A program made the translations under genes and the position numbers. A stretch of 64,000 bases of DNA from Sarea resinae. Lineage: Eukaryota. Shown piece by piece: positions 1 to 64,000 of this stretch (within the stretch, counting starts at the first letter, position 1; each line of letters starts with the position of its first letter). Below the pieces are notes generated by a model. That model searched no databases. It was given only the letters and a program-made list of their open reading frames with translations, and was not told the DNA's origin. The DNA lies in NCBI GenBank assembly GCA_026026165.1, contig JAPEUD010000043.1, positions 62,001 through 126,000 of the forward strand, in the 5' to 3' direction.

Positions 1-619
1 GATCATTGGATTCCGACATTGTCCTTTATGTCTCTCGCTCTCGAGTGTGACTAAGTATCAGGATGGTCGAGTCTTGGCAATTTGGCATCCCATATCGAGT
101 CTGTCTGGTCTTGCGGATGGGGACCAATTCGCCTTGGGCCGCCTTATCTGATAGTTTTGCGGCATCTTCATCGTGGCATAACTCGAGGGAACTTACATCC
201 TGATCTCGCTCGGAGGATTCCTGGGTTAAGGGGCCAGGTGATTCTGTCCCTTCTCACGGTCATCCATATATTGGGCGCGAGGGCAGTGATCTGAAGGCTA
301 GGCGGATACAGTCAAGAGCAGGCTTGCTCGTGAGAGATGGCGGCTGGTTTGCGATGGATACGGAGATTGAGCTGCTTTCACCAATTGGGACTCCCTCCTT
401 GGAATGTTCGCTAATCGCGCGTTACTAACCTCGCTGCTCGCTCGCTGATGTCGGAAGATATACTCGGACGCTGCTCGCTTGGTGTGACTGAACCTAAATA
501 TGTTTTACGTGGTTCTCCAGCTCGACTTGTTGGCTTTAGCCTTTGCGCGGTTATGGAGTTGCTTCGGTCCAACTAGGAAAGACGAATGAACTGACAAGAA
601 CAACCCTTTCTACTTATAG

Positions 620-1276
620 ACATACCTTTCACAGACTTTGGGCCCCGTATCCAAGGCCACTATGGTCAATCCCGGTTCAGCCTTTATCACCTTCCGCCGA
701 CCTGGTGTCAGCGCTCAAGAAGCCGCAAAGATTAATGAGCTCTTTGTCGACAAGCGAAAGCTGAAGGTAAATTTCAGAAAATACATGTGCTTGAATGAAC
801 ACTAAATTTCCCCAGGTCGAGCTCGTAAGCACCATTCCGAAGGAGCATGTTAAGCCCTTGGGAGAGCGTATTGTGTAAGTGATGACAATGACCTCAAACC
901 GATCAAGCTGCTGATAAGAAGAAACAGCTCGAAATCAAATGCTTCTGCGCCAAAATCTGCCGCTGCCGCTAAGCCTGCCACGACTAACAATACCGCTACC
1001 CGCGGAGGTCGTGGTGCTCGTGGGCGTGGACGTGGCCGTCGTGGGCGCGACTCTACTGCTCGTGCGAAGCCCAAGACTGCCGAGGAGCTTGATGCCGAGA
1101 TGGCTGATTATTTCGAGACTGGCGTCACTGGAGCTGAAGGTGCCCCTGCCGCTACCAACGGAGCTGCGCAACCCGCTGTGACGAATGGTGGTGACACCGG
1201 CATGGATGACGAGATTCTGGTAGGCCATCATCTGGAGAATCGTCGTGTTAGGCGCATGCTGATAGGTCCTTAGTGA
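620..1276 (+). CDS. YRA1: mRNA export adaptor Yra1/ALY (THO complex subunit 4), 3' part; 5' exons lie upstream of the window
   Basis: Hand-spliced exons 620-766, 816-874, 928-1219 and TGA 1274-1276 give TYLSQTLGPVSKA...AFITF...NELFVDKRKLKVELV (second half of RRM), an RGG-rich linker and the C-box KPKTAEELDAEMADYF...MDDEIL*. Introns 767-815, 875-927 and 1220-1273 are GT-AG with branch sites. Confidence 0.9.
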
Positions 1277-4200
1277 ATCCGTACAAGTCCGCCCGATTGT
1301 CTGAAAAATGGCATTTGTGGAACGGCGTCTTTCCAAGATGGATGGCATGATCCGTGACTTTTTTTCCTCCGGGGGTCTTATGCCTCAAGTCTTTTCCTTG
1401 TGATGTACTTTAATTGCCTACTAGTTGAGCTCTTTCATGTTTTCGTCTTTAGGGTGCGACGGGTTGTTCTATCCTACTTATGTCCTCCGACGGCTTGGTA
1501 TCGTTACAAAGGGTTTGAAGATTGGCGGTGGATGGTCGGACAGTATGCTCCGGGCTATTGAGGTCTCAGAATGAGTTAATGGATGCGAAGGCCGAGGCTT
1601 TCGTAGCCTAGGTTGCTATCAAGAAGGATTTCCTACTACCTACTTAGTATGCTAGCATGCAATGATCAATTTACCTCAGCTGAGACGATGTGTTACCCAC
1701 CTCATTCGTGTTCTTGTAAGCTGAGTTGATCCCCCAAGATTCAGGTGATGGTGCATGTGCAAAGTATATATGATACGAGGCGAAGACGGAGGGGAGTCAG
1801 AAGTCACGAGCCATACTCTCTCTCCAGAAGCATCAGGAGTGTCTTTTCCTTGCTCTCTCCCACCCTTCTGCCCTCCCCCTTGATCATCCGTCGCAAGTTA
1901 GCTGAGGTGGGTAAGGTAAGTATCTTGGGTACCGTAATCATTACTCTAGAAGACGCTCACGGCATATGTCTGCAGCCACTACAATAAGCTACGGAGGTAA
2001 GTAACTCGGACATTATCATCGTCATCATCATCCTCTTTTTCCTTTCCCCTTCCCCAATCCCCCGCATCTTGCTGTGCATGTGCAGGTGCATTTGCCTTTG
2101 CGTTTGCATGAGATAGTTGCCCCCTCCCCCCTCCCTGCCGTTTGCACGCACCACCGATGATGGTTGCATGGTCTAGAAAGCCAAGCTTGTTTTGATTTGG
2201 GGTCGGGGTGGGTTCGGGGTGGGCGGTAAGGCTGATGGAGAGGGCAGGTGGCACCCTACATGATACTATTCTCACAGGGTTCCTCTTGGGGCGAAAGTTG
2301 GGGCTTGCTTGTCATGTGTGTGTGTGGGATGCGTATAGCTGGTTGTAAGTGTGAGGGCGGGGGCGAGGGTGAGGGTGAGGGTGGCATATTGTTCCTCTCC
2401 CCGCCCCCCACGCTCTACCGCACCCCGAGAATGGAGAGGGAGACTGGCGGCACGACGTCGTCGGCGATGCGCCATTGCTAGGAAGGTAGCTATTGTATGG
2501 TATGGTGGGGTGGGAGAGGAATGGATCTGTTTGTTTGTTTGTTTGTTTTGTCTGCTGTGACTGCGGTGTTGGTTGTTGGGTTGTTTTTGCGCATGATACT
2601 CTCTGATGCTTGCTTGCGAGTTTGGGGGTCCATACAGTCAGGAAGGTTGGTAGTAGGGTGGGTATGTATGGAGGTGGCTGATATCGACTCGGGAGGTCAC
2701 AGTACAGTGCAGTACAGTACGAAGTACAGTAGTAGAGAGCTCGAGATGTTTGTTTGTTTTGTTTTGTTTACATAGGTATCTACCTCCCTATCTACTTACC
2801 TTCCGAAAGTTGGCATGTGAAAGTTGCAGGTGCTCAGTGCTTGGTGCGCTTGTGTCAGGAAGGTAGTCCTCCAGGGCTGTCGGCCATGTTTATGTTGCCT
2901 GTTTCATCTTCGTCGAGGCTTGAGAAGAGAAAGAGAGCCGGGGGGGGTACCGGGGTGGGGGTTAAATCGCGTGTGGGGAGCGCGGAGGGAGGTCATCGCT
3001 TGGATATATCCATTAGGGGGTGGGGTGGTGCTTCTGTGTTGTGTTGTGTCGTGTTGGGTTGGGCTGGGTACGGGGCCAGAGAAGAGAGCATCGCTATTCG
3101 TGGCTGTCCCCAGGCCGTTGGACCTTCTAGAAGTGAGGCGTGCGTCCGGCCGCGGCAAGGCCTGGGTCCAGCCCGCACTCTTCTCTGACTGTCGGCGCGC
3201 GATCACGAAGTACGAATACGGTAGGTAATAGGATCTCGAAACGAGTCAGAGCCCCGAGAGCCGGGGTTGAGAGGTCGGTCGCGCGACTTCCTGCTTTGTG
3301 TTATGTTTGCGGGCATGTTGGAATCACATCATCCACGGCAATATCTACCGTGCATTCTCCATCTATCACAACCTCCGCGCGGTTCTCCCAGGAAGATAGG
3401 GTAGGAAGGATAGGATATCATGGTCACAGATACGCAGCTTGCAAATCTATTAGGACCTGGAGGCGCATTCAACCGCCATCCGATTCATCAGATAAACTCC
3501 AATAAGTAATTTGTTTGTCATCCTTTTTCATCCGAACCAACCAGTCATTCTCGGGCCTTCTAGAGATTGAAAGGTGGCGGTGGCGGCGGCGCGCCGTGTG
3601 CGCTGAAGAGCGACCTAGACGGAGCAAGGGAAGTTCAACGATGCAGGGTGCGAGGCGCAAGAGCTTCCACTGGTCTTTCTGCCCAAAGTAGACCAGACGG
3701 CTCCGTTCCGTTCATCATTGTACTTCGGATATCTGTGTGCGTGCATGTGGCTGGTTGGATCGTCCATTTGCTTCGTGCTGAACTTTCCTCTCTACTGTGC
3801 GGGCCATCGAGCAGGGACATCTTGGTGACGATCCAGGAGACTGTATAGTAGCAGTAGAAAGAAATGCAAAGCAGAGGTCCAAATCTTGTTTGGTTCCGAT
3901 TATGGTCTGAATTCTTTACTAAATTCAACATGTGGAATTTTTAGATCGATATTTTAAACATCGTTTATATTCATGTTTGTTGTTTATGGTCCAACGCTGT
4001 TCAATAACTTGCTATTGATTTTATTAGTAGATTGAAAAGACAAAAGATCATGATATGACTGTACTAAGAAGGCAGAAGAGTTCTTCCTCCGTCTACGCTT
4101 TTGCCATTAACCCCTATCCTAGAACACTCGGTTTTGACAACAAAATCCCAGATAGATACCACAAGAACCAGTGAAGATATGCCGAAGGAATGAAGAGGAT

Positions 4201-7200
4201 ACATAGAGACTGAAATGTGGACCTCCTCAAATTAGAGTCCCATATGAATATATCATAGACCAGAAGATTGCGCTATACCCATGCTTCGTCTGGATGAAGA
4301 AGGTTTCAGCTCCCAGCTAAGCCGAATCCCCCGCATTCAAGAATATAGATCTCCCGACAGGACGACGGGATGCGTAAACTCTTGTCTCCCACCTTCGGCA
4401 GACAAGCTTAGCGGAAGTCGCCGGAAGAAAGACAGTCTTATCGATAGCGATATGCGGATAGAAGCGGTCTGTCACCGCCGTTTCTTCTGCATGACGCCTT
4501 ACCGGCTTACAATTCCGAGTTCAACACCGTCTTTCTCAAGCCACATCTGATATTATCTAGCATACATATATGCAGCAACGCGACGCAGCACCTCTGATCT
4601 ACCTGGCCGATATGCCTGGCACGCAAGAGCTCGGAAGTGAGCGCCGATCAGCCTCCCGTTCGAGGCCGTGCGTCAGTCAATGAAGGAGTGGCAAGGTAAA
4701 AAGAACAAGAAACACTTGCATCCAGAACGAATGTCCGAGGGCGTACTCGACAGCTTTACGAGTACAGTCATGCCGCCCGCGTGGACATCGACTGCGATCC
4801 AGTATCCGCGATGTACAACACGCCTTGAGACCAACCGAGACGTAGACGTATCACATCACCTTTGCCTTTTCTCAGCCTGACCCAGACGTGAATCATCAAC
4901 ATCACCAGCATCAGCAATGGATCAGCATCAGCATCAGCTCCGCGGACGATCTCAAACATCCATCTCAGTCATCAACATCGATGACGTCCTTGTCAGCAAG
5001 TCAGCTAGCTACCTACCTACTTCGTACCTCCGGTAGTCAGTCGGTCAGTCAGTCATCTGCGGAGAACCCGGCCTGCCTTCCCTTTCCCTTCCTGAGACCC
5101 CTGGACCCCTCCCTCCCTGAACCCCGGATCCGACGATCCACCGCCCGCCACCACCGGGAGAGACCGTTATGTACTTCGTAGATGTGGTGGGGGAAGGCCG
5201 GGGGGCCCGATCCCGCTGACGTGAGGCAGATCTGCCCTACAAGTGCCGTTTCCCGTAAAGCCGTTTGCGCGCCGATCTAGGCGCATCTCAGGCTAAGATG
5301 CATTAGTAAAGGTAGCACACTCCCTTGCCCCATACTTTGGCAATTCCTCCGGATTACTCACTACGAGTACTGTCCTCCTTTTCCTTCGCTCTTTCCGTCC
5401 TTGGTAATTGAATGCTTTCTCTACCTTTCACACCATGAAGATCAGCTACTTCGTACATGTTGTTCGGTGCCGCAGTAGTAATCTACATCCCCCGAGGTAC
5501 TTCGTACTTCGTACAGTACCTGAAGTGCAATGCTGCGGCTGGACATACGCAGTAAGACCAACGCGCTCTCTCGCTCTCGTGGGCTCTCGCGCGCGCGAGA
5601 TACTCCGGCACGCTCTCTCTCTCCCTCAAAACCCCATCCCGTCGTCCCTCTGGGGCTCCGGGGAAGATACAGTGGAGGTACGAAGTACGAAGATACTTCC
5701 AGCTATCTCCTCCCCCCACCTCGAGGCTCCAACATGGCGTCGACACCAACACCAACACCAATACCAATACCAACAACAACATCGTACCTACCTAGGTATG
5801 GCACTTCCCCCTCACCACCAATGGGACCGACGGAATGACGCCGTCGCGCGCCGCGTCGCGCCGAGCCGCACCGCACCGCACCGAGCTGTAGAGTAAGATA
5901 AGATACCTCCCTCCCTAGGTGAGTTACTGCCTACCTTATAAGTAAGGTCAGATCAGGTAGCATCAGATACGAGTACTCCGTAGAGTGCATAGAGTGCATA
6001 GAGTGCATACAGTCAGACAAGGCGAACGCTACGCTACAGTACATAGTCCCTTCAGCTTATGAAGTACCTACCTACCTACCTAAGGTAGGCCACCCTTCGC
6101 CCCGTCCCGCCCCGACCCACCCCGCCTTACCCCGAGCCGTATCGCACGGCCGGTAGAAAAGTACTGTAATCCGGGGTATGGAAGCGTGCTACATACTAGT
6201 AGCAGAGTCAGTGTACCAAGGACGTCTAGATATGGCGGTCAATAGTAAGTGCAGTCACCTCAAGTATGGACATAGTAAACGGCGGCTTTGATAATGATGG
6301 GAAAGATGGATGGGTGTAGTAGGTTAGGTAGATAGGTAGATAGATGGACAGATAGATAGACAGACAGACAGACATGGAGCTATCACTGCCTCAACACGAG
6401 CAAAGGACCATCCATCTACTCCCTTCTACCTCCACCCGCAAGAAACGAGAATTCTTTGCTTTCTCCGACTCTTTTCCCTCGCTTCCTGCCTCCTTCCTTT
6501 ACAGGCCGAACACGAGTAGGACGAAGAAAAAAAAAGCATATCTCTCTGACGCGGGAGCTAGCATCCATTGCCTCCAGCTGTATCCGTACAGTAGAGGAGG
6601 AGGTTAGAGTGGTGTAGGCCGTACGTAGACCGCCATCTTTTTTCATGTCTGCCCGCCTGCCCCATCCACCCACTCATGTATTCGAGTGATTGAGATCATA
6701 CATAGTCCATCTCAAGACATTCAAGATCTGGATTGTCACCGCTCTGCAGATACTCTGTCCCTGCACGTACATACCCTCCCTACTCCTCTACCGTCCACGG
6801 TCCCAACAAACAAAGGCCACGGAGGAGTAGATGGTAGCTAGGATGTATAGTATCTGGAGCAGCCAGCCCGGCAACTAGTATGCTAGCATGCGAGATACGG
6901 TGAAGATGAAAGTGGAGATGAGGATGAGATGGGTGCGATATGATCTGATGGGACGCAATGCAATGCATATGCAATGCACTTGATCTCCCCGAGACGAGAC
7001 GAGACGAGACGAGACGAGAAGGTCAAACAGAAGAAGAAATGTGCACGGTAGAAAGTCCAAGTAAGGTACCTAGGTACTTCGTACTTAGGCTAAGGTATGG
7101 ATAGTAAGTGGTAGGTACCTTATACCCCTAGGTAGGGCAAGTATTCGCTCGACCACCAAACAAACAGACGAAGGGTCGTGTCTCGGTACTGCCGAACCCC

Positions 7201-10200
7201 CGCATCCAGACCAGACGGCCCAGGCACAACGAAAATGAAGAGGAGAAAAAGAGTCTGTGCGAAAAGAAAATCCTTTTCTACTCTTAGCAGGTCAAACAAG
7301 CACGAGCGAACAATCAGGTCCTCACCGCTTTCAAGCCATCTCTTCTTTCCCGTCTCTCCCCGGCAGCCTCGCTTCACCGCCGACCGCCGCCGCGCTTGGC
7401 ATGGCATAGCATTGGATCGCATGCTCCGGGTGGCAGACGCAGTCCGGCCGGCCAGCCCCCCAACCCAACACCACCGTCTCTTAGGCGGACGCCATCCCGG
7501 CATCGGCCCGACGGGAACGAGAGCCTAAGTGCCCCCTTCGAACTTACCTGAATCGTCTACCCGTTGGCTTTCCCTAGGTACTACAGTAGGTAGGGTCGTG
7601 GTGGTGGTGGCCCCTTGGGCTCGGCATCCCCCGAATGTAAGGCAAAGATGGCATACCAGTCTCCCCACGCTTGTCGCCCACGCTCATCTTAAAGCCCGTT
7701 CCGGTCCCACGCTGCCCAAACGGGGAAGCAGGGGTGTGTGGTTCCGCGCGCTCCCACTGAGGGTCTGTTTCCGGAGACGATATTTTCGCTACATACAACG
7801 AGGAGCTAGAGAGTGAAGAAAAGAGAAAGGGGAGGAATCGAATCGAATCGAGTATCAAAAGAGTTAGAAGGCCAAGACGGGGAACGATATGGAATAGAAT
7901 GGGGTTTGACTAACTCAGTAGTGGGATTACCCGAGCTTTTGCCCAAATTACCGGACCTCACTTACGCAGTACTCCTATTACTACTCCGTACCGGACACAT
8001 GAGGATCGCTAGGATAACTAGAGCGCTGGGAACATTAAGAGACGATCCATGCCCAGGATGATGCAAAATTCCGAGCTGGTGGTTTGAGTTGACCCTTTTA
8101 GTGAGCCATGCCATGCCATTATCATATCTTACCTACCTAGCAATCATATCGTGACAGCCCAAACGTACGGGTTCTTTTACCACTACTGATCCCATATCGT
8201 CTCCCCCCGACGCTCTGGTCTCTCCACTACGCGTTGACTGGACTCTAGCTCTCTGCTAGCTAGAGGCTGATCGTAATCATTGCTGCTTTCTGGTTCTGTT
8301 GCTCTTCCGCGCTCGGCTTCATTTCCGTCCCACGCTTTTGCGAGATGAGATGAGACGAGACACTGGTACGGGTACGGTACGTCGGTCCGGGATTTCTAGG
8401 CCGCCTTAGCAGGGGCAACTTCGGCGTACTAGGGATTTAGGTATGTGGTAGGTAGGTAGGTAGGTAGGTAGGTAAGGTAGGTAGTCGAGCCCACGCGGTG
8501 CGGACTACTATGACAAGAGGATGCTATTCTTGTTCACGCCTATCGAAATGACGATATGGCTGAGCCACTCCGGTGGTCTCTTGCAGCTGGTAGGTGAGAT
8601 CCATGGATGTCTCTCGCCCCGTCGCTTACCCCGTTCTGTGGGATGCGATACCTATCCAATACAAACTCTCTGGCTTTGTGACATCGATAGATTGGAATGT
8701 ATTTGACCTTCCACATCAGCCAGCAGTGTCAAAGGAGTCATCGAGTCGGATCTGATAGAGCCTGAGAGTGGGCGCAGCGACGATCTTGTATCTGAATGCC
8801 AGGTCACGTCGTACGCGCGCGGACACGGGAACAAAAGTCCAAGGCTGGCTGGCTTCTGAAGGATGTGATGTGGCCTCGAAGCATATCTTGACCTTCTCAT
8901 TTTAGCGGAGCATAGGCAAGCCACGGGGCTGGCTGGCTGGCCGAAACGCATTCATTTGTATACAGACTGCTCCTGTTGGGCGACTCTGACCATGTTTGTA
9001 ACATTTCAATATGCCAACAGGCCTTCTACTTTGGTCTCGTACTGTATTGTACCTTGCTTTCGCTCTGCAGTGCAGTGCAGTGCAGTGCAGTGCCGGGCCG
9101 TGTTGTCCCTGCGTGGTCCGCTGCGAGATGGCTGTTCCGCGAGGCTTGCGACCGTAGAGAACAACAAACAGCAATACAGCATCAAGGGGAGACCGTGATG
9201 ATTATTGATATCAACACATTTGACGAATGCAGTCGGTGTGTGAGTAATGTACAAGGGCTGGGAAGACGTTCCCAACGTCGCCACGTCGTCATTAAATGTC
9301 CGGAATCGCATCGTAATCAGAACCGGAATCACCATCACAATCATATGCTTGAGGTTGGGGCGGTGTACCGATATGAAAGTGTGTGCGTGTGTTTCTTCCT
9401 GCTTGGCCAAACAAAGAGATCGATGACCCTACCACGTCGGACATGTACTGTACTTCGTGCGATGTAATTTGTCACTCGGTTTGGTGGGCAAGGTAAGCTG
9501 GAGCGGCTGGATGATTACGGGCCTTGTTCCTGTCTGTCCTGCTGCTGCCGTCGACGGACTGACCGACCGACCAACTGACAGCCACCGTTGCATTGAGATC
9601 CAGCCGTGGACGCGTTGGTATTCGCGATACGATTATTTGTTTGTCGTGACCTACCTGAGATACGAGTATGTACCTACATCGTAGTCGGAGCCGCCGTGTG
9701 TGCGCGTGTGTTGTGCATGTGTAAGACGTCGAAAGATGAGATACCAGAATAAACCCTTGGGGACCCTGAAAGGTCCGTACGCCGTAGTATTATTGTGAGT
9801 TGCGTGGGTGATCGGCCGACTGACTGGTCGGAAGGTGATTTTGGGGGGGAGGGAGAGGGGGCCGAAGGGTTGTGATGGATGGGAAGGATGGGATGGATGG
9901 GATGGAATGGGGGCAACTCATTTTGGGCTCAGATGGCTCATTAGGGGGTTCTCGGGGGCTGGGCCTTAGGGCGTGTGGGCCGAGGGGGCGAGTCGTGGTA
10001 GACTAGGAGTGACTACGACTAGAGTACTCTGGCACTCTGGCACCGTCGGATGCGACAGTGCTGGAAGACGCGGTGAGCGAGCCGTCGCCAGCACTAAACC
10101 ACGTCGGGCATCTAGACTTACGGTCAGAGTACAAACGGAGTAAGGCAAGGCAAAGGCCAGGGTTGGGGGGCGCAAGAGGGTCGACGAGGTGGAAAAGGTG

Positions 10201-10648
10201 GAAAAGGTAATCTTGGTTCCATGTCAGTTGTTGTTGTCTAGGCGGCGGCCGGCTCTCTGGACCCTGGTCGCCGTGACCCTTGCCCCGTTCCGCGGATGGG
10301 GCAGAGACATGGGGGTGGCCCGGCCTCATAGCAGACACACACGGGGGTGGTGCGTGGGTGGGATGTGCGTCCGAATACGGATGACTGTAGTAATACGCCC
10401 ATGGGCATTCGTGCCAGAGTTATAAACATCATCATCATCCACTCCTCTCGCCGTGGCACGCAAGTGAATATTGATATTGTTTCGTTGGCAGCAGTGACTC
10501 ACCTCCGAGCTGGCTTTCCATCTTCGTTGGCCATGCAAGTCTTGACATCTTCATAACACATCGCCACGCGCTTTCGAACATCTTCGTTGATATAAATGCT
10601 CTATCGACCACCCTCGGTCCACGTCTACACTTAACGCTGATCTCAGCC

Positions 10649-11167
10649 ATGTTTCTCAACACCTCTCCATCGATGTCGCCGGCATCTTCGTCCAACACCT
10701 CTCCCGCCAACTCTCCCGTCGTCTCTCCCGCCATCTCACTCGACTCGACCTTGAGGAGCTCCGTTACCTCGTCACCAGCGGACTCTCTCTATGGCATCGA
10801 CATCTATCCCCGAAGGCCGTCGTGGACTTCAAACAAGTCCTCATGCGCCTTTCCCTCGTGGCCTAACCGCGACTCGCTATACTCGAAGCCTATCGAGGCT
10901 GCTAGCTCGTACATCTCGGATGATGATCTCTTCCCCGATGTCTTCGAAGACGAAGGCGATGCAAACTCATCTGCCTCGTCCGAACAACGAAACCAGACCC
11001 GCACCAACACGCAAGCTCCCATTTCGATGGAACTCATCAACGCGTTGAATCCGATGCCTTGGTGCGCGTCGAGCGCTCCGAAACAAACGAAGCAGCGGAG
11101 ACGAAGCTCGCGCAAGGTCCGAAGGACATCAAAACCCATGTCGCCGATTTCCGAGGGTCCAGAATGA
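10649..11167 (+). CDS. Small (172 aa) Ser-rich, largely disordered hypothetical protein
   Basis: Single-exon ORF with GCCATG start and coding-like codon usage. Motifs RRPSW, SCAFPSWPNRDSL, ASSYISDDDLFP, a basic RRRSSRK stretch and terminal MSPISE. TATA-like TTATAAA at 10421. Confidence 0.8.
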   Translation: MFLNTSPSMSPASSSNTSPANSPVVSPAISLDSTLRSSVTSSPADSLYGIDIYPRRPSWTSNKSSCAFPSWPNRDSLYSKPIEAASSYISDDDLFPDVFEDEGDANSSASSEQRNQTRTNTQAPISMELINALNPMPWCASSAPKQTKQRRRSSRKVRRTSKPMSPISEGPE

Positions 11168-12215
11168 AGCATCGAACAAGACAACAGTGAAGATTTATTA
11201 TATCCAGGTTAGTACTTAGCAACAGTCAAATACAACTTCAAATGAACATGGCTGATGAAAATGATTAGATCGCATGGGACAATACCATCGAGCTTGAACT
11301 TCATCCATGCCATGGGTGCCGGCCGCTTTTGTGACCATACAGAATGCTCAGTGATAATATCAACCTCGAGTGCGGTGCACATGTCCCGCTCTGACACAAG
11401 TCTATCGAGTGTGTCAACAATGACTGAAGAACACCTCCCGACATGAAAACCATGTCTACAAGCTTCCCTGTCTCGATGAGCGAGACGGTCAGCGTCGATC
11501 GGCAAAGTCAGTTCAGGACAGGGGTTGGTCGTGATGGTCTTTGATCTCAGTCCATCCAGTGAGGCTTTGAAAAGACGATCGATGATCCAGTTATCACGGA
11601 CCCCATCACAACGACGACTTCTTATGACAAGGACATGGAGCAAGCTCTGTGCCCGAGACACCAACGGGAGGATAACGGGCTCTTATGAGCAAATGAAATG
11701 TGTGGGGCATCGGGATCCTCGAGGGTGTACCTCGTCATCTATGTTACTGCATGTGGATAGGACTCACCGTCACCTGAAGGTGATGTCGTTGGGTAGGGTT
11801 GAGGTTGTGAGCCCAGCAAATGCAAGGCTTCAGGAGGAATGGCAATGATGCATAGGCCATAGCTCAAGGGGAAGAGAAGCTGGGGAAATTAGCGTGGGCG
11901 CGTACCACGCGAAGCTCGGAACTCAAGTTCGCTGTAGTTACAGAAGTTGTACTTCGTCCGAGGAATCCAATGAAATCCCAGAATTGGAATATAGCAATAA
12001 GCGGAGGCAAAATTCGTGACTTGTACTGGTGCAAAAAAGGAAGCAAGCAGCAATGAATGAATCGCGATCGAGGCAAAAGCGATCACAGGCCTCTAATGAC
12101 CTGGACCCGAGGACCTGCGGTCGGTCAACCATGCCTCCAGGTTAGAGCGGTCAAAACTGTCAAGCTGTCAGAGCTCCCTCATCGATGACCGATCAATCGT
12201 TCTTCTTCTGCTGAA

Positions 12216-12267
12216 GATGGACGTCATTGCCGGTGACAACGGATGGACGTCATTGCCGGTGACAACG
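12216..12267. repeat. Perfect 26-bp tandem duplication
   Basis: GATGGACGTCATTGCCGGTGACAACG occurs twice, head to tail. Confidence 0.95.
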
Positions 12268-12755
12268 GTTGATGGCTGAGGGTGGCGCTGTCTCTTTTAT
12301 ATTGAGCGGAGATGAAGAATGAATCTGAGATGATCTTCGCTTTGATCCGCGGCACATGACGATTTACCCACAAGTTTTCTAGGTACGCTCGGACACTGCG
12401 CGTGCGGGACCTTGACGGGCACCGCGAACTCGACCACTTCAAATGTGTTAGGCGGGCGGGAAGAAGCGGTACAGTTACTCGTAGATGCAAGTGTGCAATG
12501 ATGTGGCGCGCGTTCGATGACAGTCTGACGATTGACCGATTTGGTCTTTACGTTCTCGTCCCGCTCCTACAACTGGTTTCAGTGATTCCCCTCGAGCAGA
12601 CGAATACCGACTGCCACAATAGCCATGAGCATGGCTCTACATAGTAGAGTAGGACCGCCATGACTGCCGTTTCTCGGGACAGAAATGGCACACCGAAGTG
12701 ACAGCGTAGCCGGCCGGCTTGGCCAAACGTGCGGTGTCGTGGTGTCACGGTGCTC

Positions 12756-12815
12756 TGCATCCATACTTGCATCCATACTTGCATCCATACTCGCATCCAT
12801 ACTCGCATCCATACT
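12756..12815. repeat. 12-bp minisatellite, 5 copies
   Basis: YGCATCCATACT x5 (three T-type then two C-type units). Confidence 0.95.
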
Positions 12816-14838
12816 GCGGTACTGCCGTAGATAGCGTACTGAATCCGGTCAAGGATCAAATCAATGGCTGTCTGTCGTACCTCGTCTCGTCCCTTGACCG
12901 GCATGACGGCTATCGCCATCAGGGATACGATCCGCAAAAAACATCAATTGATGGATCCATCACTGCTGCACCTCTGCACTCGCCGTTCCTTGGTCCGTCG
13001 TACTTCGTACTCGAGTTTTACTTGTCCCGATATTGGGTCGGGCCCGTGTGTCACAACGTGACCCAAATCCGACCCGGGAAGATCCATCTGCCTGTGGTGC
13101 GGCTTGCTGGGGCGCACGAGGTGGACCATCGAGTCCTCGTCCTTGCCCACGACTACGACTACGACCGCGACCACGACCACGGCCACGGCCTCAGTGCTGA
13201 CCGCCAATAGGTCTGAGATCCTATGGATGGCGTAGGTATACAATTGCAGATAAGGTAGCTGGAGGACATTGATGTTTGAGAAGCTTCTCCTCTGAAACTC
13301 GTCCTGGATAGACGTTCACTGTTCATTGGAATTGCATGATGATGAGGTCGATGATAGATCCACGGCTATAGACGAAGAGATGAGAGCCGATCGCCAGCAA
13401 CAGACCGCCACAGACCGCAGAAGAGGGGCACCGAAGGTCTCTTCAACGGCCCTCCAGCCATCTTGATTGGGGGGCATGTGTGATGAAAGGCGCAGACTAA
13501 GGGGAGGCTAGAGGCCGCTTCTGCATGAGCAATACTGGACGGGCCACCCAATGACGGCCCGTAAGCGCCTACGTCAACCCTGGCCCGTCTACGATGAGTA
13601 TTGCCCCCCCTACCCCCTCCTACCACCCCCCCAGAGACATCCATGCGTCTCCGTTCCTGATAGAAGCTCAACCCGCACTTGGGCCACCTTGGGGCCACCC
13701 TGGGGCCACTGGCGATGCTGCTTGCGAGAGCTCGTTGTCGCCGTGTCGCATGTCGCATCGCTCTCGCCAGTCATCGTTGCCCTTTGCTCTGCTCTGCTCT
13801 TCTTTGCTCTTCTGCTTTGCACTATCTCAAGCGCCCGAGGCCACATGAGGCCCCGGCAACCTATCGATGATGCCCTCCGAATCGCTCTTCTCCTCTCCCT
13901 CTCCCTCTCCCTCTCTCTCTTCCCCCCCACCGAACCCATGCTCCACCTCTAGTCCTGCCATACCACCTCAGGCTGGGTTCCTTCCCATCCCGCCCAGGGT
14001 TCGAAGCCTCTCTCATGGCTCGTTCAGTAATGATAGTCAAAAGTACCTAATTCGAGCGATGCTCGTCGTCTAGCCACTTGATGGCCGTGAAGGCTCAGAT
14101 TACGCGCCTTCTCTGACAAGCCGTCTTTCTGCCAATTGGGCCACCTCCAATGCGCAAATCGGAGCTGACTTCGTGATCTTGGCCTTGCTCATGCTAACTT
14201 CCTGCCCCCTCCCCCCACCCCCGGCGCCTCTGATATTGCTACAGCAAGCGCCGGAAGCTTCTTTTCACCGTTGGCGCGCAAGCCTCACCAGCCGATCGAT
14301 GCCTGTGCTCGCATGACAATGCCCTGACCTGCCTTCTCTCTCGCACTCTCTCATCCTCCTCTAGACAGACCTGTCTCTTTTTCTCTTGCTCTCGTGTTCG
14401 AATGAGAATAACCGCCCTCGATCGTCCTCGCTTCTCTCGTGCTGCAGACCATATTCCTATCCGGGCACCTGCAGCTATACGTGCGTCACGGAAGCGTATG
14501 CTAGGCTCACGGCGTGGTCGACCCCTGTAAGATTCCCATGTTGGACCGCAAAGCTTCGACGTCGTACAGACTCGAGAACGCAACTCATCGCATCCTCCCC
14601 GCCGCAGGAGTTCGTCTCTCGTGAGCAGCCAGGGTGGATTGCCCTCTTCTGTCCTATGATCCTTTTAAAAAAGGTTCGTCATTGTCCGTGGTGCCTGGCT
14701 GAAGCCCACTTTGCCGCTGAAGCCTCTGTCGCCGTCGCCGTCGCCGTCGTCGTCGTCATCGTCGTGAGATGGTTGACCATGGCCGAATTACTGACACTTC
14801 GATCCTGGGACAGTAATCGAGCACCTCACTCCGTCGCC

Positions 14839-17800
14839 ATGTCTGCCGAGAGGCTCGGAAGACATCGTTCGGTGTCACAAGGCTCGAAGACTTCCAAGAA
14901 CTCGGGGAGCTCGATGCCACAGATTACTGTCGTGCCGGAGGAAGACGAATTCAGGAACCTGGCCCAACCATGTGCTGCGACAGCTTCGTTCCTACTCTTC
15001 GCCCAAGGTCCCACAATAGTCTGTCTGCATCATGATACCCTGGCGATCGAACGTCGATTCCAACAGCATAGCGACGATGTGGCTTTCATATCCGTGGACA
15101 CTACAAGTGAAAGGGGAGCTGGAAGGCTGGTGGTCAGTTACGATGTTGGTCAAACGGCCATCTTCTGGGATATATACACGGGCGAGGAGATGGCCCGTTT
15201 TGCTTCATACGAGCAAATCCGGGCGGCATCGTGGATGAAGAATGGCATAGTTGCGCTTGGTAGGCATTGACTTTGACACCTTGCCAACTCTTCGATGGCT
15301 TATCGTATTCTAGGCAATTCCCATGGCGAGGTGATTCTCTTTGACCCCTCAAATTCGGAGCATGTATCGGTGCGAACGATCTTTGACCCCATCACTGCAA
15401 TCTCCCCGTCTGGAGATGGCCGTTCATTCGCTTTAGGGTATGAAAGCCCCCCTATATTTGATGGAGTCTCTACTCAGCACTTTTAGGTATATGAATGGCA
15501 CAATATTGATTGCCAATCTTCAGCCAACATTTACGATACTTCAAACGTTGTCTACCGCTCGAGCTCCCTCTCCGATAGTGACTCTGGCCTGGCATGCCTC
15601 CTCGTCCAAACAAACGTCCGAGATGCTGGCGACTCAGACCATGGACGGCGATCTCAGAGTCTGGGCTATCTCAAAACCTGCCAGTGCTGATCCTCCAAGA
15701 GTCATCCGAGTACTCAAGAGAACCGACAATAATCAGCCCGGGCCTAATTGGCTTGCTTGGTCTAAGAATGGGAGGCTTGTGCAATTCTCTGAAGGGTGAG
15801 ATCCCCTCGGTGGCTTGATATGCTGCTGTGAAACATCGAAGTGACTGGATCTGACTGCGTATGAAATTCCTAGGGAGACGTGGTCATGGGATGTTCGAAC
15901 AAAGCACGTGGCCTGCGAGCCAGTACCGACGTTTGATGACGTTCAAGGCATTGCAAACTTTGGCCCGACAGCAACTTTATTCACGCTGCGCTCAGACAAT
16001 ACCGTTCAACAGTTCGAGCTAAGTCCTCCCTCTATGGTGGCAAACGTGAAGATCGATCCGGTAGCGCCGTTACGGGATTCTCGCACCAACAGACAGGAGC
16101 AGAAGGCTTACATTGGCGCCCGTTTGATGCAACAAAGGGCTCGCAGAAATGAGCCGGAAGTTGAGGAGGAGGCTGGTGGTTTGACTCCTCTCGAGAGGAT
16201 AGCGGCGCGAGAGGTAGAGCACTCCCAGAAAAAACGTACGCCTTCACCTGCCACACTAAACCAAGGAGCTGCATCATCCACGGGCTCGAGGTCCGAAGCT
16301 AGCCATCGTCACGGCCAATCTGTCAGCTCTGCCGCTTCGAGGCGCACAGGGAAGTCAAATTCAACAAAGTTCTCATATGGCTCATCCTATCACAGTACCG
16401 CCGTTGACTCCGTGTCTATGGCTAGCTCGTCCACAGCATCAAAGTCTTCACGCCCATCACAAGAGCCATCACGACTTAGAAATGAATTTGTTCCCAGCCC
16501 TCTGTCGCCTGAAAAGGAAGTTGAGTTATTTTCTTATACGAAGGCGAGAATAGGCGATCTCGAGTTCAAGAATCCTCCACAGTATATGGGTTCTCGTCAA
16601 ACGCCTGATGATCTACGAAGGCAAATGCTTAGTTTAGTCTTTGGCTGGGATGGAGATATTCGAGAATTAATTCGGGATGAAAGTTAGTTACGACAAGCAT
16701 TGTTTGATCTTCTGCTGACGTTACAAAGTGGCTCATCACACGAGTGGCTCTTCAAGCGCGATATTGCTCGCAAAATGGCTTGGAGATGAACATGAGGATA
16801 TAATGGCTTCTATGGTAGGGTCAGCATCGATGACTTCTTCGGACTGGATGTTGCTTGCCTTGAGTCAACTCGGCGGCCATTCTTCGACAAAGAAGGTTGG
16901 CCAAACTTTCGTACAGAGACTTTTAGAGAAGGGTGAAGTACATGCTGCAGCTGCCATCCTGATTGGGCTCGGTGATCAGCACGACGCAGTGGAGGTGTAT
17001 GTGACACGGAATTTCTTCCTGTAAGTATCTCACCAGTCTCTCTTGCGGAAAATATGTCCTAATGTTTTGATAGCGAGGCTGTACTTCTCACATGCTTGCT
17101 TTTCCCAACAGATTGGCAACGCCAATCTCACTTAGTCAAGAAATGGGGTGAATACGCGATTGCAGACTCTCAGCATCAACTTGCGATACGATGGTAAGTC
17201 GAATGCCGGGTAAGTGGAGAACTGCTTGATAACCCTGCGACAGTTTTACTTGTACGACAGATGAACCTAGTGTTCCTTGGACATCTCCAAATGCTCAACA
17301 GGCTACTTTCTTTGGCATCCACGAGCAGAGCCATTATGACGTGCTTAGTCCTCCACTGTCTCCTCCAGACCAGAAGCCAGGCATGCCGAATCGATTGACC
17401 GCCAAAAATGCATCCTTGAAGTTGATCACTCAGTTCGATGGGAAGAAGCCCGAGTCAAGAGCGAAGGGCCGGAAGTTGGATGGCGACGATCGTACCCCTG
17501 TGAATATGCCAGGTGTGACGCCCATTGCGGACACTGCAATCGAGTCCATCACTTCAAATGCGCCGTGGCTTAGGCTCCCACACGGCTCTGCCAACCCGTC
17601 CTCTGCTCGAACAATGACCCCGGGGGGCTTCCAACGAAATAGACTTCCCTCTATTGGAGAAACTCCAGCTGACGCGACACCTAATGCCAATCCGAGGACT
17701 GGTGCACTTCCAACTCCTGTAGACTCAGGGTCTGACAAGGAGAGGGAGCTCCGTTCCAATGAGGATACCAAGAGTGGAAAGGGCTCTGAAGAGCCTGTGC

Positions 17801-20340
17801 TGCTTCTAAGTTCTGCCACATATCAGCCAAGCACAGCAAAATCACGGGCTCCTGTATTTGATGACGGAAGGCTTCCATCACCTGGTCCAGCGGCTATTAC
17901 CGCTCTGAGGAATGACCATCGCCAGCGGAACGGTTCAAGAGATCGAATGCCAGACGGACTGAGTCTCGATCCAAATATGATGGTGACGGTGGACTACGGT
18001 TTACCTTCTGCTGACACTCCATCGGATGTTCATGCACGCCGGAACTCGAATGCAATGTCCCAAAACTCAAGCGCTCTATCGCGTTCAGAGACTAGGAGCC
18101 CACTAGGTACGGGGTCTTCATACAATTTCAGGAGCCCTATGACGACCGGGCGGAGCATAGATAACTACATTGACAGCCTGGATGAAGCGAACTATCAATT
18201 CCAGATGCATCATCCAGAGAGCCTTCGCCGTCCTGAGAGTCGGGATAGCCGTCGTCCGACAGATCCTGATACCATATCTATCGGAAAATCAGCAAGCCGT
18301 AACCGTCCCAGGGAAGAATCAAGGGGCCGAAGCGAGAGATCTGGGTATATACGGCCTGCTAAGAGGTCGCCATCATCTCCCGTGCCAATGTCGCCCGAGG
18401 ATATTCAGCGATACTCCCAGCCTTCAGGCGCTGATAAAGGGGAAGACCCTATTGTTCGGCCCTCATCTCGTGTCTCACAGAAAGACAATAGAGGCCGGGG
18501 AACTCTCTCAGGAGAATCTGGCGGTAGAGCTCTGTCAAAGGTCTCTGACATGTCACGTCGCACGGTCAGGAAAGGAACTAGCAAGCAGTCAAGTCGGGCT
18601 ACTAGCAGACGAAGGAGTCCAGATGTTGGCCTCGTCCCGAATACTGGCCGTGGCCGCAGCCATTCAAGGAACAATACCCCGGGCCTTCGCTCGCCCTCAT
18701 CGCCTCTCCCAATGTCCGCTCAAGCCCAGCTGTACCGAGAAGATGATGATAAGAGTGCGGGAGAAGATAGTGAAGACGAGAGAAATTGGGCGAAGCAGAA
18801 TCGACTGCAGTCACGACACAGGAGTAGAAGCAGGCAGACAAACGGTCGCGGTACAAGTGCTCGTCGCGGCCATTCCAATGAACGAAGCACGAAAAGTAGG
18901 AACAGGTCAAGGAGACGGGAAGTGGCAAACGATTCTTTGAAGGAAGAGAAGATAGAATCTTATAGTCAAGTCCGGAAAAAGAAGTCTGACCGGACACTCA
19001 AGAAAGAGCTAGCTGCGCAAGAACTAGCAGATCGGCGCAAGTCTCTAGCTCGACGGCCGTCTGCACCTGCTATCCCTCTCCCTGGCGAATGGTCTAGCAA
19101 CAAACCGTCGAATCACAACCGTTCTGTGACTGACCTAGCTAGTGGCTCGGGCTATAATGAATGGAATGATCCAATTGCAAGGAGCCAGACTGTATCTGCG
19201 GAGGCTATGATGGGCTCCAACACGAGATCTCATCCAGCGACCCCCAGAGCAATGCGACATCCAGGCTATAACTCGGACGACGCCCCAGCGGTCCCTGGCA
19301 TCCCGAGCGACATAGTCGTGCTTCCCCCTCCGATTGACGAGCAGCCGGAGCGAGAAAATGGTTATCCCCGACAATCGCCGCAGTCTTCTTATGTAACTCG
19401 CGATGTGATCTCACGGTCGATTTCTGCGCCAATCCCAGAGCCTTTGGCCCCTCGCCGCGGACAAAACGTCCGTGACGTTCGTGAAGATCTGCCGGTCCAT
19501 CCCGCATATATCCCTGGACTGCCTTCGAGCAGTCGACGAAGAGCCGACTCTCAAGCCGGCAGAAGACCCTCGAGGGATGATGGTCAACAGCGTGCACAGG
19601 GGAGCTATGGAATGTCTCAACAACCGCAGCAGTCAGGATACGCCAATAATGAGCCCTCCTCGCAACCCAGGTTCATTAATGGAATAGAAATCATAGAGGA
19701 GCGGCCTACGTCTCCGCCAGTGCTCGCAGAGCTCCAGCACCTGAGCATGCAAGTCCCGCCTCCGCCACCACCTCCACCAGCGCCACCGGCACCCGATCAT
19801 CTCTCGCGCACAAACTCCACAGGCCACGCCAACACCAATACCAACAGCACAGGCGGTATTGGCGTCATTAGCATTGCCATCGACGACCAACCCCCATCCG
19901 CGTCCACCACGCCAATTTTCCCCCCACCAGCAGAAGACCAACAGTACCGCAGCTCGCCTCTCTCGCACCGCCGCGGCTTTAGTGCCCAAGAGCCCTCCAA
20001 CAACAGCAACAACTTCGGCTCCAAGTTCCGCACCATGACAGACCAATTCCGCACGTCCTCTCGCAACCGCAATCGCAGCGCTAGTCAAAATCGCAGCTCC
20101 GCCACTCGTTCGCCACCCGTGCCGTACGATAGCATGCACATGGGTCTGCCCGGTGGCGGGATGCTGGAGCAGGTGATCCCGCCCTCGCCATCCCAGCAGC
20201 AGTTGCAGATGCAGCAGCAACAATATCCGCAGCAAGTCTCGTCGCCGGTGTCGTCGGTGCAGTATCCACACGATGGCGCGGCCGAAGTCCGGAATCCAAA
20301 GGACATTCGCGCCGCCATGATGCGCGCCGGTATGATCTGA
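14839..20340 (+). CDS. WD40-repeat protein with Gemin5-like TPR/solenoid module and a ~1000-aa Ser/Arg/Pro-rich disordered tail
   Basis: GCCATG at 14839 follows a probable 5'UTR intron acceptor at 14813. WD-type repeats (TAIFWD, LRVWA, TWSWD) run across short GT-AG introns (e.g. 15260-15313). Helical module at ~16730-17250; last exon open to TGA 20340. Confidence 0.85.
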
Positions 20341-20903
20341 TCTGGTTTGAGTTTCGTTGCAGTTCACGATGTCATGAATCTCGTTTTGTTTTCTTCGTCC
20401 TTGCTCGTCTTTGGGCGCTGTTAGCGCCTTTTTGCTCTCCTCTCTCAACCCGGATCTCGCTTCAGCTTTTGTTTCCGCTTCGCTTCTTACTCTCCTTCTC
20501 GAGCGTTCAGTCGATTAGATTGATTTCATCCATCCATCCATCCAGCCAGCCATCTATGGAGCACAGCACCAGCACCAGCGACAGCGACAGCGACAGTGGT
20601 GGTCAACGATCAGCGGATGGGTCATCAGCCCAGTCCAGTCCAGTGCATTCCAACTCGCTTCCGTCCCGGAGAGTCCTTGTATCTTTATATCCCAACATCT
20701 TGATTTTTTTTTTCTTTCATGTATGCGCTTTCTTCTTCTGTTCTGCTTCCCTCTATATGTGTGCGTGTAGTTTTTCGAACTTCTTCAAACGCCTTTCTTG
20801 CGTAAGCACGTACGCATGTACGTCCCTAGGTAGTTGGGTAGTCAAGTTAGCAGGTTGGCTGGTGATCTTTCTAAGAATCCCCACCCTTCTCTTTCTTTTT
20901 TCT

Positions 20904-20942
20904 TTCTTCTTCTTCTTCTTCTTCTTCTTCTTCTTCTTCTTC
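20904..20942. repeat. (TTC)13 microsatellite
   Basis: Read directly. Confidence 0.95.
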
Positions 20943-21544
20943 TTTCGTCGTCTTCAGAGCCGAGTGAGTCATGTTTCGAGTCATTCAGGGTAGGAATAGG
21001 ATCAGGTTTAGGATTAGGGTGGAGAGAGGGATAAGGATCAGGATAGGAGGTAGGGGATAGGATGAAAATCAACTTCAATCAAATCAAATCAAATTCGAGT
21101 CCGAAGAATCTAAATATCCCGCGCATCTGTATACTGTTGATCTTGTTGGTTGAGGGTGCTATCGCGTGCTTGTGTGTGACGATGATGATGACGGTGCTAC
21201 GTACTAAAGAATCACAGACTTGGCAGGTCAAGGTGGCGCGGCGAAAGTTAACATTTCTTTTCTATTTTCCCTTTTTGGTTTCGGGTTGAGGGAGGACCAA
21301 TGATGAATAGGTACATGAGGCCACCCAAAAAGTAAAGACCTGAGATTCCCCGAACCGTATGAAGCTTTGTTTTTGAATGGGTGCGTGAATGAATGAATGA
21401 ATGATTGAATGCATGTAATGAACCAGGGGATCTGTGAATACGGTATCATCATTGCGGTTGTGAGGATAGTAGACATGAAAGCGGAAAGAGAGAGTGATAA
21501 TAGAGACAGAGGAAAGAAAATTAGAAGAAAACATGGTCGTCCCT

Positions 21545-21546
21545 TT

Positions 21547-21596
<50 letters not shown>
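21545..21596. repeat. (TTTC)13 microsatellite
   Basis: Read directly. Confidence 0.95.
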
Positions 21597-21598
<2 letters not shown>

Positions 21599-21711
21599 TT
21601 TATTTTCAAATCCCGCTTGGCGAGATGAAATAGCATAGCACACAATACAGGCGTAGTCAAAATCCCCCGCCCCACGGGTTACTGCGAAATTGTAGCACAG
21701 CACAGCACAGC

Positions 21712-23037
21712 TTACCACCGTCCTCCCCTACCGGCGCCGCCGGGCCTCCGCGCAGAGGCATCGCCATCGAACCCATCACCGCCCCGCTCGCGCTCGACGC
21801 GGGCGTCGAATTCGCGCTGGGCTTCCTCGCGCGCTCGACCTCGGTCTTCGTCGTCGTCTCGCGAGAAGGAGAAGCCGTCGGCTCCTTCGGCACCGGCACC
21901 GGCACCGTTGTTTCTGCGCCCAGAAGAGGGATCCGTCGAGGATGCTGCGTCGCGCCGGATGCGATCCCAAACCGAGCCTGAGCCCGAGGCATCCGAAGAC
22001 GATGAGGATTGGCCGGCCGTCGGGCTGGCGTCGTCGCTGTCGATGCTGTCCGCGAACGAGTCGGAGGAGGAGGAGGAGGAGGAGCGGGACGAGCTCGGCT
22101 GGTTCGGGGCGGCGTTGGCCATTGAGAAGGTCGAGGCGCGCGTGGTGGGGTTCGACGTCTGAGATCGGGGATTTGAGGGCTGGGAGCGAGACTCTTGGGT
22201 GCGCACCGCAGAGTCCGAAAGGACGCCCGTGTCGCTAGTAGGGGAGTCGCCTTTGATATCGTCGTAAAAGCCACCAGAGCTGGGACTCGCGTCGTCGAGA
22301 TCTTGTTGTTGCTGCTGTTGCGCGTACCGGCCGGAGCCCGTCTGCTGGCTTTGCTGCTGCTGCTGCTGGCGCTCCACCGATACAGACGGATACGGTTGCT
22401 GTGAGACGGGCAGTCCCCTCGACGCTCTCGTTGCCCTCTCCCTGATCGCTTCGATCACATCCTTCAGTCTCGGATCACCCTGCTCGCCCACGGCTGCCAC
22501 GACGGCCGCGTACGTTGTGAAGAACCACCCGCCTATCCAACTGCCCATGAACCCGTACGCCGCGCCCCGTAGCCCGTGCCAAAGAATCCTGGCGTTGTTG
22601 CCACGCACATTGAGGAATTTCATCGGATCAAATGTATCCTTGTTGGGCGTGATGAACGGAAAGCGGTACTTCTCAGCCGTGCGAGCGGCCTGGTACAATC
22701 CGCCCGCTAAGCCAAGCGGACGGCCGTATGAGGCGTATGAGATCATTTTGGCAGTGTAGAAGCCAATGGCGTTCATTTCATCTTGAGTCAAGGGCCGCTG
22801 GAGAAGAGCGGATGTGCCTTTGAAGCGGGCGGAGATGGCGAGGCGGATATATGATTCATGGTAGCCGAAGAGAGGGCCGATTATGGGGATGGGGCGGGGC
22901 AGCTCCGAGACATTGACGCGAGTTGAGAGGTCATTGTAGGAGGAGACGTTTGCTGGTTCGGAAGAGTAAGGATCGGAATCTGAGGAAGGAGAGGGATCCG
23001 AGGAAAAGTCGGGGTTGGAGGCTTCTTCGAGGACCAT
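21712..23037 (-). CDS. Hypothetical protein, 441 aa, with two Gly-rich hydrophobic segments and a disordered C-terminus
   Basis: Long single-exon ORF with strong codon bias. Hydrophobic segments PLGLAGGLYQAA and AAYGFMGSWIGGWFFTTYAAVVAA; C-terminal motifs SVWDRIRR and EAQREFDARVERER. Confidence 0.85.
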   Translation of the reverse strand: MVLEEASNPDFSSDPSPSSDSDPYSSEPANVSSYNDLSTRVNVSELPRPIPIIGPLFGYHESYIRLAISARFKGTSALLQRPLTQDEMNAIGFYTAKMISYASYGRPLGLAGGLYQAARTAEKYRFPFITPNKDTFDPMKFLNVRGNNARILWHGLRGAAYGFMGSWIGGWFFTTYAAVVAAVGEQGDPRLKDVIEAIRERATRASRGLPVSQQPYPSVSVERQQQQQQSQQTGSGRYAQQQQQQDLDDASPSSGGFYDDIKGDSPTSDTGVLSDSAVRTQESRSQPSNPRSQTSNPTTRASTFSMANAAPNQPSSSRSSSSSSSDSFADSIDSDDASPTAGQSSSSSDASGSGSVWDRIRRDAASSTDPSSGRRNNGAGAGAEGADGFSFSRDDDEDRGRAREEAQREFDARVERERGGDGFDGDASARRPGGAGRGGRW

Positions 23038-23747
23038 TATGTTGGCGGTTGATGGGAGGTCAAGGGAAGCAAAGCAGTTGTGTTGACCAAGGTCGGGTTG
23101 GCTGCAGCTGAAATATTGGTGGGGTGTTTCTTATGGCGGTGGCATGCAAGAGTGTGAAGCTTTAAAGCTTGAGCAAGTGATGTTCTTGAGGTTCTCGAGC
23201 TCCTTCAAAGGATGGAAGTGTAAGGAAGGGAGTGAGTGGTGGATGAGTAAGTCCTGGATCGGTTGTGGTGGTGGTGATGATGATGATGATGATGGTGATG
23301 AAATGAGCTTGGCTTGGAGTGACGTCTTAGGCCGTCGCTCCCGAGGCGAAAATGTCCCCTCCTCGGGACCTCACTTAGGGCACGGATATCGAGACTGCAT
23401 ATCTATCATCTTACCAGAGTGTAGCCTCGATCGTCCAGATTGCCATCAACAACAGATGATTTTCTTCGCGAATTCAGCTACTTGATTTATGCGATCGATA
23501 AGTGATTAATTAGACGGAAAACCACAGCCAACGAGAATTGCTATGATTGCTATCTAGGTCTAAGGGAGGTACTAGGTAAAGGAGAAGCTATGTAGGTGAG
23601 CTCGAACGCCAAAAGCTTGCCACAGAAATACCACCGTGTCAGGCGGGAGAAGAGGGATAGAAAGGCAAGAAGACGAACAACACCAAAACCGGGCCATGCA
23701 ATGACGTGAGGAACGGAGAGCAAGCAACCCAGGTTCTCTGACTACAC

Positions 23748-23750
<3 letters not shown>

Positions 23751-23840
<90 letters not shown>
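23751..23840. repeat. (AG)45 microsatellite
   Basis: 90 bp of perfect AG repeat just downstream of the taspase stop. Confidence 0.97.
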
Positions 23841-23844
<4 letters not shown>

Positions 23845-23925
23845 CAAGGCAATGACGGAAAACGAGATAAGCCAGAAATCTGCTCGCCACGAGCTATACG
23901 TCCAATGCCTCTTTCCCTATAGGTC

Positions 23926-26186
23926 TTATTTAGTACCACTGTCCTGCTTCGTGGGCTGCTTCGTAGGGAGAAACTTCTTCCGATATTTCATGCCGCGACC
24001 GCCCTGAGCAACGACACCGTGTCCGCTGTGCCGAGACATGACACAAGTGGGTTTTGCTTCGTCTGAATGCATCGACGCGAGGGCCTATTTCTTGAGGGTT
24101 AGGAAAGAACTTACGCCATAGACTGAGAAGAAGAGAAGGAGACGAGAAAGTGATGTCTAACAAAAAGAGTAGAACGGAACAGTGATTAACGTCATTAAAA
24201 GCTCCACACTTACAAAGGAATCTGTGTTATGGGCGAAATAAAGATAGACGCCGTCTCTCGTCTTCTTGACACCCATGATACCAATAGCAGCTGGCGTGTG
24301 GCTGTTTTTGACGCTGGGATGATCTGCATTATTGCAGTCGTCAGTAAATGGTCTTACATTGTAAATAGAGCAGAGGAGCAAATTAATGCGAGGAGCTCAC
24401 CAACAAACTCGTTCTCTACCATCGCCCGAAGAGCTTGATCCTCGTCTACATCTTCGAGACCACCACCTCTTCGCTTTCTGACACCAGAGTACAGCCTATC
24501 TGCGGCAACATTGGCGGCCATGGTCGTTGCCATGTGTTCACCTGTTCCGCTTGTCGTAGTTGCAACACTGATTTTCTTCCTATCCCATGCGTCTACTGGA
24601 ATCACAGCGGTGCCAACACCAACTAGTGCAGCAGGGCCAATGCGACCGCGCATTTTCATCCCAATGCCTCCAGATGAAGACCCGGCGGCGATATGCCCAT
24701 AGCAGTCTACGGCGATCGCGCCAACAGTATCGGTTATCAAGTCTTCGCGGTCTGGTTTAGGGTGGTCGGAAATATTGGCTCGGCTGGACGACTCTGAGCT
24801 CAGATTTGGCTTAGGAGGAAGCGGAGGATCCTCGTGGACGTGACCCAGAGGTGTTGTCAGGGAAGGCGAAGGTGTATCTATGAAACCTTCCGGCGGACTT
24901 CGGGGCAATGGTATATGCAGAGCAGCAAACGGAGGAGGACTGGGAGATAGCGAGGGCAATGGCATTGTGCTTGGTGAAGAAGACCCCGAGTCCGAGTCTG
25001 TTAGACCATCGAAGGTTTTATATTCCCATACTTCCGCCGGCGACGGATCCTCTAGATCATCAGTATAGCTCCTATTCTCGTCATCATCATCCTGCGCTGC
25101 ATCCTGTGAGGACAAAGTATTCGGTGAATTGGTATTAGCAAACTCAGTACCCTCGAATGCCTCGGGTCCACGTGAAAGTGTAGGAGCCGAAGCCCGTCCT
25201 TTAGGAGGTGGTCGCGCATTCGGACCTCGAGGTGAATCTGGGGTCATATCAATCAGGTCTGTGGTAGGTAGATGCCCACTAATCGCGTTCGAGCCAGCTT
25301 GTAGACGGGTTGGATTCGGTGTCGGCTGAGGGGTGTAAGCTTGGCTTTCATTCCAGACGCCAGCCATCATAGCACGAGTATGATCTTCAAGCTGCTTCCT
25401 CCGTACCCCTTCTTCATAGCTGTTGGAGATGGATTCTGAAGCTATCATATGCGTGACCTCCAAGCCTCGTCTTCTGTTCGCTGCTTCAATATCGGCTCTC
25501 CATGTTCGCCAACGGGCACGAGCACCTGGTGCTATCAAAGCGTCGTGTGGGAGGACGAAAAACCCTTGATCCGAGGCAAACTCAATAGCCCCATGACCGA
25601 CCAAGAGATTGGGGGGTGTTCTCTTGAGAGTAAGTGGCCGGGTTGAATAGTCTAGTAAGCTGCGTGCCAAAGAGATCGGATTACGGATTTCTGCCAGGAT
25701 TGCATTAGTATTTTTAGGCTGAATTGCTCCGGACCATAAGGGTATCAAAAGTTGAAACTCACGTCCAATCTCTCCAACAGCTCCGCTCCGACCAAAATGA
25801 TCCACGATCGTTGCGTCACATTCTATCGTACCGTCAATTGACAAATTGCTACCGTATCCAGCGTTTGTGATTTCTCGGTCTTCCAATACTTTGATAGCCA
25901 TTTCGACGGCATCCACGGCGGTACCACCGGAGCGCAGTACGACCATGGCTGCTTTTGCGGCACTGCGAAGAAGTCAGTATTCGACCTTATCATAGGCTGA
26001 CTCCAGCCGCTCAATTCGATAAGTGAGGACAGTAAGGATTAAGACAATGACTAACTCGTTGCAGGTCTGAAGATGAAGACCCTCGTTCTGCAGACTGTGA
26101 TAGCCAGCTCCAGCATGGACAAATATTGCGCAGATGTCACCACCTTTCCTCGAGGGAAGGGCTTTAAAGAATTCTTCGGCGGCCAT
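23926..26186 (-). CDS. TASP1: Threonine aspartase (Taspase1-like, type-2 asparaginase Ntn-hydrolase)
   Basis: Motifs [21 protein letters not shown], autocleavage site ITD|TVGA (Thr at 24728-24726), [23 protein letters not shown] and [12 protein letters not shown]. Introns include 26055-25963 and 24213-24085; TAA at 23928-23926. Confidence 0.92.
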
Positions 26187-27676
26187 GCTAATGCGTCTCT
26201 CGCCTTCAGGTACTAGAAGATCGGGTGAAGCAACAAGTGATAGCCTCGAGGGCTTTCGTCGTGATGATGAACTTCGACGAAGCTTTCTTAGATGCCACTT
26301 TGCTCGGCGTGCCTTTGCGAGGAGTTCGCCGACACTGTTGGAAGGCAGCTTGGCAATGCTGAGAGGAGGTGGAAGCGGAAGCCGTCCACCCGTACTGGTC
26401 CGATATGAGTTTGGTTTTTAGAAGACGTACTCTTCATCAGTCTTGTCTCAGCATATCCTCGACAGTGGTCCTTTGACGGCCTCTTCTGAAGTGAATACTC
26501 GTCGTCGCGACGATGGCACTGGCGACCTGAAGTGAACGGGCCAGTGTTTGAAAGAGTTCAGTAAAGGCCAGCGGGCCTACAACTCGGAACAATGACGGCG
26601 AGATTTGTAGCGTATTGGACAGTAATGCCGGAGAGCCTTGACAGCATCAAGCATGTCTATAGTCCGAGTAGCGAAGAACAGAACACAACGAAAGCATCAC
26701 ACCGAGCAGCAGGCTCGACGAGATGAGATAGAGGGGTCGTGAATAAAAGATAAATGATGGTATCGACAAGGAGCGGACGTCTCTAGCACCAGCACAGAGA
26801 GCGGCGATAGGGACAAGGCGGTTAGACAAGTACAAGGTGAGAGGCGTGCCGGAGTATGGGATTGAGGTTGAGGTCGAGGTCGAGGTTGACTCTGCGTGGA
26901 CGTGATGAGAGAGGATGATAGGAAACGAAGGTAACAATGATAGATGAACGCGGTGCGCCGCCTGGAGTGAGAGAGCGTAGGGAAATAATTGTCCTAGGCA
27001 CGGCAGGAAGGGTCATGAGTATACACAGCTGGAGGCGTGGCTGCCTCTTTCTCATTCTCATATGGATGCGTGGCAGCACCAGCACCTGCACCTGCACCTT
27101 CCCCAGAATGCCTTCAGTTCACTTCTGTGGATCCACTCTCAGCCAATCCGCCAGTCACCTCCCGCTCTTGCTCTATGGATGTCTTTTCTCGTCTCTGCTC
27201 TCTCGGCCGTCTCATGAGATTCGAAGAGAAGTGAGGACATGGGCAATGATCCCATATTCATGGTGTGTGCACAGAGCTGCTCGTCTGTTGGTCGTTATTT
27301 GACTCTATAATATCTTCGAAATCTCATGGCACTTCTTCGTCGTGACCACCTATCTAGGTACCTTCTTTACCTTGCCCACCTCCATGGGAAATACTGGCAA
27401 ATGCGGGACGTTCAAGCTGATACGGCAGTTGCCGGTGGGATGGCAGACTAGGCGATTTGATTGGTGCTCCACTCCTATCCCGCTATCCTCTACCTCACAT
27501 ACGTCGTCAACCGACTGACCGCGCACTCATCACCGCCCGTACTCATCTCCAGCTATCATTATCACCGCGGACGACTCTCTCTCCTCTCCCTCTACCGGCA
27601 GGCAGCCACGAATCATCGTTCAGCTGCTGGGATACTCTTATCAGGAGCACCTGGGCCAAGGTGTAAATAGCTCACC

Positions 27677-29393
27677 ATGGCGTCCCAAACTCCGGCCGTT
27701 GTCATGGACAAGTGAGTGCTTCAGTTCGATCGCGCATTTGAGCATGGGCAGACAGAACCCATGCTGGTGCCATTGGGGGCTTGACTAATTTTCCTTTCTC
27801 TTGAAAGCGGTACGGGGTACTCGAAGCTAGGTAGGCCTCACAGCATGCGCCCAACAGACCAACGCTGCATGTGCTGACCACCTCTCTCGCAGGTTTTGCT
27901 GGAAATGATTCTCCTTCCTTTGTCTTTCCCACCGCAATTGCAACAAAAGGGGCCGGGGGTGGGGGCGCAGGCTCAGGATCGGGTCGACCAGCTATCGCGA
28001 ACAAACCGTCTTTTTTGACAGGAGGTGCGGGACCCGGCGGGCACTTGTCGGCAAAGCGGGGCACAGAGGATCTCGATTTCTTCATAGGAGATGAAGCATT
28101 GGCGGCGTCCAATGGACCTGGTCAGTCAAATATGAATGACTCTATTACATACGCAGAATTAAGTACTGAATTCTAGAGCAGGCTATGGGCTTCATTATCC
28201 CATACGGCACGGCCAGATCGAGAACTGGGTAGGGATCTAGTTATCCAGCGATTTGCTGCTTTGCCTTGTTAACCATCTTAGGATTACATGGAACGCTTTT
28301 GGTCGAATTCCATATTCAAATACCTCCGTGTCGAGCCAGAAGACCATTACTTCCTCCTTACTGAGCCTGTAAATCCCCCTGTTCTCTATCTCGTCCTTAA
28401 TGTCTTGCTGATAATATTTCTTCAGCCTCTCAACCCGCCAGAAAACCGCGAAAACACCGCCGAAATCATGTTCGAGTCCTTCAATTGCGCTGGTCTCTAC
28501 ATCGCTGTGCAAGCAGTCCTTGCTCTAGCTGCCTCCTGGACCTCCTCCAAAGTCTCCGACCGCTCCTTGACTGGCACGGTCATCGACTCCGGCGAAGGTG
28601 TTACGCACGTCATCCCCGTCGCCGAAGGATACGTCATCGGCAGCTCCATCAAAAGCATCCCCATTGCCGGCCGCGACTTAACGTACTTTGTGCAATCCCT
28701 GCTCCGCGACCGCGGTGAGCCAGACTCTTCCCTCAAGACCGCTGAACGGATAAAAGAAGAATACGGCTACGTCTGCCCGGACATCGTAAAGGAGTTCTCG
28801 CGTTTCGACCGCGAACCGGAGCGTTTCGTCAAGCACAACGTCACCTACGCTAACGGCCGCTCTGTCACCGTCGACGTCGGCTACGAGCGCTTTCTCGCCC
28901 CCGAGATCTTCTTCAACCCGGAAATCTACTCCTCGGACTTCCTGACCCCCCTGCCCACCATCGTCGACGGCGTCATCCAGACCTCCCCCATCGATGTTCG
29001 AAGAGGCCTTTACAAGAACATTGTGCTTTCGGGCGGCTCCACGCTTTACAAGGACTTTGGTCGCCGCTTACAACGCGATATCCGACATCTCGTCGATGCG
29101 CGCATCCGTGCTTCCGAGGCAAGAAGTGGGGGTGCAAAGAGCGGTGGGCTCGAGGTGCAAGTCGTGACGCATAAGAGACAGCGACATGGACCGTGGTTTG
29201 GTGGAAGTTTGCTGGGGCAAACCCCTGAATTCAGAAGTTATTGCCATACCAAGGCCGAATATGATGAGATAGGTAAGCTCGGCCTCACACTTCTCCTTTC
29301 TGCTCTAGACGTATGCTAATGCATACCTCAATGATGATAGGACCCAGCATCGTAAGAAGATTCGCCTTGTTGGGCGGGCCAGGAGGATCGTAA
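27677..29393 (+). CDS. ARP3: Actin-related protein 3 (Arp2/3 complex)
   Basis: Exons 27677-27711, 27808-27830, 27893-28120 and onward give [27 protein letters not shown]; also [24 protein letters not shown] and C-terminal [17 protein letters not shown]. Confidence 0.98.
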
Positions 29394-29970
29394 GGGCTGT
29401 GTAGATGAAACTGTGACGGGACAGAGAGAATGACAGCCTGAGACGAAGAACGAGGACTACGTGTAGACCAGCTACTCACCTACCCTTTTAGTCGAACTGC
29501 TACCTTGTGTAGTTTGATTTGTCAAGGCGCGGATGTTTCTCTTCTTCTTTGCTCGCCTGAATTAAATTTGCTAGATCAGGGACCCAAGATCATAAATCAA
29601 ATACTATTCACCGACTTCCGTACTCGGAAACGTTCTCGAATTTGTCTTGCTTCCTATCAACTCCATTACAGACGGTACTAGGTACTTCATGCTTAAGTAT
29701 CATTCGTGCCATGTGAAACCCGACACTACCCCAGACGGAAGTTACCGACCATTAAGCTTAACCTCAGTTCATCTATGTGAATGACATGACAGACAGTTCA
29801 TGTCCAACCTAGAATCCATCGAAAGACTCATTTCCAGGCTATCGATCATCATTATCACAACCAACCTTCTCTGCAGTATTCAGATTCCAGTCTAGAATAT
29901 CTTTCACATACTTGGGTGTCGTTCATAGGAACCATCCGACGTCCCCGGATCAATCATCATCATCATCATC

Positions 29971-30721
29971 ATGGCGGACGCCGATGCGCCCCAGCCAACT
30001 CAAGATATTCAGCCCAAGGTCGAGCCGAAGGAGGAAGAACTCGATGCCTCTGTAGAAGCAGACATTGATATGGAGGGAACGACGAAGCCCGATCCTATGA
30101 ATTTGGATGGAGCAGGTGATGACCACCCCGCGTCGGGGCCAGGGATCGATCCGGTTGCCCCAGCTCCTGACCCCCGCATACCGACCAAGAAAGACGCGAG
30201 TTTGAGGGAATTCCTAGGAAAGATGGATGAATATGCTCCCATAGTAAGCATGAGACAATGTCTCGGCCGTTGCGAATGTGGCTGACGATGCGACCTTGTC
30301 TTAGATTCCTGATGCGGTCACAAACTATTACCTCACCAAGGCCGGACTACCCCCACCGCCTCAGACATCTACCCAGTTGGCCCGCCTTCTTGCACTTGCC
30401 ACACAAAAGTTCATTGCCGATATCGCCGCGGATGCTTATCAGTTCTCAAGAATTCGATCATCCAATACATCTAATAACCCCATGGGAGGTGCTGCTGGAT
30501 TCCAAGCAGGTCAGCCCGCTGGTGGTGCGGCAGGCGCACAAGGTAGCAAAGAAGCAGGAGGAGCTCAGGGCAAGGGTGCTGTTCTAGGTGTCCAGAGACC
30601 CGGATTTGGCGGTGGAGGACAGGGCGGGCAACAAGGGCGGACAGTACTGACGATGGAGGATTTAGGTATGGCTGTCGGCGAGTATGGTGTCAATGTCAAG
30701 AGGGGCGAGTTCTATCGTTAA
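29971..30721 (+). CDS. TAF10: TFIID/SAGA subunit Taf10
   Basis: [25 protein letters not shown]...[25 protein letters not shown]...[20 protein letters not shown]; intron 30244-30304. Confidence 0.97.
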
Positions 30722-30984
30722 GGTCCTAGTTCAAACCAAAGGCTCATGGCCACGGCGGCGCAGGTGATCTGGGAAGGGTGTCATGGCTGGAGTTAAAAGG
30801 CGCGGTCGAGTATCGAAGGTCTTGGACTGGGGTATCGTTTCATACAAGGTGCCAGATATGGGATTGGATATGCTGTTATAGAATTGATTCGAAGATCGTC
30901 GGGTACGGTGGTAATTTACAAGTTATAGAAACATTTCTGAACGCCGGACCATATGCGTGGGATGTACAAGCTAAAGACCGCCCC

Positions 30985-31573
30985 CTACTTATTCTTCGTC
31001 TGTTTATACGTGAAACGCTTCCTCGTTCTGTGAACATAGCATTGATCAGCCATTTGTCGAGAATGAGAATGATCTTTATCTAGACGGCAATCGCGACAAA
31101 TTTCTCGATGAAGCCAACTGTCAGGTTCGATAGCACTTACGCGGAGAATTCGCCAAGTTTATGTCCCACCATGTCCTCTGTGACTACCACGTCGTTGTAG
31201 ACCTTCCCATTATGCACTTGAAACTTCAGGCCGACGAAATTTGGTAGAATGGTGGCACTGCGCGCCATTGTCTTGATCGGTGGGACTCGCTCGCCAGCTT
31301 TCGCTCGGACGATGGGAAGCCTGGGTACTTTAGTGAGCCGCATTCGTAACGGGCGCAGTCATCGTTGAAGGTAAGAAGATGCCAGCAGAAGCATCTGAGG
31401 ATCTTTCATGCTGGTAGGGAAGTTTGCGGTGCTGGCTGAACAACTTACGGTACGATGTGCGGTCCTGTGAGTCGATGTCAATTAGCTAGGAGAATCATTT
31501 TGAACGCACAAAGCAAGACGCCCTACTCACCCTTCCATACTGATCGCGCCAGAAGCGCTCTTGTGGGAATCAT
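30985..31573 (-). CDS. RSM19: Mitochondrial ribosomal protein uS19m
   Basis: Exons 31573-31531, 31464-31449, 31320-31141 and 31027-30985 give [19 protein letters not shown]...[20 protein letters not shown]...[16 protein letters not shown]. Confidence 0.96.
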
Positions 31574-31673
31574 TGTGCTGGAGCTTGAATGTAGTGTTCG
31601 CAGTCCACAGGCAAGAGCGGAAGTGATGGCAGAATGGCAAAATATTGAAATGATGACTAAGCGAGTTTGACCG

Positions 31674-31684
31674 TCGCGTCTCCC
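31674..31684. promoter_or_regulatory. MCB-like (ACGCG core) element in the RSM19/MRE11 divergent promoter
   Basis: TCGCGTCTCCC lies ~185 bp upstream of the MRE11 ATG; the identical 11-mer lies upstream of DAD3. Confidence 0.4.
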
Positions 31685-31868
31685 CCACCAGGCGCCTGTG
31701 AAGTTGAGGTCCCCGGAGAGTAATATCTAACCTAATTCCTGCTGTATCATGATGCTATCATATGAGATCCTGATGTCAGACTGCTAATGGAGAAGGAGCT
31801 GTTAATATTGTCCGCTGAGGAGCTCTTTCTTTGACCATTCCTACGCAGGATTCTCCAGGCCGGTCGAG

Positions 31869-34455
31869 ATGCCGCAACTTTCAGGTATGTGCTCTATTTG
31901 GCGCGAGCTCTCTATCAGAGCTCTTTAATTTTGTCTGCAATCGATCTTCTTTGGGCCCTTTTGCTGATTCATTCGTCATCTAGCTGCAGATACCATCCGT
32001 ATCCTGGTGGCAACAGACAGCCATGTCGGCTACAACGAAAGGGATCCAATCCGTGGTGACGATAGCTGGAAGAGCTTTCACGAGGTTATGTGTCTGGCAA
32101 AGGAGCGTGATGTTGATATGGTATTGATGGCTGGAGATTTGTTTCATGAGAATAAGCCTTCAAGGAAATCTATGTATCAGGTCATGCGGTCATTGCGAAT
32201 GAACTGCTATGGGGAAAAACCATGCGAATTGGAGATACTGAGCGATTCAAGTGAAAACTTTCAAGGGTATGACGGATCCCCCAAGTTATCAGCCACGCAG
32301 ACTTACTAAGATGATATCTAGTGCTTTCAATCACGTCAACTATGAGGATCCAGATATCAATGTTGCGATTCCTGTCTTCTCGATACATGGAAATCATGAT
32401 GACCCGTCTGGGGTATGTATAGATTATGTCTTGACCGCTCTAAACCCAACGACTCATGTATGCTAGGAAGGCCACTTAGCTGCGCTCGATTTGCTGCAAA
32501 TATCTGGGCTGCTCAATTATTACGGGCGAACTCCCGAAGCCGATAATATTGTCGTCAAGCCCGTCTTATTGCAAAAGGGGATGACAAAGCTTGCCTTGTA
32601 CGGCATGAGCAATGTGAGAGATGAGAGGCTCTTCAGGACATTCAGAGATGGAAAAGTCAAGTTCTACCAGCCGAGCACGCAGAAGGATGACTGGTTCAAT
32701 ATAATGAGCGTCCATCAGAATCAGTATGTCGAGCTAGTCGACGACCGGTATAGATGCAATTGCTGAACAAACTTCTAGTCACGCACATACGGAGACTAGC
32801 TACCTGCCCGAAAACTTTCTTCCAGAATTCCTTGACCTTGTGGTGTGGGGCCACGAGCATGAATGCCTAATCAACCCACGTTTAAATCCCGAGATGTCTT
32901 TTCACGTCATGCAGCCAGGCTCCTCTGTTGCTACATCATTGGTACCAGGCGAGGCTGCTCCGAAACACGTTGCGATTCTCACGGTGACCGGTCGAGACTT
33001 TGAGGTTGAGCCCATCAGATTGCGAACTGTTCGGCCTTTTGTTATGAAAGAGATAGTGCTAGCTCAAGAAAAAAAGTTCAAGAATCTGGCCAAAAAGGAG
33101 AACAATCGCACCGAGATCACACGAGAGCTAATGCAGATCGTGGATGAGTTAATCGAGCAAGCGAAAGACGAGTGGAAGGAGGCACAAGATAGGAGAGATT
33201 TAGAACAAGGACTGCAAGCACCGCTACCTCTAGTTCGGTTGAGGGTTGAGTACACCGCGCCTGAAGGTGGTCGTTTCGACTGTGAAAATCCCCAGAGATT
33301 CTCCAATCGTTTCGTTGGAAAGGTTGCTAATGTGAATGATGTGGTTCAATTCTATCGGAAGAAAACAGGGGTCACCAGTACGTAATCCCACGCTTGAATG
33401 AAGATCTATCTCACTTACTGATGTTATTGAAGGGAGAGCAAAGGATGGTGCAGAACTACCCGAAGAATCAATAATGGCACAACTTTCTATTGACACCGTC
33501 AAGGTTGAAAAGCTCGTCAGAGAATTTCTTACCGCTCAGTCGCTCACCATACTGCCCCAGAATTCTTTTGGGGACGCGGTCAGTCAGTTCGTAGATAAAG
33601 ACGATAAACATGCGATGGAGATGTTCGTTAATGAAAGTCTCACCAATCAAATCAAGCATCTGATGGCATCTGATGAGGTGGATGAAGATGAATTGCACAA
33701 TGCCATGGATCAGCACCGTTCCAAGCTTGAGGAGCTGTTTGCCGCTGGCCATCTGAAGAAAGCAGTAAGTCGAATATAACAATCATCTCCTTGCGTCCAC
33801 TAAGCCAGCATAGAAGCGAGCCAAACTAAAAGCTAAGCCTGATAATTGGGACTCGGACTTGGATGGAGAATGGGGCGATCAGCCGGGCGCCCTCATACAT
33901 TCCGAATACGAGGCTGAAGAGGACGACGATATTGTAGCTGCACCTAGGACGGCATCAGCTGCGCGTGGTCGTGGTAAAACAATGTCTACGAGCCGTAGAA
34001 CCGCGCCAGGGACAAAGAAAGCCCCAGCTGCCACAAGAGGTGTCCGAGCGAAAAAGGTCGTGCAGGAAGAAGACGAGGATGATGATGTCGTAATGATTGA
34101 CGATGATGATGACAACGATGATGAGCCTCCTGCTAAACCTTCTCGTGGTGCTAGCAAGGCTTCGACAACCAAGGCAACGCGGAGAGTCGTGTCTCCACCC
34201 CGACGCGCCCCGGCCAGAGCAGCTACGACAACCGCAGGCCGGCAAACCAGACTTAACTTCTCGCAGCCAGCATCGCAGGTGAGCCAAGCCAATGGTAAGG
34301 GGAAGAAGATCCAGGAACTGGTAAAGTCAACGAGCCCTCCGATGCAAATTGGACAGTTGCTAATTTTTCGAAAGAGTGATGATGAAATATCTGATGATGA
34401 CGACGCCTTCGAGCCACCTCCACCTTCCGGTCGATCTTCAAGGTCCCGAAGATGA
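31869..34455 (+). CDS. MRE11: Double-strand-break repair nuclease Mre11
   Basis: Phosphoesterase motifs [26 protein letters not shown] and WGHEH; capping domain PLVRLRV and NPQRFSNRF; first exon 31869-31884 with several GT-AG introns. Confidence 0.98.
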
Positions 34456-35597
34456 TGTTAGCCGTAGGTACTGATATGCTTGTAATAATGTCATTCCGGC
34501 GTCATCATCGGGAGCCCAAAATAGTAAAGGAAGCACACCGTGGGCTGATCTTTTTGCTTCGTCGGTTTATTATGCTGAGATATTAGACCAACTCTTCGAT
34601 TTCATTTAGAGGAGACCCAGTCTAAGTCAGGGTATCAATATCCCTTTTCATGTCTTTTCTGCGCGCCTTGCAAGTGATGACATGATGGATAATTAGCCAA
34701 GTGAAAAATCCTCTAATCTGACTCCCCGATCCTGTCCAGTCATGACTGGATGACAGCACTCATCTCTGGGTGTGAATCATTAGAGTTGAATCATTCTTAG
34801 GTCGATGGCATTGCTCAATGGAAGCCGTGCTAATCCGACTATTGATGGCCATGAAGATGGAGATTGCTGATGATCTAGTAACAGCGTATGGTTTTAAGGG
34901 GCAGGCTTGACAGCAGGAAGGGTATAGAATGAAAGATTCTGGGTCTGGCTTTGATTTAGCTATTAAGGAGGGCAAAACGTTCAATTGTGAGTTCACAGGT
35001 GCCAATATCCGAGGGAAGAGGAAGGTAAACAATGGAAGCCCACTCTGAGATCGCGAGAGAAAAGGGGCTACGGTATGGCAAAGATATCAGGTCCTTACCC
35101 TCATGAGCACATTTCGTTGGCCCTCACAAGAGCTCACAGCGCATGATGAATGAGTCCGAAGTCACAGAGTGCGAGGAAAGTGAAGGTGCGGAATGAGTGA
35201 GTGACTGGGTCACTCTTTCCTGTTTAGATGCGTGCGTCGTCCAGCCGATCCGCGTCTCTTCACGACACCCCAGAATCATCGCGATTTTCTACTTTCGTAC
35301 TGTCAACAACTCGCACTCGGCACTTCACGTCTCGATCATCACCGCGGCGATTGCAAACGACTCAGCATCTTCCGTTGCTCTGTCTCTCTGATCTTCGAGG
35401 TAAGTCGATGACTGTGGTTCGTTTTGACTCTTCTCCTTTGCCACTTCTACCCACAACATAGTCAAGATACGTTCGTGTCTGCTTCTTTGAGCTTTGAAGG
35501 CGCGACTTCAAGAAGTCAAATTCAGATCCCCCATCACATCCCTAACACGAGTCAAGCACCTCCTTTGGGCTTCATGATGCACTTGTCTTCTTCAGCC

Positions 35598-38500
35598 ATG
35601 GCTAATAGCAGCTGGACCCAGCAGTTCTCTGCTGGTGTTTACTCAAACGAACGTGACGACGACGAATCATCTGAATACTCATTCTGCAGGACGCCCTCCA
35701 GCGACTCCAGCTCAGGTGGTGGGCTTTTACTCGTCGATATGGCATCTCCATCTACCGGGTCGAGTGGCCCTGCTCTCAATAAAACCGAAAACCAACACAT
35801 CTATGGCATCGATCAGCTCTTGGAGCTTGGTAAGGATATCGGGAAATTCGATATCAATGTTTCCAAGTTTCTCCCAGCCGCTTTCAAAGGTGAGTGAAAT
35901 CGATTAGGATCTTATATCCTGAGACTGTTCATGGTCGCTTATTTACCTCACTTGACGACTTTCTTAACACACTCTTGTCCTTTCCTAACATGTCTCTCCT
36001 ATCACGTCCCCTAACACCGTTCAAACGCCATTCTTTCTTCGGCAGTCTTATCCCATTCGCATATGTCAGATCGCTTCTTTCTTTAGTCGTGCAGATGTTG
36101 CCAGTAGTATCGACACGCTTCCAGAGCCAGCAAATTTCAAGGCCTATGTTCTCCCCCTGGATAAAAAGCAATATCTTGCATCTCAAGCTCAGAATCCAAA
36201 GCTAACTATTCAAACTTAAGAGCAAGTGATCAAGCCTACAACAAAGGCCGCTCAGGCTACCAACCCCTCTGATCTAGATCAATATGGTCTGACGCAAGAA
36301 GACCAAGCACTCTTTCGTCGAGTTTCGAACGGTACTGAATCCGGTTCAAAGCCTCAGGAGGATCCGAAGTTCGAAGAATTCAAGAAACGCGTGGCATCTC
36401 CTCCAGACCAGCGTGTGACGGCGGGCGGGCGCATTGTTCCTGCCGGCAGCCAGCCCCCGATTCAAGCTGCGAGGTTGTCGTTCAACGGCGGAGAGCCTCC
36501 AGCAAACCTGGTGCCCGTCCCCATAGGAGGATTTCCAATTGTCGGCCCTGCTCCTCCGTTTGTCTCGGCTCCCATCCAAGCCGTGCCTAATGGTAGCATC
36601 GTGAACTTTGGAGGGCAAAACTACGTTCTCTACCAAGGCATGCCTGGTGTGATACCGGGGCCTCCCATGCCACCACCACCACCACCCCCTCCAATGGGCT
36701 TCATGCCTTATCCGGCACCATTTGGGATGCAGACCACTCCAATGGGACCACGTCCAGTAATGATCTCTGATCCGGAGTATGGAATGATTCGTATTCACGA
36801 AGAAAGCCAGAAAAAGCAAAAGGACGCTTTACAACGCGAATATCAACATATCCAAGATCAACTTAAGGACATGGACAAGCATTTGGCGCGTTATCGAGAA
36901 CAGCTGAGTGGTGAGGAGCAGTGGCGTCTGACTAGTCAACGTCGTCAATTGATCACAAATCAGGATCAAATCCGTTTAGCTCTCAACGGGCTCAATCCGG
37001 TTTCTACTTCGGGTAATCAAAATGCTGGGCAACGTGCATCGAGCTCTGAAAAGCCTCGTCAGTTCCAACCGGTCCGGCAATTTTCACAGCCACTTGTTGT
37101 TCATTCAAGCATTCAGAATGAGAACGTCAATTATTGGAATGGAGCTGCCGTCTTGAATGGTCCTGGACCGGCTCTTCAGCAAGCTGCTGCCCCAGGCGCT
37201 GTTCTCCTTCCACCGCCCACCACAAAGCCGAGGGTCGTATATCAGGCCATCGAGCGCGCATGCGAGTCGAAGGAAGAGCTCGAAGAAGCTTGTCGTCAGT
37301 CCCGAGAGAATACGTGGGTCTATGGGACCTCCGAATATGACCCCGATGATCTTCGGTTTTTCTATCAACAAGGTACGGCACCTTTGCCCTGCGATAAGCT
37401 GTGGGCCGCCTATCATCAAGACGCTACATCTTTACCCAAAGATCTCTTTGGAAAGTTAATTCAAGAGGTCTATGTGGTGGCCTGCGATGAAGATGGCACT
37501 CCTCGATTGCCAGCTGGATGCAAGGCATACCTAACCCAAGAGGTTCCAAGCGATTCTTCGGAGAGTGCTAAAACTGATCCACCGAAGACCGTATGGTGTG
37601 TTCGTTTCCCGGACAACTCCAAGGTTGAGGTCCTGTCCGGGTTCGACACGTGGAATATTTGCGGCATAAATCCCCGCTGCTTTCGGGCTACTAGTGCGGC
37701 TCGTGAGCTGGCAAAGCAGACCCGTGAAGCTTACTTTTCTAGAATCACTGCCGCTGCCGAGGCGGAGAAGAAAGCTAGATTGGAGCGTGAAGCGCAGGCC
37801 GTCGAATTCTACAAGGCTGCATTTGGCGATGAAGACTTGAGTTCCGAATCTCAACATCCTCTCTCCAACGCCAGCAACCACGGACAGAAAAATACAGGTC
37901 AGACTCCGAAGTCGACCACTTTGGATCCAACGACGCCAGAATGGCAGATTTCGGGTTCGACTTCAAACTTTGCTCAGAACGCAGCTGCCAATAAGCACAA
38001 CTCATTCCACAACGGTGCCCTGTATCAGAAGCCCAACGGCGGTACCACCGGCAGTACAAGCTCTAGCGCCACGATGCGTAACGAGGATGATAATGCCGCG
38101 AGTGGCGCTGCAGGCCAAATGTCTAGTAATACCATGAGCAACATCTCAGGGGCCAAGTGAGTACTCCATTCAGCCCGAGTCTGCGTTGACACTGTCTCTG
38201 TACCTTGGACATCAACTAACAGATGCTTCTGCAGGAACTTCCACAATCAGGAGGCTCAGCGTGGCTTCTTGCAAGCAATGCTTAAAGATCCTCGGTATTC
38301 AGCCAACGCCGTTAAACAGGATTCTCTTCCGAGGGTCGTCTGTCAGCCACGAAGTGGTATGGAGCCTAAAGTCCGTGATTTTGCCATCCAACCTCACGAC
38401 GGAAAGCTTCAAGCCAGTAATCAATCTTCATGCTCGAATGAGCAGTATCCAGGCCACGGACAAGAGCACGCCTCTCCAATCTTGAACAAGGCTGGCTATT

Positions 38501-38748
38501 CTATCGCCGGTCTTCCTACGCAGGCTGCCGGATACTTTTCCTCGTTTAACTTCAACGGTGTGCCAGGAGGCCCTTTTGCACAAGCTCGCCGCCTCACCAT
38601 CAACAATGAGGCTTCCGTCAAGTGTGGCAATACTTCGAGCAGCGCTGGAGAGCGTCATGTGCCTGTCCCGATGACCCTTCCAGCCACGACGTACGCAGTA
38701 CAAGCTCCTCAGATTCAGGACCAAAACCAAGGTCAGGGCCAGAATTAG
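35598..38748 (+). CDS. Large, mostly disordered hypothetical protein with candidate eIF4E-binding and PAM2-like motifs and a coiled coil
   Basis: GCCATGG at 35598 (upstream in-frame ATGs at 35574 and 35577). Exon 35598-35889, intron 35890-36220 (GCTAAC branch), exon 36221 to ~38157, a short intron, and a last exon to TAG 38748. The frame is preserved across both junctions. Confidence 0.8.
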
Positions 38749-39459
38749 AACGATTGCCGTCCGGAGATGACCGACGAGCATAAGAAGTGGAACGCGGCCA
38801 ACTATCACTGAATCGAGCTGTGACTGAGTCGTGATAGAAGAGAATCGAGGAGGAACAAGGTGAATTTTCGATACAGAGAGAACTGGGTTGCCTTCCGCCT
38901 TTTTGAGCTATGAACTTTTGTGCCTTCAATACCACCTATCAATATGGGATGGCAACATTTGTCTCTTTGGTATGAAGACTCATTCTTTTTTGTCATCGAA
39001 GACGATCTTTTTCCTTCGGGTGTCTTTTTTCTCTTTCCATTCGATGCTTGCAGAAGCACTGTCGACAGTATTGTTATAGGACACTGGGGTGTGATGACTG
39101 GGGAATGAGCATAGCGACGCAGCGTGATGGGTCCGTTTTCTCTCTTCGTCTTTTGAGGTGTACGTAACCTTAGCTACACGCTTCCGTCCTAGTCCATATG
39201 TTCATGATCCGACCTCTTCTCTGCCAAACCCGAGCAATGCGCAGAAATTCCCATAGCCTCGTACGTAGATGAATGAATCGATTTTCTTTTTTGTCCCCTT
39301 TTGCTTACATGCCGCCTTCTTCTCGGTCCATGTGACCCCGTGAACAATGTCGAGTATAGAGAAGGTAGACTCGTGGGATCAAGTGAAGGTCCTGTGGACA
39401 GGTTGAGGGAAGTGAGATCAAGGACGCCGTAGAAGAATATATCTTCCTCCTCCTTCCCT

Positions 39460-39520
39460 CCCCCCCCCCCCCCCCCCACGTGCGCTATCTCGTCGTTGGT
39501 TGGGGGGGGGGGGGGGGGGG
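39460..39520. repeat. C18 / G19 inverted homopolymer pair
   Basis: C-run 39460-39477, 24-nt spacer, G-run 39502-39520. Confidence 0.9.
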
Positions 39521-42500
39521 TCTTTTACTTACTCACTAATGATGATATAGAGATAGGCTGGTAGATAGAAGGGACAGGTAGGTAGGTAGGTGAGTAAGGC
39601 TTAGGTAAACAGGTAGGTGAGTAGGCCAAGAGGTAGGTAGGGAAGTAGGAGGCTAGATAAGGTAGGCAGAGTAGAGTAGGTCACTTACTGACTTGCTTTG
39701 TTATTATAGAATCTAAGACTTATTGACGTTGTTTAGTGTTTGTGTTTGTGTTAGAGGTAGAGATGAAAGTAAGGTAGAGGTGAAAGTAAAATTCGAGAAA
39801 GAGAAAACAGAAACAGAGTAGTCTAAACAAAGATATATAGAATAGTAGAGCTAGAGAAAGCGAGTCTACTCTAAAAGACTCTCTTGATTATTATGATCAC
39901 GCACAGCTTTAGTATTTAACATTGTTGTTTATATTACTATCACCAAGGTAGATAACATCGTATATCTTATTTAACTATCGACTAACTATCTCTTTCTCCT
40001 TTTTTCTTGCCGTTCTTTTTTCTCTCTCTTATGTGTGAAAACCGATGAAATGTTCGCTTTTTCTTTCTTGGATTATATAAAGAAATCGCGCAGGACAGGA
40101 TCCATTAATAGAGAAGAGAAGAGGGGAGAGGCGAGAGCATGTGCTTAAACTTAGGGGTTTTTTCTGGTTTGAAGTTTGTTGCTCTTACACAGTATGTATG
40201 TAGGTAGGTATGTAGGTAGGTAGGTAGGTAGGTAGGTAGGTAGGTATAGGGGGCTATCTAGGGGAACCTCGGAAAGCTATAAAGATAGTTAGGTGGGTAG
40301 GTACTAAGACATCCAGAGGCTGACCCGAGGATCCAATGCGATCTCTATTCTCTAGTAGTGCGATAGCTGGCCACCTACTCTTAGTACCTAGGTAAGGTAA
40401 TTACATTTACTTTCCACAGACCCGGTTGTCTCGAAGATCTGTACGAAGACGCAGGCAGGCACTCTGCTGACTCTGCTGACTCTGCTGACTCGCGGATCCA
40501 GGCCGGTGTCCAGTACGTTGGCTGTCTCGCCGCCGCTGCAGGGAGGGAGAGCGAGGTCTGGAACGTCGCGAATGAATGAGAGAGAGAGTTTATTAGGTAC
40601 TCCGGAGTAGATAGCTGGCTAGGTAGGTAGGTAGGTACTTCAGTAGTAGCAGTAGGTGTGGACGTTACGTAGATGGTGGTGGCTCCATATGATAGGATAC
40701 GAAAAGATATGAAACGATAGGATACGGTACGATACGATATAAACAGACCGCCACAGAAAGGGGGATCCAAGACCAGATTCGCTTTTTCACTATATTTACC
40801 TTTTCCTGTGGTGGGGGATTGTCGGCCATGTTCTATTTATAGGACCGGGGCATGTGTGGATGGAAAGGCATTTCCTTGTTCTTGGATGGATATCAAATTT
40901 GTGTGCAGTTGATTATGGATAGAAGTAGGTACAGGGGTGCATATATGCATGCGGCTCAAGAGTCGAGAGTTGAGAGTCGAGTCGAGCGTCGAGTATGGCT
41001 GGCTGCATGGATGGACGGATGCGACGTCAGGCTTGCAAGTGCGGACAATGAGCGTTGTTGTTTTCTGTTGACCTTGTCTGATTGTGTGGATTTTGGGGCA
41101 CGAAAAAGAAAGGGAAGTCTGGGCGCGCCTGGAGGCGGGCGGCGCTGCGACGCTGGCGTGCATGTGCATGGTATGGTATGGTAGGTAGGTCGGTCGGTCG
41201 GTAGGTAGGTAGGTGCCTGGTGCATGCATACACGAGGGAAGAGAAGCGGAAGTGGGAGTGTGAGCTGGAGATTCGCACAGTAGACGAGAGGGTAGGGGCT
41301 CTGATGTACGAAATCGTAGACGAGTAGGTGAATGGTTAGATTAATGAGACTGCGAGGTTATCGATTGAGTGGGGGGGGGGGGGGGGGGGAAGGGAGCAGT
41401 GCGGTTTTGCGGTTTCTATGCCGCGGCTGGGAGCACGGAGTAGAGAGGGGTATCTAAGGTTAGAGAGGAAGTAGGCAGCGAGGAGAAGAGGGCGGGAGAG
41501 GTTTGAGGCTTCAAGATGACGTTGGACAGGGACTGATGTATGGTCACAAAAGATGGTGCTCTTGGAAGGCCGAGTGTTTCTCTTCTCCCTCTAGGGTTTC
41601 GAGAACGACGATGATGGACCCGTCGTCCCACTGCTACCCGGGACGAGACACAGACTATGGGGTTGTGACGTCAAACCACGATATTCACCCGAGACTGCTG
41701 GAGACGCGACACAGGATCGACGGAGGGAGTGCCGGTGCTACGGCGTGGGTCGAGTCGAGGGTGGAGAGCGTACGGAGGATGAGTACTCCAGTAGGTACTG
41801 AGACGTTCGAGCTTAGCAGAGCAAGGGAGATGCCGTGGGTAAAGTGGAGGTGGACTGGCACGTCGAGTGGAGTTGGGTGGTCCATGATATCTCGCGATGC
41901 GAACTGATACGGGCGATACGTAATTGCGGTACTCTGAGTCTACTGACGGGAAGTACTCCAAGTCCCGAGGCATCTAAGGCATCTCTCCTCTCATCACCCT
42001 CCCGGAAGCAAGGCACCGTGTACTGAGTATATCACCAGGAGCATACGGAAGTACTATGAGGATGACCAAGCACGCCCAAATTGTTGAGGGCCAAGATCAC
42101 CAAGATCACCATTGATGTCGATTGCCTGATTGATTGACTGGCTGACTGACTGACTGGCGGAGTGTCTGATCGATGGCATGCATCCCAGCATCGATGCCGT
42201 GCCAGCTCAAGGGACCGAGTACTCGAGCAGATGTCCTTTGGCCAGGTGTTGCACGTACCCGACCGGCTGGCTGGCACGGGAGGTACCGACTCCCCACGTA
42301 CTGAAGTACTATGTACTACGTACTGGCGTCCGACCCCTGGCTTCCACGTTGACGGCGACACACTTGCCGCTCGTCTATCTCCCGTCGGCCATGAGAGAGC
42401 AGGTTTCGTGCTGCCCTGGCCGGACATGATTCTTGATGCAAACATGCAAATGGGGGATATGCGGTACGCTATGTACGAAGTACCTCGCTAGAGTACCAGG

Positions 42501-43876
42501 ACACCAAGGTAATGGAGGGAATGCCCGCTTCAGCCGAAATAGAGTGTTAGAGTGCGCTCCAAGCCAGCACAGCCTCAGTCTCTCCCTCTTGGATGGCCGT
42601 ACTCATGGTACAGGACTTGCACCGGGGCCCGGGGGCGTGTTCGAGTGTTCGAGTGTTCGAGTGTTCGAGGCCTCCCTCTCGTACTCTACCTCATCACCCC
42701 AGCATCCCAGCCAGCAGGACGCACTACCGCAAACGTGAGCCCGTCGTTGGTGGTGCGAGCACCACCAGTCATCGAGACCCAATGACCGTTTTTCTTCCCT
42801 CTCCGGCATCTGTGCATTAGATTGTTCACGTTAGTCGGTCTGATGGCCGTGTGAAGTCGTCCTAGTCGCGTAGTCGGAGTAGTAGCCGTCCTAGTCGTGT
42901 TAGAGGCGAGAAGGGATGCATGGAAGCATGCATGCTTGCATGGATTGAGCCCTTTTGTTGCCCTCGAGCGTTCGAGTGCCTTACGCGTACACGGTGGTAC
43001 TCGCTACGCGCACTGCCCGCGGTGCATGCCCGCGCGGCCAAGTACCCGATACCCGGATTTGCCTTACTTTTCTCGCTCTACCTTGCTTCGTACTCTGTAG
43101 CAGAACAGAACCGGAACCGATCCCAGAGTGCACCACTACCGCACGAACCGACTAAAGCCCTCCAGCGGCTTACGTACTGCTACTGCCCACCACCATCAGT
43201 CGAGTACCATCGCCTGCCCCGGCACTGGGTACAGATACCTCTCCGACACCCACACGAACTCTCTCCCCCCCTACCTTGCCTTCCCTTACCTTCCCTCACC
43301 TCGCCTTACGGTAGGTACCTGCTAACCTAGAGTACTATGTACCTCCAGCTTGCCCCTACTCGTAGTACTCGAGTACTTCGATGAACACACACTACCACTC
43401 TACCACTCTACCACTCCACCACACTACCTTTCCCTTCCACTCACCTCCTTCCTCTGGTCCTGACTTGACTCGCCGCATCCCATCTTTAACTTCAGCGGTC
43501 TCCAGCTTTCCTCTCGACCAGCTGATCACTCACTCCATCCCGCGTCTACCATAGCCATTCACCTGCCCACGATCCTCAGCCCTATCGTGTGCTGAGTGCC
43601 ATCGTGGTTGAGCCCTGGGGCAGAAGAGAAGCTCAGAAGATGGCCTGGTGAATGCGTCCTTTTCCCCATTGCATTCCATCCCTCAATTGCCGTCAAATTA
43701 CGCAAGACCCGTCTGTTATCGGTACCTGCTTGGATCGACAGGCCACACTACCATCACCATCACCATCACCATCACCACCACCACCACCACCATAACGACC
43801 CTCCAATTTTCGTGACAGCCGCGCTGTCTGCAAAGCACTCCTCTCCTTTTTCTCATCTCGAGCCATTCTCTTTCCG

Positions 43877-46002
43877 ATGACTCAATTCTTTACCTCATCG
43901 TCGCACGCTTCGACGCTGTCGTCGGAGAAGCGGGCTCTCTCCGGCCCCACGGCGTCGAACAAGCAAGCCAACGGCACTGCTGCCAGTCATTTCAATCAGA
44001 GAATCAAGAACTTCTTTCGCATCAATAGCAATAGCAGCAACAGCAGTATTCATAGCGGTGATGGCAATTCGACGCATAGACCCGAGAGCAAAACCTCGAC
44101 CAATAAATCTCGCTTCCTCCCCAACATCAATCGAAATCGATCGACCACCGTCGCCAGCGAGGGCAATACTCTCGACGATGGCATCTCTCCCACCGCCCAC
44201 GCTAATCCATACTTTGTCCACCAGGGTCCGCCGGCGTTGAGACATCACAACAATGATAGCGTTCCATCCACGCCGCCGGACTCGCCTCATCCACCGAAGA
44301 TCGAGGTGGTCAAAGCCGATGATCAAGCTACGACTGCGAACAAAGAGGAGTTGGCCAGGAAATTGCGGAGGGTGGCATCCGCACCCAACGCTCAAGGCCT
44401 CTTTGCCGGTTCCAATGCCAATGAGAGGCCGGCCACAGCGGAACTGGGAAAGGAGCCATTGGTTCAGCATGGCGACTCAACGACACTTAGCATGATCGAC
44501 AACTCGGAGCATCTTGTCCCTATGCCAACGAGTCATGGTGGTATCCCATCCCCGGGCCAGATCCGGAACTCGATAGCTTTCAGAAGGACCTACAGCTCGA
44601 ACTCCATCAAGGTGCGGAATGTCGAAGTTGGACCGTCTAGCTTCGACAAGATCAAGTTGATTGGTAAGGGAGATGTTGGCAAGGTCTATCTCGTCCGCGA
44701 GAAGAAGTCGAGTCGGCTGTATGCCATGAAAGGTATGCTTGCTGCGAGACTGCGCTGGTGATAAAGCTAACCCCCTTCAGTCCTGAGTAAGAAGGAAATG
44801 ATCAAACGAAACAAGATCAAGAGGGCATTGGCCGAACAGGAGATCCTGGCCACCAGCAATCATCCGTTTATTGTGACGTTGTATCACTCCTTCCAATCCG
44901 AGGACCATCTTTATCTATGTATGGAGTACTGTAGTGGCGGAGAGTTCTTTAGAGGTATGCCTCTACGATTCATGACTCCGAGAACCTGATACTGACCGCT
45001 GCAGCCCTTCAAACTCGACCTGGTAAATGTATTCCCGAAGACGATGCGAGATTCTATGCCGGAGAAGTCATCGCTGCATTAGAGTATCTGCATTTGATGG
45101 GGTTCATATATAGAGATCTGAAACCCGAGAGTATGTTGAACTTTCAAACGATTTCACGAGCCTATTTCTAACCAAAGTAGATATTCTGCTACATCAATCT
45201 GGCCATATCATGTTGTCAGACTTTGACCTTTCGAAACAATCTGATCCCGGTGGTGCTCCTACAATTATCCTAGGCCGAGGTGGAGCGACGGCCTCGTCAT
45301 TGCCAACAATCGACACGAAATCTTGCATTGCCAATTTCAGGACCAACTCTTTTGTCGGCACGGAGGAATATATCGCTCCGGAGGTCATCAAGGGATGCGG
45401 CCACACAAGTGCAGTTGATTGGTGGACATTGGGGATATTGATCTACGAAATGTTATTTGGCACAACACCATTCAAGGGGAAGAACAGGAACGCGACGTTT
45501 GCCAACATCCTGCGTGACGAGGTGCCCTTCCCAGAGCACTCGGGCTCGCCTCAAGTCTCCCAGTAAGTTTCTAGCTGCTTCTGTTTATGTACCCTCTGAC
45601 TGGTATATCAGCCTTTGCAAATCCCTCATCCGAAAACTCCTCATCAAAGACGAAAGTCGTCGCTTGGGTTCCCGCGCTGGAGCTTCAGACGTCAAGGCCC
45701 ATCCATTCTTCCGAAACACGCAATGGGCTCTTCTGAGACATACGAAACCTCCAATGGTTCCACACCAAGGGCGAGGTATTGATACGGTCAACTTCCGCAA
45801 CGTCAAAGAGAGCGAGAGTGTGGACATTAGTGCAGCCAAGGCGAAGGGGATACCGTTGGATTCGGGACTGTCAACGCCTGGCGCCGAAGTTGAGGATCCT
45901 TTCGGCCAATTCAATAGCGTGACATTGCATCACGACGGCGACGACAGCAACGAGACGGATGATGAGGTGGCTGTGGGATCGTATGGCAGCAACTGGGGCT
46001 GA
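43877..46002 (+). CDS. nrc-2: AGC Ser/Thr kinase, nrc-2 / Fpk1-Kin82 (flippase kinase) family
   Basis: N-terminal RIKNFFRIN and LRRVASAPN; kinase motifs [29 protein letters not shown] and [15 protein letters not shown]; several GT-AG introns (first 44733-44780). Confidence 0.95.
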
Positions 46003-46477
46003 AGATATCGAACAATGGGCCAGGAGAACGGAGCAGGAAAAAAAAAACCATCTTCACGAGAGAATGACTTTGACGATTTGTGTGCGCTCTGATTGTGCCA
46101 ACCGTTGACAAGAGGAGCTCGGCTTTCGGTGGGATATCTTCATGGGCATGAATTGTGTCTTTCTATGGCTTTTGTCCACGCGTGTCGTGTGTTCTGGGGT
46201 CGCGCTCCACACTACCTACTTTGTTAGATGCGGCGATTGATGGATGGACGGACTGGGACAGAGGATAAGCGCTTGCGACTCTGCATTCTGCACATTTTCG
46301 AGGCATGGCTTGGGGCGCTTTTGTGTGTATTTGATAGGCATGATACGGTGTTGAATCTCTGATACGAATAGTGAGATTGGTTCAATGTACCATCCCATCC
46401 ATGGACGTTATGACGAAGTGCGGATGTTGTAGTGTACTACGGAGTATGCGTAGATTTGGTGGACCCCATTTCCTCGT

Positions 46478-46499
46478 AGACGCGAACTTCGCGTCTCCC
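46478..46499. promoter_or_regulatory. Palindromic double MCB/SCB-like element upstream of DAD3
   Basis: AGACGCGA-ACT-TCGCGTCT perfect 8-bp inverted repeat, ~470 bp upstream of the DAD3 ATG. Confidence 0.4.
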
Positions 46500-46969
46500 G
46501 CGCTTGAGTTGGGTCATGTCGAGTTTCCCCCACTATCAACACGAGACATCTGAGACTCCGATATATCAACACATCCAAAACCCACTCGAGCAGATGCCTT
46601 TGTCGTCACAGAAGTCTCAACGCACTCTGACTCTAGCGATTGTATTGAACACGGAAAGCAGGCTTCTCCGGCGTTTCATTTGAACTATTCGGGGCGAAAG
46701 CGCAATTCTACGCACGACCTCGGCCTCCGTCTCTCGCTCATACATGACCTTTCATCTTGTGCGTGGTTGAGCGCTTTCCTGGCTCAGACGGACGGATCAC
46801 GTCGCCCTTCCGACACCCATACGAGACCTTTTCGTCACCCGTCCGTGGGATCTGTCAATCTATATCTACACATACACATCCACATACAAACACACAGACA
46901 TACGACTACTTTCATCCCTGTCGGTGGTCTGCCTATCTTTTTGTCTCGGGAGAGTAATAGCGAGCGGAC

Positions 46970-47494
46970 ATGGCCTCACAAGCGGAAACGAGCAACACTG
47001 CGGGCGTGTCGACGGCTGGAGGAGCTGGAGCCGGAGCCGGAGGGGAACAACAGGCGCAGAGTCTATCGCCGCTGGAGGCCGAGGTGCTGGATGAATATGC
47101 CAGGGTGGTTGAGAATCTAAATACGGTATTGATTCTCTCTATCTTGTCTTTTTCGCTCCTATACTCTTCTTGCATTCCTCCTCCTTCCCCTCCTCCCAAT
47201 CTCTCAACAAGACTACCCACTGACGAAACCCACACACGCGCATCACAGCTCTCGTCCAAACTCAACGCTCTCTCCAGCGCGCCCAGCGCCGAGGTCCTGG
47301 ATTCCTTGCGCATGCTGGAGCGGAAAACGAGCCTGGTCTTCACGTTGCTAAAGGCGAGCGTCTACAGCATCGTGCTGCAGCAGCAGGTGTATGTTGGCGA
47401 GGAGGGAGGAGGTGGGGATGAAGGTGAAGCTGGGTCTGGGCCTGACGACGGTGGGCACGTGCATGGGGGCGTCGAGGATGAGGACTGGAGGTGA
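46970..47494 (+). CDS. DAD3: DASH/Dam1 kinetochore complex subunit Dad3
   Basis: LSPLEAEVLDEY...NLNT|LSSKL...VLDSLRMLERKTSLVFTLLKASVYSIVLQQ; intron 47126-47248. Confidence 0.95.
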   Translation: MASQAETSNTAGVSTAGGAGAGAGGEQQAQSLSPLEAEVLDEYARVVENLNTVLILSILSFSLLYSSCIPPPSPPPNLSTRLPTDETHTRASQLSSKLNALSSAPSAEVLDSLRMLERKTSLVFTLLKASVYSIVLQQQVYVGEEGGGGDEGEAGSGPDDGGHVHGGVEDEDWR

Positions 47495-48767
47495 GCGTGG
47501 GATGTGGGAGGCGAGGTGAGGGAAGAGACGGAGAGAGGGTTTAGGGTTTTGTGTATTTGCGGACCCAGGAATCGTGGTGTTGGTGACGTGTCTGTCGATC
47601 TGTGCGTGGATTGGAGTCTGGTCCCGTCGTTCCATCCATCTGTTCCGTTCGTTCGTTCGTTCGTTCGTTCGCTCGTTCGTTCACCCATCGCACGACCAAT
47701 GCTGCTATCAAGCCAGCCGGTCTGGTGAACATGACACCATGCATGAAGCCCCGTGGATCGAGACGAAAAGAAGTGGCTCCGAAAATCGGTCTCCGAACGA
47801 ACGAACGAACGAACGAGGGAGCCAGACAATGTGAAACACTTACTTCCTGGGCGCGACCGGACCGGACCGGACAGCCTCAGCCATGATGATTGACTGAGAC
47901 ATCTTGCCCATGATACACGCTTTTGTGCATAACAAGGAGGCCAAAAAGGAAGAAAGGAAGACAGGAGAGAGAGACTCGGCATTCCGGCCACATGTATCAT
48001 TTGCTTGTCTGATCTTGTCTTGTATCGTCTCGTCGGATGGGCATTCTTTCCCTCCTTTGTATTCTATTCTGTGGATGGAGTGGGGGAAATGGCGCTATTT
48101 TCTCTTTCCCTCTCTCCCTTTTTCCTTTTTCTTTTTTTCCCTTGAAGAGCAGGCCTCGCTCTCTTAGGCGCTCGTGGCGTGTTCCTCTCCTCGTTTCCTT
48201 TCCTTTCCTTTCCGTTCCTTTCCTTTCCTTTCCCGCCTCACATCGAATGCATGCCTTTCTTTCTACGCGAGGAAGAAGCAGGAGCTTGTTTAGGGTCGAA
48301 GGAGCGATGGGGATGGGGTGATAGAACGCAAGGGAACGGGATGGGATGGGATGGGATGGTTCAGGAATTAGCCAATGTCTCGAGCCCCAAAAAAGAAGAC
48401 GAAGACAGATGAATGCATGATATGGCTCTCTCTCTCTCTCTCTCCTGTTTTTCTTCCCTTTCTAGATTGTTTTACATAGATACAGATAGCAGCTCTGGTA
48501 TTGGTGGTGGGAACTAAGAGAACACGCTCTTCAACCGTCGTCTGCTGGGGGCTTGCTGTCTCAGTCCCTGTCCTAGTCCCCGTTTCTGTCTCTGCCTCTG
48601 TCTCTGCCTGTGCCTCTGTTGGGTTCCCTCTCTTCTCTTCTTGGGCCACCTATTCATACATACACTTTCCACCGCCCAAACCACCGAGGCGTCCTTTCTA
48701 CGTTCCCCCCCTCCCCCTCCCCCCACATGACCTCTCATTCTCATTCTCATTCTCCTCTCCTCTCCTC

Positions 48768-50059
48768 TCATACGATCCCTCCATAATACACCTTGCGGAC
48801 ATCAACCAGCTTCTTGCCGCGGGCGCGGGCAATCTCCTCGGGCAGCCGCTGGCGCATGAGGGCCTGGAACGTGGCCTTGGCCGTGTTCATGGGATTCCGG
48901 GACCGGGTCACGCGGGCGGCGAGGTCCGTGATCCCGGCGCAGCGGGCCATCTCGAAGATGTAGGGTTGGCAGCGGACACCGAAGCCTGGAGAGTGGAAAA
49001 GGGGGTTAGTGGTGGGGGTTTTCTTTTTTGCGTTGTTTTTTTGGGGGAGGGGAAGGGGGAAAAGAAAGACGAACCGGGAGGTCGGGACATCAGCTTCAGT
49101 TCGACGGCGCCGACCTTGCCGTCGACTTCGCCGAAGATGGTGCGGTTCTCGTATCGCGGCACGGGCTGCATGTTGCGGATGGCGGCCATGAGGGCCTGGC
49201 GCCGTGCGTCCTCGGGCTCGGCGGCCTTGCCCTCGCCGATGCCCAGCAGGCCGTCCTGGTTGCCCGCCACGGTGAGGTAGTACTGCGACGAGATCTTGCC
49301 CATGCGCGTCTGGTTGACGACGCGGTGGCGGACCAGGTTCTTGGCCCGGATCCGGCGGATGTCGTGTAGTGAGTAGCCCGTCTGCTGCAGCAGCCGGATC
49401 ATGTGCGGGTCCGCCCGCTGCGCGTCGTCGCCCTCGCTCTCGTTGGCCGAGAAGACGTATTCCGGGTCCTTGAACTTGGGGATCGCCGGGGCCAGGGCGC
49501 TGCGGGGAGCCCGTTCGGCGGCCTCGTCGCCGACCGTCAGCCGGTGCGAGTCGAGGAATTTCATCCACTCGACCCGGTCCGGGTTCTCGGGCAGGTTGCG
49601 CACCCAGGCGGCCAGGTCCGCGGCGATCTCGTCTTGCGACTTGAAGCGCAGCTGCGGGTCGTAGTTGGTGTGGGGGGAGCGGATAGGCTTGTCGATGAGG
49701 GGCCGGATGGTGCTGAAGTCGTCGAGGTAGGTGAGGGACATGGGCGCGTTGTTGATGGTGCCCTGGAGGGCCAGGTCCGAGGGGTCAATGGCGGATTCGC
49801 CCGCCTCGATGGCCGAGATCTGCTGCGGCGTGTAGCGTTCGGAGAGGGAGGCTCTGTCGGCCTCGCTGTAGGGTTTGTAGTTTTGCACGCCCGCCGAGCT
49901 CGAGGGCTTGAGGAGGCCCATGTCAGAGGCTTTGACGCTGGGGGCTTTGACGCGGCGCCGGGCACAGTGCGAGGGGGACGTGTGGAACGCTCGCCTTGTG
50001 AGAGGGTTGGAGCTGGTCGCCTTGGAGAGGAGACATCTTGCTGGGCGGGAGACGCTCAT
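48768..50059 (-). CDS. MRPS5: Mitochondrial ribosomal protein uS5m
   Basis: Arg/Ser-rich presequence MSVSRPARCLLS...RRAFH; S5 motifs RVVNQTRMGK, VAGNQDGLLGIGEGK, PRYENRTIFG, RPPG|FGVRC and RSRNPMN; intron 49074-48986. Confidence 0.95.
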
Positions 50060-50400
50060 GGTGACGGAAGGGAGAGGCTGAGCTCGCTCTCTCACACTCG
50101 CATGCCCCTTTGGCGGATGGTCTATGGGCGGGAGACCACTGCGGTGGAGATGGGGGATTGTTTTGGTGGTGGTGGTGGTGGTGGTGATATGGCTGAGTTG
50201 AAGCTGGAGAAATCCCGTTCGGTCGCTAGAGAGAAAGTGAGGTTGCACGTGAGGGCAATTTAAGCTTTGGAGCCGCAACAACAATCTACCGTCGTAGAAT
50301 GGAAGGTACACAGCTTTGGCGGACGAGTAGACGAAAGCGAATTTGCATACTGTCGCTTGCTTTTTTCCTTCTCTGCACCGCTCGACTCGAGCTTGGTTCG

Positions 50401-52147
50401 ATGTTCCGACTCAATCCCCTCCGACTCGGCCAATTCTCCCGCAAAGCCTCGACCCAGGCACCGTTTGTGCTCTGGAAACCTGCAATCATGAGCTCTGTCG
50501 CCCCCATTGCGCAGCGTGCGCAGCCTGCCGCCGCTGCCGCTGCCGCTGCCGCCGTCGCGAACGAGAATCCGAGGAAGCGTGCTTTTCAGCGTGGCCCGCC
50601 TGCGAAAAAGCGCAAGATCACGCAGAAAGTCAAAGAGGGGTCGGTCGAAGAAGTGCTTCTGGCAGACGTGCGACAGCTGATTGCAGCCCACGCTCTGCCC
50701 GATTCCCCGGAAAAACCCATCAACGAAGACGCCTCGGACGAACAGCCCAGCGTCGCCGCCCTCCCAGACCCTTTTACGGAAATCGAGCTCACCATCTCCG
50801 AGATCTCGTCCACGGGCGACGGGCTGGCCCTCTCGCCCACGTCCAACAAGCACGTCTACGTTGTCCCGTTCACTGCGCCGGGAGATAAAGTCACCGCGAA
50901 AGTGATTCGGCATTTCCCTCACCTCTGCTACAGCCAGACCGATTTCATCAACGTCCTGGTTCCTTCTCCCCAACGCGATGACTCCCGCGTCAAATGCCGC
51001 TATTTTGCCTCTTGCTCCGGGTGCCAATTCCAGATGCTCTCCTATGCGGACCAACTAGCGCACAAGAAAACCATCATCGAGAAAGCCTACCGCAACTTTT
51101 CAGGTCTGGCCGCCTCGCTCGTCCCGGCCGTCGGCGACACGATCGGCTCGCCGTTGGAGTACGGCTATCGCACCAAGCTGACGCCACATTTCGACGGTCC
51201 GCCGGGGTACCGCAGTCGAAAGGACCGCCGAAACGGAGTGCAGAAGGGGTTCGAGGAGGTGCCGCCGATTGGATTTATGAAGAAGGGCACGCGCAAGACG
51301 ATCGATATTGAAGATTGCCCTATCGGTACCGACGCCGTGAGGATGGGCATGAAACGTGAGAGGAAGAGGGTGGTGGATGAGATAGCAAAGTACAAGAAGG
51401 GCGCCACGCTGCTCCTGCGAGAAAGCACGAAGCGCATCCCAAAAGAAGAAAAAGACGCCGAATCTATTACTCCTACCACCACCGAGTCAGACGGCCAGAA
51501 TACAATCCGCATCGACCACCCGGCCTACACGGAGGAGAAAACCTGCGTCACGGACCCCAACGCCACAACAACCGAATACATCTCCAGCTACATCTTCTCG
51601 AACCCAGCGGGGTCCTTTTTCCAGAACAACAACAGCATCCTGGAGCCCTTCACCTCGTACATCCGATCGCACATCCTCCCCGCTGTTTCTTTATCCGCGA
51701 CCCAGAAACAGCCCAAATACCTCATCGACGCCTACTCGGGCAGCGGCCTCTTCACCATCACGCTCTCGACGCTGCCGTCGCTCTCGCGCTCCATCGGCAT
51801 CGACATCTCGGCGTCGTCGATCACGTCCGCGCTGCACAACCTGCGCCTCAACGCCATCGGCCCGTCGCGGGCCACGTTCCTGGCCGCCGACGCCGGCGCC
51901 CTCTTCGCCCAGGTGGCCGACTACCCGCCCGACGAGACCGTCGTCATCCTCGACCCGCCGCGCAAGGGCTGCGATCTGGACTTCCTGCGCCAGCTGGTCC
52001 GCTTCGGCGCCGACCGCGTCATCTACGTCAGCTGTAACGTGCATACGCAGGCCAGGGATGTCGGGTTTCTGGTCGGCGGGGCTGGGGTGGGGTGGGGAGT
52101 GGGAGGAGATGCGGCGGCCGTGCGGGGCGCGTTTGGGAACCAGAAGA

Positions 52148-52190
<43 letters not shown>

Positions 52191-52482
52191 GAAGCATGCC
52201 GGCGAGGTCAATGGCAACGACGACGACGACGATGCCGGCGACGCCAGTGCAGGATGGTACGACATGGAAAGTCTGGTCGGCTTCGACTTTTTCCCGCAGA
52301 CGGGCCATGTAGAGAGCGTCGCTGTTCTGAGGAGGCGGAAATACCCAGTCGTCGCGGGCGTAGGGGCAGATGCCGGCACAGGGGCAGATGCCGGCGTAGG
52401 CGTAAACAAAAGCATAGCAGAAGACATGGCGGACGTTGCAGACGTGGCAGATAAAGGAGATACGGGTACACAGTTAGGGTAG
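50401..52482 (+). CDS. TRM2: tRNA (uracil-54-C5)-methyltransferase Trm2
   Basis: TRAM-like region, CRYFASCSGCQFQ, YGYRTKLTPHF, SFFQNN, DAYSGSGLF, LDPPRKG, YVSCN and FFPQTGHVESV. The start is uncertain (ATGs at 50299, 50401 and 50488). Confidence 0.95.
52150..52188 (+). repeat. (GCT)13 coding microsatellite (poly-Ala in Trm2)
   Basis: Read directly. Confidence 0.95.
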
Positions 52483-52796
52483 AGTGAGAAGGGAGAGATG
52501 GACTAGGCGGACGGACAGACAGATGGACAGATGGACGGAAAGGATGGATATATGATCTAGAGAGATAGAGAGAGAGGCATTAGAGGGTTTATGGAAGATG
52601 TTTATCTGTAAATATATAGGATATATACGATATACCTTAGGGACGTACTTCGTCCTATCTAGCCATCAAAACGCAGTTAGGAAAGAGAATCAGGATATCA
52701 AAAACCCCTGATTAACAGGGTCAAGAGTGAGAGAGAGGAAGGAAAGAAAAGAGAAGGGAATAAAAAGAAAAAAGAAAAAAGAAAAAGGAGAAGGAG

Positions 52797-52834
<38 letters not shown>

Positions 52835-53028
52835 CAGAAAGTGAGAGAGCCATCGTGCGTCCCGTGTCCCGTAATTCGCAACCTGTAGTCCTATACGATC
52901 TAAACTCCATCCGTATCCATATCCATACCCAGCCATCCTACTAACCACGCCCCTCTCTCTTGGCTGCCGCATGCCCCCTTTCCCATCCGATCAGATACGT
53001 TACAAAAAACCACCACTCCGACGACGAT

Positions 53029-54813
53029 TTAAACATGCTCGACAGGCCTCACAGCCGCCTTCCACAGCTCGGCCTCGCCGTCTCCCCGATCACCCGGACC
53101 AAGCGCATCATTAACACCTCCCAGCTCCCAGCTGCCGACTCGTTCCCGCGGCTGTTGCGCGCCCGACTCCTTGCCCATCTCCGTGGCCGCTCCTTCAGAG
53201 CCGACGAGATCCGGGTCCGAGGCCAATTTCTCGCCTTTCTTGAACCCGCCGCCGAGGGTGGAGGCGCTCGTCCGGCGCGACTGGACGCGATGCAGTCGAA
53301 GACCGCCCAGAAGAAAACCGGCGAGCAGAGCGAGGAGCATGACGGCGAGCGTGACGAGCGCGCCGATGACGCCTCCTACGGCGGGCGAGACGCTGTTCTT
53401 ACGCGCCTTGCACGTCCCAGCGGACGAAGAAGAGCCCGAAGAGCCCGACGATCCGGACGCACCGTCCCAGGCGCTGCTGTTGTATGCCGCGCAGAATAGA
53501 CTGGGGCTGTTGCAGGCGGAGCACCATTCGTCCGCGCTGCCGAGCATGATATCGCCCATGTTCAGCGCGAAATCGGCAAAGGTCATGTCGGGCTGGTCTG
53601 GGCCCTGGCCGAAGAGCGGGTACGACATCAGGCCCTGGCTGTCGCCGGTGCCGTTACGGAAGAGGAAGCGAACCATCATGTCGTCCGTCGAGGGGTAGGC
53701 CGTTGATGTGCCAGCGTCCGAGGACGAATTACCGGTGCTCGTCAGGTTGTAGCTGTAAAGCTCGAACACCAGAGACGAGCCATAGTCTGGGAGCCCATAG
53801 AAATTGGGACTGATGTTCGGCAGGTCGGCCAGGGCGAAGAAAGAGAGAAAGGGCTCGTACGAAGAGAAGAGGAGCGAGAGTTTGGCGTCCGCGCCCCCGC
53901 TTTCGATGTTCGTGTACAGTTGGCCCAGGATCTCAGCGGCGAGGGTCTTACCCGCAATGGTACGGATCTTGTCACCCTTGGTCAGGCCCGAGGCGGTGGT
54001 GTTGCCGTTCTTGGCATACTCGGCTTGGTCCGCCAGGACGCGCAGTTGGGTCAGGTCCGAATAAGTGATATCGACATCACGGACGCTGACGTTGTGCATA
54101 AAGGCATAGTTGGCGTAGTCGAAAATTTCGTAGGCGCTGACGAAATTGGCCAAAGACGAATCCATGATGCCGTCTAGCACTGTTCCCTGGAAGGATTGGT
54201 AAAAAGAATTGGTGGCCGTTTGAGTCTGCTTGAAATTGGCCGTATCGTAGTATTCGTCACCGGAGACAGAATACTCGGGACAATTCTCCATTCCGTTTAT
54301 CCATATACTATTAGGATCGAGAGGGGAAACAGTCTCTATCAGTGGGTACTGATAACCTCCAAGCGGAGTATTAATGTCAGATCCGTTGGCTAGGATAGAC
54401 ATGGAATTGATGATCAGTTGGTCGCTGAGGTCGTCCAATGGCGGATACAAGCCCTGCATGAAAGCCTGCGCAGAGGCCGTCATATACAGGTCGTCTGTCG
54501 ACAGGATTGAAAGCTGATCATTGTCAAGGCCAAATTCGGAAATTCCGAGAATCTGGGAGTTGGTGGTGACGTTGGCCACGCCCGGTCCGGACGAGACGAC
54601 ATAGCGATCGCGAAAGACTGAGCCAGCTGCATACAACTGCTGCGCGCCCAGTTGCGTCAATAGCAACGTTCCGGGTACCAGAACGGGTGTGCGCTCGCCA
54701 TGACGGGTGACGACCACAGAGCTGTGTATCGTCTCTCCAAAGCTATCGTCGGATTGCGCTTTCGTCAAACCGACAGCCAGACCGGCAACAGCCAGGATCT
54801 TGGACACGAACAT
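53029..54813 (-). CDS. Histidine phosphatase superfamily (branch 2, acid-phosphatase-like) protein with signal peptide and C-terminal TM helix
   Basis: Single exon; MFVSKILAVAGLAVGLTKA signal; RHGERTP nucleophile motif; LTQLGAQQ; TM AVGGVIGALVTLAVMLLALLAGFLLGG. Confidence 0.9.
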   Translation of the reverse strand: MFVSKILAVAGLAVGLTKAQSDDSFGETIHSSVVVTRHGERTPVLVPGTLLLTQLGAQQLYAAGSVFRDRYVVSSGPGVANVTTNSQILGISEFGLDNDQLSILSTDDLYMTASAQAFMQGLYPPLDDLSDQLIINSMSILANGSDINTPLGGYQYPLIETVSPLDPNSIWINGMENCPEYSVSGDEYYDTANFKQTQTATNSFYQSFQGTVLDGIMDSSLANFVSAYEIFDYANYAFMHNVSVRDVDITYSDLTQLRVLADQAEYAKNGNTTASGLTKGDKIRTIAGKTLAAEILGQLYTNIESGGADAKLSLLFSSYEPFLSFFALADLPNISPNFYGLPDYGSSLVFELYSYNLTSTGNSSSDAGTSTAYPSTDDMMVRFLFRNGTGDSQGLMSYPLFGQGPDQPDMTFADFALNMGDIMLGSADEWCSACNSPSLFCAAYNSSAWDGASGSSGSSGSSSSAGTCKARKNSVSPAVGGVIGALVTLAVMLLALLAGFLLGGLRLHRVQSRRTSASTLGGGFKKGEKLASDPDLVGSEGAATEMGKESGAQQPRERVGSWELGGVNDALGPGDRGDGEAELWKAAVRPVEHV

Positions 54814-56362
54814 CTTGAACGAAACGATAATCTATATCAGTCGGAAGTATAAACATGAACGGTCTCAAAGGCAAAGCAAGCTGAGAAAAATGCATCCGGG
54901 AGTTTTCACGAGCGCATTGGCGGAACGCTGCCGTCATAAGTAAACGGGCAGCTCACACCCACCGCATGGCAGACGGCCACACAGCCGATGGGCAACACAA
55001 GCCGATAGACAGCCAAAGCCGATAGCCCAAAGCCAAAGACATCACGAGGAGCCCGATGATCAACAAGCCCGCAGGAGACTAGGGTCAGGGTAGGGTAAGG
55101 AAGCTTTGAAACTGGGAGGGACACTGGCGCGCCGACATCATCATTCTTCAGGTGGCCCGCAACGAGAGCAACTTTAAGCCTTGCGCCTTGAGCTACCCCC
55201 GTCGGTACACTATCGCATTACAGGGCTACTTATCGCGTGCGTGCGGAGAGCGGAGAGCGCGGGTGTGCCATGAGCAAGGAGTAGCTCTGGAAGGGGAGCT
55301 CTAGCACTGAGGGAGCTAGCCCGGGCTCTTCTCAGCGTCTCTTTCCCATGGCTGGCAAGGCTGATCTGGCACTGCACTGCAATGGCAGAGGTCATGAGCC
55401 CGACTGCCCTGCTGTGGCTGGCTCCGGCTGGCTCTGGTTGGCACCTCCGTCCAAGAGGGCACGGTGCTGAGAGAGCGGGGAGTGGATGAAGAGGCATCGA
55501 TATGCGGGCAGCCTTCTGGCATCCATGGTGTGGAGGGGCATTTCCGTGCATGGTGCTCTCTGCTTGGCAGTCAGCATCCGAGTTGAGGGCGCGGCATATC
55601 AAGCTTATCGATAGCCTGAGCTTATCGGAATGCCTGTTGTTCCCGCTGCACGGACCTACCAGGCTATGCCGTCTTTGCCCATGTCCACGGTCACAGCACG
55701 GTAGAGTAGTAGAGTAGCACGTCCGCCGGAGTACACTGCACAGTAGACGGCTGGCATGCCAATCCATCATCACGACGTAGTTCGTACACGAGAGGATGCA
55801 TCGATGCAATCATCAATCATGCCCACCTGCGGGAATCCATGGATGGTATGTGAGGCACGAGCCAATGCGCAGTTGCTCTCGCTCTGGCTCTCGCACTCAC
55901 TCACTCTCTGTGCCCGCAGAGCAGCATTTCGTGGTCGTCAAGCGCATGGCCGCGGCTCTATATGCTGTCAGTTTGCAACTCGAGGTTCGCCCGTTTGGAA
56001 TCCCGCAGATGAAGACGACGATCAGAGCGCAGACGGTTCACCATGACACTCCGAACAATCTCCTCGATGGCCTCGGCCTCGGTCTCTCCGTGCTCGGTGT
56101 CTCCATCCGCAAAGGGAAACGTAAGCGAAGGCGCACGATGACGCGGTGATTGGCTCGGCTAGGTCGGCCGGCACCCAAGATTACTAATGGCCCACTCAGC
56201 ATTTATCCGTGGACTTCAGGGCACGGGTTTCGAAGTTGGGGCTTAGGTCAAGGGCTTGCTGCCTTATCTGACGACATCATCAACCTGCACCCAAACCACC
56301 CATTATCGCGTCGCAGTCCGTTCAAACGGTGGAATAGCATTGCGCTATTTCACTGATTCAAC

Positions 56363-59061
56363 ATGCAAGCCGCCAACTTTCCCGGCGCGCCCCAGGCTTC
56401 TCTTGGTGAGTTGGTCGTCGATGCATCGCTTCGTCGCTTCATCGCTTCAATGCGTGCTTATCACCATGATCCCTTGACCCTTGCCCTTCTTGCGACCTTC
56501 TATCACTCAGACCTCAGTCCTTGCTTGCGGTCACCGTCGCTGATGATTGTCGCGATTAGCCCAAAGCAGTGCTCGGCCTGCCGATGCCGTCAACAGCCAA
56601 GCCATGACGGAAGGCGACGATACGTTCCGAGGACATCAGCGCAAACGCCGGAGGACATCATCCCTCGACGACGGCAACGCAGAGAAGCGTCTCAGACAAG
56701 CGTTGGGGCTAGGACAGCCCCCCCATGAAGACCATCATGCCCATTCCGCCACCTTTCAGTCTCATCCGGCGACCGCAAGAGAGGATGAACAGCATGCGAC
56801 CCCGCAGGCAGAGCCGGTGCATATGCAAGAGAGTTATCCTGTCGATGGGCCGATACATGCGCCAGTTCCTGAGTCTGCATCTGGGCTGGAGAGTCGACCT
56901 GGTACCGAACAAGCGCAATCGGGAGAATCCTCCCAGGACCCCTGGGCGGCTGCTATCGCAGGGCTCGTAGACTACCAGTACCGGGACCAAGGGTCTCCCG
57001 ACCATGACAGTGGAACGGGAGTGTCGGACTCTCCGGACTGGTTGTCATTTGACGCCAGTCTGCATCTCAAGGTTCAGAGCCTGCCAATCCTGGATAATCT
57101 GGTACGTGTGGACTTGCTCGTGGCTGCCATTCCACCAGACATTGACATGGCATCAGGCGACACAAATACTAGGCTCTTTGGCGAAGAAGTCATACCCCGA
57201 ACTACTGTCCATTGTCACAGAAGAGGACTCGGAGTCTGGACAGGCATACTCTACGCTCAAGTCGCTTTTCGATCACACCAAAAAGGTCTACTCCCAACAC
57301 GACCCGTTTCTTTCGCCCTACCAGCTTAACCTCCACGAGCAATCGCAACTTGATACGATACGAAAGACCAATCTCACCACTTTCGTCACCAGCGTGTTTG
57401 GAAGTCAAGATGTTGGCTTCTACCACCTGAACGAATTCTTCTTCGACACTTTCGTGCCCGAGGGCGGGCGCTTGCTCAAATCACAGGGCGCACTCTTTTT
57501 GGACCTCAAGACCCAAGCCTACATTTCGGCCATGTCCCACGGCGAAAGGAGTCGAGAGGAGATCCTGGAGGATTTGTTTCCGACTGATCTTGAGCAGTGG
57601 CTGCTCGATCGGCGGCCTGGTGCAAAACAGTTGGCGCCAAGTGAGCTGGACTTTGTCAAACGCGCACAGAGCCGACGTGAGCATCTGCTGGAATTGTCGG
57701 GCGACGACAAAGCTATTGCTGCGCTGCCTGACCGATATGCCTGGGAAGATTTTCTTCGGGACGTCAGCAATTACGTGAGCAAGAATTTCAACAACGTTGT
57801 AGGTGCTCCGGTCCCTGGCTTTTTGCACTTTACTGATTTTCACCAGGCCCGCAGAACGCATGCGGGAAGGGAGCGTCATTCTTTTCAGGCACCGGAATAT
57901 CAAGCGCCTGTTGAAGATGACCAGACCCAACTTCCAAACGAGCAAGAGACGCAGGTCGACGACACGACCGAAGACGATGTCATCCAGAAAGCCGCTCGTG
58001 CCGTGCAGGTGGCGCTCTACGGAGAATCTCATGATCAGCAGATACCTCAGGAGGCAGGACAGGAGCACCAATATCAGCAAGGGCAGCCATCCCATCAACC
58101 AGAGTACAACCCCTACAACGGGCACTCGGATTCCACTCACGACCTCTCGCAGTCCCTCGGCGACGTCCCAGACATCCCGTATCACACGCAGACGGCGCCT
58201 ACACAAGTCCTCTACGAGCGCGCCCGCCAAGCGGCCACGGCCAAAGCCTCGCCCAACAACCGTCGAGCGGGTCTTCCCAGCCAGCGTCGCCCGTGGACGA
58301 CCGAAGAAGAAAACGCACTGATGGCGGGCCTCGACCGGGTCAAGGGCCCGCACTGGAGCCAGATCCTAGCCATGTTCGGCGCGGGCGGCACGGTGAACGA
58401 GGTGCTCAAGGACCGCAACCAAGTGCAGCTCAAAGACAAGGCGCGCAACCTCAAGCTCTTCTTCCTCAAGAGCGGCATCGAGGTGCCGTACTATCTGCAA
58501 TTCGTCACGGGCGAGCTCAAGACGCGGGCGCCGGCGCAGGCGGCCAAACACGAGGCTCGCGAACGCGCGCGCCTGATGGGTGAGGAGGACAAGGCGCATA
58601 TCGAGGGTGTCATGGCGCTGGTCAATGGATCGTCACGGCAAGACAGCATCGATACGACGGCGACGCCCGAAGCGCAGGTCCAGTCACAAGCCCAGACACA
58701 GGAGTCGGGCACCACGCCATCGTATGGCGATCCACAGCAGCCGCCGCAGCAGCTCGATGCGGTTCATCAGCTCGCACATATCGCTGATTATGAACAGCGC
58801 CTTGAGCAATCCTTGCGTGCGGCCAAGGAGGCAGAACAAGCCGAGGAGGCGGAGTTGGCACAGCAGGTGTTGCAGCAGGCACAGCAGCAGGTGCAGCAGC
58901 AGGTTCAGCAAGAGCAGCAGCAAGATCCACACGGCCAACAAGGTCAGCAAGTGCAGCCAGAGCATCAGGAACAGCAAAGACAGCAAGGACAGCAAGGACA
59001 GCAAGAACAACAAGAACAACAAGGAGAGCAGCAAGGACAAGAAGCTCTGTCAGCTCATTGA
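56363..59061 (+). CDS. TBF1: Telomere-repeat-binding Myb/telobox protein (Tbf1-like) with TRF-like domain and Gln-rich tail
   Basis: Exon 56363-56405, intron to 56559; QSLPILDNL|ATQIL, LFLDLKTQAYIS, and Myb domain RRPWTTEEENALMAGL...WSQIL...LKDRNQVQLKDKARNLK. Confidence 0.9.
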
Positions 59062-60516
59062 AACACATAATACGATCACAAGCTAGGCAATTGTGCACAA
59101 TTCGATTCAAAAGTGCCTATCTAGCCGTGCTTACTTTTCTCATTACCTACTCGCGTTACTATCTACACTCCTGCCCTCTATCTGTTGTCATCACTCTGGC
59201 CAGCACTGCTACTGTCCCTTTCGCTATTCCAGCCCGCCCCGAAAACCCTGGGCTATCGAACGCGGGTCAGCGGACTAGGAAAGGCAGTTCTCCGTCCCTC
59301 CTCTCTTCTCCCATCCCCCTCATCTCCCTCCTCTTCGTCCTCCTCTTCTTCTATCCACTTCCAAGAGAAAAACCTCACGAGTCCCCCTCGGCCGGACAGT
59401 CGGTCCGTCGGTCTCCGTCGATATGGCACGGTGTTTTCGGCTTGGTGATTTGTTCTATTTCGTTTCATTTCGATTTCATTTCGATTTGTGGGCGGGCGTA
59501 GGCCAAAAGTAAAGTTTCAAGTTAAAAAGTCAAAGTGTTGGCTGGGTCATGGTCGCGGTAGGGGCAGGGGCTGGGGCGGCTTGGAGCGTGGAGTGCGCAG
59601 CGTGGAGTGTGCATGGCGTTCTTGTTCTTCCCCCTTTTTTCCTTTTTTCCCCCCCCCCTCCCTCTCTTCTCCTTCTCTTCTTCCTTTGCAAGAGTAGCCG
59701 ACTTGTCCGGTCCGGTCCTGACCTGTCCTGACCTGTCTGGTTGCGACTCGGCGGCACAGTTCTCATCTTCATTTTCCTTTTCCACTTTCGTCTTCTCTGT
59801 GGAGTGGTGTGGTGTGGCGTTTGGATAGGCGATAGGCGATGCTGATAGGCGATGGCGATGGCACTGGGGATGGTTGATACCGGATTGCTAAGACGGAGCG
59901 ATAGACGCCTGACGGGCAGGTATACGGGACGGGCTGGCAGGTACGCGGGGCGGGCGGACCGGGGGGGTTTAACGGGCGACTGGGTGACTGGGTGGGTGGG
60001 TGGGTTTGGTGCTCTTTCTCTTTCTCTTTCTCTTTCTCTCTCGTTCTTTCTTCCTTTCTTTCCTTCTTGTAAATATGATGGCGATGGTCAGATGGTGACG
60101 GTGGATATAGACCGCGGTAAGATGGGATGGGATGGGATAAGGTGGGATAAGGTGGAATCCACATTACAGAAATGAATCCAAGTAAATCAAAGTAAATCAA
60201 TCAATTGGTTACGATGGGTACGATGGGTACGAAGGTCACGAGAATTGCGCGTAGTGATGACTTTACTCTAATGTCATGTCATGTCATGTCATGGCTTTGT
60301 CGGGGCGTGGTTTTATCTATATCTATATCTGGCTACTATAATATACTAAGGGGGGTCGGTGGAACTAGTTCTCTTTTCTCTTCTCTTCTCTTCTCTTCCC
60401 TCTTCCCTCTTCCCTCTTCCCTCTTCCCTCTTCCCTTTCTCTCCTCTTTCTCCTCCGCTCTCTCCAGATCCCCTTCTACCCCGCCCCTCACACCCAAAAC
60501 ACACACACACACTCAC

Positions 60517-62287
60517 TCACAAAGTCAACGGTCCCCTCTTAACCATGATACTCATGACCTCATACAGCGTGTCGGCGGCGGCCATGGTGGTGTGCTCGGC
60601 GTTGGTGTCGTAGGCGGGCGCGACCTCGACGATGTCGGCGCCGATCAGGTTGATGCCGTCGAGGCCGCGCACGATGGTGCGGAGCTCGCGCGTCGACCAG
60701 CCGCCGGTTTCGGGCGTGCCGGTTGCTGGGGCGACTGTGCGGGGGTGTTAGTGTCGGGTTGCTGGATGGATGGATGGGGAGGGAGGGGAGGGGAGGAGGG
60801 TTTGTTTGCTTGGAGAGGAGGGGAGGGGGGGTTTAAAAGATACACGGGAGGGGAGAGGGAGAGGGCCGAGGGAAGGGGAGCGAAGACAGGAGATAGTGTA
60901 CGAGGACAAAACGCACAAGCAGGATCCAAAGTATCAATGTCGATGCTGAGATAGACCGGCCTCTCCGTGCCGACGCGATCTCGGATCTTCTTGATGATGC
61001 CGTCCATGCCAATAGTGTCAATCTCGCGCGCCTCGACAATCTCGAAGCCGCAGTAGCCGTCGTTCTCGTAGTCGGACAGCCCGCTCAGCGTCGTGCGGAT
61101 GCCCGCGTGGATGTTGGTGTCGTTGGCCAGCAGCCCCTCCTGCGCGGCGTGGTAAAAGTACGTGCCGTGGTTGATCGACGCCTGCTTGGTCGGGCTGCCG
61201 CCGAATACCTTGGGCCGCCATGTGTCGCTGTTGCGGAGTCGTCAGTTGGGGATTAGAGAAAGATAGGGGAAAGAGGGGAGGAAAGAGGAGAAAGGGGGGA
61301 GAGAGAAAGGAGAAAGACAAGGAAAAGAGAAGAGAAAAGGAGGAAAAAAACAAAGAGAAAGGGAGAAAGGGAGCCAGGGCTGCAAGAGGTGATGGAAAAG
61401 AAAAAAAGAAAAAAAAAAGCGGCGCAAGATAGTAGAAATGGTACACACAGATGGCTGTCGAAATGGATGACGCTGACGGGCCCATAGCTGCGATTGATGC
61501 TGCGCAAGAGAGGCAGAGTGATGGTATGATCACCACCCAGCGTGATGACGCGCGGCAGTGTCTTGCCGCCCTTGGCCAATCCCTTCTTGTTGGCATCGGT
61601 GGCCGGCTTGCGTGACAGGATCGAATTGTGGCCTTCTTCGATCTGGTGCAGGGCCCAGGCGTTATCATACCTACCAAAAATCAGCGTCAATCTATAAATC
61701 CTCATCGACAATCTTACGAGGTCACTGGAATATCCCCACAGTCGAGCACCGTGGCCCAGCTGTCGAATGGATTCGCGTCCAGCGGCACGTTATAGCCACC
61801 ACTAAAATTCCCTTGTGTGAGCCTCTCTCCCTGGCACATTTCGGACACGACATACTAAAGGTTGAGCCGACGGGAGCCTTGTCTGATCCCGCTCGGTCCA
61901 AAGCGTGCGCCGGGACGGTAGGAAGTGCCGGTATCGAACGGTGCACCTTGCATGGCATCATCGTCAGGGCTGGTCATTCACAAACACACGCCTTGGGCTC
62001 ACCGAGAAAGGCAATGTCGTATTTCACGTCGTCGCTTGCAAGGCACGGGTGGTACGGAAGTCGTCCAAACGTCGAGATGCCCGAAAACACGGAGTCGGCC
62101 TGCGGCACACATGAGCAAATAAAAGAAAAGGGCAATGGCAGCATACTTGAGTGCCTCCATCCCCCGGAAGCGTATTGTACCACAAGCTCTTGTGTGGCCC
62201 CGCAATGGGTTCCTGGTCGTGGTCGTGGTCGGCATGAGCGATTGCGCCTGCCACGAGGCCGGCAGCGAAGAAGAAATTCGTGAGCAT
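60517..62287 (-). CDS. Ureohydrolase (agmatinase/guanidinobutyrase-like) with N-terminal signal peptide
   Basis: Seven hand-spliced exons; [43 protein letters not shown] and DIVEVAP metal-binding motifs are intact; TGA at 60519-60517. Confidence 0.93.
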
Positions 62288-62566
62288 CTTGAATTGATCT
62301 GTTCTGTTCCGAGCGGAGGATGGATGAAGTGAAAGCTGGAGAAAGGGACCGAGGAGAGGTCTGGTTAAGATGGCAGCAAGGACATTAGGGCATGCATAGC
62401 TGCAGCATGGGGCCACCAGGCACACTGTGGCCTCGGTCAGGTCAAGCGCCCCGGGACCCAACGGCCGGCATGAATGGATCTGGAGCTGACCTGTTCCTGT
62501 TAGGTAAACGACCTGTCCGGGGCAGGTCGTAGGAGGTCCGGCAAGGTAGAGTAAGTAGTATCGCGA

Positions 62567-62598
<32 letters not shown>

Positions 62599-63512
62599 AT
62601 GATGATGATGCACTATATCAATCGATTGCTTATCCTACGCTTCCCGTCTCCGGATCGGGCATGTGGGTGTGCGTGCAGCGGTGCCTGGCTGGCCATTGCG
62701 TCCCTTGATCCAGGGTCGAATTCGTGATTGCTGCTGTCACCGCCTATCTATCGATGAGGACTCATGGACTACCAGAGGACTCCGTACACTCCGTACACTC
62801 CGTACAGACCGTCCTTCTCCGGCAGATGCACGGATGGATGGTGACGATCAGTAAGAGGAATGTGTCTGGAGAGCAACAGAGTCCGAGTGACGAATGCGAT
62901 GGAGCTGCCCCTGCCAAAGCCGATCACTTGTCGGCGTGTTGGCGTGTTACCTAATGAGCGTCCGTCGACTGGCGGTCCGAGGGTCCTTATCGCCCGAAGC
63001 TCGAATCCATTATCGATACCAATGAACAAAACAAACCTTCCACTGCCGCCGTGCTCGAGAGAGCAGACTGAACGATCATGGCAGTCGGTCAGCTCATTGT
63101 CTGCCGTCATACGGCTGCAATGATGCATGCGTGCAGACGGCCACTACATGGGATCAATATGGGATCAATGGATCATCGATATGCATTGTTGCAATCTTCT
63201 GCCCGCCAACGGCACAGCACGCAATCATGATGATACCACGTACTATGTAATGGCCGATACTGCCGCTGCACTGCACTGCACTGCAATGCATTACACTGCG
63301 GCCTCCTCTGGATGCCGATATCTATGTACCGCTACTTTCACTGGGACCCTTTCCAACTCTACTCAATATGGAGTACATGGATCATGCATGCGCTGGGGAA
63401 GCGGAACCGTCGCTTGCTTGGACCCGGCACGACCATTTGTCGATTCTATTGAAATATTTATGAGATCCTAGCCCGACACAGATACACAGACAAACACGCA
63501 CAATCGTGGCCG

Positions 63513-64000
63513 TCATGGCTCCGCCGTCGCAACGCCATCGACAGTCTCCTCGTCACCGTGATCAACACCGGCATCGGCATCGACATCAATGCCAAGCTCC
63601 GCCCGCTCATCCTGGTCCATGCGCTCAAACGCCTTCTGGACCTGGTGTTCCCAATCGCTGAACGCGACAATCGCCCACTCGAGGAAGCCGACCAGATATA
63701 ACGCGATGCATTGACCGACCCAGAGCCCCTCGAGTCCCCAGCCGTGGAATGCGAGCCAGATGCCCAGCGGTAGCGCACCGCAGTAGTAGCTGACGATATT
63801 GACGGCAGCGCCAACGTGCTGCCGGCCCATGCCTCGCAGACTTCCTCCGCAGCTTCCATTGAGCCCGTCGGCGATTTGGAAGAGAGCCACAAACGGCATG
63901 ACGATGGCAGTGAGACGGATGACACGCTCGTCGTCGTTGAAGATCTTGGCGTAAAAGTCTTTGACCCCCATCAGGACGGCAAGGACGATAGCACCGAGCA
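63513..64000 (-). CDS. MATE-family efflux transporter, C-terminal part (runs off the window)
   Basis: FQIADGLNGSCGGSLRGMGRQHVGAAVNIVSYYCGALPLG...GLEGLWVG and DWEHQVQKA, typical of the MATE C-lobe. Confidence 0.92.
   Translation of the reverse strand, partial: LGAIVLAVLMGVKDFYAKIFNDDERVIRLTAIVMPFVALFQIADGLNGSCGGSLRGMGRQHVGAAVNIVSYYCGALPLGIWLAFHGWGLEGLWVGQCIALYLVGFLEWAIVAFSDWEHQVQKAFERMDQDERAELGIDVDADAGVDHGDEETVDGVATAEP

Follow-up and report, generated by a model that had tools for sequence, protein, structure and literature searches.

A conserved filamentous-ascomycete protein family of probable eIF4E-binding scaffolds and its atypical member in Sarea resinae

Main finding

The gene at 35598-38748 of the window, a 64,000-nucleotide stretch of contig JAPEUD010000043.1 of Sarea resinae, probably encodes a real, conserved and undescribed fungal eIF4E-binding scaffold, whose Sarea copy is atypical in that the motif facing the poly(A) side appears to be absent. 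As judged from its sequence, the gene belongs to an uncharacterised filamentous-ascomycete family marked by a near-invariant RVTAGGRIVP motif. Conservation in the aligned relatives lifts the eIF4E-binding motif, the RVTAGG block, a helical hairpin and an FLxxMLK motif above chance, which it does not do for a Trp-type PAM2 stretch or for a poly-proline tract. On balance, we lean towards considering the protein a diverged member of a family of eIF4E-binding scaffolds that would compete with eIF4G and thereby repress or store mRNA.

Gene structure and family membership

The interval holds a three-exon gene on the + strand (as are all the features given here), with MRE11 on one side of it and a long intergenic stretch on the other. 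Splicing of 35598-35889, 36221-38156 and 38235-38748 yielded a 913-residue protein that matched, letter for letter, the NCBI protein M1819_004447 / KAI9832269.1 of Sarea resinae, whose database label is hypothetical protein. Exon 1 (35598..35889, residues 1-97) carries the eIF4E-binding motif and ends in a phase-1 GT donor, and the relatives break at the same point. It is followed by intron 1 (35890..36220; 331 nt, GT..AAG), with a CTAAC branch-like site about 19 nt before the acceptor, exon 2 (36221..38156, residues 98-743), intron 2 (38157..38234, 78 nt) and exon 3 (38235..38748), which encodes residues 744-913 and the stop. Three other combinations of in-frame acceptors exist, which change the length of the protein by 2-4 residues. 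An in-frame TAA at 36217-36219 was considered as an edited or read-through stop and rejected, because it is part of intron 1, and use of the AAG acceptor yields the annotated protein and a junction like that of the relatives. No Pfam family scored above the cut-off when the three exons were scanned.

The family searches gave 44, 11, 15 and 184 matches, the best 120 of the last 184 being listed, and the results of the profile search were swamped by low-complexity words. The analysed pool consisted of 184 proteins bearing the RVTAGGRIVP signature, equivalent to 77 clusters at 60% identity; it contains redundancy, and lichen fungi predominate in it. The named members among the matches listed were lichen fungi, Aspergillus, Penicillium, Fonsecaea, Sphaceloma and Xylona, which we take to represent classes such as the Eurotiomycetes and Lecanoromycetes, and many of the matches are nameless. 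No Sordariomycete or Leotiomycete name was found among the matches listed, nor was an orthologue of Neurospora, Fusarium, Magnaporthe or A. nidulans named among these best 120 of 184, because the lichen fungi swamped the motif search.

The Sarea protein formed a long branch in a quick, midpoint-rooted FastTree tree (285 trimmed columns, P0018 left out), which supports no claim on the order of events. The nearest relative found came from Xylona, as a partial protein (23% identity, E 2e-21); in both proteins, the helical domain of the family takes the same diverged and extended form. A PDB sequence search with a first family profile gave no match, a second profile gave one designed coiled coil (E 0.68) and the motif peptide gave ankyrin-repeat noise only, while neither the whole Sarea protein nor the helical domain of member P0036 had a usable match in the ESM Atlas. 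No paper on the RVTAGGRIVP family was found in the open-access literature.

Domain layout of the protein

Family members have 650-1400 aa and three small folded modules, and their parts typically follow the order 4E motif, signature, beta-meander, hairpin, PAM2-like motif, helical domain, P-x-T-P and FL-x2-ML-K-S-P. All the motifs quoted in an earlier note on this DNA were found in the sequence at the positions given for them; what distinguished them was how far each one was shared by the relatives. In the AlphaFold2 model of the Sarea protein, 625 of the 913 residues had a pLDDT < 50, and the ordered parts were helices at residues 71-80, 146-155, 438-501, 589-631 and 749-760, a beta-meander at 215-244 and a hairpin at 282-352.

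The most conserved part of the family was not the 4E motif but the RVTAGG block, which had been noticed as an isolated, conserved-looking motif and turned out to be the near-invariant family signature SP-x3-RVTAGGRIVP; together with a helix, it occupies 36370..36441 (residues 148-171). The small four-stranded beta-meander (36571..36660, residues 215-244; pLDDT 61-81) aligned in the Lecanoromycete relatives. The antiparallel helical hairpin, already suspected from the sequence, was modelled at 36772..36984 (residues 282-352) with a pLDDT of 92-98 and has a conserved L-x2-LDK-x2-A..R..L..D pattern. The family's helical domain, which measures about 110 residues and contains cysteine, aligned in diverged form with 37240..37821 (residues ~438-631), where it has an extension common to Xylona heveae plus a long helix; in Sarea, most of this domain had a pLDDT < 60, two helices excepted. 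In the relative P0040, AlphaFold2 gave a pLDDT of 93-94 for the beta-meander, 90-97 for the helical domain and > 90 for the hairpin. The FLxxMLKDP motif (38263..38301) corresponds to a short amphipathic helix, FL-x2-ML-K-x-P (residues 749-760), which was present in 34 of the 184 pool proteins and conserved where the last exon of the relatives is modelled. The poly-proline tract (36661..36702), proposed earlier as a GYF ligand, did not hold up as a conserved feature of the family, since PPG-phi occurred in only 11 of the 184 relatives and the Sarea tract was unaligned in them.

When two models were compared with the PDB by fold, the matches were nothing more than generic helical hairpins (no E <= 0.001; best Z 7.9). 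Hairpin matches filled the result lists, which barely probed the beta-meander and the helical domain, and these two modules therefore cannot be called new folds. No MIF4G/HEAT region was detected by Pfam scans of the exons and of 30 and 31 family members, and the AlphaFold2 models contained no helical-repeat domain.

In front of the helical domain, the family has a PAM2-like site. The pattern [LF]-[NSD]-[PVA]-x-[AS]-x-x-[FWY]-x-P, drawn up like the other regular expressions after the sequences had been inspected, matched 71 of the 77 cluster representatives versus 0.32 in shuffles. Ser replaced the consensus Asn in 61 of these 71 sites, Glu was mostly missing, and the aromatic position was of the Trp type in two relatives and of the Tyr type in seven. 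Pfam PAM2 matched weakly in 7 of the 30 members and in 11 of the 31 members scanned (best E 0.0023). The site accompanied the 4E motif in 52 of 54 relatives, the exceptions being the Sarea protein and that of A. terreus.

Conservation of the eIF4E-binding motif

The canonical motif Y-x4-L-phi of the Sarea protein (Y69, L74 and L75) is encoded at 35802..35822 (residues 69-75), with a predicted helix at 71-80. The hydrophobic patch that was said to follow it is present as quoted (35847-35885), and the linker together with a putative non-canonical eIF4E-binding segment (residues 83-101) extends over 35844..36231, where it is split by intron 1; its hydrophobic pattern aligns in relatives. A match to Y-x4-L-phi appeared anywhere in 25% of 5000 shuffles of the Sarea protein and within the first 161 residues in 4.7%, and roughly 15% of all yeast proteins contain the motif (PMC7139794). 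Being so frequent by chance, it can be told from noise by conservation alone.

The conservation of the Tyr and Leu positions, whose absence had been named beforehand as one of the observations that would speak against the proposal, was found in the relatives that possess exon 1. Of the 184 pool proteins, 54 carried the motif upstream of the signature (26 of the 77 clusters at 60% identity), and these were spread over the tree. Its density in 170 proteins was some 17-fold higher upstream of the signature (50 in 18,481 aa) than downstream of it (24 in 146,896 aa). Positions outside the search pattern were conserved as well, with Ile at +2 in 49 of 54 and Leu or Ile at +8 in 48 of 54. Position +9 was Arg or Lys in 26 of 54 and Gly, as in Sarea, in 20 of 54; a Lys at this position has been described for p20 and Eap1 (PMC6061780). 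Across Eurotiomycete and Lecanoromycete sequences (classes as we assign them) and Sarea, Tyr, Leu and phi invariably had the 4E spacing and were followed by a second hydrophobic segment, and the Eurotiomycete versions shared both the downstream hydrophobic pattern and the exon boundary of the Sarea gene. Several relatives carry the motif at most five residues from the protein start.

As for the 130 pool models in which the motif was missing, 95 start < 90 residues ahead of the signature (a short start also seen in 9 of the 54 motif-positive proteins) and 22 have an exon-2 start preceded by unrelated or partial sequence. The 13 others comprised five truncated-looking models, one with Asn at the phi position and the seven members of a Dothideomycete-like clade, which have a different N-terminus and are modelled without the eIF4E motif. 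To judge from the protein models, most of the motif-less entries look like versions that miss exon 1. The motif was absent from short gene models of A. terreus, P. brasilianum and F. multimorphosa but present in the longer model of each (3 of 3, of which two are independent cases, the longer Fonsecaea model being close to a sequence already in the set).

A modelled complex with eIF4E

Residues 62-106 of the Sarea protein were modelled with ESMFold2, with no use of alignments, together with a spliced fungal eIF4E from the metagenome record L014 (Pfam IF4E, E 1.7e-54), a stand-in from another fungus. The earlier note had pointed to a hydrophobic patch after the Y-x4-L-L motif, where non-canonical 4E-binding motifs sit, and a bipartite complex was obtained, with a score of 0.81 versus 0.49 for the best of three controls, an unrelated one. 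Among microbial pairs, 51 of 78 solved ones attained the score mark reached by the complex, as did 2 of 108 mismatched ones; among eukaryotic pairs, the counts were 39 of 65 solved and 2 of 126 mismatched. Peptides and disordered chains fall outside this calibration. The runs shared at least 55% of their contacts and the pLDDT of the partner was 58-62.

The most confident contacts were those of Y69 and L74, and residues 83-88, 91-92, 96 and 99-101 of the Sarea protein were also placed in the interface, including the lateral pocket of eIF4E. On the stand-in eIF4E, the residues contacted included H17-P18-L19, V51, W55 and L116, and F27, V45, I46, I57, N59, N60 and I61. With an offset of 30, they correspond to those identified as dorsal and lateral in the Chaetomium eIF4E-eIF4G complex in the available text of PMC6061780. 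Solved look-alike complexes exist and the high score may reflect these; the model is best taken as a sign that the segment resembles a bipartite 4E ligand, and not as a sign that it binds.

Proposed role in translation

According to the mechanism that we favour, the N-terminal Y-x4-L-phi helix, whose conservation is described above, would bind the dorsal side of eIF4E, with the stretch that follows the helix entering the lateral hydrophobic pocket as in the model. eIF4G would be excluded from eIF4E, because these docking surfaces, as known from solved eIF4E complexes, are eIF4G's own, and a protein with no MIF4G domain could not bring in eIF4A. Most members may also hold Pab1 through the PAM2-like motif behind the hairpin, which is conserved in the relatives, and the double grip on eIF4E and Pab1 would give an eIF4G-free cap-to-tail complex in which the mRNA is silenced or stored. 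The targets might be selected by RNA-binding or decay factors that are brought in by the RVTAGGRIVP block, the beta-meander, the hairpin and the helical domain, and phosphorylation at proline-directed sites may regulate the scaffold. The Sarea copy, from which the PAM2-like site has apparently been lost, would work at the cap alone, in the manner of p20, Eap1 or 4E-T. We consider it quite probable that the protein binds eIF4E; given such binding, repression or storage as the net effect is a fairly likely outcome.

p20 stimulates translation in lysates, and neither p20 nor Eap1 is a general inhibitor according to the available text of PMC7139794, so binding to eIF4E does not imply repression, and an activating or stabilising role is a real competitor. 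The family could bind eIF4E (and Pab1) and yet stabilise or activate selected mRNAs through an eIF4G-independent closed loop, in which the cap is protected and translation favoured, as the joint presence of cap-side and tail-side motifs in 52 of 54 relatives would allow. We hold this to be unlikely, as the family has no MIF4G/HEAT region with which eIF4A or eIF3 could be recruited, its modelled docking site overlaps that of eIF4G and the Sarea copy is devoid of the PAM2 site.

Somewhat less probable still is that the N-terminal helix binds a partner other than a class I eIF4E, either one of the several eIF4E paralogues reported for filamentous fungi (PMC8244596) or an unrelated protein, in which case the 4E likeness would be incidental and the protein a general scaffold for signalling or RNA granules. 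The shortness and commonness of the motif, the stronger conservation of the RVTAGG block and the motif-less models of the Dothideomycete-like clade are in favour of this explanation. Against it stand the fixed 4E spacing of Tyr, Leu and phi across classes with the second hydrophobic segment behind, the model that puts both segments on known eIF4E surfaces, and the co-occurrence of a second translation-factor motif, the PAM2-like one.

Repression or storage through eIF4E is the role that we prefer, and a broader proposal can be built on it, which we regard as possible but rather doubtful. The family would be the missing 4E-BP of filamentous ascomycetes and would have a new architecture, in which one chain grips eIF4E and Pab1 without a MIF4G domain and forms a silent closed-loop mRNP, a further effector is engaged via RVTAGGRIVP and two small domains for which the databases have so far given no match, and lineages switch the logic by dropping one of the two motifs, PAM2 in Sarea and Aspergillus terreus and the 4E motif in the Dothideomycete-like clade.

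The poly(A) side in the Sarea protein

The Trp-type PAM2-like stretch of the Sarea protein (37909..37947, residues 661-673) had been compared with that of LARP4, and on its strength the protein had been proposed as a bridge between cap and poly(A). For the family, a different PAM2-like site, which the Sarea copy lacks, makes such a bridge plausible. The best Sarea window on the family PAM2 profile was equalled by 264 of 300 shuffles.

As a working PAM2w that replaces the lost site and restores the bridge, the Trp-type stretch has some points in its favour. Its Leu-aromatic spacing fits the core LNxxAxx[F/W] (PMC7356810), the loose PAM2 pattern occurred in only 4.5% of shuffles of the Sarea protein, the family site is missing there, and the two Trp-type and seven Tyr-type relatives indicate that other aromatics are tolerated. 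Nevertheless, we judge it the least likely of the alternatives, because Thr stands at the Ala position, where a side chain bulkier than Ala is described as sterically highly unfavourable (PMC7356810), the stretch scored -10.2 bits on the Phe-biased family profile versus at least 15.5 for the 71 family sites, it lies behind the helical domain and not before it, and it has no counterpart in Xylona, the nearest relative. In one of two alignments, its columns fell on the family motif Y-x-E..P-x-T-P (strict form in 13 of 60, versus 0.37 by shuffle), so that a proline-directed phosphosite is an alternative reading; the stretch is more likely this P-x-T-P site of the family, or a product of chance, than a PAM2.

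Comparison with known systems

A 2020 review reports p20 and Eap1 from Saccharomycotina only and, in its available text, leaves the filamentous ascomycetes unanalysed (PMC7139794); no 4E-binding regulator of filamentous ascomycetes was found described in the open-access literature. The family offers a concrete candidate, open to mutation, in moulds that are tractable (Aspergillus terreus ATEG_02120, Penicillium brasilianum), through which the way cap-dependent translation is controlled in filamentous fungi becomes directly testable. If true, a 4E motif and a PAM2 in a chain without MIF4G would be an unusual means of holding both ends of an mRNA silent. Beyond the short motif, the Pfam matches of 30 and 31 members included no family of p20/Caf20, Eap1, 4E-T/Cup or 4E-BP1-3, and the PDB sequence searches gave no match to these proteins.

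The PAM2 and PAM2w proteins LARP4 and LARP4B (PMC7356810) and Ustilago Upa1 (PMC9249222, PMC11572963) resemble the relatives in the pattern L-[SN]-P-x-A-x-x-F-x-P, with its Leu, Ala and F-x-P anchors, as far as the available texts describe it. The Sarea protein differs from them in that the family site is absent and its Trp-type stretch breaks the Ala position, and it has neither the La module of LARP4/LARP4B nor the FYVE domain of Upa1.

Fungal eIF4G, as described for Chaetomium in the available text of PMC6061780, uses the same eIF4E surfaces as those modelled for the family. Like eIF4G, most relatives could join cap and poly(A) factors; unlike it, they have no MIF4G/HEAT domain. The link between eIF4G and Pab1 is an RRM contact, and that of the family would be a PAM2-MLLE one.

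The metazoan 4E-T/Cup proteins are large, disordered eIF4E-binding scaffolds with scattered short conserved motifs, a description that suits the family as well, and the storage or repression model is borrowed from them. In contrast, none of the 30 and 31 members scanned had a Pfam match to any 4E-T family, and the DDX6-, CNOT1- and LSM14-binding motifs of 4E-T were not identified in the family. We know of no PAM2 in 4E-T.

A likeness in layout is also shown by p20/Caf20 and Eap1, which, in the available texts (PMC6061780, PMC7139794), have an N-terminal Y-x4-L-phi helix, a linker and a second hydrophobic segment on the lateral surface of eIF4E (modelled in the case of the family), are mostly disordered and have no MIF4G, p20 sharing with several relatives a motif placed at most five residues from the start. 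They differ in having no Pfam family in common with the 30 and 31 members scanned and in being reported from Saccharomycotina only (PMC7139794, available text), and the family proteins are larger, with their folded modules and usually a PAM2-like motif. Although the searches do not place it in those sequence families, the family probably works like p20, Eap1 or 4E-T; it is not an eIF4G.

Splicing and 5' end of the gene

The acceptor annotated for intron 1 (window 35890-36220) is an AAG, a rarer type than CAG. A putative CAG acceptor was localised within this intron at window 36043-36045 (+ strand), preceded at a distance of 35 nt by a branch-like CTAAC. Splicing to this CAG would end translation at codon 111, and the transcript would be either a substrate for decay or the source of a 110-residue peptide containing the eIF4E-binding motif only. 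The same intron has 40 open codons in frame (window 36097-36219, + strand), closed by a TAA that directly abuts exon 2, and the relatives gave no backing for a coding role of this run.

Two in-frame ATGs were found 7-8 codons 5' of the annotated start codon. A 5' UTR intron in the 35400-35597 region of the window is suggested because the + strand bears a GTAAGT donor motif at 35400 and a CTAAC motif near 35543.

Relatives deviating in the N-terminus or PAM2

The PAM2-like motif, absent from the Sarea copy, was also not found in relatives P0005, P0011, P0013, P0053 and P0176, suggesting that the family has lost it more than once. Seven members (P0021, P0026, P0030, P0041, P0062, P0065 and P0185) form a Dothideomycete-like clade, which has a Tyr-type PAM2 and gave no match to the helical domain. 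Y-x4-L-phi was not found in the models of this clade, whose N-terminus is of a different kind; the models may have missed a first exon, or the loss may be genuine.

Flanking DNA

The 5' neighbours, encoded on the same (+) strand at window 28282-34455, are ordinary housekeeping genes: an actin-family gene, which we take to be Arp3-like, TAF10 and MRE11. Downstream of the gene, a long C run stands opposite a long G run at window 39455-39521, spaced by about 20 nt; these facing runs could pair as a hairpin, and a TAGG-type simple repeat comes after them. Window 39500-40500 is AT-rich and TpA-rich, with a TpA/ApT ratio of 1.6-1.9 and a (CpA+TpG)/(ApC+GpT) ratio of 0.6-0.8, a dinucleotide bias characteristic of repeat relics mutated by RIP.
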